DNA from: an uncultured Armatimonadetes bacterium
Lineage (GTDB): Bacteria > Armatimonadota > Hebobacteria > Hebobacterales > Hebobacteraceae
NCBI GenBank assembly: GCA_963716175.1
Contig: OY970296.1
Span: 1,152,001 to 1,216,000, forward strand
DNA: 64,000 nt
Direction: 5' to 3'
Part shown: one piece after another, positions 1-64,000 of the stretch
Layout: every line of letters starts with the position of its first letter
Numbering within the stretch: position 1 is the first letter of the stretch
Translations under genes and position numbers: made by a program
Notes under the pieces: generated by a model
The model's database searches: none
Told to the model about the DNA's origin: nothing
Seen by the model: only the letters and a program-made list of their open reading frames with translations

Positions 1-1457
1 GTAGATGCCGTGCGCCACATCGAAGGGCACGTTGTCGTCCCCTCCTTGAACTGGAACCCGAAATCCTGGAACCCCTCCACTGACTCAATGTCAGTGAACG
101 GCATCCAGATGCCCTCTTTGCGATTGCGCTTGGTGAAGGCGTCGGGGAAGAGCTGGTAGTAGCGCTCCAGCGCGGCGCGAAACCCCCACGCGGGATCGCT
201 GCGATAGAGCACCAGGCTGAAGCTCGCCCGCGAGGGGGACTTCTTCGTATCACGGGAGAGCCCCAGGTCAACCGCCGCGTACAGCTCCCGGGATTCGGCG
301 TCATACCCGAAGCGCCACAGCCGCGGCAGGTCCAGGGGCGCGCCCACCGCCAGCGCCTCCCCGGGGCCGCCGATGCAGGCCAGCGGGTAGCGGGAGGCCA
401 GGCCGTTCGCCCCTGCGCCCCGGTCTACGAAGTTGTCGTACTTCTCGCCGGCTTCGATCCGGCGGGAGCTGCGCTGGTCATCGTGCCACTGCCATCCGAT
501 CGCGTCCACCGGGTAAGTGAAGTACACGGTGATGGCGCGATCCCGGCCAGTCAGGTCTTCGAGTTCCCCATCCACCCGGATCGCTCTGCCAACACTGCGG
601 TAAGTCACGGCGAGCCGGAGCTTCAGCTCTTCGTCCTCACCCGCAAACCGGAGCGAGCCATCCGGCTGCCGGCTGACGGAGCCGCGGGGCCGGACGATAT
701 CGGACTTCGCCGCCACGTCCCGCAGTCTGAAGCCGCCCCTTCCGGTGGTGATCACGTCACCGTCCGAGTCCAGTTGCAGCACGAAGCCGTCGTCAGTCTT
801 GAGAGCAGGTCGAGGCACGCTCTTCACCTCCGAGCTATAAGATGCGATCACCGGCACCAGATCGAAGAGGCTGATGCCCCCCGGGGCTCTGCGCTCCCAC
901 AGCCGGAAGTCATCGAACCAGGCGGTGCCGGTGCGGTGGCGCAGCAGCGCGTACATGCTGATGCGCTTGATCGGCTTCGCCGGCAGCACCGTGACCCGGC
1001 CGCATTGCCAGCCGTGGCTGCCGGCCTGGAATGGCGCGAGCTGGCCCCAGAGAGGGGTGCCGTCCGCGTATTCCAGGTCAAGATAGAGTGAGTAGTCCTC
1101 CGAGCGGCCGGGCGAGACTTGGTCGGCCTTGCTCCAGCACTCGGCGGTCACCGGCGCCGGCCTCTTCTGGTTGAGCTCGACCGCCAGCACCAGGCCCCGC
1201 TGCTCCTGAGGGGAGAGATTGCCGCAGCGGGCGCTGAACCGGCCGCTGTGCTTGACCTCGCCATCCACCTGATAGCCCAACCCGTACCGCGCCCATCCTG
1301 CGAAATCGCCGCGGATCACCTGCTCGAGATTCGCGTTCGGCACGCTGATCAGCTCGGGCGCGGGCTCTTCCCGCAGCGTGCGCTTGACCACCCGGCCCTC
1401 AGCGAGACCACAAGAGGTCCACAGGAAAATCAGCGCGGCCGTCAGCCACCACGACAT
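1..1457 (-). CDS. Secreted hypothetical protein with N-terminal carbohydrate-binding-like domain; runs off the window edge, probable -1 indel near 45
   Basis: Manual translation from ATG 1457 (GGAG upstream): MSWWLTAALIFLWTSCGLAEG... signal peptide, then ...YSLYLDLEYADGTPLWGQ...AWFDDFRLW...WGFRAALERYYQLFP...; absent from the ORF track because no stop falls inside the window. Confidence 0.7.
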   Translation of the reverse strand, partial: MSWWLTAALIFLWTSCGLAEGRVVKRTLREEPAPELISVPNANLEQVIRGDFAGWARYGLGYQVDGEVKHSGRFSARCGNLSPQEQRGLVLAVELNQKRPAPVTAECWSKADQVSPGRSEDYSLYLDLEYADGTPLWGQLAPFQAGSHGWQCGRVTVLPAKPIKRISMYALLRHRTGTAWFDDFRLWERRAPGGISLFDLVPVIASYSSEVKSVPRPALKTDDGFVLQLDSDGDVITTGRGGFRLRDVAAKSDIVRPRGSVSRQPDGSLRFAGEDEELKLRLAVTYRSVGRAIRVDGELEDLTGRDRAITVYFTYPVDAIGWQWHDDQRSSRRIEAGEKYDNFVDRGAGANGLASRYPLACIGGPGEALAVGAPLDLPRLWRFGYDAESRELYAAVDLGLSRDTKKSPSRASFSLVLYRSDPAWGFRAALERYYQLFPDAFTKRNRKEGIWMPFTDIESVEGFQDFGFQFKEGTTTCPSMWRTAS

Positions 1458-1555
1458 CGCGGTTGCATCTCCTCTCGCCCCCTCCCCAGTGCTCTATACC
1501 ACCGCGCCGACGGCCTTACCTGCGTGCCGCCAGCGGTACAGGTCTCCGCATTGCC

Positions 1556-1638
1556 TGTGGGAGCCCGGTGGCTACGTCCGGGAGAGCGGACCGCCATGGC
1601 GGCCCGCCGGTGGCGGGCCTAGCCATCCTCCGGGCGAT
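1556..1638 (+). repeat. GTGG-tagged REP interrupted by a 57-bp bulged-hairpin dimer (1569-1625)
   Basis: TGTGGGAGCCCGG[insert]TCCTCCGGGCGAT; the uninterrupted sequence occurs at 37121-37146. Confidence 0.75.
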
Positions 1639-1688
1639 TACCTGAGGACACAGGAATCTCTGCTTCCCAACGCCGAATACACTACCCC

Positions 1689-1817
1689 GGCGGGCATGCA
1701 GAGATGGCTAGGTCGCCAACGGCAACCGCTGGCTAAGCCTGCCTTCGGCGGGCCGCCATCCCGGCCTTCAGGCCTAGGGACATGGCGGCCGGAGGCCTAG
1801 CCACATGCCCGCCCTAC
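1689..1817 (-). repeat. GTAG-tagged REP with doubly nested mini-elements
   Basis: GGCGGGCATG...CATGCCCGCCCTAC outer stem; near-identical to 63358-63435 apart from an extra 51-bp insert at 1730-1780. Confidence 0.8.
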
Positions 1818-1832
1818 AGCCGGAGTCGCCCT

Positions 1833-3137
1833 GTGACCAAAGCCGACACCAGCTTCATCCGCAGCCGATCCGAGCAACTGGGTCTCCCTCTCGCCGACGC
1901 CATCTTGCGCGCGCTGCGCCGGAGCGCGCGGCCGGGAGAGCCGGCCCCGACCGTCCTCGCCATCTGTCCCAACTCCGAGGCGGTGGTGAAGGCCGCGGTG
2001 CAGGCCGCCAGCCAGGCCCAGGCGCCCCTCTTCTTCGCCGCCACCCTCAACCAGGTGGACCTGGACGGCGGCTACACCGGGTGGACGCCCGGGCAGTTCG
2101 TCGGCCTCGTGCGGGGGCTGGTGGCGGAGGTCGGATACATGGGCCCGGTGGTGGTGGGACTAGACCACGGCGGGCCCTGGCTCAAGGATGTGCAGACCCG
2201 CGAGCAGTGGCCCCTTGAACGCGCGATGCAGGGAGTGAGGGACTCGCTCGCCGCCTGCCTGGACGCGGGCTACGATCTGCTCCACATTGACCCGACCGTG
2301 GACCGCACCCTGCCGCCGGGCGCGGCCATGCCCATCGCGCTGGTGGTGGCCCGCACCCTGGAGCTGATCGCATTCGCGGAAGCCCATCGCCGCCAGGCCG
2401 GCCTGCCTCCGGTGAGCTATGAGGTCGGCACCGAAGAGGTGCACGGCGGCCTCGCCGACCTCTCCGTCTTCCGCAGCTTCCTGGACGGCCTCAAGGCCGG
2501 GCTGGCTCAGCGGGGGCTGAGTGAGGTCTGGCCCTGCTTCGTGGTGGGGAAAGTGGGCACCGACTTGCACACCACGGAGTTCGACCCCGAGGTGGCGAGA
2601 GCGCTCGCCCGAATCGCCGCTCCCTATGGCTCTGTGATCAAGGGCCACTACACCGATTCGGTATCCAACCCAGAGGCCTACCCCCAGGCCGGCATGGGAG
2701 GCGCCAACGTGGGCCCCGAGTTCACTGAGGCCGAATACCAGGCCCTGGAAGCGCTCGCCCGCAAAGAAGTAGGGCAGATCCGCCTTGGCCGCCGGCCGTG
2801 TGGCGGCGACCTGCCCACCTCCGGTATCGCGGCGGCCCTCCGCCACGCCGTCATCGCCTCCGGCCGCTGGGAGAAATGGCGCCTGCCACAGGAGCAAGGC
2901 CTTGCCTTCGACCAGCTCTCACCCGAACGCCAGGCCTGGCTGGTGCGCACCGGCTGTCGCTACGTGTGGACCCACCCGAGGGTGCTCGCCGCGCGCCAGC
3001 GGCTCTACGCCAGCCTGGAGGGCGCGGGCGAGGACGGCGAAGCCGCGGTGCTCCGCGCCATCACCGGTGTGATCCACAGGTACTTCCGCGCCTTCCGGCT
3101 CACCGGAACCCTGGCACGCATCGAGGCCGTCCTGTAG
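1833..3137 (+). CDS. GatZ/KbaZ-family protein (tagatose-6-phosphate 4-epimerase / tagatose-bisphosphate aldolase non-catalytic subunit family)
   Basis: Motifs ATLNQVDLDGGYTG, GLDHGGP, LHIDPT, YEVGTEE, KGHYTD, NVGPEFT; GTG 1833 preferred because 1782-1817 is REP sequence. Confidence 0.85.
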   Translation: MTKADTSFIRSRSEQLGLPLADAILRALRRSARPGEPAPTVLAICPNSEAVVKAAVQAASQAQAPLFFAATLNQVDLDGGYTGWTPGQFVGLVRGLVAEVGYMGPVVVGLDHGGPWLKDVQTREQWPLERAMQGVRDSLAACLDAGYDLLHIDPTVDRTLPPGAAMPIALVVARTLELIAFAEAHRRQAGLPPVSYEVGTEEVHGGLADLSVFRSFLDGLKAGLAQRGLSEVWPCFVVGKVGTDLHTTEFDPEVARALARIAAPYGSVIKGHYTDSVSNPEAYPQAGMGGANVGPEFTEAEYQALEALARKEVGQIRLGRRPCGGDLPTSGIAAALRHAVIASGRWEKWRLPQEQGLAFDQLSPERQAWLVRTGCRYVWTHPRVLAARQRLYASLEGAGEDGEAAVLRAITGVIHRYFRAFRLTGTLARIEAVL

Positions 3138-3193
3138 GGCGGGCATGTCGCTTGTCCTGCGAAGCCTGGGCGAAGCAGGACCGCATGCCCGCC
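3134..3193 (+). repeat. GTAG-tagged REP overlapping the stop codon, with a CCTGCGAAGCC..GGCGAAGCAGG element in its loop
   Basis: GTAGGGCGGGCATGTCGC...GCATGCCCGCC; the TAG of the tag is the stop codon of the upstream CDS. Confidence 0.7.
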
Positions 3194-3236
3194 GGCCGTT
3201 CTCTCGGTCTCTGCGCCGCTGTGGTTCCGTCTGGCC

Positions 3237-5276
3237 TCAGAACACCCAGATCAGCTTCAGCGCCACCCGCTCGGTGAACCCCGTCCGTGTCGGGTCGGGA
3301 TCGCCCACCAGCACATAGGCATCCATCCCCCGGCGCACCACCTGGCGATAGGCGAGAAAGGCGCTCACCCCGGCATCGCGCGCGATGAAACGGGCCGAGA
3401 TGCTTTTCTCCGGCGTCAGGTCGTAGGAGGCGGTCAGCACCGCCTGGTATTCGTGGGTGGCGTCGGGTGATGGCGGCTCCAGCGCGGTCTGCTCCACTCC
3501 CAGATTCAGAGACAGGTTCTTCCTGGGCCTGAATCCCTGGTTCAGCGACAGGTAACGGTAGTCGCCGCCGGCGCGCACTCCCCTGGTGAGCGAGAGCCCG
3601 CCCCGCCGGTACATGTCCCGGTTGTTCCACCCGAAGTAGCAGTGGACATCAGAGCTGTCCTGGTTGAACTCCCGCGCCCGGGTGAGGCCGACGGAGACGG
3701 AGTAGCCACGGCGGAAGCTCCATCCCTTCTCCGGCGCGATGCGGGAGAGCCTGATCCCGCTTCCGTCCAGAAACGGGAAGTAGTCCGTGCTCACGTTCCA
3801 GGACTGCTGATCCACTCGGCCCTTCTCATAGAGCTGCCAACTGCTGAGGTTGAAGCTGCCCCCGATGGTGTTCTGGTCATAGTAGTAACCCAGCTCTGGG
3901 TCGAAGTCTTTGCTCACCCGGCGGAACATCCAGTCATAGCCCAGCGCGCCCGCTCCCCTCCAGTGGCCGCCCCCGAGGGAATAGACCCCGCCCGAGGCCG
4001 CGCCCTGGGTTTGCGACTCGTAGAGCACGGTCCACAGGGTGTCCCCTCCTTTCGGGTTCCGCCAGGTGTGACTGGCATCCAGCCCGTAGCAGAAGTTGTC
4101 CGGCTCCCCGACCTTGCGGTGGTTGACCAGCAGCAACGCGGAGCTGGTATCCTGGTCGAACAGGTGCTTCCAGGCTCCGGCCAGGGAGTTCTCTGAGCCA
4201 TAGCTGACCGCATCCAGCAGGCCGATGGTGTCGTTGCCAACGGTCCCGAAGAGCTTGAGGCCGGCGTCGAAATCCTCGATGCGGCGGGTGTAGAGGAGCT
4301 GTTCGCGGGGCAGATAGCCGCTCTGGCCGGTGACGAAGAAGGGCCGGCGCTCCTCCAGATAGCGTTCGGTGTAGGAGAACGCGATCGGCTCCACCACATC
4401 CTCGATCTGCTTGAAATCGGGGTTGATGGTGGCCAGCGTGGTGAGGCCGTTGGGCATGCGGTACTGCACGTCCAGGCCGGTGTCGAAACGGCTGCCCACC
4501 GACTGCCCCAGGTCCAGGGTGACATAGGGCATCAGCAGGGGCCGCGGCTTGAACACCGGAGGGTGCAACCCCACCAGGTCGGCGGCCTGCTTCCAGTTGA
4601 ACGACCGCCCCTCCATGATCGGGTACGCAGTCCAGATCCGCTCCTTCGCGAACCCCCGGGCCAGGGCGAACCCAAAGGTCCTCTGTCCGGGCGGATAGCG
4701 CAGGATGGAGAAGGGTATCGCCATCTCCGCCGTCCACCCCTCCGGGGTGCGAGTGGCTGCGGCTTTCCAGTCCCCCCGCCACTCAATCTTGGCGGCCGAG
4801 CCGCCCGGGATCGCCTCGAACTGCGTCCCTGCGGCCGTGACGTCGAAGAAGTAGGCATCCTGGTGCTTGTGCCAGGGGTCGAGATCCAACTCCACAAAGT
4901 CATCGTTCCAGATCTCGCCATTGCGCCGGGTCTCGGTGCCCTTGATGTCCTCCGGCGTCCGGTCTTTGCAGATCACCCCTACATAGATGGCGGTGCTATC
5001 CACGCAGATCAGCCCGATGGTCTCCTCCGGGCTGGGTTGGTCAACGTTGGGAGCGAAGAACCCCTCCAGCCGCGCCGCCTGCGACCAGCACGGGTCGTCC
5101 AGCTTCCCATCAATCACCGGAGCCGCGTCCACATACACGGCCTGCACCACCGGCGGGGTGAAGGCCTTCTTCCCCCCGGCCGGCTGAGCCGCTTCGCCCG
5201 CGTACCCGAAGCCGCAGGCCAAGAGCACGAGCAGGGTTGTCCCAGGCGCAGCAATGCGCCTGCTCTGGCGCGACAT
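3237..5276 (-). CDS. Secreted CBM9-like/DUF5916 domain protein
   Basis: Signal peptide, APVIDGKLDDPCW, DDFVELDLDP, WTAEMAIPFSIL (CBM9-like), TINPDFKQIE...ERRPFF...LYTRRI (DUF5916); C-terminal Phe suggests a beta-barrel. Confidence 0.8.
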   Translation of the reverse strand: MSRQSRRIAAPGTTLLVLLACGFGYAGEAAQPAGGKKAFTPPVVQAVYVDAAPVIDGKLDDPCWSQAARLEGFFAPNVDQPSPEETIGLICVDSTAIYVGVICKDRTPEDIKGTETRRNGEIWNDDFVELDLDPWHKHQDAYFFDVTAAGTQFEAIPGGSAAKIEWRGDWKAAATRTPEGWTAEMAIPFSILRYPPGQRTFGFALARGFAKERIWTAYPIMEGRSFNWKQAADLVGLHPPVFKPRPLLMPYVTLDLGQSVGSRFDTGLDVQYRMPNGLTTLATINPDFKQIEDVVEPIAFSYTERYLEERRPFFVTGQSGYLPREQLLYTRRIEDFDAGLKLFGTVGNDTIGLLDAVSYGSENSLAGAWKHLFDQDTSSALLLVNHRKVGEPDNFCYGLDASHTWRNPKGGDTLWTVLYESQTQGAASGGVYSLGGGHWRGAGALGYDWMFRRVSKDFDPELGYYYDQNTIGGSFNLSSWQLYEKGRVDQQSWNVSTDYFPFLDGSGIRLSRIAPEKGWSFRRGYSVSVGLTRAREFNQDSSDVHCYFGWNNRDMYRRGGLSLTRGVRAGGDYRYLSLNQGFRPRKNLSLNLGVEQTALEPPSPDATHEYQAVLTASYDLTPEKSISARFIARDAGVSAFLAYRQVVRRGMDAYVLVGDPDPTRTGFTERVALKLIWVF

Positions 5277-5523
5277 GTGGTGATCCCCCAGCGGTGGCGA
5301 GAACTTCGCTGTGCTGTGGACAGAGAAGAGGTAAGCCGGCGAGAAGCTCCGGTAGCATACCAGATTCCGTGCGCCGCCGCAACCACCGGCTGAAGTGGGG
5401 CGTGACCGCCGGGAGCTGGCGCTGACGCCCGCTTCCGGCGAGGAGCCCCGAGCCTACTCCGAGCCGAGGGGCCGGCGGGCGGGGTGTGACCGTTTTCTCT
5501 GGGTCGGCCGGAAATTGCTCCTC

Positions 5524-5616
5524 TGTCATCCTGAGCGTCAGCGAAGGATCTCGCCGTCTGCGCCAACCCAACGGCGGGATTCTTCGCGTCGCGCTGCGCG
5601 CTCGCTCAGAATGACA
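5524..5616. repeat. TGTC/CGTC-class palindromic repeat doublet
   Basis: TGTCATCCTGAGCG..GCGAAGGATCT facing GATTCTTCGC..CGCTCAGAATGACA in inverted orientation. Confidence 0.7.
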
Positions 5617-5684
5617 ACGACGGCCTCCCAGACTTTGCGGTCACAGCCGGCGGGCGAAGGGCCGAAAAAACTGTTTCCAGGGTC

Positions 5685-5713
5685 TTGACAAGGGGTACAT
5701 GTCCAGGTATCCT
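5685..5713 (+). promoter_or_regulatory. sigma70-type promoter of rpoBC
   Basis: TTGACA-17 bp-TATCCT in a locally AT-richer patch, ~370 nt upstream of rpoB. Confidence 0.75.
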
Positions 5714-6081
5714 ATAGTTTCACAGCCGACACGATGTGGGGGAATTGACGTTCTCGGCCGGCGATAGTGAACAAGCCGCTGCGCCACCCTTTGGACCCTC
5801 TTCTGGTCGAATAAAACGCGCGCCGGTTCTGGCGCCGCGCCACGCGCGCGACCCGGACTGGCGATTGGCCGCGTCTGCGGTGAGGTCCAGGTCCGAGAGG
5901 AGCTTCTGGCCAACGCAGCCAGCAGCTCGGCGCAGCAGCGGTGGGGTCGAGTCCGCGAATCTGCGCACCACCGGGCAGGACTGTCTAGGGAAATAGTGCG
6001 AGCCGTGCCAGAGCCGCCGCAGGCGCCTCGCCCAGCGCAGTGCCAGGTTCTGGTACCGCCTCCAAAGGGGAGATGCAAGGC

Positions 6082-14902
<8,821 letters not shown>

Positions 14903-14918
14903 CGCTCACCGCGAACCT

Positions 14919-14957
14919 GACAGCCCCCGCCCAGGGATGGACGGGGGTTGTCCTTTT
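14919..14957 (+). terminator. Intrinsic terminator of rpoBC
   Basis: GACAGCCCCCG/CGGGGGTTGTC stem followed by CTTTT, 16 nt after the rpoC stop. Confidence 0.8.
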
Positions 14958-15126
14958 GTGGCGGAAGCGATCGTGAGAGGAGTGTCGCTCCTGCGGGCGG
15001 CGACCGCGAGGGGAGCGAGGTGGGGCCCAATGATGTTCGCACAACGAAGTGATGTGCGAACATCGCCCCGTGCCTGTCTGGGCCGCGTCTTGAGCTTCGC
15101 CGCGTTACCTTATCCGGCGAAGCTCT

Positions 15127-17502
15127 CTAGAGAGCCGCCGCCCTGGTTCGGTCCCCGCGGAGAGCGCGACGGATCTGCTGGAGGTGCTGGTAGGCCTCGC
15201 GCGCGCGATCATCGCTCAATGGCGCGGGGCCATAGCGCGCGAGCAGGAAGAGATCGGTGAGGGAGGCGATGGCGGGAAGGGCCGCCGCGAGCGTGTCTGG
15301 CCGCGAGCGTGCCTGGCGGAGGTGGCCGAGCCTGCTCCACCGCGGCGGGCGTAGCAACGCCCGCCCTACGGCGGCCGGGGCCGGCAGTTCCGTCCTCGGC
15401 TGGCCCAACACGGCCAGGAACTCGAGCGGAGTCTGTGAGGGCCGGCGAAGCTGGCCGGCTCGGCGCAGCAGCGCCAGAAGCTGGGAGTAGGTCCGCACCA
15501 CCGCGGCGCTGGCGTCGGCCGGCGGGGCCGCCCTCCCGGGGAGCCGGAGGCGAATCCGGCGCGCCCAGACCCTCACCAGGAAGACCAGAGCCAACGCGCC
15601 CGCGGCCACCAGCAGTGACAGTAGCGGATGATCCTGCCAGAAGAAGCGAGCGTGCAGCAGCGAGCGCCGGAGAGGTGGGACCGGCGACTCCTTTCCCGCC
15701 GGGGTGGCATCCGCGGTCACCCAACCCCAGGGCTGGAGGTAAGCCTCCACCCAGATGTGGGCATCGGACTCCCGCAGCTGGTAGGCGGCGGCAGACGGAG
15801 GAGGGGGCGAGAGCAGCGGCAATGCCGCGGGCGCGGCCGCTCCCCAACCTAGTCTGCCGACCATGCGCCCAGCGGGGCGAGGCCCGGCCGCCTCCGCCGA
15901 GATGGGAGCGCCATAGGCGTATCCCTCCACCAGGCGAGCGGGGATGCCCACGGCGCGGGCCATGACGGCGAGGGAGCTGGCGAAGAGATCGCAGTACCCG
16001 CGCTGGCTGTCGAAGAGGAAGTAATCGGTGGCATCCTCTCCGTGCGGAGTGGCAGGAGCCTTCAGGGTGTAAACACAGTGCTGCTGAAGATAAGCGATGA
16101 GGGTGGCGAGCTTGCGCTCGGCGGTGGGCTCGCGGCCGGCCACCTCTCGCGCCAGGTCGGCGACGCGCCGGGCGCTGAACGGGACGCGCAGATAGGGGTC
16201 TGGCGGAGGAGGAGAGCTGGCCTCCCCATCCCGGCGGCGCCCCTGGATTTCCAGCGGCGCGGAGAGGACCTGGTAGTAGTCGCCCGGCCGCCAGTCGGCT
16301 TCGGCGGCCTGGACCGAGCCATCACGATCAACCTGAACTCGTCGCGGGGCGACCCCGAAGGCCCTCAGGCGCTGGATCTGGCCAGGGCTGTAGAAGACCA
16401 GAGGCTGGCTGATGTCCAGGCGAACCAGATGAGTCTGGAGGCGGGCCCCGGGCTGCGCGGGAAAGCTTCGCGTGAGGTCCAATACCGGGCCGCCGGGCCC
16501 GCGGATGACGCGCGGCGGGCGGGGAGTAGGGCCCGCGAGGGGGGGGATGCCTGATAGCTCTGGGCTGCCGCCGGGGCTCTGGGACTCGGCCGCCTGGGGG
16601 CCCAGCCAGGCGTGCCCGGTGTAGTAATCGTAGACCTGCCCGCGCCAGAGCGGGAGATACTCTCCCCAGACCGTCAACTCCGGTATCTCCTGCGGCGAGA
16701 CGGGCCCCCGGCCCACAGGCAGGATGGCGGAGGTCCGTTCCCGCCCCATCTGCGGCGAGGCCATCCGACCGGGCACGACACCACCCGCGACCCGGGCCAG
16801 CAGCGGCCACCGGTACTTGGCGCAGTAGAAGGAGATGGGGAAGAAGAGCAGATAGCCCAGCACCGCGCTGACCAAGATGGCCGCGCCCAGGGCCGTCCAG
16901 TGGCGGGTGCGCCAGCCGCCCAGTCGCCAGCGGGAGTCGCTGATCCCACCCGCGGCGGCCATCCCCGACAGCAGCATGCCGTGACCCATGGCCACCAGAG
17001 CCGCCGGCAAGAAGATGGCAAAGCAGGCGCCAACCACCCCCTCAGGCCCCTGCCCTCCCACCAGGCCGAAGATGGCCAGGGCGGGCACCAGGGAGAAAGC
17101 GACCACCTCGTACTTGCCGAGGAGAAAGCTGAGCACCACTGGCAGGATGGCCATGCGCAGGCCCAGCATCAAGCCGACCTCGGCCGCGGCAAATGAGAGT
17201 TCACTGCCCTCCAGGGCGAGTTCTCGCTCGATCAGCCAGTAAAGGGCGAGGCCGGCGGTGAGGCCCAGCGCACCGCCCGCCAGCAGCCCAGGCCAGTGCA
17301 GTTCCCGCAGGCGCCAGCTCACGATGACGCCCGCGGTCACCAGGGAAACGCCGGCCAGGGCGATGGGCCAGCTCCCCGCGCCCACTCCTGCGGCCAGCTC
17401 CGCCGCGCTCAGGGCGATGGCGATGGCGAGGTAGAGCATGGCCTCATCGAAGGCGGTGATGCGGTCTGCGCGAGTTCCCGATCTCAAGCTAATCGCTGGC
17501 AA
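15127..17502 (-). CDS. Membrane transglutaminase-like protein (TgpA-type, C-terminal DUF4129)
   Basis: N-terminal TM helices, WRGQVYDYYTG, catalytic triad GYCDLFAS / HIWVE / DATP, RRPSQTPLEF...ARYG; start uncertain. Confidence 0.88.
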   Translation of the reverse strand: MPAISLRSGTRADRITAFDEAMLYLAIAIALSAAELAAGVGAGSWPIALAGVSLVTAGVIVSWRLRELHWPGLLAGGALGLTAGLALYWLIERELALEGSELSFAAAEVGLMLGLRMAILPVVLSFLLGKYEVVAFSLVPALAIFGLVGGQGPEGVVGACFAIFLPAALVAMGHGMLLSGMAAAGGISDSRWRLGGWRTRHWTALGAAILVSAVLGYLLFFPISFYCAKYRWPLLARVAGGVVPGRMASPQMGRERTSAILPVGRGPVSPQEIPELTVWGEYLPLWRGQVYDYYTGHAWLGPQAAESQSPGGSPELSGIPPLAGPTPRPPRVIRGPGGPVLDLTRSFPAQPGARLQTHLVRLDISQPLVFYSPGQIQRLRAFGVAPRRVQVDRDGSVQAAEADWRPGDYYQVLSAPLEIQGRRRDGEASSPPPPDPYLRVPFSARRVADLAREVAGREPTAERKLATLIAYLQQHCVYTLKAPATPHGEDATDYFLFDSQRGYCDLFASSLAVMARAVGIPARLVEGYAYGAPISAEAAGPRPAGRMVGRLGWGAAAPAALPLLSPPPPSAAAYQLRESDAHIWVEAYLQPWGWVTADATPAGKESPVPPLRRSLLHARFFWQDHPLLSLLVAAGALALVFLVRVWARRIRLRLPGRAAPPADASAAVVRTYSQLLALLRRAGQLRRPSQTPLEFLAVLGQPRTELPAPAAVGRALLRPPRWSRLGHLRQARSRPDTLAAALPAIASLTDLFLLARYGPAPLSDDRAREAYQHLQQIRRALRGDRTRAAAL

Positions 17503-18718
17503 GGAGCGCGCCTCGCAATGCCTCTTGCAGATCCTCGCCCCGCCTGATGGAGGCGGTGCGGGCGCCGGCCGCCTCCAGGGCGGCGGCCATGGTGGGCCGG
17601 GGAGCCCGGGGGTCGAAGCTGATGGCGTCGAGCAACACCGCGGCCACTTGGATCCGCAGCTCTCTCAGCAGCGCCACCACCCCGGAAAGGGCCGGGTCCG
17701 GCGCCGCGGTCACCACGCAGACCGCCGCTCCTGGCAGCAGGCGTCGGCCCGCCAGCTCCAAGGCCTCGGAGATGGGCATGACGCCATCGGCCTGCACCCG
17801 GGCGAGCAGCTCCAGGGCCTCGTACTCCTGATCCGATCGCTCCAGCTCCAACCAGTGAAAGCCCCCGGCGCTGTCGCAGGCGAGGATCGAGTGGCCCTGG
17901 CTCTGGAGCGTCCAGCGCACCAGGGAGGCGGCCACGCGCACGCCCACCTCCAGGGTGGTGTCGGCGCCAACGCCGAACTCGGTGCCGGCCCTGGTGTCCA
18001 GCAGCACCGCGAGGCTGCGGGAGGCGCCGCGCTCGAACTCGATCACGGTGAGCTGGTTGTGGTGGGCGGTGGCAGGCCAATGGATGCGCCGCAGCTCATC
18101 CCCGGGCTGATAGTCGCGAATCCCGTAGAAGTCCAACCCCGAATCCGAGGCGTGAGCGCGCTCTCCCGTGGAGATCCCCACGCCGGAAGCGGTCTCGGCC
18201 ATCTCGCCCGGGTTGAGGAGCACGGGCCGGGGATAGACGACGGCTTCCCCCATGGCCGGAAGACGCACGAAACGCTGGAAGATGCCGAATGGGTCGGAGA
18301 CAGAGACGCGGAGCGGCCCCAGGGGATAGACGCCGCGCTTGAGCCCGCGCGCCTGGTAGGAGAGCCTCACCCGCTCTCCCGGCCAGAGTGCGGGCAGGAC
18401 GAACTCGGGCACATGATCCGGGCGCAGGAACTCGGGAAGGGAGTCTATCACGGTGAGCAGGAAGCGCGGGAAGCGGCCGCGGTTGGTGAGCTCAGTGGCG
18501 ATGGTCAGGGGTTCGTGCTCGAAGACGCGATCGGCCGTCTGCCGGCGCCACTCCAGGGCGGAGGCGGAGAGGCGGGAGGTGGTATAGCTCACCAGCGCCA
18601 CCGCGAGCAAGGCGCCGACCATGAACTGCACTACTATGGCGTTGTAGACTAGCCCCACCAACGCCATGCCGGCGGCGCAGGTCAGCAGTGTGAGCAACTG
18701 GAAACTCATCGCCGTCAC
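17489..18718 (-). CDS. DUF58 domain protein
   Basis: RGVYPLGP..DPFG, DFYGIRDYQPGDELRRIHWPATA..VIEFE. Confidence 0.9.
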   Translation of the reverse strand: MTAMSFQLLTLLTCAAGMALVGLVYNAIVVQFMVGALLAVALVSYTTSRLSASALEWRRQTADRVFEHEPLTIATELTNRGRFPRFLLTVIDSLPEFLRPDHVPEFVLPALWPGERVRLSYQARGLKRGVYPLGPLRVSVSDPFGIFQRFVRLPAMGEAVVYPRPVLLNPGEMAETASGVGISTGERAHASDSGLDFYGIRDYQPGDELRRIHWPATAHHNQLTVIEFERGASRSLAVLLDTRAGTEFGVGADTTLEVGVRVAASLVRWTLQSQGHSILACDSAGGFHWLELERSDQEYEALELLARVQADGVMPISEALELAGRRLLPGAAVCVVTAAPDPALSGVVALLRELRIQVAAVLLDAISFDPRAPRPTMAAALEAAGARTASIRRGEDLQEALRGALLASD

Positions 18719-18733
18719 TCGGGCCGGATCACA

Positions 18734-18812
18734 CGGGCAGGTCAGGTGGCTAGGCCTGCTCCGCAGGCCGCCACCCCGGCCGCCGCAAGCGGCCTAGGGG
18801 GACCTACCCTAC
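18734..18812 (-). repeat. GTAG-tagged REP carrying a 54-bp bulged-hairpin dimer (18747-18800)
   Basis: CGGGCAGGTC...GACCTACCCTAC outer stem abutting the lysA stop; compare the empty REP at 20141-20165. Confidence 0.7.
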
Positions 18813-20125
18813 TACTTGCGGAGGCGGGCGGGCACGCGGTCGCAGCGCACCAAGTCGGCCAGGCTCTCTCGCCGCACGATGAGGTGGGCCCGTCCGCCCG
18901 AGACCAGCGCCACCGCCGGCCGGGGCAGGCGGTTGTAATTGCTGGCCATAGAGTAATTGTACGCCCCCGTGGTCTGAACTGCCAAGATGTCCCCGGGGGC
19001 AATGTCGGGTGTCTGCAACTCTGCAATCAGAGTATCTGTCTCGCAGTGCTTGCCCGACACCGTCACCGTCTGGGTGAGCGGCCGGTTCGCCTTGTTCGCC
19101 ACGATCGCGCTGTACTTGGCATCATAGAGCGCGGGCCGCGGGTTGTCCGAGAGGCCTCCGTCCACGGACACATAAGTGCGCACCCCCGGGATGTGCTTGA
19201 CCACGCCAATGGTGTAGAGGGTGGTGCCGGCCTCTCCCACCAACCTCCGCCCGGGCTCCTGGATGAGGCGCGGCAGGGGTAAGGCCAGCTTCTCACAGCG
19301 GGCACGCACGGTGCTGGTCACCGCCTCCGCGAAATCATCGATCGATGGCGGCTGATCCCCGGGCCGGTAGCGCACGCCCATGCCCCCACCCAGGTCGAGA
19401 TCCTCGAGCACCACCCCGAACGTGTCTCGCACCTCCCCCGCGAACTCCAGCATCATCTCGGCCGCCTGGCGGAATGGCTCCAGGTCGAGGATCTGAGAGC
19501 CGATGTGGCAGTTGATGCCGCGCAGGCGCAGATTCGGCGCCTTCAGCGCCTTGGCCACCGCTTCCGTTGCCGCCCCACCCGCGATGCTGAACCCGAACTT
19601 GGTGTCCAGCTTGCCGGTCTGGATGCGGGTGTGGGTATTGGCCGTCACCCCCGGAGACACTCGCACCAAGACATCAACGGTGGCGTCGCGTTCCCGCGCC
19701 ACCTCTTGCAGGGCAGCAATCTCCTCCAGGTTGTCCACCCCCACTCGGCCCACCCGGCTCGCCACCGCCATCTCCAGCTCTGCCCGCGACTTGTTGCTGC
19801 CATGCATCAAGATGCGCTCCGATGGGAAGCCCGACTTGAGGCCGGTGTGGAGCTCGCCCCCGGAGGACACGTCCAGGCCCAGGCCCTCCTGCTCGACGAT
19901 GCGGCAGACTCCCATGGTCATGAAGGCCTTGCCGGAGAAGGAGATATGCACTTTCGGGTAGCGCGACTCGAAGGCGCGGCGGTAGTCGCGGCAGCTCTGA
20001 CGCAGGCAGTCTTCATCCAGCACGTACAGCGGGGTGCCGAAGCGCCGCGCCAGCTTGACGGCGTCGCAGCCGCCGATCTCGAGCGCGCCCTGGCCATTGA
20101 TCCGCTGCGTCCCCAACAGCATCAT
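18812..20125 (-). CDS. lysA: Diaminopimelate decarboxylase
   Basis: FGTPLYVLDE, PLP lysine in SGKAF, KFG, HIGSQI, DLGGG, EPGR, CETD, GAYNYSMASNYN; AGGAGG SD. Confidence 0.95.
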   Translation of the reverse strand: MMLLGTQRINGQGALEIGGCDAVKLARRFGTPLYVLDEDCLRQSCRDYRRAFESRYPKVHISFSGKAFMTMGVCRIVEQEGLGLDVSSGGELHTGLKSGFPSERILMHGSNKSRAELEMAVASRVGRVGVDNLEEIAALQEVARERDATVDVLVRVSPGVTANTHTRIQTGKLDTKFGFSIAGGAATEAVAKALKAPNLRLRGINCHIGSQILDLEPFRQAAEMMLEFAGEVRDTFGVVLEDLDLGGGMGVRYRPGDQPPSIDDFAEAVTSTVRARCEKLALPLPRLIQEPGRRLVGEAGTTLYTIGVVKHIPGVRTYVSVDGGLSDNPRPALYDAKYSAIVANKANRPLTQTVTVSGKHCETDTLIAELQTPDIAPGDILAVQTTGAYNYSMASNYNRLPRPAVALVSGGRAHLIVRRESLADLVRCDRVPARLRK

Positions 20126-20140
20126 CTTCGCCTCCTGTCA

Positions 20141-20165
20141 CGGGCAGGCCGCGGGCCTGCCCTAC
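20141..20165 (-). repeat. GTAG-tagged REP in the lysA 5' UTR
   Basis: GTAGGGCAGGCCCGCGGCCTGCCCG on the minus strand. Confidence 0.65.
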
Positions 20166-20172
20166 GAACGGA

Positions 20173-20206
20173 CAGCGCCAGACACCTGGTTCAGGGTCTG
20201 GCGCCG
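20173..20206 (-). terminator. Attenuator hairpin in the lysA leader (weak U-tract)
   Basis: CGGCGCCAGAC...GTCTGGCGCTG stem between the leader ORF and lysA. Confidence 0.6.
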
Positions 20207-20232
20207 TGGTTCCCGTCAACTGTCGGAGATCG

Positions 20233-20313
20233 TCAACTGGACGCGAGCACACGAACGCCAGCCAGGCGCTTGGCCTTGGTAGTCATCATGCCCTGGTCCA
20301 CGATGGCGGTCAT
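20233..20313 (-). CDS. Putative lysA leader peptide MTAIVDQGMMTTKAKRLAGVRVLASS (26 aa)
   Basis: AGGA SD-like sequence, ATG 20313, TGA 20233; lies directly after a promoter; cluster of Met/Thr/Lys codons. Confidence 0.65.
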   Translation of the reverse strand: MTAIVDQGMMTTKAKRLAGVRVLASS

Positions 20314-20336
20314 GCGATCTCAGTCCTGTCACGCAC

Positions 20337-20365
20337 ATGATAGCCGGTGGCGGCGGAGAAGTCAA
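20337..20365 (-). promoter_or_regulatory. sigma70-type promoter of the lysA leader
   Basis: TTGACT-17 bp-TATCAT. Confidence 0.75.
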
Positions 20366-20372
20366 TGCTGGC

Positions 20373-21027
20373 TCACCGGCCACTCAGGTCCGGCCTCAGG
20401 AGCCTGGTCAGGGTCTCGATTTCTGCGGGCTCGCCATCCAGCACCACCGCGCGGCAGGGGGCGGTGCAAACACGCTCGATCAGCAGCGGGAGCACGACGA
20501 GAAAGACTCGCGAATGGATGATCTGCTCGATATGCTGCACCTCCGCGAGGATGGGGATGTCGGCCCGGAATAGCTGGACAAAGATGCCGGTGGGGTTGGT
20601 GAAACCGGTGTCGTAGCGCGGCAGGGTGGCGGCGAGCAGAGACAGCTTGCTCTCAGCCATCCAGGCGCCGCAGCTTCGCGCAAAGTGACGGTCGCTTCTG
20701 CCGCCGGTGTCCACGATCAGCGCCTCCCCAGGGCGGGCCGCTTCGGCGAGGGCGTCGGTCAGCTCGTCCTCATGGATCGCCCCTCCCCGCGCGGTCGAGC
20801 CGCGCGATCGAGGCTGGCAGGAAGAGCTGCTGCACCGGTACATCGCAGGTCATGGTGCCCCCGCGGAAGAGGTGGGCGGAAGCCTCGTAGTAGCAGCCCT
20901 GGTGGGAGCGGAACTCGAACCGGTACTCCTCGCAGAGGTGACCTTCGTAGCTGGGAAGCTGGGCCGGCACCTCGCAGGTGATCTGCTCGCCCGCCCGCAG
21001 CGGCTTGGAGATGTCTATCATGCGCAT
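20373..21027 (-). CDS. Cyclase/kynurenine-formamidase-like metal hydrolase; +1 frameshift near 20785
   Basis: MIDISKPL...SHQGCYYEASAHL joins GAIHEDEL...DIPILAE...VLPLLI..VCTAPCRAV across a G run. Confidence 0.65.
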
Positions 21028-21040
21028 GGTGAGCGCTGCC

Positions 21041-22519
21041 TCAACTGGAGTCCATCAACCTCCAGAAGCCTTCCACGAGTTCCCGAAAGCCGGGCCCGCC
21101 GGGGCCGGTGGCCACCACCACTCGCCCCGAGAAGGACCGGCACCGGAAGATGGAGAGCAGCTCCTTCACCTCGCCATGGCCCCGGCCCGGCAGCGTGTAC
21201 TCACCTCCGAAAGTGGCGTCGGAGAGATAGAGCAGGCCGACATATCGCCGGAACGGGCCGTGGTTGATGATGTCCAGGAAGGGCTTCTCCCCCACCAGCG
21301 CGAAGGCCGCGGGGTTGAAGGCGACCATCGGGCACGCCGGCGCGCTCGCCAGCAACTGGAGACACAGGGCCGAGGGAAAGGAGGTGTTCTCGAAGAGCAT
21401 CTCCAGCCCGCGCTGGGCCGCGGCCTCCAGGAAGGGGATGGGGTCCGGTGGGAAGGCCGCGATGGCGGCCTTGGCGCCGGCGGCCGCCACCAGGTCGAGG
21501 CTGTGATCGAGAGCCGAAAGGTCTGCGGGAACGTGGACGGCCCCGACCGCTAGGCCCTCGCTGGCGAAGGTGGCCACGGCCCGTGTCAGCCGCGCTTCGC
21601 GGACCGCCCACACGGGCTGTCCGTAGAGCCGGTCCAAGACCAGATCGTAGATGCCGGCGCGGTTCAGCTCGTAGGCGATCTCGTCGGGATAGGAGGAAAC
21701 GGAGGAGGCGAGGGCGCTGAGTCTGAAGGCCTCTTGCTGCAGCCTGGCGAGACGGATCTTCCGGCGCTGCATCACACAGGCATCGCAGTTCGGGTTGTCG
21801 CAGAGCACCAGCGCGGGATCATCCCGGAACGCCGCCAGCATCACATCGTGCATCTTCCTGGCATCCACCAGGCGCGACCTCGCGCGGCCCACCTTGCCGA
21901 CTCCCTCGACTCCCTCCTTCTGGAACAGGGGGTCGAGGCCGATGAAGTCGCGGTGGGGGCCAGGCTGAAGGGTAAGCTTGATGGTCTGCACCTTGCCCTC
22001 GGCATCGTAGTAGCTGGCCTCGACGTCGCTGAGGTAAGGCGCCTGGGCATACGCCTCCAGGGTGTGCATGGTGGTGCTGCGGTCGTGGTCAACCCCGAGG
22101 AGCAGGATCTTCCCACCCAGCGTGATCAAGCGGCCGAACGGAGTATCGCGGCCGCAGGCCGTGGGACTCTTCAGGTGGTCCGCGACCAAGTCCGCCGCCC
22201 GCGCTCCCAGTGCCGTCACGGGATGAGTGGGATGGAAGCCGTGGACCACATCGGGGCGCTGGCGGAAGGTCTCAGGGATCACCCCCACCACCGAGGGGAG
22301 ATCCGGGTCATAGGGCCGCGACCAGTTGAAGGCCGGCATCACCAGCGTCCCGGCGCGGGTCAACACTTCGAGCAGGGCCTCGATCACCGCAGCCGCTCCT
22401 CCCTCCACCCGGCCGATGCTCGAGAGCGAGCTGTGCACCAGCACGATGTCCCCCGTCTCCAGTCCCAGCTTCCTTAAGTCTGCCACGATCTGAGCTTTGG
22501 TCACCACCTGCTCCGCCAT
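21041..22519 (-). CDS. AAC(3)-family N-acetyltransferase fused to a sugar-phosphate isomerase-like TIM barrel
   Basis: GDIVLVHSSLSSIG..GTLVMP..HPTH..GKILLLGV..TTMH.LE; C-terminal LFEN..FNPAAF..LYLSDA..PGRGHGEVKEL. Confidence 0.8.
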   Translation of the reverse strand: MAEQVVTKAQIVADLRKLGLETGDIVLVHSSLSSIGRVEGGAAAVIEALLEVLTRAGTLVMPAFNWSRPYDPDLPSVVGVIPETFRQRPDVVHGFHPTHPVTALGARAADLVADHLKSPTACGRDTPFGRLITLGGKILLLGVDHDRSTTMHTLEAYAQAPYLSDVEASYYDAEGKVQTIKLTLQPGPHRDFIGLDPLFQKEGVEGVGKVGRARSRLVDARKMHDVMLAAFRDDPALVLCDNPNCDACVMQRRKIRLARLQQEAFRLSALASSVSSYPDEIAYELNRAGIYDLVLDRLYGQPVWAVREARLTRAVATFASEGLAVGAVHVPADLSALDHSLDLVAAAGAKAAIAAFPPDPIPFLEAAAQRGLEMLFENTSFPSALCLQLLASAPACPMVAFNPAAFALVGEKPFLDIINHGPFRRYVGLLYLSDATFGGEYTLPGRGHGEVKELLSIFRCRSFSGRVVVATGPGGPGFRELVEGFWRLMDSS

Positions 22520-22650
22520 GCTCGCGCTCCCGGGCCCGACTCACCACAAGACGAAGGCCCAGGAGTAGATTCCGGGTCGGCAGAGGTGCAACCTCCTGGG
22601 GGCTGCTGCCAGCAGGGACTGGCCGGCAGGCGAGGAATCTGTTCCTTGCC

Positions 22651-25194
22651 ATGGCGGCAAGGGCAGGGGGCGTCTGCTGGATCGGGCTGTTCTGCGCCGT
22701 CTCGCTTCCGTTCGCGGCTCATGCTGCACTCGCTGCACAGGTGGGCCGAGGGCAGGACCACGCGCCGGGCCAGGTGCTGGTGCGGCTGCGGGAGCGGCTC
22801 TCTGATGAAGCGCGCCGGAGAGTGTGGGCCGCGCATGGCCTGAATCACATCGTCTCCCTTCCCGCTCTGGGCGTTGACCTGCTGGCCTCCCCGAACCGCC
22901 CCTCCGATGGAGTGCCGGCCGAGCTGGCGGCCTCGTCAGCGGTGGAGTGGGCGGAGCCGAACTACCTCTGCCGGCCCGCGCTGGCGGAGCCGAACGATCC
23001 TGCTTACCACGAGATGATCGCAGGCCGGTGGGTGCAGTGGCCGGCGCATCAGCTAGACATGATGGCGGCCTGGGACAGTTACCCCGCGGACTACCTCACC
23101 GCCTCCAACCGGCCCCAGACGGGGCCGATAGTGGCAATCGTAGACACCGGGGTGGACCCTGGTCATCCCGATTTCATGAACGTGGGCGCGACCGGAACCG
23201 ATGTGGCGCAGGGAGGACAGCTCTTGCTCTCACAGGCCTGCACCTTCCTCTCCGGCCAAAGCAACGACCTGGCGCCGGAGGCCACCGATGAGCATGGACA
23301 CGGGACTTATCTCGCCGGGCTGGTCGCGGCGGCCGCGAACAACGGCATCACCGCCGGCGATGGCATTGCGGGGATCGCCTACACCGCGCGGCTGCTTCCC
23401 CTCAAGGTGGCGCGGGCGAATGGGGTGGCCATGCATGCGGACGTGGCGCGCGCGATCATATACGCCGCGGATCAGGGCGCGATGGTGATCCTGATCGGGA
23501 TGGAAGCTGAGACCTGGTCGCAGACCTTGCAGTCGGCCGTGGATTACGCCTGGAATCGCGGCTGCTTCCTGGCGGCGCCGGCCGGAAACACCAGCGACAG
23601 CACGCCCATCTTCCCCGCGAGCTGCCCGCATGTGTTCGGGGTAGCGGCGGCCACCGCCGATGGTCGAGTGGCCGCTTACTCGACCCGCGGGCGGGCGGCA
23701 CTGGCGGGCCCTGGCGGCGACGAGACGATCGGCATCTATTCGACGCTCCCGACCTATGCTTGCACGCTGCGGAGCGATCTCACCACCCCGGCCTACGGCT
23801 GGCTGATGGGCACCTCACAGGCGGCCGCGCATGTGGCCGGGGCGGCGGCGCTGCGTGCCGGCAGCGTCGGGCTGGCGCCGGCGACTGGGGACGAGGGCGG
23901 GCTGATCTGGCAGGCCCTGCAGCAGAGCGCGACCGCACTGACAGACACCGCCCTCGGAGGCTGGGAGGAGACCGCGGGCTACGGGCTGCTGGCGCCGGCA
24001 ACTCTGCTCACCGGCGAGGGCCGCCGCGCGGCGAGTGTGGGCGGGATCGTAGGGCGGGTGTTGTCGGCAGGGAGCCCGGTGATCGGAGCGCCCGTGACGG
24101 CCACTCCGGAAGGGCCCGGGCAGCCGGTCACGGTGACCACGGAGTGGCCGGCCGGGGGATACCGTATGGCAAATGCGGCGCCCGGACGCTATCAGGTGAC
24201 GGCGGAGGCCGGAGGGAATACGGGGGTGTGGGAACGGGCGAACGTGCGGGCCGGCTGCGATGCCCCGGGGGTGGATTTCAGGCTGGGCAGCCTCTCCTCA
24301 GACGCGGCCTTGCTGGAGGCTGAGATACCCACGGCCGCGCGGTGCGCAAGCCAGATGCCGATGCGTGTCAGCTTCGCCAACACCGGGGCTTCCACCTGGA
24401 CCCGGAGCCAAGGCTACCAACTGGTGCAGGTGGCGAGCGATCATCCTCTGTGCGAGGACCCCGATCACGTGAACCTGTCGCCGGCGGTGGAGGTGGCCCC
24501 AGGGGCGTCAGCCGCCTTCGACTCCGACCTGCCGACGCCCGGGGCCTGGGGCTTCTACACCACAGCCTGGCGCCTGTCCCAGCAGGGCGGGGTGGGGTGG
24601 TTCGGACCGGTGGTGAGCGGGACCATCAGTGTGACTTCTTTCCTGGACATCGCGGCGGATCACTGGGCGGTGGCGGCGATCGAAGCCGCGCACCAGGCCG
24701 GGGTGGTGCAGGGCTATGGGGGGGATCTCTATCATCCAGAGTGGCCGGTGTCGCGGGATCAGATGGCGGTCTACATCTCGCGCGCGCTGGCGGGAGGCGA
24801 TGCCCACGTGCCGGCCGGCCCTGCGGCCGCGAGCTTCACGGACGTGCCCAGCGAGCACTGGGCGTACCGGTATGTGGAGTACGCCGTGGGCCACGGCGTG
24901 GTCGAGGGCTATGACTCCACACACTACCGCCCGGAGCTGGTGGTGGATCGGGGCCAGATGGCTGTGTTCGTGGCTCGGGCCCAGGCCTGGGTGAAGATCG
25001 GCGATGACATGACCACCGCCCCCGAACTCTTCTCTGATGTGCCGGCTGGTTTCTGGGCGGGCACGGCGATCAAAGCCTGTGTGGACCACGCGGTGGTCCA
25101 GGGCTACCTGGACGGCCTCTACCATCCCGGTGACACGGTGACCCGAGACCAGATGGCGGTGTACGTGGCGAGGGCCTTTGAGCTGGCGATGTAG
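22651..25194 (+). CDS. Secreted S8 subtilase with carboxypeptidase-regulatory-like, Ig-like and three SLH domains
   Basis: Triad IVDTG / HGHGT / GTSQAA; SLH repeats FxDV...HWA...GVVQGY...TRDQMA. Confidence 0.9.
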   Translation: MAARAGGVCWIGLFCAVSLPFAAHAALAAQVGRGQDHAPGQVLVRLRERLSDEARRRVWAAHGLNHIVSLPALGVDLLASPNRPSDGVPAELAASSAVEWAEPNYLCRPALAEPNDPAYHEMIAGRWVQWPAHQLDMMAAWDSYPADYLTASNRPQTGPIVAIVDTGVDPGHPDFMNVGATGTDVAQGGQLLLSQACTFLSGQSNDLAPEATDEHGHGTYLAGLVAAAANNGITAGDGIAGIAYTARLLPLKVARANGVAMHADVARAIIYAADQGAMVILIGMEAETWSQTLQSAVDYAWNRGCFLAAPAGNTSDSTPIFPASCPHVFGVAAATADGRVAAYSTRGRAALAGPGGDETIGIYSTLPTYACTLRSDLTTPAYGWLMGTSQAAAHVAGAAALRAGSVGLAPATGDEGGLIWQALQQSATALTDTALGGWEETAGYGLLAPATLLTGEGRRAASVGGIVGRVLSAGSPVIGAPVTATPEGPGQPVTVTTEWPAGGYRMANAAPGRYQVTAEAGGNTGVWERANVRAGCDAPGVDFRLGSLSSDAALLEAEIPTAARCASQMPMRVSFANTGASTWTRSQGYQLVQVASDHPLCEDPDHVNLSPAVEVAPGASAAFDSDLPTPGAWGFYTTAWRLSQQGGVGWFGPVVSGTISVTSFLDIAADHWAVAAIEAAHQAGVVQGYGGDLYHPEWPVSRDQMAVYISRALAGGDAHVPAGPAAASFTDVPSEHWAYRYVEYAVGHGVVEGYDSTHYRPELVVDRGQMAVFVARAQAWVKIGDDMTTAPELFSDVPAGFWAGTAIKACVDHAVVQGYLDGLYHPGDTVTRDQMAVYVARAFELAM

Positions 25195-25334
25195 CGGAGA
25201 AGGGCACCAAGCGAACTCCTGCCCAAAGACCATCCTACCCCCGCCGCCGCGGAATGTGAAGGGGGCGGGATGATCGCAGAGCGCTCGGGGTAGGTTTGGT
25301 GCCGGGAGACCCGGCAATGTGTGCTGTGCCGGCG

Positions 25335-27014
25335 TCATGGTGGGAGCAGCTTCAGCCCGTAGTAGGCGACTTCCCCGCGCTCAATGATGGCTTGGTTGCG
25401 CTCAGCTAGGATTCCGGCTGCCTGGGCGGTCGGAACGGCCAGCAGCAGACAAGCCAGCGAGAGAACTGCCGTCAGGGGCAAGAGCAGGGACAGCAATGTC
25501 CCCAGATAGTAACCCATCAGACCCGCGCGCTTCTCCTCGAGCCGGTGGCGATAGGCCACAACGATCACGAATAGCGATATGAGGATCGCGGGGAGACCGA
25601 TGACCACGGAGTACGCACCCCACGGGCGTTCGCCCAGGCCCACACGGTACTCGTTGACGCCAAGCTCCTTGAATAACCCGGACAACTCGCGGATCGTTCT
25701 CACATGGGATGAGAGTTGGGCGCCGGTCCACACCAGGCCGACCAGGAAGACCACAGCAGAGCAGAGCGCGACGACCAACACCCAGCGCCAAGCTGGCCAC
25801 TGGATCGGGATCACCGGACGGCGCGAAGGCTTCATCACGAGTGCGCCCAGCCCCAAGAGCAGAAGCAACCCCAGGGCCCCGGCAAGAGCTACAGATAGGT
25901 GGCCCAGAATCGCCGCCATGCGTGGGTAATCGGCGTACTCGCGTGCCTCCACGGCCTGCAATTGCTTGACCCGGTCGTGCGCTGGGCGCATCTCCCTGCC
26001 AGACTGCCAGAACCAGTCAGCTAGGTCAGGCCGTCCGTGCTGGCGCAGATAGACCGAGATCGCGGCTCCTGTCTCGCCCTCCGTGTTGAGCTCCTCACGA
26101 CCGCGAGCTGCTGCCGGTACCGGCTGCTTGGGGTCCCAGCCGCTGGCCATCGCTGCAACCGTGATGGCGGCGGTTGCACCTATGAGACCGTAGGCGTTGC
26201 TCGACATGAGCCGCGCCATGTGCGCCAGAGTCTGGCGCAGGAAGATCCCCCGCTTGTGGTCGCCGTGCCGTGCCGCCAGCATCGACATGCCAGTCAGGAC
26301 CTCAGAGAGTTCGAGTAGGGCAGTCTCGCTGCCGCTACCCCACTCGCGGGCAAACTGAGATGCCTCCAAGCGAGGCAATGCACGCCGCAGGGTCTCAGAT
26401 ACCGCGGCCTCTAGATCGTGGTGATAGAGGCTCCACCCGTGCTTCTCGGTCGCCGACCGGAGAAGCGTCATGGCGTCTGTATCTCGGTGTTCAGCGAGAG
26501 CGAGGTAGGCGCGGAGGTAATCGACTGCAGCATTCGCGGAGTCACGCTCGCCGGCCCGGTACAACGCCTGGTCCACCTTGGCGGCGAGGGCTTCCTGCTC
26601 AGGGTCGAGACGCGCGCTCTTCGCGCCGTATGTGTCCTCGCCGTAGACAGCGTTGAGCTCCCTCCTGTCCAGGCGGACTTCTCCTATGACGCGGCTCGCG
26701 TAGACCCAGTGCGGAACGGCGCTTTTTGGGGAAAGGGCCGCGGCGCGAGCGTACGCGCGGTCGCGATCAGCGGCAGTCACCTTCCCTCCAGCAGGAGCCC
26801 AGCATGCCGCCAGCCAAGCGCTCGCGTCACCGGGCCGACGGTCTGCCAAGGCCATGAAATCGATGTCCCACGTCAGCTCTGGGCGAAAGGGCGCTGTCAA
26901 GCGCTCACGCAGAGGCGGTACTGCCACTGCGACCATAAGCGTGCCAGCGAGAACCAGCAGCGATATCGCGTTCAGCGACCGGGCGCGCATGGACACTCTG
27001 TCGGCACGTAGCAC
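25335..27014 (-). CDS. Hypothetical membrane protein (N-terminal anchor, helical ectodomain, several C-terminal TM helices)
   Basis: 559-aa ORF with hydrophobic segments; start may be the second Met; no family recognised. Confidence 0.65.
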   Translation of the reverse strand: MLRADRVSMRARSLNAISLLVLAGTLMVAVAVPPLRERLTAPFRPELTWDIDFMALADRRPGDASAWLAACWAPAGGKVTAADRDRAYARAAALSPKSAVPHWVYASRVIGEVRLDRRELNAVYGEDTYGAKSARLDPEQEALAAKVDQALYRAGERDSANAAVDYLRAYLALAEHRDTDAMTLLRSATEKHGWSLYHHDLEAAVSETLRRALPRLEASQFAREWGSGSETALLELSEVLTGMSMLAARHGDHKRGIFLRQTLAHMARLMSSNAYGLIGATAAITVAAMASGWDPKQPVPAAARGREELNTEGETGAAISVYLRQHGRPDLADWFWQSGREMRPAHDRVKQLQAVEAREYADYPRMAAILGHLSVALAGALGLLLLLGLGALVMKPSRRPVIPIQWPAWRWVLVVALCSAVVFLVGLVWTGAQLSSHVRTIRELSGLFKELGVNEYRVGLGERPWGAYSVVIGLPAILISLFVIVVAYRHRLEEKRAGLMGYYLGTLLSLLLPLTAVLSLACLLLAVPTAQAAGILAERNQAIIERGEVAYYGLKLLPP

Positions 27015-27245
27015 TGCGCCATGGGATCCCTCAACCTGGCGCTCGGAAAGACCCTCCCCATTCTACCGCCGCCGCCGGGGAATGGGAAGACGTTAGCCAC
27101 CTGACTGAGCCCAGACGCCGAAGCCTGCACCGGTTCCTGGCATTTCTTCTTTCGGCACGAGAGTCCAGAAGGCCCGCAGCGGCTCAAGCCCCCTCTCCGC
27201 ACCGACCGGCACTGCTATGCTTCTTCGGGCTGCCGATGTGAGAGT

Positions 27246-27509
27246 TGTCCGCAGATTGCGCAGACTTGTCCACCAGAAGCGGACAAGTCCGCCTCTGGTG
27301 GCTTGGCGGAGATGTGATGGCGAGAGAAGGGCGGCGGGCATGCCCTTCGACTGCACTCAGGGTAAACTCCGACATGCCCGCCCTACAGCGCGGTTTGTCG
27401 CTCGCGATGCTCGCGACAAACCTGCGCCACTGCTGACCGCTGCGGTTGTGACAGACCCGCGCCGCTGTTGGGCGCCCGGAGATGCCTCCAGGCTGGGAGC
27501 CTGGGCTAC
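27246..27509. repeat. Mosaic cluster of palindromic repeats
   Basis: CCGCAGATTGCGCAGA; GTAG-REP 27333-27386 with CCTTCGACTGCACTCAGGGTAAACT in its loop; GGTTTGTCGC/GCGACAAACC; GTAGCCCAGGCTCCCAGCCTGG on minus. Confidence 0.65.
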
Positions 27510-27518
27510 CGGCCAGAG

Positions 27519-28364
27519 CTACTCGCCTTCGTCCACGGCGCGGCGGATCATCTCCGCGCGAAGCCGATCCATTTCGGCCTGGTCTCCGCGGGCGGAGGCC
27601 TGGTCGAATCTCTCCTCCAACGAGATCAGGAGGTCCTTGTCTCGGCGCAGCAGTTCCACCAGGGCCGCGACGTGCTGGCGCATGTGGGTCGGGAGCTGCT
27701 GGTTATCGCCCTCGTCTGCCGCGTACTGCGCGGCCTGCTCCTGGCCGAACTGCTCGATGCTGCGCTGGCAGCGATAGAGTTCGGTGGCGGCATGCTCGGG
27801 CAGGTCGTGCTCCAGGTCCCAGAGGGCCTGCGCCACCGCCCGGTCGCGCTCGATCCAGGGCCACCACTTGAGGTAGCTCCACTTGGAGGCCTCGCTCGCG
27901 TTGCAGCGGGCGATCAGGTTCCAGATGCCAAGGTTGTGCTCGGCGTCCTCCCGCGCCTGATAGTAGTCCCCCAGCAGGAAGTCGAAGCAGCGGCGGACGT
28001 AATACTGCCACGATTCCTCGCGCAGCGCGGCCAGCTCATCTTCGCTCAGCGCCAGGCTCTCTCCGGGGCGGGCGCGGAGATGGAAGTCCACCAGGGATTC
28101 CTCTCCGTAGGGATGCTCACCGTCGGGCCGGCCGGTGCGCTCGTACTCGCGGGTGAGCAGGGCCTGGCCTCGCACCTCCCCCGTGGTGGAGATGATGGTG
28201 CAGGCCTCGATGAAGGCGATGCGCTCGCGCCCGAAGCGCTCCACCTTGTCTATCAGCAGATAGCGGGGATCGCGATAGAGGCGCTGGAGAAAAACGCTGA
28301 CACTGGGCGGCAGTGTCTCGGCGCTCTGCTCCTCCGGCTCATCCGCGGGTAGGTCGGACATCAT
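27519..28364 (-). CDS. Hypothetical protein with C-terminal UVR-like helical hairpin (resembles UvrB/UvrC-motif proteins of Planctomycetes)
   Basis: GRPDGEHPYGEESLVDFH...LREESWQYYVR...RED AEHNL; C-terminal LEERFDQASARGDQAEMDRLRAE; family link from recall only. Confidence 0.65.
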   Translation of the reverse strand: MMSDLPADEPEEQSAETLPPSVSVFLQRLYRDPRYLLIDKVERFGRERIAFIEACTIISTTGEVRGQALLTREYERTGRPDGEHPYGEESLVDFHLRARPGESLALSEDELAALREESWQYYVRRCFDFLLGDYYQAREDAEHNLGIWNLIARCNASEASKWSYLKWWPWIERDRAVAQALWDLEHDLPEHAATELYRCQRSIEQFGQEQAAQYAADEGDNQQLPTHMRQHVAALVELLRRDKDLLISLEERFDQASARGDQAEMDRLRAEMIRRAVDEGE

Positions 28365-28502
28365 ATGCGGGCACTTCGGCGCGCCGCGGAGTTTCCCTCT
28401 GGAATCGGAATCAAAAGCGCGCACACGAGTTGGAAGGCGGTTGCCTTGACCCGGTCGGGTGGAGGTGCTATCTTCAGTCCACTTTCGCGCCTGGAGAAAG
28501 CG

Positions 28503-31500
28503 ATGATCCGAGGTTTGCGTCTGGGTGGGGCGCTGGCACTGCTGCTGCTGACCGCGCAAGCAGCTCGCTGCCAGCACGCTGCTACTCCGCGAAGTAGCGA
28601 TGCTACTTCGCTACGAAGCACGAGGCGCAATATCTGCCCCCTGCGGGAGGTGCGGGCGGGCCAGCGCGCGGTGGGAAAATCGGTGTTCCGGGGGACCAAG
28701 ATCGAGTCCTTCCATATCGAGATCGTGGGAGTGCTGCACAAGTTCGACGGCACGCGCAACCTGATCCTGGGGCGGGTGCTCGATGGGCCCGTGGTGGCGC
28801 GCAAGAGCGGCATCATCGCCGGGATGAGTGGCAGCCCGGTCTACATCAAGGGCCGACTGGCGGGCGCAATCGCCCTTGCCTGGTCGTTCAGCAAGGAGCC
28901 GATCGCTGGCATCACGCCGATCGAGGAGATGCTGGAGGCGTGGCAGCCGAAGCCCAGCCCAGAGCCTGCAGCCGCCGGCTCCGGCCAGCGGCTGGCTCAT
29001 CCGCTGCGGGTGGGCGGCAAGGTGATCGAGCGGGTGCGGGTGGCGCCCAAACCGGGGCAGCCAGACCTGCCCGGAGTGATGACACTGACCCCGGTAGGGG
29101 GGTACATCCAGGCCTCCGGATTCAGTCAGCGCGCGGTGGAGCAGCTCTCCGAGCTGCTGGCGCCCTACGGCCTGAAGGTGCTTCAGGGGCCGGGCGGCGG
29201 GATGGAGCACCTGCGGCCGCCGGTGGTGCCAGGCGCGGCGGTGGGGGCGCAGATTGTGGGCGGAGACTTCGATATCACCGGCCTGGGCACCATCACGCTG
29301 GTGGAGGGCAACCGGGTGCTGGCCTTCGGGCACCCCATGTTCCAGCTCGGAGACGTGGATCTGCCCATGACGGGGGGCTATGTCTACGACATCATGCCCA
29401 GCCTGCTGATCTCCAACAAGATCATGTCGGCCACCCAGGTGGTGGGGCGGGTGTCGCGGGACATGCAGACCGCGATCGCGGGCGAAGTGGGGAAGAGACC
29501 AGACCCGCTGGCATTGACGGTGGAGGTGACGGACCGGGACCTGGGGAAGACGCGGCGATTCCAGCTCACGGTGGCGCGCATCCGGGAGCTGCTCCCGGCC
29601 TTGACTGCTTTCTCCGTGATGAATGCGGTGGACGAGACCCGGGGCCGGGTAGCGCGAGGGACGGCGCGGGTGGTGACCGAGATCGAGGCGGAGGGACGTC
29701 CGCCCATGCGCCGGGAGGAATTCGGCTACAGTGAGGGGGACGCGGCGATGGCCGTGTTGCCCGCCCTGCTGAGGCCCCTGGCGGTGCTCACCGATAGTCC
29801 CTTCGGCAAACTGCGGCTGCGGCGAGTGCGGGTGCGGGTGGAGACAGAGGACGAGCGCAGGACGGCCACCATCGAGCGGGCGGCCGTTCCCCAGTCCAGG
29901 TTCAAGGCCGGCGATGAGGTGACAGTGGCGGTGACGCTGCGGCCCTATGGGGCCGACCTGGTGGAGGTACCGGTGCGGTTCAAGCTCCCGGCCGACCTGC
30001 CGCGAGGCCAGGTGCGCCTGGCGATCTCGGGCGGGGGAGAAGCCGAGGAGGCGCGGGGCGCCATCGGCGCGCCCCGGCCCGCGCCAGTATCGCTGTCGCA
30101 ACTGATCGAACGCTATCTGACGCAAGACCGCCGACAGGACCTGGTGGTGCAGGCCGGGGTGGCGCGGACAGGGGCCTCGCTGCTGGGCGAGGAGCTGCCC
30201 GATTTCCCCCTGGAGGCGGTGGAGGCGCTGCGCGCCAGCCACCTCACCGATCTCCGGCCCGCCGCCTCGGTGCTGAAGGTGGTCACTCCAACCCAGTGGG
30301 CTCTGTCCGGGCGACTGATGGTGAGTCTGGTCGTGGAGAGCCCGCTGGCGCCAGCCGGGCCGCCGACTCCGCAGCGGCCGCGGCCTCAGCCGCAGCCCCC
30401 GGCCGGCGGCCCCGAGGAGGAAGAGCCGGGCCCCGAGGAGCAGGGCGGCGATTGGTATGATGGTGGCAGGGCGACGATGGCGGGCCCGGGGCCTGACCTG
30501 CTGCTTGGGGCGGGCGCGAGGCCAGGCCGGGGGAAGCCGGAGCCGCAGCCAGCGGCGAAGAAGGAGCAAGAGGCGAAGCCTCTGACCCGCGCGCCCCAGG
30601 CTTGGGTGCAGCAGGAGGGCTCTGACTACGCCAAGGCCAGGCTGACGGAGGTGGCGGTGGGTGAGGATGGGCGCGTCTCGCTGGGGCCTAGCCGCACCGA
30701 CCTGGCGCAGTTGCCAGTGGATGTGATCTGGGGGCTGGCGATCCGGGCTGGAGTGGCGTTCGCTGGGACCGGCAGCGCCGGGCTGGTCTACAAAGTCTCC
30801 GAGGAGGGCGAAGCCTCGCCCTTCTTCGCCACCGGCGAGCTCCACGTCCACGCCCTGGCCTTTGACCCGGAGGGCAATCTGTACGCTGCCACCTCCCCGC
30901 GGGGCAAGCTCTTTCGCATCGCCCCGGACGGGAAGGGCGAACTCTGGTATCAGGCGGATGGCAAGTACCTGTGGTGCCTGACGGTGGGGCCAGACGGGAC
31001 CATCTATGCCGGGGCCGGCACGCCGGCGCGCATCTACGCTATCGGCCGGGACGGCAAAGGCAAGATGCTGGCCGAGCTGCCGACCAGCAATGTGCTCTCT
31101 CTGGCGCGGACCGCCGACGGCAACCTGTACGCAGGCACCTCTGACGGCGGAGTGGTCTACCGGGTGCGACCGGATGGCACGGCGAGCGCGGTGTGCCAGC
31201 TCCCGGGGGCGGAGGTGGCAGCCCTGGCGCTGGATGCCAAGGGGAACCTGTACGCGTCGGCCTCCCCCAGCGGTGATATCTACCTGGTGCCCGCCGACGG
31301 ACTGCCTTCGCTCTACTGCGAGACCGACGAGAAATGCATCTATGGTCTGGGCCTGCTGCCGGGGGGCGAACTGGCCGCGGCCACAGGGCCGAGTGGACTT
31401 CTCCTCCGGGTGGGCCCGAACCGCAGGCCGGAGACCCTGTTCAAGCCCGAGGCCGGGGTGGCAACCGCGCTGGCCGTGGCCGACGGGAGGATCTACCTGG

Positions 31501-32465
31501 GAAGCGCGGGGCCGGCGGCGCTGCGCAGATTTGGGCCCGACCACGCCAGCTCGGGGACGCTGGAGTCGCCGGTGCTGGACGTGGAGCGAGTGGCGCAATG
31601 GGGTCGCCTGGAGTTGACCGCGGAGACGCCGAGCGGAACCGCACTGGCGGCCGAGACCCGCTCGGGCGACGCGCCCATCCCGGAGGATCACTGGAGCGCG
31701 TGGGCGCCGGTCCGGGACGGAGATGTCCTCAGCCCGCCGGCGAACCACCTGCAATACCGGCTGCTGCTGTCCACCAACGACCCGCAGCTCACCCCGACCG
31801 TGCGGCAGGTGCGGCTGGGCTACCAGCCGTCAAACCGGGCCCCGATGGTGGCGCTGAAAGCCCCCTCCCCGGGGGAGGCGGTGGCGAAGAAGTACACCAT
31901 CAAATGGGAGGGGCAAGACCCGGACAAGGATACGCTGACCTACGATGTGGCGATGTCCCGGGACCTGGGCGCGAGCTGGTATGACCTCAAGCAGGGGATC
32001 ACCGAGACCAAGTACGAGTGGGACACCAGTCCAACCTCAGATGGGCGCTGCTTGCTGCGGGTGATCGCGAGCGACCGGCAGAGCGAGCCGGGCGATCCCG
32101 AGCAGGACCAGGCCACGGTCGTGATGTGGGTGGATAACACGGCCCCCGAGATGCTGCTGTTCCGGAGCTCTGTGGCGGTGCAAGAAGACCGGCGGGTGCG
32201 GGTGAAGGGAGTGGCCACAGATAAGCTCTCGGCCATTCGGAGTGTGGAGTACCGGGTGGATAGTGAGGACTGGCGCTCGCTGCCGCTGGCGGCGGTGGAT
32301 GATCTGGCCAGCGACTTCACCATCATCACCGATCCCCTGTCAGCCGGCAAGCACACCATCGAGGCGAGGGCCTTCGACGCCGCGGGCAATGTGGGCACCG
32401 ACAAGGTGGAGGCGGAGGTGAAAGAACCCGCGAAGCCAGCCGAGAAGCCGGGGGAGAAGAAGTAA
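28503..32465 (+). CDS. Secreted SpoIVB/S55 peptidase fused to beta-propeller and Ig/FN3-like domains
   Basis: GGAG SD then ATG 28503, signal peptide, GIIAGMSGSPVY, AFGHP, repeated ALAxDxxGNLYA blades, C-terminal VDNTAP..GKHTIEARAFDAAGN. Confidence 0.85.
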   Translation: MIRGLRLGGALALLLLTAQAARCQHAATPRSSDATSLRSTRRNICPLREVRAGQRAVGKSVFRGTKIESFHIEIVGVLHKFDGTRNLILGRVLDGPVVARKSGIIAGMSGSPVYIKGRLAGAIALAWSFSKEPIAGITPIEEMLEAWQPKPSPEPAAAGSGQRLAHPLRVGGKVIERVRVAPKPGQPDLPGVMTLTPVGGYIQASGFSQRAVEQLSELLAPYGLKVLQGPGGGMEHLRPPVVPGAAVGAQIVGGDFDITGLGTITLVEGNRVLAFGHPMFQLGDVDLPMTGGYVYDIMPSLLISNKIMSATQVVGRVSRDMQTAIAGEVGKRPDPLALTVEVTDRDLGKTRRFQLTVARIRELLPALTAFSVMNAVDETRGRVARGTARVVTEIEAEGRPPMRREEFGYSEGDAAMAVLPALLRPLAVLTDSPFGKLRLRRVRVRVETEDERRTATIERAAVPQSRFKAGDEVTVAVTLRPYGADLVEVPVRFKLPADLPRGQVRLAISGGGEAEEARGAIGAPRPAPVSLSQLIERYLTQDRRQDLVVQAGVARTGASLLGEELPDFPLEAVEALRASHLTDLRPAASVLKVVTPTQWALSGRLMVSLVVESPLAPAGPPTPQRPRPQPQPPAGGPEEEEPGPEEQGGDWYDGGRATMAGPGPDLLLGAGARPGRGKPEPQPAAKKEQEAKPLTRAPQAWVQQEGSDYAKARLTEVAVGEDGRVSLGPSRTDLAQLPVDVIWGLAIRAGVAFAGTGSAGLVYKVSEEGEASPFFATGELHVHALAFDPEGNLYAATSPRGKLFRIAPDGKGELWYQADGKYLWCLTVGPDGTIYAGAGTPARIYAIGRDGKGKMLAELPTSNVLSLARTADGNLYAGTSDGGVVYRVRPDGTASAVCQLPGAEVAALALDAKGNLYASASPSGDIYLVPADGLPSLYCETDEKCIYGLGLLPGGELAAATGPSGLLLRVGPNRRPETLFKPEAGVATALAVADGRIYLGSAGPAALRRFGPDHASSGTLESPVLDVERVAQWGRLELTAETPSGTALAAETRSGDAPIPEDHWSAWAPVRDGDVLSPPANHLQYRLLLSTNDPQLTPTVRQVRLGYQPSNRAPMVALKAPSPGEAVAKKYTIKWEGQDPDKDTLTYDVAMSRDLGASWYDLKQGITETKYEWDTSPTSDGRCLLRVIASDRQSEPGDPEQDQATVVMWVDNTAPEMLLFRSSVAVQEDRRVRVKGVATDKLSAIRSVEYRVDSEDWRSLPLAAVDDLASDFTIITDPLSAGKHTIEARAFDAAGNVGTDKVEAEVKEPAKPAEKPGEKK
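28579..28624 (+). repeat. 46-bp palindromic repeat inside coding sequence
   Basis: 42/46 identical to the reverse complement of 40467-40512. Confidence 0.75.
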
Positions 32466-32477
32466 TGGAGGCCGGGT

Positions 32478-33335
32478 CTGTACCTGATCTACGTTGACGA
32501 AAGCGGGAACACGGGGGCGAGGCTCGACGACCGACAGCAGCCTGTGCACTTTCTGGCGGCCGTGTTTGTCTCAGAAGAGGCGTGGCTTAACGGCTACGAA
32601 TACTGGCGTAATCAAGTCTTGGGGCTGACCCGGGACCTGGCCGCGGAGGCCGGCATGGCCCCCCCGCCAGAACTGCATGCGGCGGATGTCTACCACGGCA
32701 CTCGCCACTTCCGCGGGATGCCGCGGCAAGCGCGCGAGCAAATCATCCGCGCTGCGCTGAGCACGCTCCAGCACTATCGCCTCGACGTCATCTACTCGGC
32801 TTGCCACAAGAAGCGACTGGCCTCGCAGGACTGGCAAGGTCAGGTCGAGAGGCGATGGCTCGTGGAACGGTTTCTGTATCCGGGACAGATAGGGCGGCCT
32901 GCCGAGCCCTTGCAGCCAGAACTCCCAGGCGCGCTCACCTGGAGCCTATTACTCCCCGGATGCAGTGCGCACCTCGCGGGGGTGGCAGCGGGAGGTCCGG
33001 CTCACGGCTTGCTCATAGCTGACCGGAGTAAGTTGCAGGATTATGCGCGGCGGAGCGTGAGAGCTACCGAGCTGATTTCGCTGGTGGACCACCCCGGGCC
33101 GCTTTCGGAGGACGAGGTACTTGAGGATCAGGTCTTCCTGAACCTGCTGGATACGGTGCACTTCGTTGACTCACATGAGTCCCCATACATCCAACTCGCT
33201 GATTTCGTTGCCTACTTCATCATGCGGGCCTGGCGGGCCGGGACCTGGGAGGCACCAGGGCCGGAAGCCCACTACGACGAGTTAGTGCGCCCGGCGATTC
33301 GCCGGGCGTATCACTACCCTCCAAGAAAGAAATGA
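32478..33335 (+). CDS. DUF3800 family protein (predicted RNase H-like nuclease fold)
   Basis: In-frame extension to CTG 32478 behind GGAGG gives (M)YLIYVDESG; ELHA; C-terminal FVDSHESPYIQLADFVAY. Confidence 0.85.
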   Translation: MYLIYVDESGNTGARLDDRQQPVHFLAAVFVSEEAWLNGYEYWRNQVLGLTRDLAAEAGMAPPPELHAADVYHGTRHFRGMPRQAREQIIRAALSTLQHYRLDVIYSACHKKRLASQDWQGQVERRWLVERFLYPGQIGRPAEPLQPELPGALTWSLLLPGCSAHLAGVAAGGPAHGLLIADRSKLQDYARRSVRATELISLVDHPGPLSEDEVLEDQVFLNLLDTVHFVDSHESPYIQLADFVAYFIMRAWRAGTWEAPGPEAHYDELVRPAIRRAYHYPPRKK

Positions 33336-33392
33336 CGGCTGAGGAGCTTTCGCTCCGGAGTCGCCTTGGGGGCGGCCCGCTCTCAGTCGTCA
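33323..33392 (-). ncRNA. Putative DUF3800-associated structured small RNA (three-way junction)
   Basis: 11-bp closing stem 33333-33343/33382-33392, two inner hairpins (one with a GAAA tetraloop on minus), U-rich tail, own promoter; strand inferred. Confidence 0.6.
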
Positions 33393-33397
33393 ATGGT

Positions 33398-33426
33398 AGT
33401 ATACCACGAACACGGCCGCTTGTGAA
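33398..33426 (-). promoter_or_regulatory. sigma70-type promoter firing into the structured RNA
   Basis: TTCACA-17 bp-TATACT with TGG extended -10; no minus-strand gene follows. Confidence 0.65.
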
Positions 33427-33531
33427 CGCGGCACACACCACGCGCCAAGCTCATTGCACTATCTCGCGATGTCTGATGCCAGGCCGTGAGCTCGGCACGC
33501 GAACTCGCGTCGGGTGCAAGACACGCCTCGC

Positions 33532-34266
33532 CTACCCTCTGGGGCCGCGGTGGCGGCCGCGGAAGCCGCGCAGGCGGTGGGCCAGCCAATGAGGCCGGGC
33601 GGGCGAGGGGCGCGGCTGGCGATCGAGCCGGACGTAGATGTCGCGAGCGGTCTCGGCATCCACCGCCACCTGGGTCTGGCCCAGATCGAAGACAAAAGAG
33701 GGGAAGCGCTGCCTCAGGCTCACCGGCGCGCCGGGCAGCGCGCCCATGGTGAGCAGGCGCTGCAGCAGGTCGCGCCGCTGGGCCTGGAGGTAGGCGATAA
33801 CGCCGGCCTGCCCGGGTTCGAGGTCGGCCAGCGAGGAGACGATCTTGCCGGTGGCGTCGGCCCCGGCGCGGCAGCAGGCCCCGGGTGGGATGGGGCTGCC
33901 GTGAGGGCAGACGCGGGGGTGGCCCAGCAAGGTGCAGATCCGGTCGTCAATCCCCCGTCGCAGCAGGTGCTCGAAGCGGCACGCCGCCTCCGTGGCGAGG
34001 TCCTCGCCGACCGCGAGCACATCGTGGAGCAAGCGCTCGGCCAGCCGCTCCCGGCGGATGACGCCGGCCGCCTCTACCTCCCCCGCGGGCGTCAGGGAGA
34101 CGGCGCCTTCCTCCTCGGCTACTAGCCCTGCCTCCTGCAGCTCTGCGAGGGCCGAGGCCCCCTGTGCCAACGCCGGGCGCGCCAGAGTGTCCGCGCCCTC
34201 CTCTCGCGCCGACCAGAGGGCAGCGAGGATTTCCTCCGCGGGTTCGCTCAGTTCTAACTCGGGCAT
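33532..34266 (-). CDS. DtxR/MntR-family protein with C-terminal FeoA domain
   Basis: ATG 34266 overlaps the feoB stop; RRERLAERLL, ACRFEH, CPHGSPIP, FeoA-like RLLTMGALPG. Confidence 0.85.
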   Translation of the reverse strand: MPELELSEPAEEILAALWSAREEGADTLARPALAQGASALAELQEAGLVAEEEGAVSLTPAGEVEAAGVIRRERLAERLLHDVLAVGEDLATEAACRFEHLLRRGIDDRICTLLGHPRVCPHGSPIPPGACCRAGADATGKIVSSLADLEPGQAGVIAYLQAQRRDLLQRLLTMGALPGAPVSLRQRFPSFVFDLGQTQVAVDAETARDIYVRLDRQPRPSPARPHWLAHRLRGFRGRHRGPRG

Positions 34267-36295
34267 CAGATCCGCACTCTCAAGCTGACCAGAGCGAGGT
34301 TGAGCAGGTAGCCCACACTCAGGGCCAGGGGCAGGATGATGGCCCCGACGGCGAGGGCGGCCCGCAGGCCGCGTTCCTTCTGCATCACCACGAACTGCGC
34401 GATGCAGGGGATGAAGAGGGTGAGGGTGACCATGGCCACCACCAGGGGAACACCCGAGACCGCCCCGGTGGAGTGGACGTCGAAGATGCGCGCCGCGCCG
34501 TAGTCGCGGCGGAAGAAGCCGAAGAGAAAGGCGTCGGCCGCGGCGTCCGGCAGGCCGAGAGCATGCACCACCGGGCGAAGCGCGGCGATCGCGAGCGGGA
34601 AGAGGTGGAGCAGTTCGCCGGCCCAGATCAGGACGCTGGCGAGCAGGAAGAGAGGGATCACCTCGGCCGCGTACCAGCGCAATCGGGCCAGGGTCTTGGC
34701 GGCGACGTTTCGCAGCGAGGGCATCCGCATAGGCGGGATCTCGAGGTAGAAACGAGCGGCCTCCCCCGGCACCACGCGGGAGGCCAAGAAGCCGGATAGC
34801 AGCAGGACCGCCATCACCACGCCAGCCCAGATCAGCAGGCCCAGGGGATGGTCGGAGAGCAGGCCCAGGATGACGCCAAGCTGGGCCGAACAGGGGATGG
34901 CGAGGGCGAGCAAGAAGGTGGCGATGAGGCGCTCCCGGCGGGTCGCGAGGACCCGGGTCACCAGGGTGGCCATGGTGTCGCAGCCCAGCCCCAGCACCAT
35001 GGGGATGACGGCCCGGCCCAGAGGCCGATGCGCTTGAAGATGCGATCCACCAGCAGCGCGAGCCGGGGCAGATAGCCGCTGTCCTCGAGCAACGCGAACA
35101 TGAGGAAGAAAAGGCCCACCAGGGGGAGCACCACGGCGATGGCATAGCGTACCCCGAGCGTGAGCACTCCGTAGTCGCCCACCAGCAGGTGAGACCAGGT
35201 GGGCCAGGGCAGCAGCCGCTGGACGAACGCGGTCAGGGCTGGATTGAGCTGCTGGCGGAAGAGCTGCTTATCCAGCAGGTCCACCACCACTCCTGCCCCG
35301 AGCCGACCGACCACCAGGTAGATGGCATAGAGCGCCACCGCCAGCACGAGGAGGCCGGCGATGGGATGCACCGCGAGCCGACCCAGCAGCTCGGCGAAGG
35401 CAGGGCGAAGGCGGCCGGCGCTGGTGGTGATAGCCCTGGTCGCAATGCCGTCGGCGGCCCGTTGGCGAGCGACCGCGATGGGAATGGCCAGGGACTGCGG
35501 ATAGCGCGCCTCCGCGTCAGTCACCACGGCCTCTATCTTCGGGAGGACATCGGGCTCGCCCGCGAGCACGCGGGCGCGCGCGGCGGGGTCGCGCTGAAGC
35601 AGCAGCAGGGCAAACCCGCGAGCTGAGATAGGATAGCGCTTGTGGAGCAGGCCGGTGATGGTGGCGACAGCGGCCTCGATGGCCGGGGGATAGGCGACAG
35701 AGAAGCGAGCAGGCGGAGGCAGGGGACCGGCGAGGAGGGCGCGAAGCCGGTCCAGGCCCAGGCCGTTGGCGGCGGCGGTGGTCACCACGGGCAGTCCCAG
35801 GGCGCGAGCCAGCACACCTTCCTGCACTCCCAGGCCGGCGCGGGCGGCCTCGTCTATGATGTTGACGTCGAGCGCCACTGGTAGCCCGGCCTCCATGAGC
35901 TGGAGAGTCAAGGGCAGCATGCGCCGGAGGTGTCGCGCCTCCACCACGTGGAGCACGAGATTGGGGGACTCATCGAGGAGCAGGCTCTGGGCCACCTGCT
36001 CGTCCTCGGAGAGAGGAGCCAGCGAGTAGGCGCCAGGGCTGTCGAGCACCTGGAGCAGTATGTCCCCGATACGGGCGCGGCCGCGGGTGACCTCGACCGT
36101 GGTGCCAGGGTAGTTGGAGACCACCGCATAGGAGCCAGTGAGCTGGTTGAAGAGCATGCTTTTCCCGACGTTGGGCGAGCCGAAAAGGGTGAGCTTTCGC
36201 TGGACCAGCGCCGGGACGAGGGGGCAGGTGTCACAGCCGCACCCGCGCCGGCCGGCGAGGAGACCGCGGACGAATCCCAGGGCGCGGGCGGTCAT
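34266..36295 (-). CDS. feoB: Ferrous iron transporter B; -1 frameshift near 35020
   Basis: G1 GSPNVGKS, NYPGTTVE, DSPG, LEDSGYLPRLA, LGLGC, IPCSAQ, LFIPCIA. Confidence 0.9.
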
Positions 36296-36296
36296 C

Positions 36297-36962
36297 TCAG
36301 GCTCTCCGCTCCGCGGCCTGCACCCGAACGGTGGCAGCGAGGCCCACGCCGAGAGTATGGGTCTGGCCGCCCGCGGTGAGGACAACCGTGCCGGCGGCGG
36401 GCCTGCGCATCGTGATCTGGACGCGGGTGCCCGGGAGCAGATCGCGCTCAGCCAGGTAGCGGACCACCTCCGGAGATTCATCCTCCAGCCGCGAGATGAT
36501 CAGGTGTCGCCTGAGCGGAGCATCCAGCAGCGACACGGTGCGATCGCGGGCAGCGAGGTTGATGGGGTGGCCGTGGGGACAGGAGCTGGGCGCGCCAAGG
36601 GCGTCAGCGATGCGCGTCTCCAGGTCGGGAGAAACCACGTGCTCGAGGCGGCAGGCATGGTCGTGCGCCTGGTCGAGTGGCACCTTGAGCAGGTCGGTGA
36701 GCAGCCGTTCGGCGAGCCGGTGGCGGCGGATCAACTGATAGGCGAGACGCCGGCCCTGCTCGGTGAAGGCGATGTCGTGATAGCGCCGGTAGGTGATCAG
36801 CCCCAGAGCGGCCAGCCGCCGCAGCATCCCGGTGACGGAAGCGGGCTTGACCGCAAGCTGGCGGGCGAGGCCCATGGTGGACACACCACCGGGCCGGCGG
36901 CTGAGGCGATGAATCGCCTCCAGGTACTCCTCCACATGGGAGGATAGAGCTGGTGTAGTCAC
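36297..36962 (-). CDS. DtxR/IdeR/MntR-family metal-dependent repressor
   Basis: EEYLEAI..LAVKPASVTGML..RRHRLAERLL..ACRLEH..CPHGHPI, FeoA-like tail; GGAGG SD. Confidence 0.92.
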   Translation of the reverse strand: MTTPALSSHVEEYLEAIHRLSRRPGGVSTMGLARQLAVKPASVTGMLRRLAALGLITYRRYHDIAFTEQGRRLAYQLIRRHRLAERLLTDLLKVPLDQAHDHACRLEHVVSPDLETRIADALGAPSSCPHGHPINLAARDRTVSLLDAPLRRHLIISRLEDESPEVVRYLAERDLLPGTRVQITMRRPAAGTVVLTAGGQTHTLGVGLAATVRVQAAERRA

Positions 36963-36974
36963 GGCCGCCCTCCT

Positions 36975-37037
36975 TTAGGCAAGCCAAACGAAAAAGTTAG
37001 GCTCACCTAATTATACCACCTTCGGCGGCGGTGTCAA
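36975..37037 (-). promoter_or_regulatory. Promoter with two DtxR-type operators
   Basis: TTGACA-16 bp-TATAAT; boxes TTAGGCTCACCTAA (36997-37010) and TTAGGCAAGCCAAA (36975-36988). Confidence 0.85.
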
Positions 37038-37048
37038 CCAGGGAGTTC

Positions 37049-37190
37049 GTAGGGCAGGAGCGTTGCCTCCTGCCCATGCTCAGGCGGGCACGGGAGTGCC
37101 CGCCCTACAGTCCGGGTTAGTGTGGGAGCCCGGTCCTCCGGGCGATCCATCCTCGGGCCGGGTAATCGCCCCGGGGACGGGGCTCCCACA
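37049..37190. repeat. Two REP doublets (REPIN-like): GTAG pair 37049-37108 and GTGG pair 37121-37190
   Basis: GTAGGGCAGGAG..CTCCTGCCC facing GGCGGGCAC..GTGCCCGCCCTAC; TGTGGGAGCCC..GGCGAT facing ATCGCC..GGGCTCCCACA. Confidence 0.8.
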
Positions 37191-37318
37191 GCCGGCGGCG
37201 GGACAGGTTTGTCTTCTGCCGGGAACATGCCTCCGCATCGGCCACAGCGACTGGGCGCGGCGGGGGAATAATGCGGGTGGAAGGGCGAGGTGGGCTGAGA
37301 TGTGAAGGAGGAACTGAC

Positions 37319-37513
37319 ATGACCAAGGTGCTACGGTGTCGTGATGTGGGGATCGCTTGCGACTACGTCGCCTGTGGGAGCACGGTGGAGGACGTGCTGA
37401 GGCAGGGAGCCGAGCATGCCCGGATCGTGCACGACAAGACCAGCTTCTCCCCGGAAGAGGAGCAGAAAGTCAGGTCCTTGATCCGCGACGAGGAGCGGTG
37501 CCCGTCGAAGTGA
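37319..37513 (+). CDS. DUF1059 small metal-binding protein
   Basis: AAGGAGG SD; LRCRDVGIACDY...EHARIVH. Confidence 0.85.
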   Translation: MTKVLRCRDVGIACDYVACGSTVEDVLRQGAEHARIVHDKTSFSPEEEQKVRSLIRDEERCPSK

Positions 37514-37530
37514 CTTCGCGGGCGGGAACG

Positions 37531-37566
37531 ACAAGCCGAGCACGCCTGCAGGCGCGCTCGGCTTGT
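37531..37566. terminator. Hairpin between convergent genes
   Basis: ACAAGCCGAGCACGCC/GGCGCGCTCGGCTTGT inverted repeat. Confidence 0.55.
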
Positions 37567-37734
37567 TCATGGCCGGGACAGGGGCTGTTGCGGGACCAAC
37601 CTGGCCCCCGTTCAGAGACGCCTGCCCAGGGCAGCCTTGGCCACATCTCCCCAGGCCGTGACTGAGACCGTAGAGTTACCGATGGGAATGGACATCTGAA
37701 GTCCCTGGTCAACTGGCTGCCTGATCCGAAGGCC

Positions 37735-38409
37735 CTATCCGATCCCGGTCTGACCTGGCGCAGGAGGAGGCGCTTGGCAGACGCCTTCGTTCGGCTTGCG
37801 GGCCAGCACCCACAGCCACGTCTCATTGTTGCTCGTCCGCGTGTCTCCGCTCGCCACCTCGAAGCCGGCCGCACGGAGCATGCCGAGATTCTCGTCGGCG
37901 TCCAGGTGGCTCCACCACATCGGCGCGCCCCATCCGTTCCAGTCCTCGATGGTCTCCTCCCATCCCCGTATCGTCCACGTGGCCAGGAAGAGACCGTCTG
38001 GCTTCAGCCACGTATGGATGCGCCGAACCAATCCGGCCTGCTCCGCGGCGGGCACGTGGATGATGGCATAGCATGACACCACGGCATCGAACCCACCCGG
38101 AGCGAAGTCCACCGCGGTCATATCGGCCTTGATGAAGTGGCCGGTAGGGACATGCCTCCGCGCCAGCTCGATCTGCCGCGCGGAGATGTCAACTCCCGTA
38201 ACAGCGAACTGCTGCGCCAGTCTCTGGCCGACCGGAACCCCCGCTCCGCAGCCGAGATCCAGCACGGCCGCACCAGCTGGCACCATGGTAATCAGTTGCT
38301 CGAGCGGAGCATACGTACCGGGATCGTAGCCCTCCTTGGTCGCCAGGTACGCCGCCGCGATCAGGTCATAGCTCGTCTCGACAAGCCGTTTCTCCTCGCC
38401 TTTGCGCAT
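37735..38409 (-). CDS. Class I SAM-dependent methyltransferase
   Basis: VLDLGCGAG, VTGVDIS, FDAVVS, WLKPDG. Confidence 0.9.
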   Translation of the reverse strand: MRKGEEKRLVETSYDLIAAAYLATKEGYDPGTYAPLEQLITMVPAGAAVLDLGCGAGVPVGQRLAQQFAVTGVDISARQIELARRHVPTGHFIKADMTAVDFAPGGFDAVVSCYAIIHVPAAEQAGLVRRIHTWLKPDGLFLATWTIRGWEETIEDWNGWGAPMWWSHLDADENLGMLRAAGFEVASGDTRTSNNETWLWVLARKPNEGVCQAPPPAPGQTGIG

Positions 38410-38417
38410 GGGCCCTC

Positions 38418-39068
38418 CTAACTGTGCCTGCTGAAGACCAGACAGTAGCTGTGGTCGTAGCCGTAAGCAGATGATCCCTGCCCGCCGATGACGATCTCTC
38501 CCTCGAAGTGCATTACTTCGCCAATGGCTCCAGCCACATCCCAGGCGAGCGTGGTGACCTGGTCAGGCCGCTTCAGATTCGCCACCTCGAGGATGGCGCG
38601 TGCATTCGGCTTCATGACCCCCGACACTTGTCGGTAGATGTCCTGCAGGCCTTGGAGATACTGCTCATAGCCCGCGCCCGGGCCTGCGTACGCGGCGAGA
38701 GGGTCCTCGGCATCTCCTCTGCACATGAACGGCGGCGAAGTGAGAGAGAGGTCGAAGAGTGGCAGCTGGTACGAAGCCAGTTGGCGCGAATCTCCCTCGA
38801 TCAGGCTGCCAGGGCGGTGAAGCAGAGATCGCGCGTAGGCAGCGTGCCGGGAGTTGAGCTCAATGCCCACAGGCACCCTTCCCATACGCTCGGCCACCAC
38901 CAGAGTCGTCCCGAACCCGGCGAAGGGATCGAAGACGACATCGCCCTCCTGAGTGAACTCCCGCAGAAGCAACTCCACTAGCGCCTCCGAGGAACGCACG
39001 TCAAAGCGAAACTCCGAAGGGAGTTCCTTCGCGGGAACGGTCGGCAAGGTTATGAACGTTCGCATCAT
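38418..39068 (-). CDS. Small N4/N6 (DNA/RNA) methyltransferase-like protein
   Basis: VFDPFAGFGTT SAM motif followed by LTSPPF catalytic motif. Confidence 0.8.
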   Translation of the reverse strand: MMRTFITLPTVPAKELPSEFRFDVRSSEALVELLLREFTQEGDVVFDPFAGFGTTLVVAERMGRVPVGIELNSRHAAYARSLLHRPGSLIEGDSRQLASYQLPLFDLSLTSPPFMCRGDAEDPLAAYAGPGAGYEQYLQGLQDIYRQVSGVMKPNARAILEVANLKRPDQVTTLAWDVAGAIGEVMHFEGEIVIGGQGSSAYGYDHSYCLVFSRHS

Positions 39069-39074
39069 CTGCTC

Positions 39075-40175
39075 CTATTTCCCCGCCTCGTACAGCCCCA
39101 CCAACCCCGCGCGCCGATTCGGCCAGTCCCGAACGCACACGAGGTTGGTGAGTTGGTCCACGGAGCCGACGAACCGCGGTAGCCGTTTGATCTCCTCACT
39201 TGTGATCTTCCCGTAGATTGCGTCGCCGGGGTTACACTTGCCCGGAACCAAGTAGGGCCGGTTGAAGAACGGCTCAACCTGAGTCGGCACTGGTTCCGTG
39301 ATTCCCAACGCGTTGTGCATATGAGCTAGGTATTCATATGCCTGGGACAGGTACCGCTCGCGCTCTTGCCAAGTCTGCGCGTCGAGAGCGGCCTGTAGCA
39401 CGGGCATCAGATCTGCCGCGCAGTGCAGTTCCGCGAAGGCCGTTCCATACCACTTGCTGTATGGCGCGTATTGCCGCTCCATCAGGAAGCATAGATCCAT
39501 CACGCTGTGGATCAGCCGCGCCGCAAGCACCCGCGACCCGAGCTCATCGCCCACATCGCCGCACCGGCCCATGAACGGGCACTCCTGCCCGATGTGCTCC
39601 CACAGTGCGGAGAGGAGGTAGTACCAGATCTCGTCCGGGTAGAAGTGGAGCTTCTGCCGCATCGGCTCGAGTTCACCCAGCCCATCGTAGAAGACCCGCC
39701 CGGAGCGCAGCAGGCGCAGAGTCTGCTGCGGTAGGGTGAGCCAGTCCAGCGTCGTCAACTCACGATTCGGGTTGAAGGGTCGGTAGCTGACTACGAAAGT
39801 GTCCACATTGATGCAGTAGACGCGATGCTCAATGGGCCCATACTCCAGGCGCGCCGGTTTTCCCACTTCATCGGAAGTCGAGTCGTAGTTCGTGGGCACC
39901 CCGGCTACCTCTCGGGGCAATTCGTGGCGCATCGCCTCCACAATCCCGGCCGAGTACTGCGCGTGATCCTCGGGCGACAGGTACACTTGGACCTCGGGCC
40001 CCCAACCGTGGTCCATCGACAGCGGCGTATCGTAGCCGAGCGTGTCGGACCCACGCCCCAGCCGCGCCGCAGAGTAACGCACCTCTGGGAAGTGCTGCTC
40101 CATCACTGGCTTCACGCCTTCGTGGTAGAGCCGCTCTGCCAGCACCATTCCCTTCACGAACGGGTATGAGATCAT
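39075..40175 (-). CDS. DUF4037 domain protein (nucleotidyltransferase-like)
   Basis: LGRGSDTLGYDTPLSMDHGWGP, GRVFYDGLG, GRCGDVGDELGS, YAPYSKW. Confidence 0.88.
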   Translation of the reverse strand: MISYPFVKGMVLAERLYHEGVKPVMEQHFPEVRYSAARLGRGSDTLGYDTPLSMDHGWGPEVQVYLSPEDHAQYSAGIVEAMRHELPREVAGVPTNYDSTSDEVGKPARLEYGPIEHRVYCINVDTFVVSYRPFNPNRELTTLDWLTLPQQTLRLLRSGRVFYDGLGELEPMRQKLHFYPDEIWYYLLSALWEHIGQECPFMGRCGDVGDELGSRVLAARLIHSVMDLCFLMERQYAPYSKWYGTAFAELHCAADLMPVLQAALDAQTWQERERYLSQAYEYLAHMHNALGITEPVPTQVEPFFNRPYLVPGKCNPGDAIYGKITSEEIKRLPRFVGSVDQLTNLVCVRDWPNRRAGLVGLYEAGK

Positions 40176-40384
40176 GTCATTCCTCTCGTAGTTCTCAATC
40201 TCGCTTCATCGGCTTTGGGTTGTCAGCAGATGGCGGACGGATTGGAGATCGCTAGAGGGGGTTAGAGTCGCTCTTGCCCTCTCTATCGCCCATCGCCCCT
40301 TCTCCGATGCTGGATCGAACCAGCACAGCTTGTCGAAGAGGAGGATCACCGCCGGGGCAGACCCGAGGTGACCGGCCAGCAGAA

Positions 40385-40412
40385 GCGCCACAGACCTGCT
40401 GGCCTGTGGCGC
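40385..40412 (-). terminator. Leader hairpin upstream of the DUF4037 operon
   Basis: GCGCCACAGGCC-AGCA-GGTCTGTGGCGC followed by TTCT. Confidence 0.6.
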
Positions 40413-40437
40413 GCGTGGTTCGGGAACGGAAGCTAGC

Positions 40438-40557
40438 TCAGGTGAGCGGGGCTCCAGGCCGTGCGGCTCGTGCTTCGTAGCGAAGGAGCTTCGCTACTTC
40501 GCAGAGCAGCAGCAGGTGATGACCGGTTTCTCTCGGGACGCGAGTTGTCGTCTTCAC
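40438..40557 (-). CDS. Putative leader peptide MKTTTRVPRETGHHLLLLCEVAKLLRYEARAARPGAPLT (39 aa)
   Basis: Strong SD AAGGAGGTGG, GTG 40557, TGA 40438; lies between a promoter and a hairpin; contains the 46-bp repeat. Confidence 0.55.
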   Translation of the reverse strand: MKTTTRVPRETGHHLLLLCEVAKLLRYEARAARPGAPLT

Positions 40558-40599
40558 GGTCACCACCTCCTTCCGCCTCAGGCACGGCCGACACCTGGC

Positions 40600-40628
40600 A
40601 GTCTACTCGTGGATGCACGCGAAGTCAA
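40600..40628 (-). promoter_or_regulatory. sigma70-type promoter
   Basis: TTGACT-17 bp-TAGACT. Confidence 0.7.
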
Positions 40629-40713
40629 CCGTCGCGCGCCAGTTCCCAAGGTCTACTTGGAGCCGCCGCTCATCGTCGGGATCGGATTGGTCAGGGCCTG
40701 GGTACGGCTCAGA

Positions 40714-41850
40714 CTAGTGACCAGGCTCCAGTCTCTCCCGGCGAAACCGGAGGCTGTTGAAGTCGGGCTCCGTGACCGTCTCGACCCGGGCCGGGAAGAG
40801 CCCGATGTGCATCACACCGTCCCGCCACACCAGAGCCGAGCCGAAGACGCGCCGGCCTCGCAGTTCATACAGGCTTCCCGCTCCCGGGGTGTCCTTTCGC
40901 TCCCGGTCGGCCTGTCGCAGCCCGTCCAGCCAGTCCTTGATGTCCGCGGGATCCGGCTCGCCGCCTTCACCGAAATGGCGCCGAGCGTGGCGGCGTACCG
41001 GCGCGGCAGGACGCTCCAGCGCATCTATCGCATAGGAGTCGAGCAGCTTGCGCCAGAGCTGCCGGAAGACGGCGGGCGAGGAGAAGAGATCGGCGGCGAT
41101 GATCTCACCCCCGATTACGGCGACTACGCCGCAGGCCTTGGGGAAGTCATCCGGCAGATCTGAGAAGGCGCGGGTGTACGGCTTCATCTTTCCCTGCACT
41201 TCCGCGCTCTCGTGGATTGAGCTGAGGGCGCCAGTGGCGCTGGGCGCGCGGAGACGGTCCTGCTCGGCCGCCACCCGAGACCACACTGCGCTCTGGCCGG
41301 CCTTGGCGCTCTGGCGCAGGGCCGGCGCGGCCAGGGTGCGAGCGCTCTTGAAAGCCTCGCTCTTGGCCACCCAGCGGCCGTGCTCCACGCAATAGACCGG
41401 AATGGTCACCTCTTCGCCGGCGGGGACGATCAGGTCATCGCCCACGATGCGATCCTGCTTGGCGCCCTTCAGCATCTCGCCGGCCATGATGAAGACAGGC
41501 CGTTTCGCCCGGTTGTGCAGCCGCACCCGATTCACCTCGGCAGAGGTCAGCTCCACAATCTCGACCAGGCCCAGGTCCATGGCCTTGTCCAGGGTGAGAT
41601 CCACATCGGGGACCTTCAGCGGGGACGCGAACACGGGATAGAGGGTCAAGCCCTCATGGCGCTGTGCCCGTCCGACTCGCAGGCGGACGGCGAAGTCACT
41701 GATTGCATCGATCACGTAGGCGCCGGACCGGTACTTGCGCTCCGGTGGCTGCGGCCGCGCGGGCCCACGCGAACCCTTGGGTGCAGCGGCGAAGGCGGCG
41801 GCCGCCATCATGGCGATGAGGGGTAGGGTCAACAGCAGTCTGGTTTTCAT
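40714..41850 (-). CDS. Secreted ARPP-1/DUF6569 family protein
   Basis: Signal peptide; LTLYPV, VFIMAGEMLKGAKQDRI, IPVYCVEHGRW, QSAVW, KLLDSYAIDA. Confidence 0.8.
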   Translation of the reverse strand: MKTRLLLTLPLIAMMAAAAFAAAPKGSRGPARPQPPERKYRSGAYVIDAISDFAVRLRVGRAQRHEGLTLYPVFASPLKVPDVDLTLDKAMDLGLVEIVELTSAEVNRVRLHNRAKRPVFIMAGEMLKGAKQDRIVGDDLIVPAGEEVTIPVYCVEHGRWVAKSEAFKSARTLAAPALRQSAKAGQSAVWSRVAAEQDRLRAPSATGALSSIHESAEVQGKMKPYTRAFSDLPDDFPKACGVVAVIGGEIIAADLFSSPAVFRQLWRKLLDSYAIDALERPAAPVRRHARRHFGEGGEPDPADIKDWLDGLRQADRERKDTPGAGSLYELRGRRVFGSALVWRDGVMHIGLFPARVETVTEPDFNSLRFRRERLEPGH

Positions 41851-41874
41851 GGTTTCGTCCTTTCGTCAACGGCC

Positions 41875-41975
41875 GGCGGGCATAGGCGGCTAGGTCTTCG
41901 ACCGCCATGGCGGCCTGCGTAGCAGGCCTAGCCACATGCCCGCCCTACAGGGGGCGGGATGAATCCCGCCCCTAC
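41875..41975 (-). repeat. Tandem GTAG REPs; one carries a bulged-hairpin dimer, the other overlaps the A2M stop codon
   Basis: GGCGGGCAT..[CGGCTAG..CTAGCCA]CATGCCCGCCCTAC, then GGGGCGGGAT GA ATCCCGCCCCTAC. Confidence 0.8.
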
Positions 41976-44900
41976 AGCACCTCCAACTGGACGGGCTTGG
42001 CGGTGGCGCTGATCTCCGGGTTGTAGTAGCGATACACCTTCGAGGCCGGGGTGGCGGCCTTGATCGGGAACTTGGCGCGCAGGCGATAGCTGAAGGCGAG
42101 GGGCTTGCGCGAAGCGAGCCTGTCCAGGTAGATGATGATCTGGCGAGCGGCGACGGTGAACTTCTGGATGGTCTTCTGCTCCACCAGCTTCTGGAGGTCC
42201 TCCGCCATCACCTCGAACCCGGGCGGCAGGCCCAGGTCAATCACCACCATGTTGCAGGCGCGCGGGTCGTTGTTCACGACTTGCACCGAGGCGGTGATGA
42301 TGTCATTGGTCGCCAGCGTGGTGCGGTCGTAGCTGACATCAATGTCGAGCAGCTCGCTGGGCCGGGGGCTTCACCAGCTCCCAGGGCAGGTAATACCTGG
42401 CCACGATCTGGTAGAGGGCGCTGCCCTTGCCCTTGAGGTTGATGCGGACATCGTTGGCGCCGGGCCTGACCAGCTCCCGCGCGTCCACCTGGCGCACCAC
42501 CTCATAGTCGGCCTGGGTGAGGCGCCAAGAGGCGGCCTGCTTGCCGTTCACCTCCACCGTCACTTGCGCGTCCACCTCCTGGGCGGCCTGCTTGAGGGCC
42601 TGCAGCAGCGTCTTGAGCGCCCACACCGTGGCCTGGGTGGTCTGCCAGGTCCCGAAGCTGTCCTTGGAGCGGATCAGGTAGGTGAGCGCCTTGTTGGTTA
42701 GGTCCACCCGGCGGCCGGACTTGACCAGGGCGTAGGCCGCAAGCGCGGTGGTCTCGAGGTCGGCGGCGCCATTCTGGGCGGAGGTGACGGTGGGCGCCTG
42801 GGATTTCCAGTAGGCGGTCTTCTCCTCCACGGTGGCGACCTTGGCGAGCGCGTCGAGCACCTGGCCCGTGGTGGCGGAGTCCGGCTGGCCGCTGAAGTAG
42901 GCGTTGGCGATCACGGCCAGGGCGTAGGCATCCTTGGCGCCGGCCCAGTGGGTGTCGAGATAGGCGAAGGCGCGCTTCAGCGCGTCGCCCTGGTAGCCGG
43001 ATTCGGCCAGCGCCCAGGTAACGTAGGCGGTTACGCGCAGCACGTCGGTCTGGCGGTTGATGATACCCTCCGCGATCCCGCCCGGATCGCGCTCCCAGGA
43101 GCCGTCCTTCTGCTGCTGGGCGGCCAGCCACTGCTGAGTGCGGGTGATCACGTTCTCGTCCACCTGATGCACGCGGCTCATGTCGTGGAACTCGAGCAGC
43201 CCATAGGAGGTGAGCACCTTGTGCGCGGGGGCGTCGCCGAACCAGGAGAATCCGCCGCCTTTGACCTCGAAGGAGAGCAGGCGCTGGTAGCCCACGTTGA
43301 TGTACTGCTCGGCCTTCATCTGGATCTCGGGCCTGGCCTGCTTGGTGGACTTCAGGTAGTCGAGCACCAGCACGTTGGGATAGGTCACAGAGCTAGTCTG
43401 CTCGAAGCAGCCGAAGGGCATGCGCAGCAGGGAATCGAGGCCTTCGACGGCCTGGCTGAAGAGGCCGGGGTAGATCTTCACCAGGATGGTGGAGGCGTCG
43501 GGGATGGCCTCCTTCGGGATGGCCACCGTCCTCTCGACGGTTCCCTCGAGACGATCGTTCCAGGTGTCGCGGCGCTCCTCGCCATCGGGCAGCACCTCGA
43601 TCTGGCGCTTGATGGCATCGGAGAGCTTGCTGCCCTGGGCGTGGACGGTGAGGGAGTTCATCCCGATCTTCTGCGCCCGGATGCGATAGTAAACGACCTT
43701 GATATCAGAGGCCGCGAGGTCGAGCGACTTGTCCGCCTGGTCCTCCACCAGCTCGAACCAGGGCTGCATCTGCAGCGACAGCTTCACGGTCTGCGGCCCC
43801 GGCAGGTAGTTGTAGACCGCGATGGGGACGGAGATCTCGTCGTGCTCGGTAAGGGCGACGGGCAGGTCAATGTCAATGAAGAAGTCCTGGAAGACGCGCA
43901 GGCCGGCGGTGGCGCTGCCGAGCTGGCCCCGCTGCGAGGAGGCGAGCGCTTGCAGGCGCCAGGTGGTGATGGAGTCGGCCATCTCCACGGTGACCGCGGC
44001 CTTGCCCTGCTCGTCGGTGATCAGCGCGGGATTGACGTACATGGTCTCGGGGAAGAACTGGCGCAGGCGGACCTGGGGCTGGCCCGCGGCTGCGGGCTGG
44101 GCGGCTCCGGTCGGCGCCGGCAGCGCCTCGGCCTTCCTCATGGCCATCGCGTCCATGGCCAGTGCCCCCTCCTCGAAGACCATCTCGCCCCCGCCGCCAA
44201 AGCCGCCAGCTTTGAACCTTCTGCCTTCTTTCGCCCAGGCACCGAGGCCGAGGATGTCGTCGGTGGTGCCCCAGCGGCCATCGGGCCCGGCGGAGTCGAG
44301 GGTGCAGTTGGCGTTGCGCCAGCGCACCCGATAGGGATGGTTCCAGCGATCGCGCAGCTCGCGGCGGCGCAGCAGCCCCTCGTCCGCCAGCACTGAGAAT
44401 GTCTTCATTGGGGATGAGATAAGCGCGGTGGAGCTGGTAGTAGCGCTGCAGCGCGCGGTCGATCCGCTCCGCATCTCGCGCCACCCCTTTGATCCACTCC
44501 TCCATCGCCTGCTCCACCCGTTCGTCATAGGTGTTGACGGTGAGAGTGTAGGGATCGCGCGGCTGGGCGGCGGCGAAGAGCACCGCGGCGGCGCGCTGGC
44601 GGGCGGCGTCCTCTTCCGCGGGCTTGGGGGTTTCGAAGGGTAGGCGGCCAGAGATGATGCCCTCAGGGGTGAAGCCGTGGATCTCGTACCGGGGCTTGAG
44701 CAGCTCTTTCTCCAGCGCGAAGTAGATGCGCTCCAGGCCGGGCTGCATCTCCTGCAGCGCGAAGACGCTTTCGTCCACAATGGTGAGCCCCAAGGCGGCG
44801 AGGGTGGGCTTGCCCCTCTGATCGCGCACCGCGAAGGTCAGCTTGGCCTGCCCCCCGGGGCGATAGGTCTGCTTATCTGCGCGCACCTCGACCACCAGGT

Positions 44901-46533
44901 CATCGGCGGGCGCGACATAGATGCGGCGCGTATCCCGGATGATATTCTCATCCGGCAGAATCTGGTAGGCGTGAACCTCCAGTGTGCCCTGCAAATCCTG
45001 AGTGAGGGGCAGCGTGAACTCGGACCGGCCGCCTGCCAGGTCAACCGCGCGGGTGAGAATGGTCTGGTTGTCCCGGATCACGTCCACATAGGTGGTGCCC
45101 TGCTGCTTGGTGGAGATGACGGTGAACTCAACCTGGTCGCCGACCTTGGCGAGGGCGCGGTCGGCCCGCAGCAGCAGAGCTGCGGCCCCGGGCTCGGTGG
45201 GGAGGGCGAAGGTGCGCCGAACGGCACCGGCCTCAACGGTCAGCTCCAGGGATTCCTTCCCCTTGCTCCACTGCGGCAGGATCGAGACCTCGGCCAGGCC
45301 CATCTCATCTGAGGTGCGGCCGCCCTGCATGTCCCCCTGCGGCGCCACGCCGGCGACTTTCACTGAGAACGAAGACTTCACCGGCTGCCCGTCGGGGCGG
45401 CTGAAGAGCAGGTAGACCGTGTTGGTGAGCCCGGGCTTGATCGCCCCTGACTCCGGCACCGCGGTGATGATCAGGGGCTCCTTGGCGATGGGCACGGTGC
45501 TGGTGATCTTCTCGATGTGCTCGGCCCTGTCGGTCACCTCCACATCGAGCTTGATGAAGGCGCTGCCCTGCTCCAGGGGCTGGCCCACGAAGTACTCCGG
45601 CAGGTCGGCCTCGAACTTATGGAGGCCTCCGGCATCGGTCTTACCCTCGATCCGGGCAAACTCGCGGAAGGCGACGTCGAAGGTGGAGAGCGTGATGAGA
45701 ACGTCCGACTGGGAGGTGGGCTTGCCGAAGAAGTAGTCGCACTGCACCTTGCCGGTGAGCTTCTCGCCGGGCAGGTAGTAGGTGCGATCTGTGGTCAGAC
45801 TGACCTTGAACTTGGGCAATACGTAGCGCTTCACCTCCACGCTGCGCTCAGCCTGACCCTCCTCTCCGATCGCGCGCACGGTATAGGGCCCGAGGTTGAT
45901 CTCGTCTGCGAGCGTGAAGTCGGCAGACACGATGCCGAACTTGGAGGCGGCGGTCGTCTGCTTGAACACCTTGTTGCCCTTGGCATCCTCCACCTCGAGG
46001 GTGATCTGCTGGCCCGCCGCCGGGGTAAGGCTGGGCCGACGGAGCGCCAGCGCGCGCAGATGGATGGTCTGGCCGGGCTGATAGAGCGGCTTGTCCGTGG
46101 TGAGCAGAATCTGAGTCTGCCGGGTGATGTTGATCGGGCGCTTCACCTCGTCGCTGCCCAGAGAGGAGCTGACCTGCACGGTCAGTTCGTAGCGGCCCGG
46201 GGGGACATCGGGCACCAGGAACTTGGCCTCCACCGTGCCCTCTCGCAGCCGGCCGGCGAATAGCTGCCGGCGACCAACCGACTGCTGGTCGGTCGGGGCT
46301 ATGCCCAGGCCGACCCGCCCTGCGATGGGCCGGCCGGTCTCGTGGTTGGTCACGATGATGCGCAGGGAGGCAGGGCCGCCAGCCAGCCAGGTGGACTGGC
46401 CCCGGATGACAGTCTCCAGTGGCGAGATGTCGCCTGAGGAGAACGAAGAGCTGGCGCCCAGGGCAACTGCCAGCGCCGCTCCCAGCAAACCAAGGGCTAT
46501 CCATTTCGGCAGGTAAGGCATTGATCTAGTCAT
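41972..46533 (-). CDS. Alpha-2-macroglobulin family thioester protein; +1 frameshifts near 44395 and 42355
   Basis: TDKPLYQPGQ (MG2), YVLPKF, RQFFPET, DSITTW, thioester PFGCFEQ, C-terminal NMVVIDLGLPPGF..YRYYNPE. Confidence 0.92.
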
Positions 46534-46628
46534 GAGCGAACGCTCCTTTGTCTTGCAGGGGGACACTGCATCGTCAGGGTCTTAGACTGGAGAGGCGGGG
46601 GCAAGGTTCCGCGGGGACTCGGGGCCGG

Positions 46629-47564
46629 TCAGGACTCGACTTCGGCCGGGGCCAGGCGCAGGAGACGATGGTTGAGAGAATCGGAAACGTAGATGCTGCC
46701 GACCGCGTCCACAGCCACCGCGCGGGGCGAGCGCAAGTCCAGGTCGGCGCTGGGGACCTCGGGGAAACAGCAGACGGCCTCGGCCTCGGCATTGAACTTC
46801 TGCACGCGGTCATTGCCCGCGTCGGCCACCCACAGGCCGCCGTCAATATCAAGCGCCAGCCCGCAGGGCTCCGACAGCTCCCCAACCGCGGGGCCGGGCC
46901 GGCCAATCGGCCGGTCGAGCCTGCCGTCCGGGGTCAGGCGCACGACGCGATGGTGCATGGTATCGGAGACATAGAGATAGCCCTCCCTGTCCACCGCCAC
47001 CCCCTGGGGCCGGGCGAAGCGGGCATCCGGAAGAGGGCCCAGGAAGTCCATGTACCAGACGCCAGTGGCGGTGTAGGAGGTGATGCGGTTGTTGTCGGTG
47101 TCCGCGATGTAGATGTGGTGATAGGAATCGAGGCAGATGGCGGTGGGAGAGGCGAAGCGGGCGCGGCTGGCAAAGGGCCCGCCCACTGCCATCACGAACT
47201 GCCCTTGGGGGCCGAACTTCTGCACCCGGTTGGCGCCCTGCTCAATGACGTAGATGCAGCGGGCACCGTCCACCGCCACGCCCTGGGGATGCAGCAGCAG
47301 GCCTGGGCCTCCCAGGCCATAAACATCGCCCTCCGGGGTGATCTTCTGGATGCGGTGATTGCAGGAATCGGCAACATAGAGGTTGCCGTCAGCATCCAGC
47401 GCGATGCCGCCGGGGCTGCTGAACTGGCCCAGGGCGGGGCCGAAGGAGCCGATGGTCTCGGCCAGGCGGAAGGAAACGCGCTCTGCCGCCGCCATCTCCT
47501 CGGGCACGACCGTGGGCCGGCGCAGCTTGCCGCCGATCTCGAGGTAGCGGAAACGGCTTTCCAT
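46629..47564 (-). CDS. NHL-repeat beta-propeller protein
   Basis: About six PxGxAxD..G..YVxDxxNxRxQ repeats. Confidence 0.9.
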   Translation of the reverse strand: MESRFRYLEIGGKLRRPTVVPEEMAAAERVSFRLAETIGSFGPALGQFSSPGGIALDADGNLYVADSCNHRIQKITPEGDVYGLGGPGLLLHPQGVAVDGARCIYVIEQGANRVQKFGPQGQFVMAVGGPFASRARFASPTAICLDSYHHIYIADTDNNRITSYTATGVWYMDFLGPLPDARFARPQGVAVDREGYLYVSDTMHHRVVRLTPDGRLDRPIGRPGPAVGELSEPCGLALDIDGGLWVADAGNDRVQKFNAEAEAVCCFPEVPSADLDLRSPRAVAVDAVGSIYVSDSLNHRLLRLAPAEVES

Positions 47565-47669
47565 GAGATAGGCATTCTGCGGAGAGGGAAGGATTTCCCG
47601 CTACTGAGAGGGGGGAGACGGGGCCAAGGTCCTGCTAAATGGGTGCGCTTCGGCAACGCTGCTCTCACC

Positions 47670-47805
47670 GTTCGGCAGGAGCTTGCTCCTGCCCGATCCG
47701 TCCCTTCCATCGCGCAGGCGGGCGAGAAGACGGACAGGACCAAGGTCCTGTCAAACGGACGCGGCCCGGCCACCTCAACCGTTCGGCAGGAGCTCGCTCC
47801 TGCCC
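47670..47805 (+). repeat. Two GTTC-tagged REPs downstream of RAYT
   Basis: GTTCGGCAGGAGCTYGCTCCTGCCC at 47670-47694 and 47781-47805. Confidence 0.8.
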
Positions 47806-47808
47806 CTC

Positions 47809-48297
47809 CTATCCCCAGGGCGGATCGAATCCGCCCCAGCGCGAGTCGCGCATCTCCCAGAATCTTGCGCTGGAAAACGCATAGTACGTGGCCACATCTA
47901 CCATGCCAGCGGCCCGCGGGTTGTGGTGGACGTAAGCCAAACACTCGTCGAAGTCGTCGGAGTTCCTCACCACATGGTCGTAGAAGCGCCGGGCCCAGAG
48001 TTGACCGTGTCTGCCCGCGGCCGCGTTGATCTGGCGAGCCGACAGGCTGTTGATCCTCTGGACGATACGCGGGAGGCGATGGTCATGAAGTAAGGTCAGC
48101 AGAAGGTGGTAGTGGTGAGGCATGACAACGAAGGCGTGGAGTGAGCAGGAGCGGCCGCGCTCGGCGCAGATAAGGCGAGATAGCATCTCGGCACACGAGC
48201 GCTCCAAGAACCAACTTCGGAAACCTGCGGTTCTGATGGAGGCGAAGTAGGTAGCGTTTGGGAGATCAAGCCGCGGCAGGCGGCGGTGGAGTTTCAT
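47809..48297 (-). mobile_element. REP-associated tyrosine transposase (RAYT, Y1 HUH family)
   Basis: RRLPR..TYF, AFVVMPHHYHLL (HUH), LWARRFYDHVVR, YVHHNP, YAFSSA; flanked by REPs. Confidence 0.9.
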
Positions 48298-48306
48298 GGC
48301 GGTACT

Positions 48307-48351
48307 CGGGCAGGAGCAAGTCGCCAGAGGCGACTCAAGCTCCTACTCAAC
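48307..48351 (-). repeat. GTTG-tagged REP upstream of RAYT with 19-bp insert
   Basis: GGGCAGGAGCA[AGTCGCCAGAGGCGACTCA]AGCTCCTACTCAAC; same composite at ~62160-62202. Confidence 0.7.
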
Positions 48352-48360
48352 GACTGACGG

Positions 48361-49959
48361 CTACGGCCGCCCCCACACGCCCGACCTGACCCAGTTGGTA
48401 GCGCCGTCGAGGCTGTCGTCGGCGGTTTCGAGTTTCACGTCGGCGAGGCCGAAGCGAGAGGCGGGGCGGGCGCGGCCCTTCGCCCAGCGGCGCACCAGAC
48501 CAATCTCCTCGCGCATGGTGACCGAGAGGGGGACGGTCTCCTTGAGCGCGGTGAGCACGTCCCCGGTGGTGACCTCGCGTTCCTGCTCAAAGGCGGCCAG
48601 CAGGCCGGAGATCACGGCCTGCTCGATCTCGGCGCCCGAGAAGCCCTCCGAGGCGGCGGCGAGGGCATCCAGATCGAAGCCCTTGGCCTCGCGCTTGCGC
48701 TTGTCGAGATGAATGCCGAAGATCTCTTTGCGCTCCGACTCCGCGGGCAGGTCAACGAAGAAAATCTCATCGAAGCGGCCCTTGCGCAGCAGCTCGGGCG
48801 GGAGCTGAGTGATGTCATTGGCGGTGGCCACCACGAACACCGGCTTGGACTTCTCCTGCATCCAGGTGTTGAGGGTGGCGAAGACGCGGGCGGTGACGCC
48901 GGCATCGGCGAGGCCGGAGGACTGCACGCCGGCCAGGCCCTTCTCAATCTCGTCCAGCCAGAGCACGGAGGGCGAGACGGTCTCGGCCATCTGAATCGCC
49001 CGGCGCATGTTCTCTTCCGAGGATCCCACCAGGCCAGCGAAGATGCGGCCCACATCCAGGCGCAGCAAGGGGAGTCGCCAGAGGTGGGCCACGGCCTTGG
49101 CGGTCAGGCTCTTGCCGCAGCCCTGCACCCCGAGCAGCAGAATCCCCCGGGGCGCGGGCAGGCCGAAGCGGCGCGCTTTCTCCGTGAAGGCCAGGGCGCG
49201 GTTCCGCAGCCAGGCCTTGAGAATCTCCAGGCCGCCGATGTCCTCCACTTGCTCCTGGGATTCGAAGTACTCCAGGACGCCGGACTTGCGGATCAACTGC
49301 TGCTTCTCGGCCACGATCAGGTCCACGTCGAAGCGGCCCTTCTCCACCAGGCAGCGGGCGAAGACGTTCTCGGCCTCGGAGATGGTGAGGCCGAGGGCGG
49401 CCTTGAGGAGGTGTTCCCGCTGCTCCGCGGTGAGCTCCACCTGCACCCCCTCTTTGCCGCGCACGGAGTCGGCGGCGCGGGTGAGCAGCCCGTCCAGATC
49501 GCGCAGCCCCGGCAAGGCGTAGTCTATCACGGTCACGTCTTTTTGCAGCTCGTCGGGGAGCTGGAGCACGGGGGAGAGCAGGATCACCGTAGTGTAGGCG
49601 GTGTGGAGGACGTCGGCCAGGTCGCGCAGCTTGCGGATGACGGCGCTGGCGTGGGGATAGCTGGGAGAGAGGAAGACGTGGAAGTCCTTGAGCACGTAGA
49701 CCGCGGGCTCGGTGTTAGTGCGAATCGCCTCCAGCATCGCGACGGGATCGCGATTCCTGGCTTCGGCGGAGCCGGGAGTGATCTGCTTGGTGGGACTGCG
49801 CAGGCCGCTGGTCTCGGACCAGGTGTAGAAGTGCTTGTCCTGGCCCATCACGATCTCCTGGAGGGCGGCCAGCACCCGACGCTCCTCCCAGGAGACCAGG
49901 TAGAGCAGGGAGTAGCGGGCGCGGATGAGGATGTCAATCTCGCGCATCTGCGCGTCCAT
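48361..49959 (-). CDS. Ycf46-like AAA+ ATPase
   Basis: [25 protein letters not shown], Walker A GVQGCGKS, Walker [23 protein letters not shown]. Confidence 0.92.
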
Positions 49960-49965
49960 AGGTAG

Positions 49966-49994
49966 ATGATAGCGGAGGAAAGGAGAGGTGGCAA
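49966..49994 (-). promoter_or_regulatory. Promoter of a probable leaderless transcript
   Basis: TTGCCA-17 bp-TATCAT-6 nt-ATG; no SD. Confidence 0.65.
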
Positions 49995-50090
49995 GGCGGG
50001 ACCGCCCAAACGGCCCTCCGCCGATGAACGCCGACCGGATCGAACGACGGGCAGGAGGCAAGCTCCTGCCCAACATGAGTCCGACGCGCG

Positions 50091-50123
50091 CGGGCGGAGT
50101 CCGCCCGCGGCGGACTCCGCCCG
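50091..50123. terminator. Hairpin downstream of prepilin copy 1
   Basis: CGGGCGGAGTCCGC/GCGGACTCCGCCCG; duplicated at 52375-52404. Confidence 0.65.
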
Positions 50124-50148
50124 TTTCCTGCGAGTCACTCCAAGTCGG

Positions 50149-51159
50149 TTAGAAGTACGGCATCATGCACATGCCGACCGGCCCGAGAATCGCCGGGCTC
50201 GGGTTCTTCCGGCCCTCGGGGATGAACCAGCGCTCGTCCACGCTGCCGCTCAAGACCGCTTCGCTGGGCATCCAGGCGGCGTGCCCATCGGCGAAGCCGA
50301 GGTTGGTGCCGCCCATATGGCGGGAGTACGGCTTGCGGGCATTCGGGTCCGTACCGAATTTCGGATCGCCGGCGCCGCAGACCTGGGTCCACGAGCAGTT
50401 TTCCCACTGCACGTCACTCAGGCATCCGTACTCCTCGTTAGGAGCGGCGCAGCCCAGCTTGCACCAGTCGCCATAGGCTATGATGGTCGTAGTCCAGGTG
50501 TCGTTTCCCTGGACCTCGCACACGACCAGCCACCGCGCCGGGTCCTCAACCTGGGAGGTCTTCAGGTCCAGGTTCGAGTTCAGCCCGTTCAGGCCTCGCT
50601 CGAAGCTGCCGGTGCCGCCGCAGGTCTGCTGGGCGAAGCTGTCGGTGACGGTGCCAGCCCAGCCGGGCGGGTAAGGCGAGCCGCACTGCATGAAGGGCGA
50701 GCAGGCGCCATTCGCATCGTAGAGCTGCTGGACGCGTGTAAACCAGTCGCCGCCCATCGGGTCGAGGCTGCGCACATCTTCCACCACCCGGGCGGAGGGG
50801 CACCGCCAGACGTCCCGGTTCTTGGTGTACTCATCCAGGAGCACGGGCCACCTCAGGTAGGGGTTGTTCTTGAACCCGGCCTCCCAGACGCAGCTGTCCA
50901 CACTGTCCACTCCCTCAACCCCCATGTAGAAGTTCAGGACGTCCTGCCGGTGCTCGCTGGGCGGGAACCGGTCGTAGTCCGTGAGGTACATCTGCACCGC
51001 GAGCGCGATGTTCTTCACATTCGACAGACACTGAATCTTCCGGGCCAACTCACGCGCCCGGGCGAATACGGGGAACAGCATCGCGGCGAGGATCGCGATG
51101 ATCGCGATCACCACTAACAGCTCGATCAGCGTGAAGCCCCTGCGTTGTCGGCCAATCAT
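50149..51159 (-). CDS. Prepilin-type N-methylation / DUF1559 / H-X9-DG protein, copy 1
   Basis: [32 protein letters not shown]; [14 protein letters not shown]. Confidence 0.92.
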
Positions 51160-51373
51160 CTTAGGCCCTGCCTCCTTGTGACAACTTGATGAGAACCGTC
51201 CGCTCAGAAGCCTTGGGTGTGCACCTGGGTAGCCGCCTCACCTCCTCTCGTCTTCCCGGCCCGAGAGCCGCGGGACTGCTCCTCGGGAGTGCGAGCACGC
51301 AGGCGCAAGCCCGAGTAGCACGCCCATGTTTCCCACTTCAGAGCTATGTTACGCCCATTCTCTGCGGCAGTCA

Positions 51374-51403
51374 TTGAATAAGCCTCCGGAACTCTTGTAT
51401 AAT
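51374..51403 (+). promoter_or_regulatory. Promoter of a probable leaderless AraC transcript
   Basis: TTGAAT-18 bp-TATAAT-7 nt-ATG 51411. Confidence 0.7.
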
Positions 51404-51410
51404 CGTCTGC

Positions 51411-52331
51411 ATGGAATGGCTCGTGGAGGATCTGGGGGTAGACCCGGTCACCCGCGCCCAGCGCTGGGACTTCCACCTCACGCCGGCCACGCCCGTCTAC
51501 CCCAACAGCAGCTTCTACCCCCAGGAAATGCCACTTCAGCTCGATGAGCATGAGGGGGTGGAGGTGGGGATCGTCCTCACCGGTCAACAGGAGCGGCACT
51601 TCGGGGATTTGGTCCGCGCCGCCGGGCCCGGAGATGTCTGGCTCTGCGCGCCCTGGGAGCCCCACGGCTACCGCGCAACGGCGCCAGATACCCGGGATGT
51701 CTGTCTGATCTTCCTTCCCGAGTTCCTGGGTGATGAGAAGTTCGATGGCTCGTCCTGGCTCGGCCTGTTCGCGGTCCCGCCCGCGCAGCGGCCGCAGGTG
51801 AATGCCCCAGAGCTGCGCGCGACTACACTGGCCCTGGCCTTGGCAATGCGGCGGGAGGTCCCGATGGAACGAAGCGGCTGGCAGACCGCCATCAGGCTCG
51901 ACCTGCTTCGGCTGCTCTTCGCACTGAGCCGAGATTGGAGGCCTCAGGCCCGGCCGAGCGCGCCCCCCGCCATCCGCGCCAGCAACATACCCCGCATCAT
52001 GCCAGCAGTGCGACTGATGCACTCTCGGCCCGGCCGCCGCGTGACCATCGCCGAGGCCGCGGCAGCCTGCGGCCTGGGCCGCGCACAGTTCTGCCTGATC
52101 TTCCGTCACACCATGGGGCTCGGCTTCGGCAAGTTCTGCCTGCGGGCCCGGCTGGCACTGGTGGCGGACCGGCTGCTCAACACACAACTGCCCTCTGGAG
52201 CGATCGCGGAGGAGACCGGCTTCGCTGACGCCAGCCACTTACATCGCACCTTCGTCAAGCACTACGGGTGCACGCCGGCTCGCTACCGTGAGCTGGGCCG
52301 GCTTCGCGCTGGTCGCAACGGTCGCGGGTGA
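51411..52331 (+). CDS. AraC-family transcriptional regulator
   Basis: Cupin (HEGVEVG..PGDVW..PWEPH) plus double HTH (IAEETGFADASHLHRTFVKHYGCTPARYR). Confidence 0.92.
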   Translation: MEWLVEDLGVDPVTRAQRWDFHLTPATPVYPNSSFYPQEMPLQLDEHEGVEVGIVLTGQQERHFGDLVRAAGPGDVWLCAPWEPHGYRATAPDTRDVCLIFLPEFLGDEKFDGSSWLGLFAVPPAQRPQVNAPELRATTLALALAMRREVPMERSGWQTAIRLDLLRLLFALSRDWRPQARPSAPPAIRASNIPRIMPAVRLMHSRPGRRVTIAEAAAACGLGRAQFCLIFRHTMGLGFGKFCLRARLALVADRLLNTQLPSGAIAEETGFADASHLHRTFVKHYGCTPARYRELGRLRAGRNGRG

Positions 52332-52374
52332 CTGGGCTGCGACTGCCGCCGGGACTGCGGGGCGCACAAACAGA

Positions 52375-52404
52375 GGGCGGAGTCCGCCGAAGCGGACTCC
52401 GCCC
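52375..52404. terminator. Hairpin between convergent AraC and prepilin copy 2
   Basis: GGGCGGAGTCCGC-CGAA-GCGGACTCCGCCC followed by GTTT. Confidence 0.7.
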
Positions 52405-52430
52405 GTTTCCTGCGAGTCACTCCAAGTCGG

Positions 52431-53438
52431 TTAGAAGTACGGCATCATGCACAGGCCGACGGGACCCAGAATCGCCGGGTTCGGGTTCTTCCGGCCCTCG
52501 GGGATGAACCAGCGCTCGTCCACGCTCCCGCTCAGCACCGCCTCGCTAGGCATCCAGGCGGCGTGGCCATCGGCGAAGCCGAGGTTGGTGCCGCCCATGT
52601 GGCGAGCGTAGGGCTTGCGGGCGTTGGCGTCAGTGCCGAACTTGGGATCGCCGGCGCCACACTGCTGGGTCCAGGAGCAGTTCTCCCATTGCACGTCGCT
52701 CAGGCATCCGTACTCTTCGTTAGGAGCGGCGCAGCCCAGCTTGCACCAGTCCCCGTAGGCGATGATGAACATGCTCCAGGTGTCGGTGTGCGCGACCTCG
52801 CACACCGTCAGCCACCGCGCCGGGTCCTCAACCTGGGAGGTCTTCAGGTCCAGGTTGTCATTGAGTCCGTTCAGCCCGCGCTCGAACTGGCCGGTGCCGC
52901 CACAGGTCTGCTGGGCGAAGCTGTCGGTGACGGTGCCAGCCCAGCCGGGCGGGTAAGGCGAGCCGCACTGCATGAAGGGCGAGCAGGCGCCATTCGCGTT
53001 GTAGAGTTCCTGCGTGCGTGTGAACCAGTCGCCGCCCATCGGGTCGAGGGTGGTGACATCGTCCACCACCCGGGCGGAGGGGCACCGCCAGACGTCCCGG
53101 TTCTTGGTGTACTCATCCAGGAGCACCGGCCACTTCAGGTAAGGGTTATTCTTGAAAGCGGCCTCCCTGACGCAGCTACCCACAGTGTCCTCCCCGGAAA
53201 CCCCCATGTAGAAGTTCAGGACGTCCTGCCGGTGCTCGGTGGGCGGGAACCGGTCGTAGTCCGTCAGGTACATCTGCACCGCGAGCGCGATGTTCTTCAC
53301 ATTCGACAGACACTGAATCTTCCGGGCCGACTCACGCGCCCGGGCGAACACGGGGAACAGCATCGCGGCGAGGATCGCAATGATCGCGATCACCACCAGC
53401 AACTCGATCAACGTGAAACCGTGCTTACGTCGAGCCAT
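52431..53438 (-). CDS. Prepilin-type N-methylation / DUF1559 / H-X9-DG protein, copy 2
   Basis: [25 protein letters not shown]; highly similar to copy 1. Confidence 0.92.
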   Translation of the reverse strand: MARRKHGFTLIELLVVIAIIAILAAMLFPVFARARESARKIQCLSNVKNIALAVQMYLTDYDRFPPTEHRQDVLNFYMGVSGEDTVGSCVREAAFKNNPYLKWPVLLDEYTKNRDVWRCPSARVVDDVTTLDPMGGDWFTRTQELYNANGACSPFMQCGSPYPPGWAGTVTDSFAQQTCGGTGQFERGLNGLNDNLDLKTSQVEDPARWLTVCEVAHTDTWSMFIIAYGDWCKLGCAAPNEEYGCLSDVQWENCSWTQQCGAGDPKFGTDANARKPYARHMGGTNLGFADGHAAWMPSEAVLSGSVDERWFIPEGRKNPNPAILGPVGLCMMPYF

Positions 53439-53808
53439 GACAGCGTTTGCCTCCTTGCTCTGTGGGTTCCTTGACACGGCACTACCTCATGCAGACGCGG
53501 CGACCAACTCTGTGTCTATCACCTCCCGGGGACCAAGATTGCCAAGTGCATTCAACGCCAGCCCGCTCCGACCTGCCAAGCCAGAGCTTGTTCTGCCGTC
53601 CAAATCGGGCAGCAGAACCAATCGCTCTCAGTATACCCAGGCCGGGACCGGCGAACCTGGGCGCTGCTCTCTCGTAGCTTGGCTGCTTCGGGCTGGCTGG
53701 AGAGAACGGCTGAGCGGCTAGCAGATCCGGGTGGCGACAGGGGGGGGCCGCGAGCAATCCCGGCCCATGACACCTGGGAGGTGCGCACTGTCGGTGCGGA
53801 TGCTATCT

Positions 53809-53849
53809 GTGTACCATTTTATGGTACACTTGTGCCAAGATTTGGCACA
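53809..53849 (+). promoter_or_regulatory. Tandem palindromic operators upstream of MNT-HEPN
   Basis: GTGTACCAT-TTT-ATGGTACAC and TGTGCCAA-GAT-TTGGCACA. Confidence 0.7.
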
Positions 53850-53860
53850 GGGGAACGCCG

Positions 53861-54439
53861 TTGATCAACAGCCTGATGCCGCCCGGACGGGTGCGAGTGC
53901 TGCGAGAGCTGCTGCTTCACCCGGATCGGGAGCTTTACCTGCGAGAGCTGGCGGTGCGAGCAGGGGTATCGCTCAGCTCGGCGCAGCGTGAGGTGCGGCG
54001 GCTCACCGAGGCCGGGATCCTGGCACGGGTGAAGCCGGGCCGCCAGCCGTTCTACCGCGCCAACACGCGGTCGCCTCTCTACCCGGAGCTGCATGCGATG
54101 CTGCTGAAGACGGTGGGGCTGGGCGAAGCGCTGCGAGAGGCACTGGCCCAGAGGGGCATACAGTTGGCCCTCATCTATGGGTCACTTGCGGTTGGGCAAG
54201 AGCGGGCCGACAGCGATGTGGATCTGCTGGTGGTAGGAACGGTGCGCCCGCGGGCACTATCCGACCTGCTGGCCCGGGCGGAGCGGGCCATCGGACGGGA
54301 GATCAACAGCATGGTGCTGACCCCGAGGGAGTTCGCCGAGCGCGTGAAGAGAAGGGATCACTTCCTGTCCAGCGTGCTGGCCGGCCCCAAGCTATTTGTG
54401 ATTGGCGACGAGGATGAGGCTGCCCGACTGGCTGCGTAG
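53861..54439 (+). CDS. wHTH-fused minimal nucleotidyltransferase (MNT antitoxin-like)
   Basis: N-terminal YLRELA..SLSSAQREV HTH; IYGSLAVG..DSDVDLLVVG. Confidence 0.9.
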   Translation: MINSLMPPGRVRVLRELLLHPDRELYLRELAVRAGVSLSSAQREVRRLTEAGILARVKPGRQPFYRANTRSPLYPELHAMLLKTVGLGEALREALAQRGIQLALIYGSLAVGQERADSDVDLLVVGTVRPRALSDLLARAERAIGREINSMVLTPREFAERVKRRDHFLSSVLAGPKLFVIGDEDEAARLAA

Positions 54440-54881
54440 CGGGGATCTGCAGCGGCAGCCCGCGACCAGGGAGGAGATCGAGAGACTCTTCGGGATCGCG
54501 GCGCGCGACCTGGGCGACTGCGAGGTGGCAGGGGTCTCGCGGGACCGGCAGTTCGCCATCGCGTACGAAGCGGCGCTCACGCTGGCTATGGTCGTGCTGC
54601 GGGCCGCGGATTACCGCCTCCGGGGGAGTTCGGCCGGGCATCACTGGCTCACCTTTGCGCTGCTGCCCGAAATCATGGGACCGCAGGCCGAGGCGCGGTC
54701 CCGCTACTATCAGGCTTGCCGCCGGAAGCGCCATCAGGCGACCTACGAGCGGACCGGGGTGACCAGCGAGGCAGAGCTGGCGGAGCTGGTGTCAGATGTC
54801 CAGGCATTCCGCCGCGAGCTGATTGCCTGGCTGCGGGCCAGGCACCCGGAGGTGCTGCCTCATCAGGCCGACCAGTCCTGA
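54414..54881 (+). CDS. HEPN-like protein (cognate toxin candidate)
   Basis: Overlaps MNT; ARDL, AYEAAL, GHH, RRKRHQATY. Confidence 0.8.
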   Translation: MRLPDWLRSGDLQRQPATREEIERLFGIAARDLGDCEVAGVSRDRQFAIAYEAALTLAMVVLRAADYRLRGSSAGHHWLTFALLPEIMGPQAEARSRYYQACRRKRHQATYERTGVTSEAELAELVSDVQAFRRELIAWLRARHPEVLPHQADQS

Positions 54882-54946
54882 TCGCGCTCTTTCCCGGGGC
54901 CGGCGGTTCACGCGCACAGACCTGTCGAAGATAGGAGCAGACAGCG

Positions 54947-55882
54947 ATGGGGATGCCATCAGGTGCCACGGGCGGGCCCGTGCTGACGGTAGGTTCAGTG
55001 GCGCTGGACAGTGTGCGCACGCCATTCGGGGAGATCGAGGAGGCGCTGGGTGGGGCGGCCAGCTATGCCTCGGTGGCGGCCAGCTTCTTCTGCCCGGCAC
55101 GCATGGTGGCCGTGGTGGGCGAGGACTTCCCGGAGGAGCACGTGGCCAAGTTCGCCGGCAGGGGCATTGACCTGGGCGGCCTGCGGCGAGCGCCGGGGGA
55201 GACTTTTCGCTGGCGCGGCTACTATGACTACGCGCTCAACCAGGCGCACACCGTCGTCACCGAGCTGAACGTGTTCGAGGGATTCCGGCCCGAGCTGCCG
55301 GAGAGTTACCGCCAATCTCCCTACGTGTTCTTGGCCAACATTGACCCCGCGCTTCAGCTCTCGGTGCTGGACCAGGTGCGTCGGCCCAAGCTGGTAGCGT
55401 GCGACACCATGAACTACTGGATCGAGCACTCCCCGGAGAAGGTGCTGGAGGTGCTGGCGCGGTGCGACATCGCGCTGTTGAACGAAGCCGAGGCGAGGGA
55501 GCTGTGCGGGGTGCCGAACCTGCTGGCGGCGGCGCGGCAGGTGTTGAACTACGGCCCGGGCGTGGTGATCATCAAGAAGGGCGAGCACGGGTCATTGATG
55601 CTGTCGCAGGATTCCTACTTCACCGCTCCCGGTTATCCCCTGGAGGAGGTGCGCGATCCCACCGGCGCGGGCGACAGCTTCGCAGGCGGGCTCATGGGCT
55701 ATCTCGCCCGCTGCGGAGAGCGCGACGATGGGGCACTGCGGCGGGCGATCATCTGCGGCACGGTGATGGCCTCCTTCGCGGTCGAGGATTTCTCCCTGGA
55801 CCGGCTGCTGCGGCTCAGCATGGAGGAGATCGCGGAACGCTACCACGAGATCATCGCCATGACCCGGTTCGGGAATCTGTGA
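54947..55882 (+). CDS. PfkB-family carbohydrate/nucleoside kinase
   Basis: VGSVALD..LGGAASY, NEAEA, KKGEHG, DPTGAGDSFAGG. Confidence 0.92.
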   Translation: MGMPSGATGGPVLTVGSVALDSVRTPFGEIEEALGGAASYASVAASFFCPARMVAVVGEDFPEEHVAKFAGRGIDLGGLRRAPGETFRWRGYYDYALNQAHTVVTELNVFEGFRPELPESYRQSPYVFLANIDPALQLSVLDQVRRPKLVACDTMNYWIEHSPEKVLEVLARCDIALLNEAEARELCGVPNLLAAARQVLNYGPGVVIIKKGEHGSLMLSQDSYFTAPGYPLEEVRDPTGAGDSFAGGLMGYLARCGERDDGALRRAIICGTVMASFAVEDFSLDRLLRLSMEEIAERYHEIIAMTRFGNL

Positions 55883-55963
55883 GCTGCGGGTGCGCGGCTG
55901 AAACCAGGGCCGACCCTCCTACGTATCTGGGGATAGGGGACTTGTGGCCCCGGGAGGTGCGAG

Positions 55964-56731
55964 ATGCGAGCAGGGCTAGTGATCTCGGTGCTGGTAGTGT
56001 TGGGCCTGGCGTATGGCCTGGTGCTGGCCTACCAGCACGGAGTCCGGCGCACGCGAGCATACGTGCAAGAGAAGATGGTGGGAATGGGAATGCCAGCAAC
56101 AGAAACGGCTCGCGCCAGCAGCAGTTTCGACCTCGGGGGCGCCACCGCGCTCACCATCGAGAATGACTTCGGGTCGGTGGAGGTGAAGCCCGGGGGCCCG
56201 CAAGCGCTGGTGGAGCGAGTGGTCTACGCCGGCGGCCAGGATGACGCGGCGCGGGCTCGCGCGGCGAAGTTCACGGTCTCAGGGGCGCGGGGACCTGAGG
56301 GCGGATACACCATCAAGGTCAGCGGCAGCCAGCAGCGCCCCCGGGTGCGAGTGGATCTGATCGCGCAGGCGCCCCCTGGCCTTGCCCTGCAGCTGAAGCT
56401 GCGAGCTGGCAATGGTGAGGTTGCCGATCACACGGGCCCGGTCAGCATCTCCTGCGAGTCGGGAAACGTCGCCGTCTCACTCGCCGGCAGATTCTCAGGT
56501 CGCCTGCGCGCCGAGACGCAGAGCGGCAACATCGGCCTCAAGCTGCCGGCCGACGCCAACTGCCGCATCGAGGCCAGCGCGGGGTCGGGCGGGGTGTCGA
56601 ACAGCCTACCCCTCCGCGACCTCTCCTCTGCCCATGGTCACCTCACCGGGAGGCTGGGAGCCGGCCTGGGTCAGATCGAACTCAGAACCGGCAGCGGCAA
56701 CATCACCCTGGAGCCGGCCTCCTCTGGTTAG
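55964..56731 (+). CDS. DUF4097 beta-strand repeat protein
   Basis: N-terminal TM; repeated xxSGNV/I motifs, IELRTGSGNITL. Confidence 0.8.
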   Translation: MRAGLVISVLVVLGLAYGLVLAYQHGVRRTRAYVQEKMVGMGMPATETARASSSFDLGGATALTIENDFGSVEVKPGGPQALVERVVYAGGQDDAARARAAKFTVSGARGPEGGYTIKVSGSQQRPRVRVDLIAQAPPGLALQLKLRAGNGEVADHTGPVSISCESGNVAVSLAGRFSGRLRAETQSGNIGLKLPADANCRIEASAGSGGVSNSLPLRDLSSAHGHLTGRLGAGLGQIELRTGSGNITLEPASSG

Positions 56732-56743
56732 GGCCCGATTGCC

Positions 56744-59700
56744 TCAGGGCAACGTCTTCAGCCCAGACAGGGCCTCGGCCAGGTCGCGGGCCCGGGCAGC
56801 CTCGGTGAAGCTGATGAAGAAGACGGACTCGCGCGTCTCCCAGGCCTCGTGGTTCACGCGCTGGCGCGCCCCGAAGAAGTAGCCGTCCGTTCCGAAGACC
56901 ACGCTCTCGGTGTTGGCATGCGGCCTGTGGCAGGCGAGCACGACGGCCTCTCCGGCCTTCGGGTTCTCCGCAATCGCCCAGCGGTCGGCCCTCATCCAGG
57001 CCCCGAACTCGCAGCGGAGGCGGGAGGCGCGCGCGTCGGCCGCGCTGCTGAGCACCGCATCCAGATGGCTGCCGCCGACCACCGGCCAGAGGTTGAAGCC
57101 GGCATCGATCCAGCCTGCGGTGCCCGTGCGGCGGGTGGCGCGAACCACCACCGCGAGAGTGCTGCTGCCGGGCGCGAGCAGATACTCGAGCACCAGCTTC
57201 TCGTTCCTGGCACGCTCCAGCTTGGGCGAGCAGGACACGCGAACCCCCTGCCAGATGACGCCCTGGCTGCCGCGCCGTCTGATCGTGCGGGGGATGAACT
57301 TCTCTTTCGCCAGGTCATCGCCTGCGGCGCCGAGGTTGGGCTCGATGCCGCCGTACCAAGGGTTCTGCCAGCCCAGGGGACGAGGCTTGGGGTAGGCCGA
57401 GCGCAGATGCTCCTCGCCGCCGCGCTGGAGCGAGATGGCACCGCCCTGGAACTGGGGCGCCACGGTGAGGGAGAGCACGCCGTTCTCGATGCGGTACAGC
57501 TCATCGCGCTCGCCAGCGCGGCTGACGCTGACTTCCGCCTCCGGGTCGCCCAGGACGATCACTGGACTGCGCTCGCGGTAGAGGGCGCGATCCAGCTCGG
57601 TGACGCAGTCAACGTAGTAGCCGCCCTCGGGCAAAGAGGCCCGCCGGCTGACGATGGCGGTCTTGGCGACGCCATGTTCTTCGTTGACGCGCTTGAACTC
57701 CAGGCGCTTCGGGCTGATGCCAATGCCATCGGGAGGGCGCAGGCGCAGCCTGCCGGTGAACTCGAGCTTGCCGACGGAGTTCACCACCAGCCTAGCGCGG
57801 GATTGCCTGCCGTGGACTACCAGTGGACTGGGCCGCAAGCCGAAGTCGAGCGCGGGGCGGGTGTCAGGCCGGGCCACCTCACGGTAGAGGCGAGGCCCGC
57901 AGAGGTTCTGCCACCAGCGGCGCACGGTGAGAAAGTCACCATCGCCGAGGAACAGGTAGAAGGGGGCGGCGGCGGCCGAGCCCCCCGGTTCGGCCGGAGG
58001 CAATAGATGGTCCACCTCGTTCCAGCCGCCGGTCTGGTGAACGCGGTGGGCCGGTTCCCACAGCAGGCCGGCCGCGCAGCCAGAGTCATCCTCCACTGCC
58101 ACCCAGGTTTCCGGCCAGCCGGCCTGCTCCTTGTTGAGCTGGTGCTCGCTGGCGGCGCGACCGGCTCCCCCCTGGAGGCCGCGCACCAGGCCCTGCGCGG
58201 TCATGACGGTCACCCAGTTGCCGCGGAGACTGGCGTACCGCTTGAGCTGGCCCTGGAAGCGGGAGGGAGAGCCGTTCAGGATGCTGTCCACGATCTCCAC
58301 CACGGGCAGGTTGGAGAGCGTGATCCGGCGCTCCAGCCAAAGGCCGGGGTGGAAGACAGACGGGGTGGTGAGGACCGCGGTGGTGCGGTCGCCTCGGCGC
58401 TCGATGCGCGCCTCGCAGGGGTTCTCGAAGAACTCGTCCCAGGCGAACGGAAGGCCGAGCTGAGGTGGCGCCACCCCGGCCGCCTGCCACAGGTTGTGGA
58501 CTTTGTCGCCGATGCTGCACCAGCCGCCCCGGCGGTTGACGAACACCTGCAGCGCGGCCGACTGCAAGATCACGTGGTCCTTCTCGACGTGCCCGATGAC
58601 CTCCCCGGGCCGGCCGAAGTGCAGGTAGAGGTCGCCCACCTTCGGCCGCCAGGTCCTGCCCTTGGCCGTCACCTCGCACTCGGCTTTCAGCGGCGCCACC
58701 CCCGACTCGGTGGCCGTCAGGGTCACCGGCATCTCAGCCGATCCCTTGCCTGGCAGGTCGAGGGTCTGGCTGGCGGGCTCGATCTTGATCCCCCCGGCCC
58801 CCCGCAAGCGCACCTTCGCCTTCACCGGACCATCCAGGCCGCTCCACCCCTGCACTAGCACCCTCTCCGGCCGGCCCGGCCGGAGCAGGTGGCCCACCCC
58901 GTCCAGGCCGAAGCTGACCGCTTGCTTGGCCTCAAAGCCGGCCTCCAGCCTGATCGGGGTTCCGTCCAAGATGATGTCAGTGCGGACGATGGGGGCCCGA
59001 GGCTCCCGCTCTTTCTCCCGGATCTCGGGGTCAACCTCGAACTGGGCTGACAGCTCGGCGTGATCCTGGACCGTGAGGATCTGCTTGTGGTCCAGCTTGA
59101 TGCCTTCGTCCGCCGAGGCCACCAGCGCGATCTCCACCGGGCGAGAGCCGTGATTCACGATCCGCCAGCGGATGCGCTGGGGCAGGCCCGCGACCAGCTT
59201 CTCATCCTCCAGCGAGCAGCCCACGAGGAACTGGCTGGTCTCGATCTCCAACAGCCCCCAGGACTGGCGGTCGTACACCATGCGGAGGCGATCGCCTGCC
59301 TCCTCCCACTCGTAGCGGTAGACCTTCACCTTGCCCCGCTTATGATCATCCGCGGTGAGAGAGAGATCGCGCTTCATCGTCCCATACCAGTCGTGCTTGC
59401 GGAAGAACTCCTGGGCCACCGGATGGCGGCGCGCGCCGGGGGTGAAGTTCTGCATCAGCACGCCCCAGGCGTGGTCGGGCGACCACATGAACCCGGATTT
59501 CTTATACAGTGGCACGGCCTTCAGATTGCCGGGCCAGGTGTGGAGGTCCACCCGAGCGATGCCCAACTCGTAGACGCGCTCGACCGCGCGCAGGAGCACG
59601 GCCTTGCCGAAGCCCTGGCCTTGGTAGTCGGGGTGCCCATTCAGGAAGGGGACGTAGGCGCGGTTGCGCTCGCCTGGCTTGGCGCTGACATCGCAGAAGG

Positions 59701-59905
59701 CGACGATCCGGTCCCCCACCTCGGCCACGAACGCGCCCAGTCGGCGCTGCTCGCGGAAGTAGGCCTGGGCCTCCTCGGGAGTCTGCGGGTCCCAGCCTCC
59801 GCCGGGCCAGCCCCGCCCGGACTCGTTCATGAAGCGGGCCAGCTTCGCCCCGTCACCTCGCCGCCAGTCAGTGACCAGATCTCGGGTCTTGATCCGCGCT
59901 GCCAT
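56744..59905 (-). CDS. Large GNAT-family acetyltransferase
   Basis: AAGGAG SD, ATG 59905; HPDYQGQGFGKA acetyl-CoA motif, LHTWPGNLKAVPLYKKSGF; long C-terminal extension. Confidence 0.85.
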   Translation of the reverse strand: MAARIKTRDLVTDWRRGDGAKLARFMNESGRGWPGGGWDPQTPEEAQAYFREQRRLGAFVAEVGDRIVAFCDVSAKPGERNRAYVPFLNGHPDYQGQGFGKAVLLRAVERVYELGIARVDLHTWPGNLKAVPLYKKSGFMWSPDHAWGVLMQNFTPGARRHPVAQEFFRKHDWYGTMKRDLSLTADDHKRGKVKVYRYEWEEAGDRLRMVYDRQSWGLLEIETSQFLVGCSLEDEKLVAGLPQRIRWRIVNHGSRPVEIALVASADEGIKLDHKQILTVQDHAELSAQFEVDPEIREKEREPRAPIVRTDIILDGTPIRLEAGFEAKQAVSFGLDGVGHLLRPGRPERVLVQGWSGLDGPVKAKVRLRGAGGIKIEPASQTLDLPGKGSAEMPVTLTATESGVAPLKAECEVTAKGRTWRPKVGDLYLHFGRPGEVIGHVEKDHVILQSAALQVFVNRRGGWCSIGDKVHNLWQAAGVAPPQLGLPFAWDEFFENPCEARIERRGDRTTAVLTTPSVFHPGLWLERRITLSNLPVVEIVDSILNGSPSRFQGQLKRYASLRGNWVTVMTAQGLVRGLQGGAGRAASEHQLNKEQAGWPETWVAVEDDSGCAAGLLWEPAHRVHQTGGWNEVDHLLPPAEPGGSAAAAPFYLFLGDGDFLTVRRWWQNLCGPRLYREVARPDTRPALDFGLRPSPLVVHGRQSRARLVVNSVGKLEFTGRLRLRPPDGIGISPKRLEFKRVNEEHGVAKTAIVSRRASLPEGGYYVDCVTELDRALYRERSPVIVLGDPEAEVSVSRAGERDELYRIENGVLSLTVAPQFQGGAISLQRGGEEHLRSAYPKPRPLGWQNPWYGGIEPNLGAAGDDLAKEKFIPRTIRRRGSQGVIWQGVRVSCSPKLERARNEKLVLEYLLAPGSSTLAVVVRATRRTGTAGWIDAGFNLWPVVGGSHLDAVLSSAADARASRLRCEFGAWMRADRWAIAENPKAGEAVVLACHRPHANTESVVFGTDGYFFGARQRVNHEAWETRESVFFISFTEAARARDLAEALSGLKTLP

Positions 59906-59959
59906 GATGGTCTCTCCTTCGTTTCGAGCGTGGGCCCCGGCAGGCCCACCCGCGATCAC

Positions 59960-59996
59960 AAAAAAGAAAACCGCGGGCAGTTCAGTCGCCCACGGC
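59960..59996 (-). terminator. Intrinsic terminator in the GNAT 5' leader
   Basis: GCCGTGGGC...GCCCGCGGT followed by TTTCTTTTTT. Confidence 0.8.
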
Positions 59997-60027
59997 TCCG
60001 GTGATCATCTGCCAATCAAGGGGTGGG

Positions 60028-60090
60028 TCAGACGCGCCGCTCCCCGGAGGGTGGGCTCTTGCTATTGCGCGATGGCAATACTGTGCTCAT
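60028..60090 (-). CDS. Putative leader peptide MSTVLPSRNSKSPPSGERRV (20 aa)
   Basis: AGGAG SD, ATG 60090, TGA 60028; between promoter and terminator. Confidence 0.65.
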   Translation of the reverse strand: MSTVLPSRNSKSPPSGERRV

Positions 60091-60131
60091 GTGGGCCTGC
60101 TCCTGGGGATGCAGCACTGGGAAGCAGGAGG

Positions 60132-60160
60132 ATGGTAACAGAAGGCCGGGGCGCCGTCAA
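60132..60160 (-). promoter_or_regulatory. sigma70-type promoter
   Basis: TTGACG-17 bp-TACCAT. Confidence 0.7.
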
Positions 60161-60215
60161 GGGGAGCAAGTGCAACGTAGGCTCTGACGGCCGGGGTGCA
60201 TCTCGGAGAGGCTCG

Positions 60216-61166
60216 TTAGCTTCCCACCAGCGTGTACCTCACCCACGCCTCCGTCTTCTCGCCAGGCGCGACGACAATGAGGCCCGCCATCTCGGCGAAG
60301 CCCTTTGGCTGGAGGTTCTGGGCGTCGGGGGCGCAGGTGAGGTTCTCCAGGCAGACGAAGGGACGGCCCTCGGGCGAGTAGCAGATCATGTGCTTCATGT
60401 TGGGTCCGGCCTCGATCTTCACCCTGATCCCTTCCCGCGGGAACGCCACCGCGGCCTCCGCCTCCGGCGGCCTGGGGTAGAACACATCATCAATGAATAG
60501 GTCGGCCAGGGAGCGGTAATCCCGCAGATCGTACGTGGTGCCGGCGACCGGGATCAGCTTGCCGGTGGGAAGCTGACTCACGTAATCATCGAGCTCCAGG
60601 CGATACTCGCAGGGCACCTTCACCAGCGCGTCGGCGCGGTCCGCCGGGATTTGCCAGAAGGGATGAATGCCGTAGCCGACGAGCGCGTTCGCCTGGCCCC
60701 GGTTCTCATAGCTGAAGGTGACCTCCAGCCCCCGCGGGATCAGATGGTAGCGAACGGCGACGCGGCCCGGGAAAGGGAAGCCTCCGTAGACCGGATGCCT
60801 GTCATCGAAGTCAAGCGTGGCGATCAGCTCGCGATCTGACTTCTGGATCGCGAACTCCTCATCCCGGATGAGCCCGTGGATGTGGATGGTCTCTCCCCGC
60901 TTGCGCTGGATGATCTCCCGGCCCTCGAAGGTGTAGCGGGACTGGCCGAGCCGGCAGGGGGAGGGGAACATGTGGAAGCAGCCGGTCATGTGGGGCTCGG
61001 CGGCGAGCAGGCGATCGGGGTCCCAGTGGATGAACTCGCGGCCGTCTACCTGGAATGAGATCAGGTTGGCGCCGAGCCGGGGCAGCACCGCGATGCGGGT
61101 GGTGTGGCCCTCGAGCGTGGTGGCGAGGGTTTCAGGCTGGAAATCGGCTTGCGTGAAGCTCCTCAT
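60216..61166 (-). CDS. Aldose 1-epimerase family protein
   Basis: LGANLIS, FPSPCRL, IHGL, FPFP, GYGIHPFW, FVCLENLT. Confidence 0.88.
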   Translation of the reverse strand: MRSFTQADFQPETLATTLEGHTTRIAVLPRLGANLISFQVDGREFIHWDPDRLLAAEPHMTGCFHMFPSPCRLGQSRYTFEGREIIQRKRGETIHIHGLIRDEEFAIQKSDRELIATLDFDDRHPVYGGFPFPGRVAVRYHLIPRGLEVTFSYENRGQANALVGYGIHPFWQIPADRADALVKVPCEYRLELDDYVSQLPTGKLIPVAGTTYDLRDYRSLADLFIDDVFYPRPPEAEAAVAFPREGIRVKIEAGPNMKHMICYSPEGRPFVCLENLTCAPDAQNLQPKGFAEMAGLIVVAPGEKTEAWVRYTLVGS

Positions 61167-61214
61167 TTCAGTCTCCAAACGAACGGCCCCACCCCTGCCT
61201 GCGGCAGGAGTAGG

Positions 61215-61985
61215 CTACTGGGTGGTCCAGCCGCCGTCAATGTAAAGCGCGCTCCCCGTCACAAACGAGCTGGCCTCGGAGGCCAGGAAAAGCGCGGCGC
61301 CCTTCAGCTCCGGCGGTTCGCCGAGCCGGCCCAAGGGGATCTGGCGCAGGAACTCGCGCAGGTAGGCGGGGTCGCTGAGAATGGGGCGGTTGATCTCGGT
61401 GCGGAAGGGCCCGGGGGCCAGGCAGTTGACGGTCACGCCATGGGGGGCAAGGTCGAGGGCCAGCGCCCGGGTCATCCCCAGCAAGCCGCCCTTGGAGGAG
61501 CAATAGGAGACGCGTTGGGGCAGCCCCACGGTGGCCAGCATGGACGCCACGTTGATGATGCGGCCCCAGCGCTGGGCCTTGAGGTACTCGGCGGCGGCGC
61601 GGCTGCACCGCATGGCGCCGGTCAGATTGGTGTCTATCACCGTCTCCCAGCTCTCGTCCTTGAGGTCGCCGATCGCCTCCCGAATGTTCACCCCGGCGTT
61701 GTTCACGAGGATGTGGAGGCCCCCCAGTTCGCTGAGGGTATTGGCCACCGCCGCCTCCACTGATTTCTGGTCGCGCACGTCGAGCGCGAAGCCGATGCAG
61801 CGGCGGCCGGTCTGCTGCGCGAGTTCGGCAGCGGAGCTGGCGGCGCGGCTCGCCTCCCGGCTGGTGAGCGCGACCGAGGCCCCGGCCTCGGCGTAGGCCT
61901 CGGCGATTACTCGGCCCAGGCCGCGGGCGCCGCCGGTGACCAACGCCACTCGCCCGTCGAGGCGGAAGAGATCGAGCACAGGCAT
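61215..61985 (-). CDS. SDR oxidoreductase (gluconate 5-dehydrogenase-like)
   Basis: TGGARGLG, NNAG, YCSSK, PLGRLG, IDGG. Confidence 0.92.
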   Translation of the reverse strand: MPVLDLFRLDGRVALVTGGARGLGRVIAEAYAEAGASVALTSREASRAASSAAELAQQTGRRCIGFALDVRDQKSVEAAVANTLSELGGLHILVNNAGVNIREAIGDLKDESWETVIDTNLTGAMRCSRAAAEYLKAQRWGRIINVASMLATVGLPQRVSYCSSKGGLLGMTRALALDLAPHGVTVNCLAPGPFRTEINRPILSDPAYLREFLRQIPLGRLGEPPELKGAALFLASEASSFVTGSALYIDGGWTTQ

Positions 61986-62081
61986 AGGATGCAGTTATCT
62001 CCCTTGGAATGCAGGTGATTCCGCTTCGACCCGTGCTAGTTGAGCCCCTGCCGCGGGCTGCGCGTCGCCCGGAGGACCGGG

Positions 62082-62202
62082 TGGCTAGGACTCGCCTGCG
62101 ACGAGGCCGCCACGGCGGCCGGCATGCAAACGGCGACATGCCCGTCCTACAGAACAGGTGGCAGGGGCAAGTCGCCCGAGGCGACTGAAGCCCCTGCCCA
62201 AC
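62082..62202. repeat. Cluster: half bulged-hairpin unit, GTAG REP and GTTG REP with 19-bp insert
   Basis: TGGCTAG..CGCCA; GGCATGC..GACATGCCCGTCCTAC; GGCAGGGGCA[AGTCGCCCGAGGCGACTGA]AGCCCCTGCCCAAC. Confidence 0.65.
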
Positions 62203-62267
62203 GAGTAGGTGCGAAGCCAGGGGATTACGCGCGTGAGACGAAGAGAAGGGCGCGGGGAGAGGTGGCG

Positions 62268-63356
62268 ATGACATCGCGGGAGAGGCTACTGGCGGCTCTG
62301 CACGGCGAGCTGCCCGACCGGCTGCCCTGGGCGCCGGAGTTCAACATCAGGTTCTGCGAGCGGATCCTGCAGGAGCTGCCGGGCGGCCCCACCGCGCCCG
62401 AGGACATCTACATCGAGGCCTGCCGCCGGATCGGGGCAGAGTGCCTGTTTCGGGTGGACGCGGTAGAGGTGCGGTATCCGAATGTGGAGATCAAGGAGGA
62501 GCGCGAGGGCGACCTGATCGTGCGCAGCTACGAGACTCCACTCGGAACCATGACCGCCCGCTCGCGCATGATTGCCGACATCGGCACAGATATGGAGTTC
62601 GAGCACATGGTGCGCGCGCTGGGCGATGTGCGCAGCTATCGGTTCATGTACGATGACGCGGCCTACCGGCCGCGCTACGAGTTCGTGCAGTCTCAGATCG
62701 CGCGAATGGGTGAGGCGGGGATGATCTCCATCTTCGGGCCGCCCACTCCCCTGCTCGACCTGATTATGTTCCAGATCAGGCTGCCCACCATCTACTTCCT
62801 GCTGCACGATCACCCCCAGGAGATGGAGGCCCTGCTGGCGACCATGCACCGCCGCAATTGCGAGTATTACGAGCTCGCCGCGGCCGGGCCCGGGGAGATA
62901 GTGCGGTCATTCGAGGATACCTCCAGCACCCTGATCTCGCCGGGCCTCTACCGGCGATATTGCCTGAGGCAGCTCCAGGACTACCGCGACATCTGCCATG
63001 AGCACGGGAAGCTGTTCGTGCCGCATATGTGCGGGCTGCTCAAGGACCTGCTGCCGGAGCTGCGGGAGACCGGGCTGGACGGCATCGAGGCGATCACGCC
63101 GCCGCTCCTCGGAGATACACCCATCGGCCTGGCGCGGGAGCAGTTGGGGCCCGACATCACGCTCATCGGTGGCCTCGACCCTACAGAGTTCGTGAACGCC
63201 ACGCCGGAGAAGACGCGGCGCATGATCCAGGATTTCGTGGGAGAGATCGGCGACGGCCGGCGGATGGTGCTGGGCCACGAGGAGATCCACATCAAGGCCA
63301 ATTTCGAGAGCGTGCGGGTGATACCCGAGCTGCTGGAGGAGTATGCGCGGTTCTGA
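62268..63356 (+). CDS. Uroporphyrinogen decarboxylase / MtaA-CmuA family protein
   Basis: MTSRERLLAALHGELPDRLP, ETPLG, LISP, HMCG, LIGGLD; GAGG SD before ATG 62268. Confidence 0.85.
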   Translation: MTSRERLLAALHGELPDRLPWAPEFNIRFCERILQELPGGPTAPEDIYIEACRRIGAECLFRVDAVEVRYPNVEIKEEREGDLIVRSYETPLGTMTARSRMIADIGTDMEFEHMVRALGDVRSYRFMYDDAAYRPRYEFVQSQIARMGEAGMISIFGPPTPLLDLIMFQIRLPTIYFLLHDHPQEMEALLATMHRRNCEYYELAAAGPGEIVRSFEDTSSTLISPGLYRRYCLRQLQDYRDICHEHGKLFVPHMCGLLKDLLPELRETGLDGIEAITPPLLGDTPIGLAREQLGPDITLIGGLDPTEFVNATPEKTRRMIQDFVGEIGDGRRMVLGHEEIHIKANFESVRVIPELLEEYARF

Positions 63357-63357
63357 C

Positions 63358-63435
63358 GGCGGGCATGCAGAGATGGCTAGGTCGCCAACGGCGACCGCCA
63401 TGGCGGCCGGAGGCCTAGCCACATGCCCGCCCTAC
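63358..63435 (-). repeat. GTAG-tagged REP carrying a bulged-hairpin dimer
   Basis: GGCGGGCATGCAGAGA[TGGCTAG..CTAGCCA]CATGCCCGCCCTAC. Confidence 0.8.
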
Positions 63436-63542
63436 AGGGGGCGGGCGTTTCCAGGCGTAGGCAGACGATGGCAGGAACCACGGGATATGGAGGCCAATAG
63501 TTGCTCATCCCGGCCTGACGGGGAACGGATGGGAGAAGAGCG

Positions 63543-64000
63543 ATGGCGGCACAGGATTTCGGGCTGATCGGGCTGGCGGTGATGGGCCAGAACTTGGTGC
63601 TGAATATCGAGGAGAAGGGCTTCTCGGTGGCGGTCTTCAATCGCACCGCGGCGCGCACGCAAGAGTTCATGGCCGGGGAGGCGAAGGGCAAGAACGTCGT
63701 CCCCACCTATTCCCTCGAGGAGTTCATGGCGGCCCTGAAGCGCCCCCGCAAGATCATGCTGATGGTGAAGGCGGGTGACCCGGTGGACGAGTTCATCGGG
63801 CACTTGCTCCCGCACCTAGAGCAGGGCGACCTGGTAATAGACGGGGGCAACTCCTTCTTCCAGGACACCATCCGCAGGAGCAAGCTGCTGGCCGAGAAGG
63901 GGATCCTGTTCATCGGCACTGGGGTCTCCGGCGGCGAGGAGGGGGCACGCCACGGCCCCAGCATCATGCCCGGAGGCCAGCGCGAGGCCTATGAGCTGGT
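63543..64000 (+). CDS. gnd: 6-phosphogluconate dehydrogenase, decarboxylating (runs off the window)
   Basis: [58 protein letters not shown]. Confidence 0.95.

Follow-up and report, generated by a model that had tools for sequence, protein, structure and literature searches.

Short inverted doublets of hairpins are scattered along the 64,000-nucleotide stretch of DNA analysed here (the window), where they lie inside other hairpins and even inside one another. How did these sequences come to sit where they do, and which enzyme could have put them there? How short hairpin repeats such as REP, dRS3/NTS and similar sequences multiply is an old question on which direct evidence is scant. The genome that holds the window, a single contig of 4.56 Mb with 66% GC, offers an unusually rich case. 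The family of 45–60 bp double-hairpin stretches described below, for which no published description was found in the literature searched, is genuine mobile DNA. The reading that we favour, with a probability of about 0.55, is that these stretches are the non-coding miniatures of a mobile double-hairpin family and that they would be moved by a small GIY-YIG nuclease acting on folded hairpins of single-stranded DNA (ssDNA), a reading that comes from sequence comparison.

Anatomy and abundance of the double hairpins

The half unit is a bulged hairpin that comprises a 4-bp basal stem, a TA bulge, a GGYC/GRCC stem and a free tip. The left half reads 5'-TGGC-TA-[G/A]G[C/T]C-tip-G[G/A]CC-GCCA-3' and the right half is its mirror image, joined to it without spacer. 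The basal stem can be TGGC/GCCA, TCCC/GGGA or CCCC/GGGG, and the tip sequence is free so long as its arms pair.

All element counts rest on explicit sequence patterns and scripts. The pattern TGGCTARGYCN{3,15}GRCCGCCA has 98 matches in the genome versus 0 for the reversed control, and a genome-wide count of copies under looser scan settings gives 187 half units at 104 loci. When the genome is scanned for any N4-TA-hairpin-N4 complement, the basal 4-mers TGGC, TCCC and CCCC are found in 111, 37 and 35 hairpin units, respectively; none of the three ever ranks among the top eight 4-mers once TA is swapped for any of seven control dinucleotides. Directly adjoining mirror-image pairs number 72 in the genome (37 TGGC|TCCC, 20 TGGC|TGGC and 15 TGGC|CCCC, six of the 72 rows being composites), and all of them include one TGGC half.

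The preliminary description of the window had reported that the inner hairpins vary in sequence and stay paired, and that the outer stem covaries. Both statements hold at the scale of the genome. As the first scan itself required complementarity, covariation was retested with an anchor on the left half only. The right-half basal 4-mers turned out to be complementary in 64 of 71 cases, which fall into four pair types (27 TCCC/GGGA, 23 TGGC/GCCA, 12 CCCC/GGGG and 2 CGGC/GCCG), the 23 palindromic TGGC/GCCA pairs being scored on both strands. Furthermore, 107 distinct tips keep their pairing beyond GGYC/GRCC, and the mean perfect tip stem reaches 2.72 bp, versus 0.45 bp after shuffling (75 distinct long tips). 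The hairpins of the element are under selection for pairing.

The mismatches within the tips (22 A.C and 13 G.T) display no excess of G.T and favour no strand. This absence of strand bias points to a structure at the level of DNA, readable on both strands, and not to an RNA made from one strand. It therefore bears on the idea that these sequences act at the RNA level, as a structured motif or an intron-like insert that is tolerated in, or removed from, tRNA, rRNA and REP-mRNA transcripts. Indeed, small genomes have copies in the T-loops of tRNAs as well as within an insertion of a 23S rRNA gene; in bacteria of the candidate phyla radiation (CPR), GIY-YIG ORFs have been described in non-intron insertions of rRNA genes, most insertions lying at the tops or bases of stem-loops (PMC11270868). 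However, besides the mismatch counts, Rfam gave 0 matches in the window at the gathering threshold and only sub-threshold noise on positions 1400–1900 and ten related loci, and the split tRNA pieces described below are partial, with an intact tRNA alongside. An RNA-level element is thus very improbable.

Precise insertion, nesting and landing sites

The copies listed in the preliminary description were all recovered in the window and their description proved exact to the base, the copy placed at about 41888 having its left end at 41887 (Table 1).

Table 1. Double-hairpin elements, their host repeats and related features of the window
Feature	Position	Strand	Remarks
Left half of split target, arm of a long palindromic repeat of TGTGGGAGCCC type	1556..1568	+	Right half at 1626-1638
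57-bp element, TGGC|TGGC class	1569..1625	.	Tips GTCCG-GGAGAG-CGGAC and GCCCGCC-GGT-GGCGGGC
5' stem GGCGGGCATG and loop CAGAGA of the GTAG-headed REP that hosts the outer element	1689..1704	+	
Outer element, 48-bp type, TGGC|TGGC, 99-bp composite	1705..1803	.	Interrupted at 1729|1781, where the inner element lies
Inner 51-bp element, TGGC|TCCC class	1730..1780	+	At CCGC^CA of the outer left half
54-bp element, TGGC|CCCC class	18747..18800	+	Between AGGTC and GACCT, the two stem arms of a GGCAGG-type REP
Paralogous empty site for the 57-bp insert	37121..37146	+	TGTGGGAGCCCGG|TCCTCCGGGCGAT unbroken
48-bp element in a GTAG-headed REP	41887..41934	.	Left basal stem mutated, CGGC..GCCA (first base to C)
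RAYT-like Y1 (HUH) gene	47809..48342	-	Flanked by GGCAGGAGC-type REPs; nearest half unit 5875 bp away
48-bp un-nested twin of 1705-1803, same REP context	63374..63421	.	Intact

Two filled sites of the window can be compared with their paralogous empty counterparts, as had been claimed from the window itself. The sequence that is continuous at the empty site is interrupted by exactly 57 bp at 1568|1626, the insertion point being the 5' edge of a loop (CCCGG^TCCT-CCGGG). The second comparison involves a GTAG-headed REP whose stems lie at 1689–1698 and 1804–1813, with the 3' stem and head (CATGCCCGCC-CTACAG) at 1804–1819. The same REP carries the same element at 63359–63435; the flanks of both loci are otherwise near identical, and the stretch ACCGC|CATGGCG, unbroken in the twin, is split by exactly 51 bp in the composite. 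The three nesting levels initially recognized are thus real: at 1689–1813, the REP stem contains the outer element, which contains the inner one. As also proposed, no target duplication accompanies these events, since no duplicated bases occur at any junction of the window. REPs of the type that hosts the outer element also flank four RAYT-like genes.

An empty allele of natural origin was found in a metagenome. Contigs from four metagenome runs (four studies) were compared with positions 1300–2100 of the window, of which they leave some parts uncovered. Among them, a 167-nt contig of run X3, which belongs to a separate study, matches 1496–1568 and 1626–1719, joined directly, with one mismatch. 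A de Bruijn contig needs its junction words to be present in the reads. The 57-bp element is thus exactly absent from a natural relative, which provides the filled/empty polymorphism expected of a mobile sequence. In the same run, a skip of the nested 51-bp element (with a side of 23 nt) and other joints with replaced letters belong to a repeated family and cannot be assigned to this locus, and they were not counted as empty alleles. The comparison of orthologous loci was also attempted in 30 relatives, in which the intergenic region is unalignable and only the downstream gene matches (73–79% identity); this precludes a filled/empty comparison between species, and the contig of run X3 is what supplies the empty allele. 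Globally, the paralogous empty sites and the empty allele from an independent metagenome support the view of a non-autonomous mobile element defined by its structure. Its copies are gained or lost precisely and without target duplication.

The inner 51-bp element provides further evidence of mobility. Its seven copies share a mean identity of 97.4% inside 20-nt flanks that average 68% and 79%, which implies that a young element entered older, diverged ones repeatedly. These copies always lie at CCGC^CA of a TGGC half, in one orientation relative to the site. Outside the window, two copies interrupt an IS3 transposase frame (..ENARLK^QLVADY.. and ..SVLDD^YSRRLL..), again without duplication; no second IS3 copy spanning the two insertion sites is present in the genome. 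Sixteen of 31 related genomes (that of the window included) contain the family, the number of pattern matches per genome ranging from 0 to 79, and copies are also found in MAG contigs labelled Armatimonadota, Hebobacteria, Bacillota, Saccharibacteria, Paceibacteria and Omnitrophota (at least 84 loci, about four of which look like chance).

These junctions also dispose of a possible relationship with TA-duplicating MITEs of the IS630/Tc1-mariner type, which would use CTAG as target. Every half does contain a CTAG, and a separate IS630-type MITE of this genome does insert into those CTAGs. However, the insert is the whole TGGCTA...TAGCCA block, no TA is found at the target, and the target-site duplication expected of a MITE is seen neither at the empty allele nor at the empty paralogues. 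For the double-hairpin family, this reading has next to no probability left and is ruled out by the junctions.

What do the elements enter? The empty site was reconstructed for 60 copies with unique flanks and compared with random sites. In 38 of the 60, the junction carries a perfect stem of 4 bp or more with a loop of 2–9 nt, versus 22% of random positions, and in 20 of the 60 the perfect stem reaches 7 bp or more, versus 0.76% of 40000 random sites, these counts of hairpin targets overstating the independent events because composites of REP and element have probably multiplied as wholes. In these rebuilt sites, the junction coincides with the stem-loop boundary in 24 cases and falls within the loop in 14. 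The commonest single target is CCGC^CA, a fixed position in the basal stem of another copy: 16 of the 60 lie there, and all 16 are TGGC|TCCC. Hosts differ among classes, the CCCC class being found in GGCAGG-type REPs and one TCCC subtype in GGCGGGG REPs, and one TGGC|TGGC subtype (H/I type) being confined to GGCGGGCATG REPs. At least nine distinct hairpin contexts were recognized, together with about ten contexts devoid of any obvious hairpin. Elements do not all have the same orientation with respect to the host stem, and their left flanks vary (..CAAG, ..ACGA, ..CCGG, ..CCGC, ..GAGA) without any conserved flank. The elements land preferentially at stem-loop junctions of GC-rich hairpins (REPs and tRNA T-arms) or at CCGC^CA in their own left half. 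The earlier suggestion that they target hairpin DNA is correct for the enriched stem-loop junctions, but it does not cover the 16 of 60 copies at CCGC^CA or the two copies in IS3 coding sequence, which lack an obvious hairpin.

A small GIY-YIG nuclease as candidate partner

In other genomes, the double-hairpin frame is physically fused to a small GIY-YIG gene. Two small AT-rich CPR genomes harbour full-length elements of 292 and 298 bp (loci L103 and L104) with the usual halves at both ends. One of the hairpin tips carries an 89-aa ORF, encoded on the opposite strand, with the CTAG of the other hairpin as its stop codon; both ORFs correspond to a GIY-YIG domain (PF01541, E 1e-14 and 3e-12). 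At a third locus (L139), a complete CCCC half precedes a TCCC half in which both the ORF and a tRNA gene are enclosed. More generally, the full-length relatives carry a single-domain GIY-YIG ORF of 85–90 aa in a whole element of about 295 bp, often located at a tRNA T-loop. Matches to PF01541 range from E 2e-16 to 3e-12 for ORFs of 84–89 aa, and Y5, Y16, R26, H30 and E62 are invariant in 27 sequences. Among proteins of solved structure, the nearest in sequence are two UPF0213 proteins (E 8e-9) and SLX1, a structure-specific nuclease.

This association is widespread. A protein search retrieved 57 homologous clusters, 44 of which end with the C-terminal tail AG[MVI][AP]A, that is, with the translated hairpin frame. 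Likewise, a metagenome scan detected 53 ORF loci; among the 46 with enough flank, 37 display the frame motif at both ends of the ORF, ahead of its start codon and at its stop codon, and the 5' leader can often pair with the final codons. In 7 of 27 rebuilt cases, the element end is directly followed by TTC[GA]A[AT]T.. (first base of the tRNA T-loop). Small GIY-YIG genes are present in 86 of 151 CPR genomes and reach 13 copies in a genome of 0.6 Mb; most of them adjoin tRNA genes. The double-hairpin frame was encountered only in the subfamily that carries the motif REW.LKC.P.GGK (2 of 49 sampled ORFs, plus L139).

The genome of the window (G000) encodes three small GIY-YIG ORFs, each beside a tRNA gene. 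One of them, located outside the window at genome positions 3485042–3485293, belongs to the subfamily with the frame; it adjoins a dimer, 34 bp away, and is not enclosed by one. This dimer interrupts the sequence of a tRNA-Arg(CCG) copy at GCAGG^TTCGCAT, after which comes an intact tRNA copy. An ORF beside a tRNA-Arg copy that is split by a dimer at GCAGG^TTCGNAT is common to G000 and a related genome, G011. In another relative, G010, an intact tRNA-Arg is followed by an ORF ending in ..LAAGG, then by a dimer and by the 3' part of the tRNA, starting at the T-loop; this unit is repeated twice, and G007, G008 and G011 carry variants of it. In G010 and G007, the ORF stop is the CTAG of the adjoining dimer, which precedes the tRNA 3' part. 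In G000, an intact tRNA-His also precedes a series of five units of 162 bp, all made of a spacer, a T-stem mimic, a dimer and a tRNA 3' part.

ARAGORN detected 7 complete tRNAs upstream of, and none across, 27 rebuilt junctions, and no tRNA at the element itself in seven small-genome loci. An intron in an intact tRNA was considered and dropped, as the rebuilt empty sites yield only neighbouring complete tRNAs and none across the junction.

Such arrays call to mind free-standing homing endonuclease genes. According to a model of this kind, spread would be of the homing type only: the miniature elements would be protective or collateral inserts, copied by double-strand-break repair from a filled repeat to an empty homologous one (a REP, a tRNA, an IS3 or another element) after a nuclease cut. 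Each class is indeed restricted to a single repeat family and a single junction (CCCC class and GGCAGG REPs; H/I type and GGCGGGCATG REPs), the nested copies all occupy one site flanked by conserved framework, and the tandem tRNA arrays associate an intact tRNA, an ORF and a dimer-split tRNA piece. However, copies are also found in unrelated unique contexts, a REP stem offers only about 10 bp of homology, and the repeat family that hosts the 57-bp copy has few members. The tRNA T-stem/T-loop junction recurs with intact tRNA copies alongside, and no donor–recipient pair was seen among them. We regard spread by homing only as quite improbable; this model is nevertheless a variant of the joining step of the nuclease model set out below and not an exclusive alternative to it.

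The other candidate enzymes are the RAYT (HUH Y1) transposases of the genome, which would cut and rejoin the elements, as REPIN-like doublets, on ssDNA. The genome encodes five Y1_Tnp genes, and the elements are inverted hairpin doublets that lack target duplication and are seated in RAYT-type REPs. However, the distance to the closest half unit is 5875–29064 bp for the five Y1 genes, all of which have other REP families at their flanks, versus 34 bp between the G000 GIY-YIG ORF and a copy. Furthermore, the element has neither a GTAG nor a CGTC head, dozens of loci carry its frame fused to a GIY-YIG gene, and genome G031, which may be incomplete, has a full-length element and no Y1 match. Co-occurrence across genomes fails to separate the candidates in the five small element-bearing genomes: Y1 genes are found in 4 of the 5, and the one Omnitrophota-labelled genome with a miniature copy has no GIY-YIG profile match at 1e-5. 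Among the relatives of G000, which are not independent samples, a homologue at E <= 1e-14 is found in 6 of 8 genomes with at least 11 pattern matches versus 0 of 22 with 4 or fewer. The two exceptions are G018, which has 79 half-unit matches and only distant GIY-YIG matches (best profile E 2e-12, beside a tRNA and without frame), and G009, which has 18 matches, a completeness of 74% and nothing better than 7e-7. Movement by the RAYT enzymes is thus unlikely, and a GIY-YIG nuclease is a more likely partner than an HUH enzyme. The preliminary description had proposed mobilization by an HUH or another ssDNA enzyme; positional support is lacking for the first half of this proposal, and a GIY-YIG nuclease lodged in the frame fits the second.

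The nuclease model that we favour can be outlined as follows. A small GIY-YIG nuclease, from a group that includes the ssDNA-specific Ssn enzymes, would recognize the bulged hairpins once these have folded in ssDNA, and would cut beside them. The same nuclease would nick look-alike stem-loop junctions, and the folded element would then be inserted by ligation, or by repair with a filled copy as template. As the left hairpin of the element would itself be the best substrate, elements would land in each other and thereby generate the nested copies. In G000, the miniature elements may be mobilized in trans by the single resident gene of the subfamily (3485042–3485293). Once inserted at a stem-loop junction, an element could form a three-way junction from the host stem and its own two basal stems, and at CCGC^CA the stems could form a four-way junction; one may speculate that such three- and four-way junctions are plausible substrates for an SLX1-like fold.

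A broader reading would be that of a new class of DNA transposons, in which a GIY-YIG ssDNA nuclease gene lies in one of two TA-bulged hairpins. Such a class would include an autonomous form of about 295 bp and gutted copies of 45–60 bp, would insert precisely and without duplication at its own hairpin site and at the stem-loop junctions of tRNA T-arms, REPs and rRNA helices, and would have crossed phyla (Armatimonadota, CPR and Omnitrophota-labelled genomes). We put it forward tentatively, as a serious possibility rather than as our expectation. To our knowledge, an element of about 295 bp would be the smallest autonomous DNA transposon. If this reading is true, Ssn-type nucleases would be transposases at their origin and not only regulators of transformation.

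The interest of the family lies in the combination of exact junctions, a natural empty allele, a self-target of oligonucleotide size, a candidate enzyme of fewer than 90 residues, and full-length and gutted forms distributed across phyla. It could link the newly described Ssn ssDNA nucleases to mobility, and would account for repeats made of hairpins within hairpins, for broken tRNA copies next to tiny nuclease genes and for some short non-intron rRNA inserts of ultra-small bacteria.

Comparison with known systems

The REP/REPIN-RAYT systems consist of doublets of GC-rich hairpins that occur in tens to hundreds of copies, devoid of target duplication, for which a single-strand mechanism is presumed; REPs have a conserved GTAG (or CGTC) head, and the cognate RAYT gene is flanked by the repeat. 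Like REPINs, the double-hairpin elements associate two inverted copies in a doublet (72 pairs). Unlike REPs, they start with TGGCTA and lack GTAG or CGTC, their tips vary freely, they insert into REPs, and none of the five Y1 genes checked is a RAYT gene flanked by the element.

IS200/IS605 elements and the ORF-less PATEs also move without target-site duplication and have hairpin ends that are read on ssDNA. However, IS200/IS605 elements insert 3' of a fixed 4–5 nt target and both their hairpins have the same orientation on one strand, whereas the double-hairpin elements have no conserved flank and carry mirror-image hairpins at their very ends. Other tiny mobile GC-rich double hairpins are known, namely the mitochondrial double-hairpin elements, the yeast mitochondrial GC clusters and the repetitive hairpin-forming elements of sponges. 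These organellar sequences invade intergenic DNA, variable regions of rRNA and one another, and we know of no dedicated nuclease gene tied to them. They differ from the present family in sequence and in their organellar rather than bacterial location.

Free-standing GIY-YIG homing genes, such as the Seg family of phage T4, carry DNA-binding domains and no hairpin frame, and no miniature derivatives of such genes are known to us. Like the Seg genes and the ORFs of CPR rRNA insertions, the GIY-YIG ORFs described here are small and lodged in or beside tRNA and rRNA genes. One miniature copy was found within a 23S insertion region of the type reported for CPR bacteria (PMC11270868).

The closest published system is that of the Ssn nucleases and their SRM repeats. 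Ssn proteins are single-domain GIY-YIG enzymes of about 94 aa that bind NTS/SRM hairpins on ssDNA and cut beside them, and that are inactive on dsDNA and RNA (PMC11893778). A repeat is found near 71% of their genes, and on both sides of 42%, an arrangement of repeat, gene and repeat that the authors themselves likened to an insertion sequence (Chenal et al. 2025; PMC11893778). The main-text parts of that paper yielded no tRNA link, nesting, insertion junctions, target structure or precise presence/absence (PMC11893778). Both systems thus comprise a single-domain GIY-YIG gene of about 90 aa flanked by hairpin repeats present in many copies, the gene being flanked on both sides here at L103, L104, L139 and 37 of 46 metagenome loci. 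The repeats themselves are distinct: 0 of the 72 dimers match the SRM pattern (PMC11893778), which is not enriched in G000 (60 matches versus 53–63 in shuffles). Unlike the Ssn system, the present family is built as a pair of TA-bulged hairpins, with the gene within one tip. For repeats of the Ssn/SRM-like and REP-like kinds, the evidence that it provides for mobility and self-targeting is unusually direct.

Element copies in tRNA genes, an rRNA gene and AT-rich flanks

The contexts hosting the double-hairpin elements, both mini copies and full-length elements in which the same two hairpins bracket a small GIY-YIG nuclease ORF, include tRNA genes. In the source genome, each of the units in the array downstream of tRNA-His is made of an 85-nt spacer, a T-stem mimic, a 54-bp dimer and a 3' part of the tRNA that starts at the T-loop. 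A tRNA pseudo-copy at L167 bears three small hairpin inserts, which lie in the D-loop, in the anticodon region and at the T-stem/T-loop junction; downstream of this pseudo-copy there is a different small GIY-YIG gene, and the intact tRNA comes after. The full-length element at L139 has the nuclease ORF together with an entire tRNA gene within one of its hairpin tips. Its insertion point in another tRNA copy follows the D-loop bases there, as if the element carried its own replacement tRNA.

The 23S rRNA gene stretch harbouring a mini copy (L112) displays about 1.4 kb of insertions compared with the Rfam model. The mini copies at L102 and L110, whose genomes differ in their phylum label, both lie between AT-rich sequences of the form ..AAAATG[AC]AAAATGA^..^CAATG[TC]AAAAT..; this likeness suggests that they have a host repeat or target in common.

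REP families and duplication of filled repeats

The CCCC-class elements (one TGGC half and one CCCC half) are hosted in loops of the same REP family as the repeats flanking the RAYT-like gene of the window. The GTAG-headed REP hairpins occur in the window singly as well as in pairs, and members of this family lie on the flanks of four further RAYT-like genes in other parts of the genome.

The second TGTGGGAGCCC-type copy is 95% identical to that of the window. As it already carries the 57-bp-type element, filled repeats are also duplicated as wholes.

Locations of the features (G000:C1, source contig)
Feature	Location	Strand	Remarks
Mini copy	L112 1501-1551 (G034:C11)		Within 23S rRNA gene stretch
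tRNA-His array	G000:C1:1774680-1775490		Intact tRNA-His, then five tandem 162-bp units
tRNA pseudo-copy	L167 (G008:C199) ~1360-1500		Three separate small hairpin inserts
Full-length element	L139 (G043:C21)		393 bp
Second TGTGGGAGCCC-type repeat	G000:C1:1150763-1150847		57-bp-type element in place; ~1.2 kb before window start
Different MITE	G000:C1:1763000-1763300, 1766000-1766300, 4078100-4078290		Terminal repeats GAGCGCATTTCATAACC..
Single-hairpin inserts	G000:C1:1961700-1961730, 1961850-1961875		19-20 bp, CCCGCC-TCT-GGCGGG type
RAYT-like Y1 (HUH) gene	window 47809-48342	-	CGGCAGGAGC-TT-GCTCCTGCC-type repeats on flanks
GTAG-headed REP hairpins	window 37085-37110, 41935-41990, 63422-63445		GGCGGGCA..TGCCCGCC-CTACAG

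Other inserts in and beside the elements

The MITE enters double-hairpin elements at the TA within CTAG, creating further nesting levels. The single-hairpin inserts, a smaller class of hairpin insert, shift the reading frame of the dead IS3 that bears dimers in the source genome.
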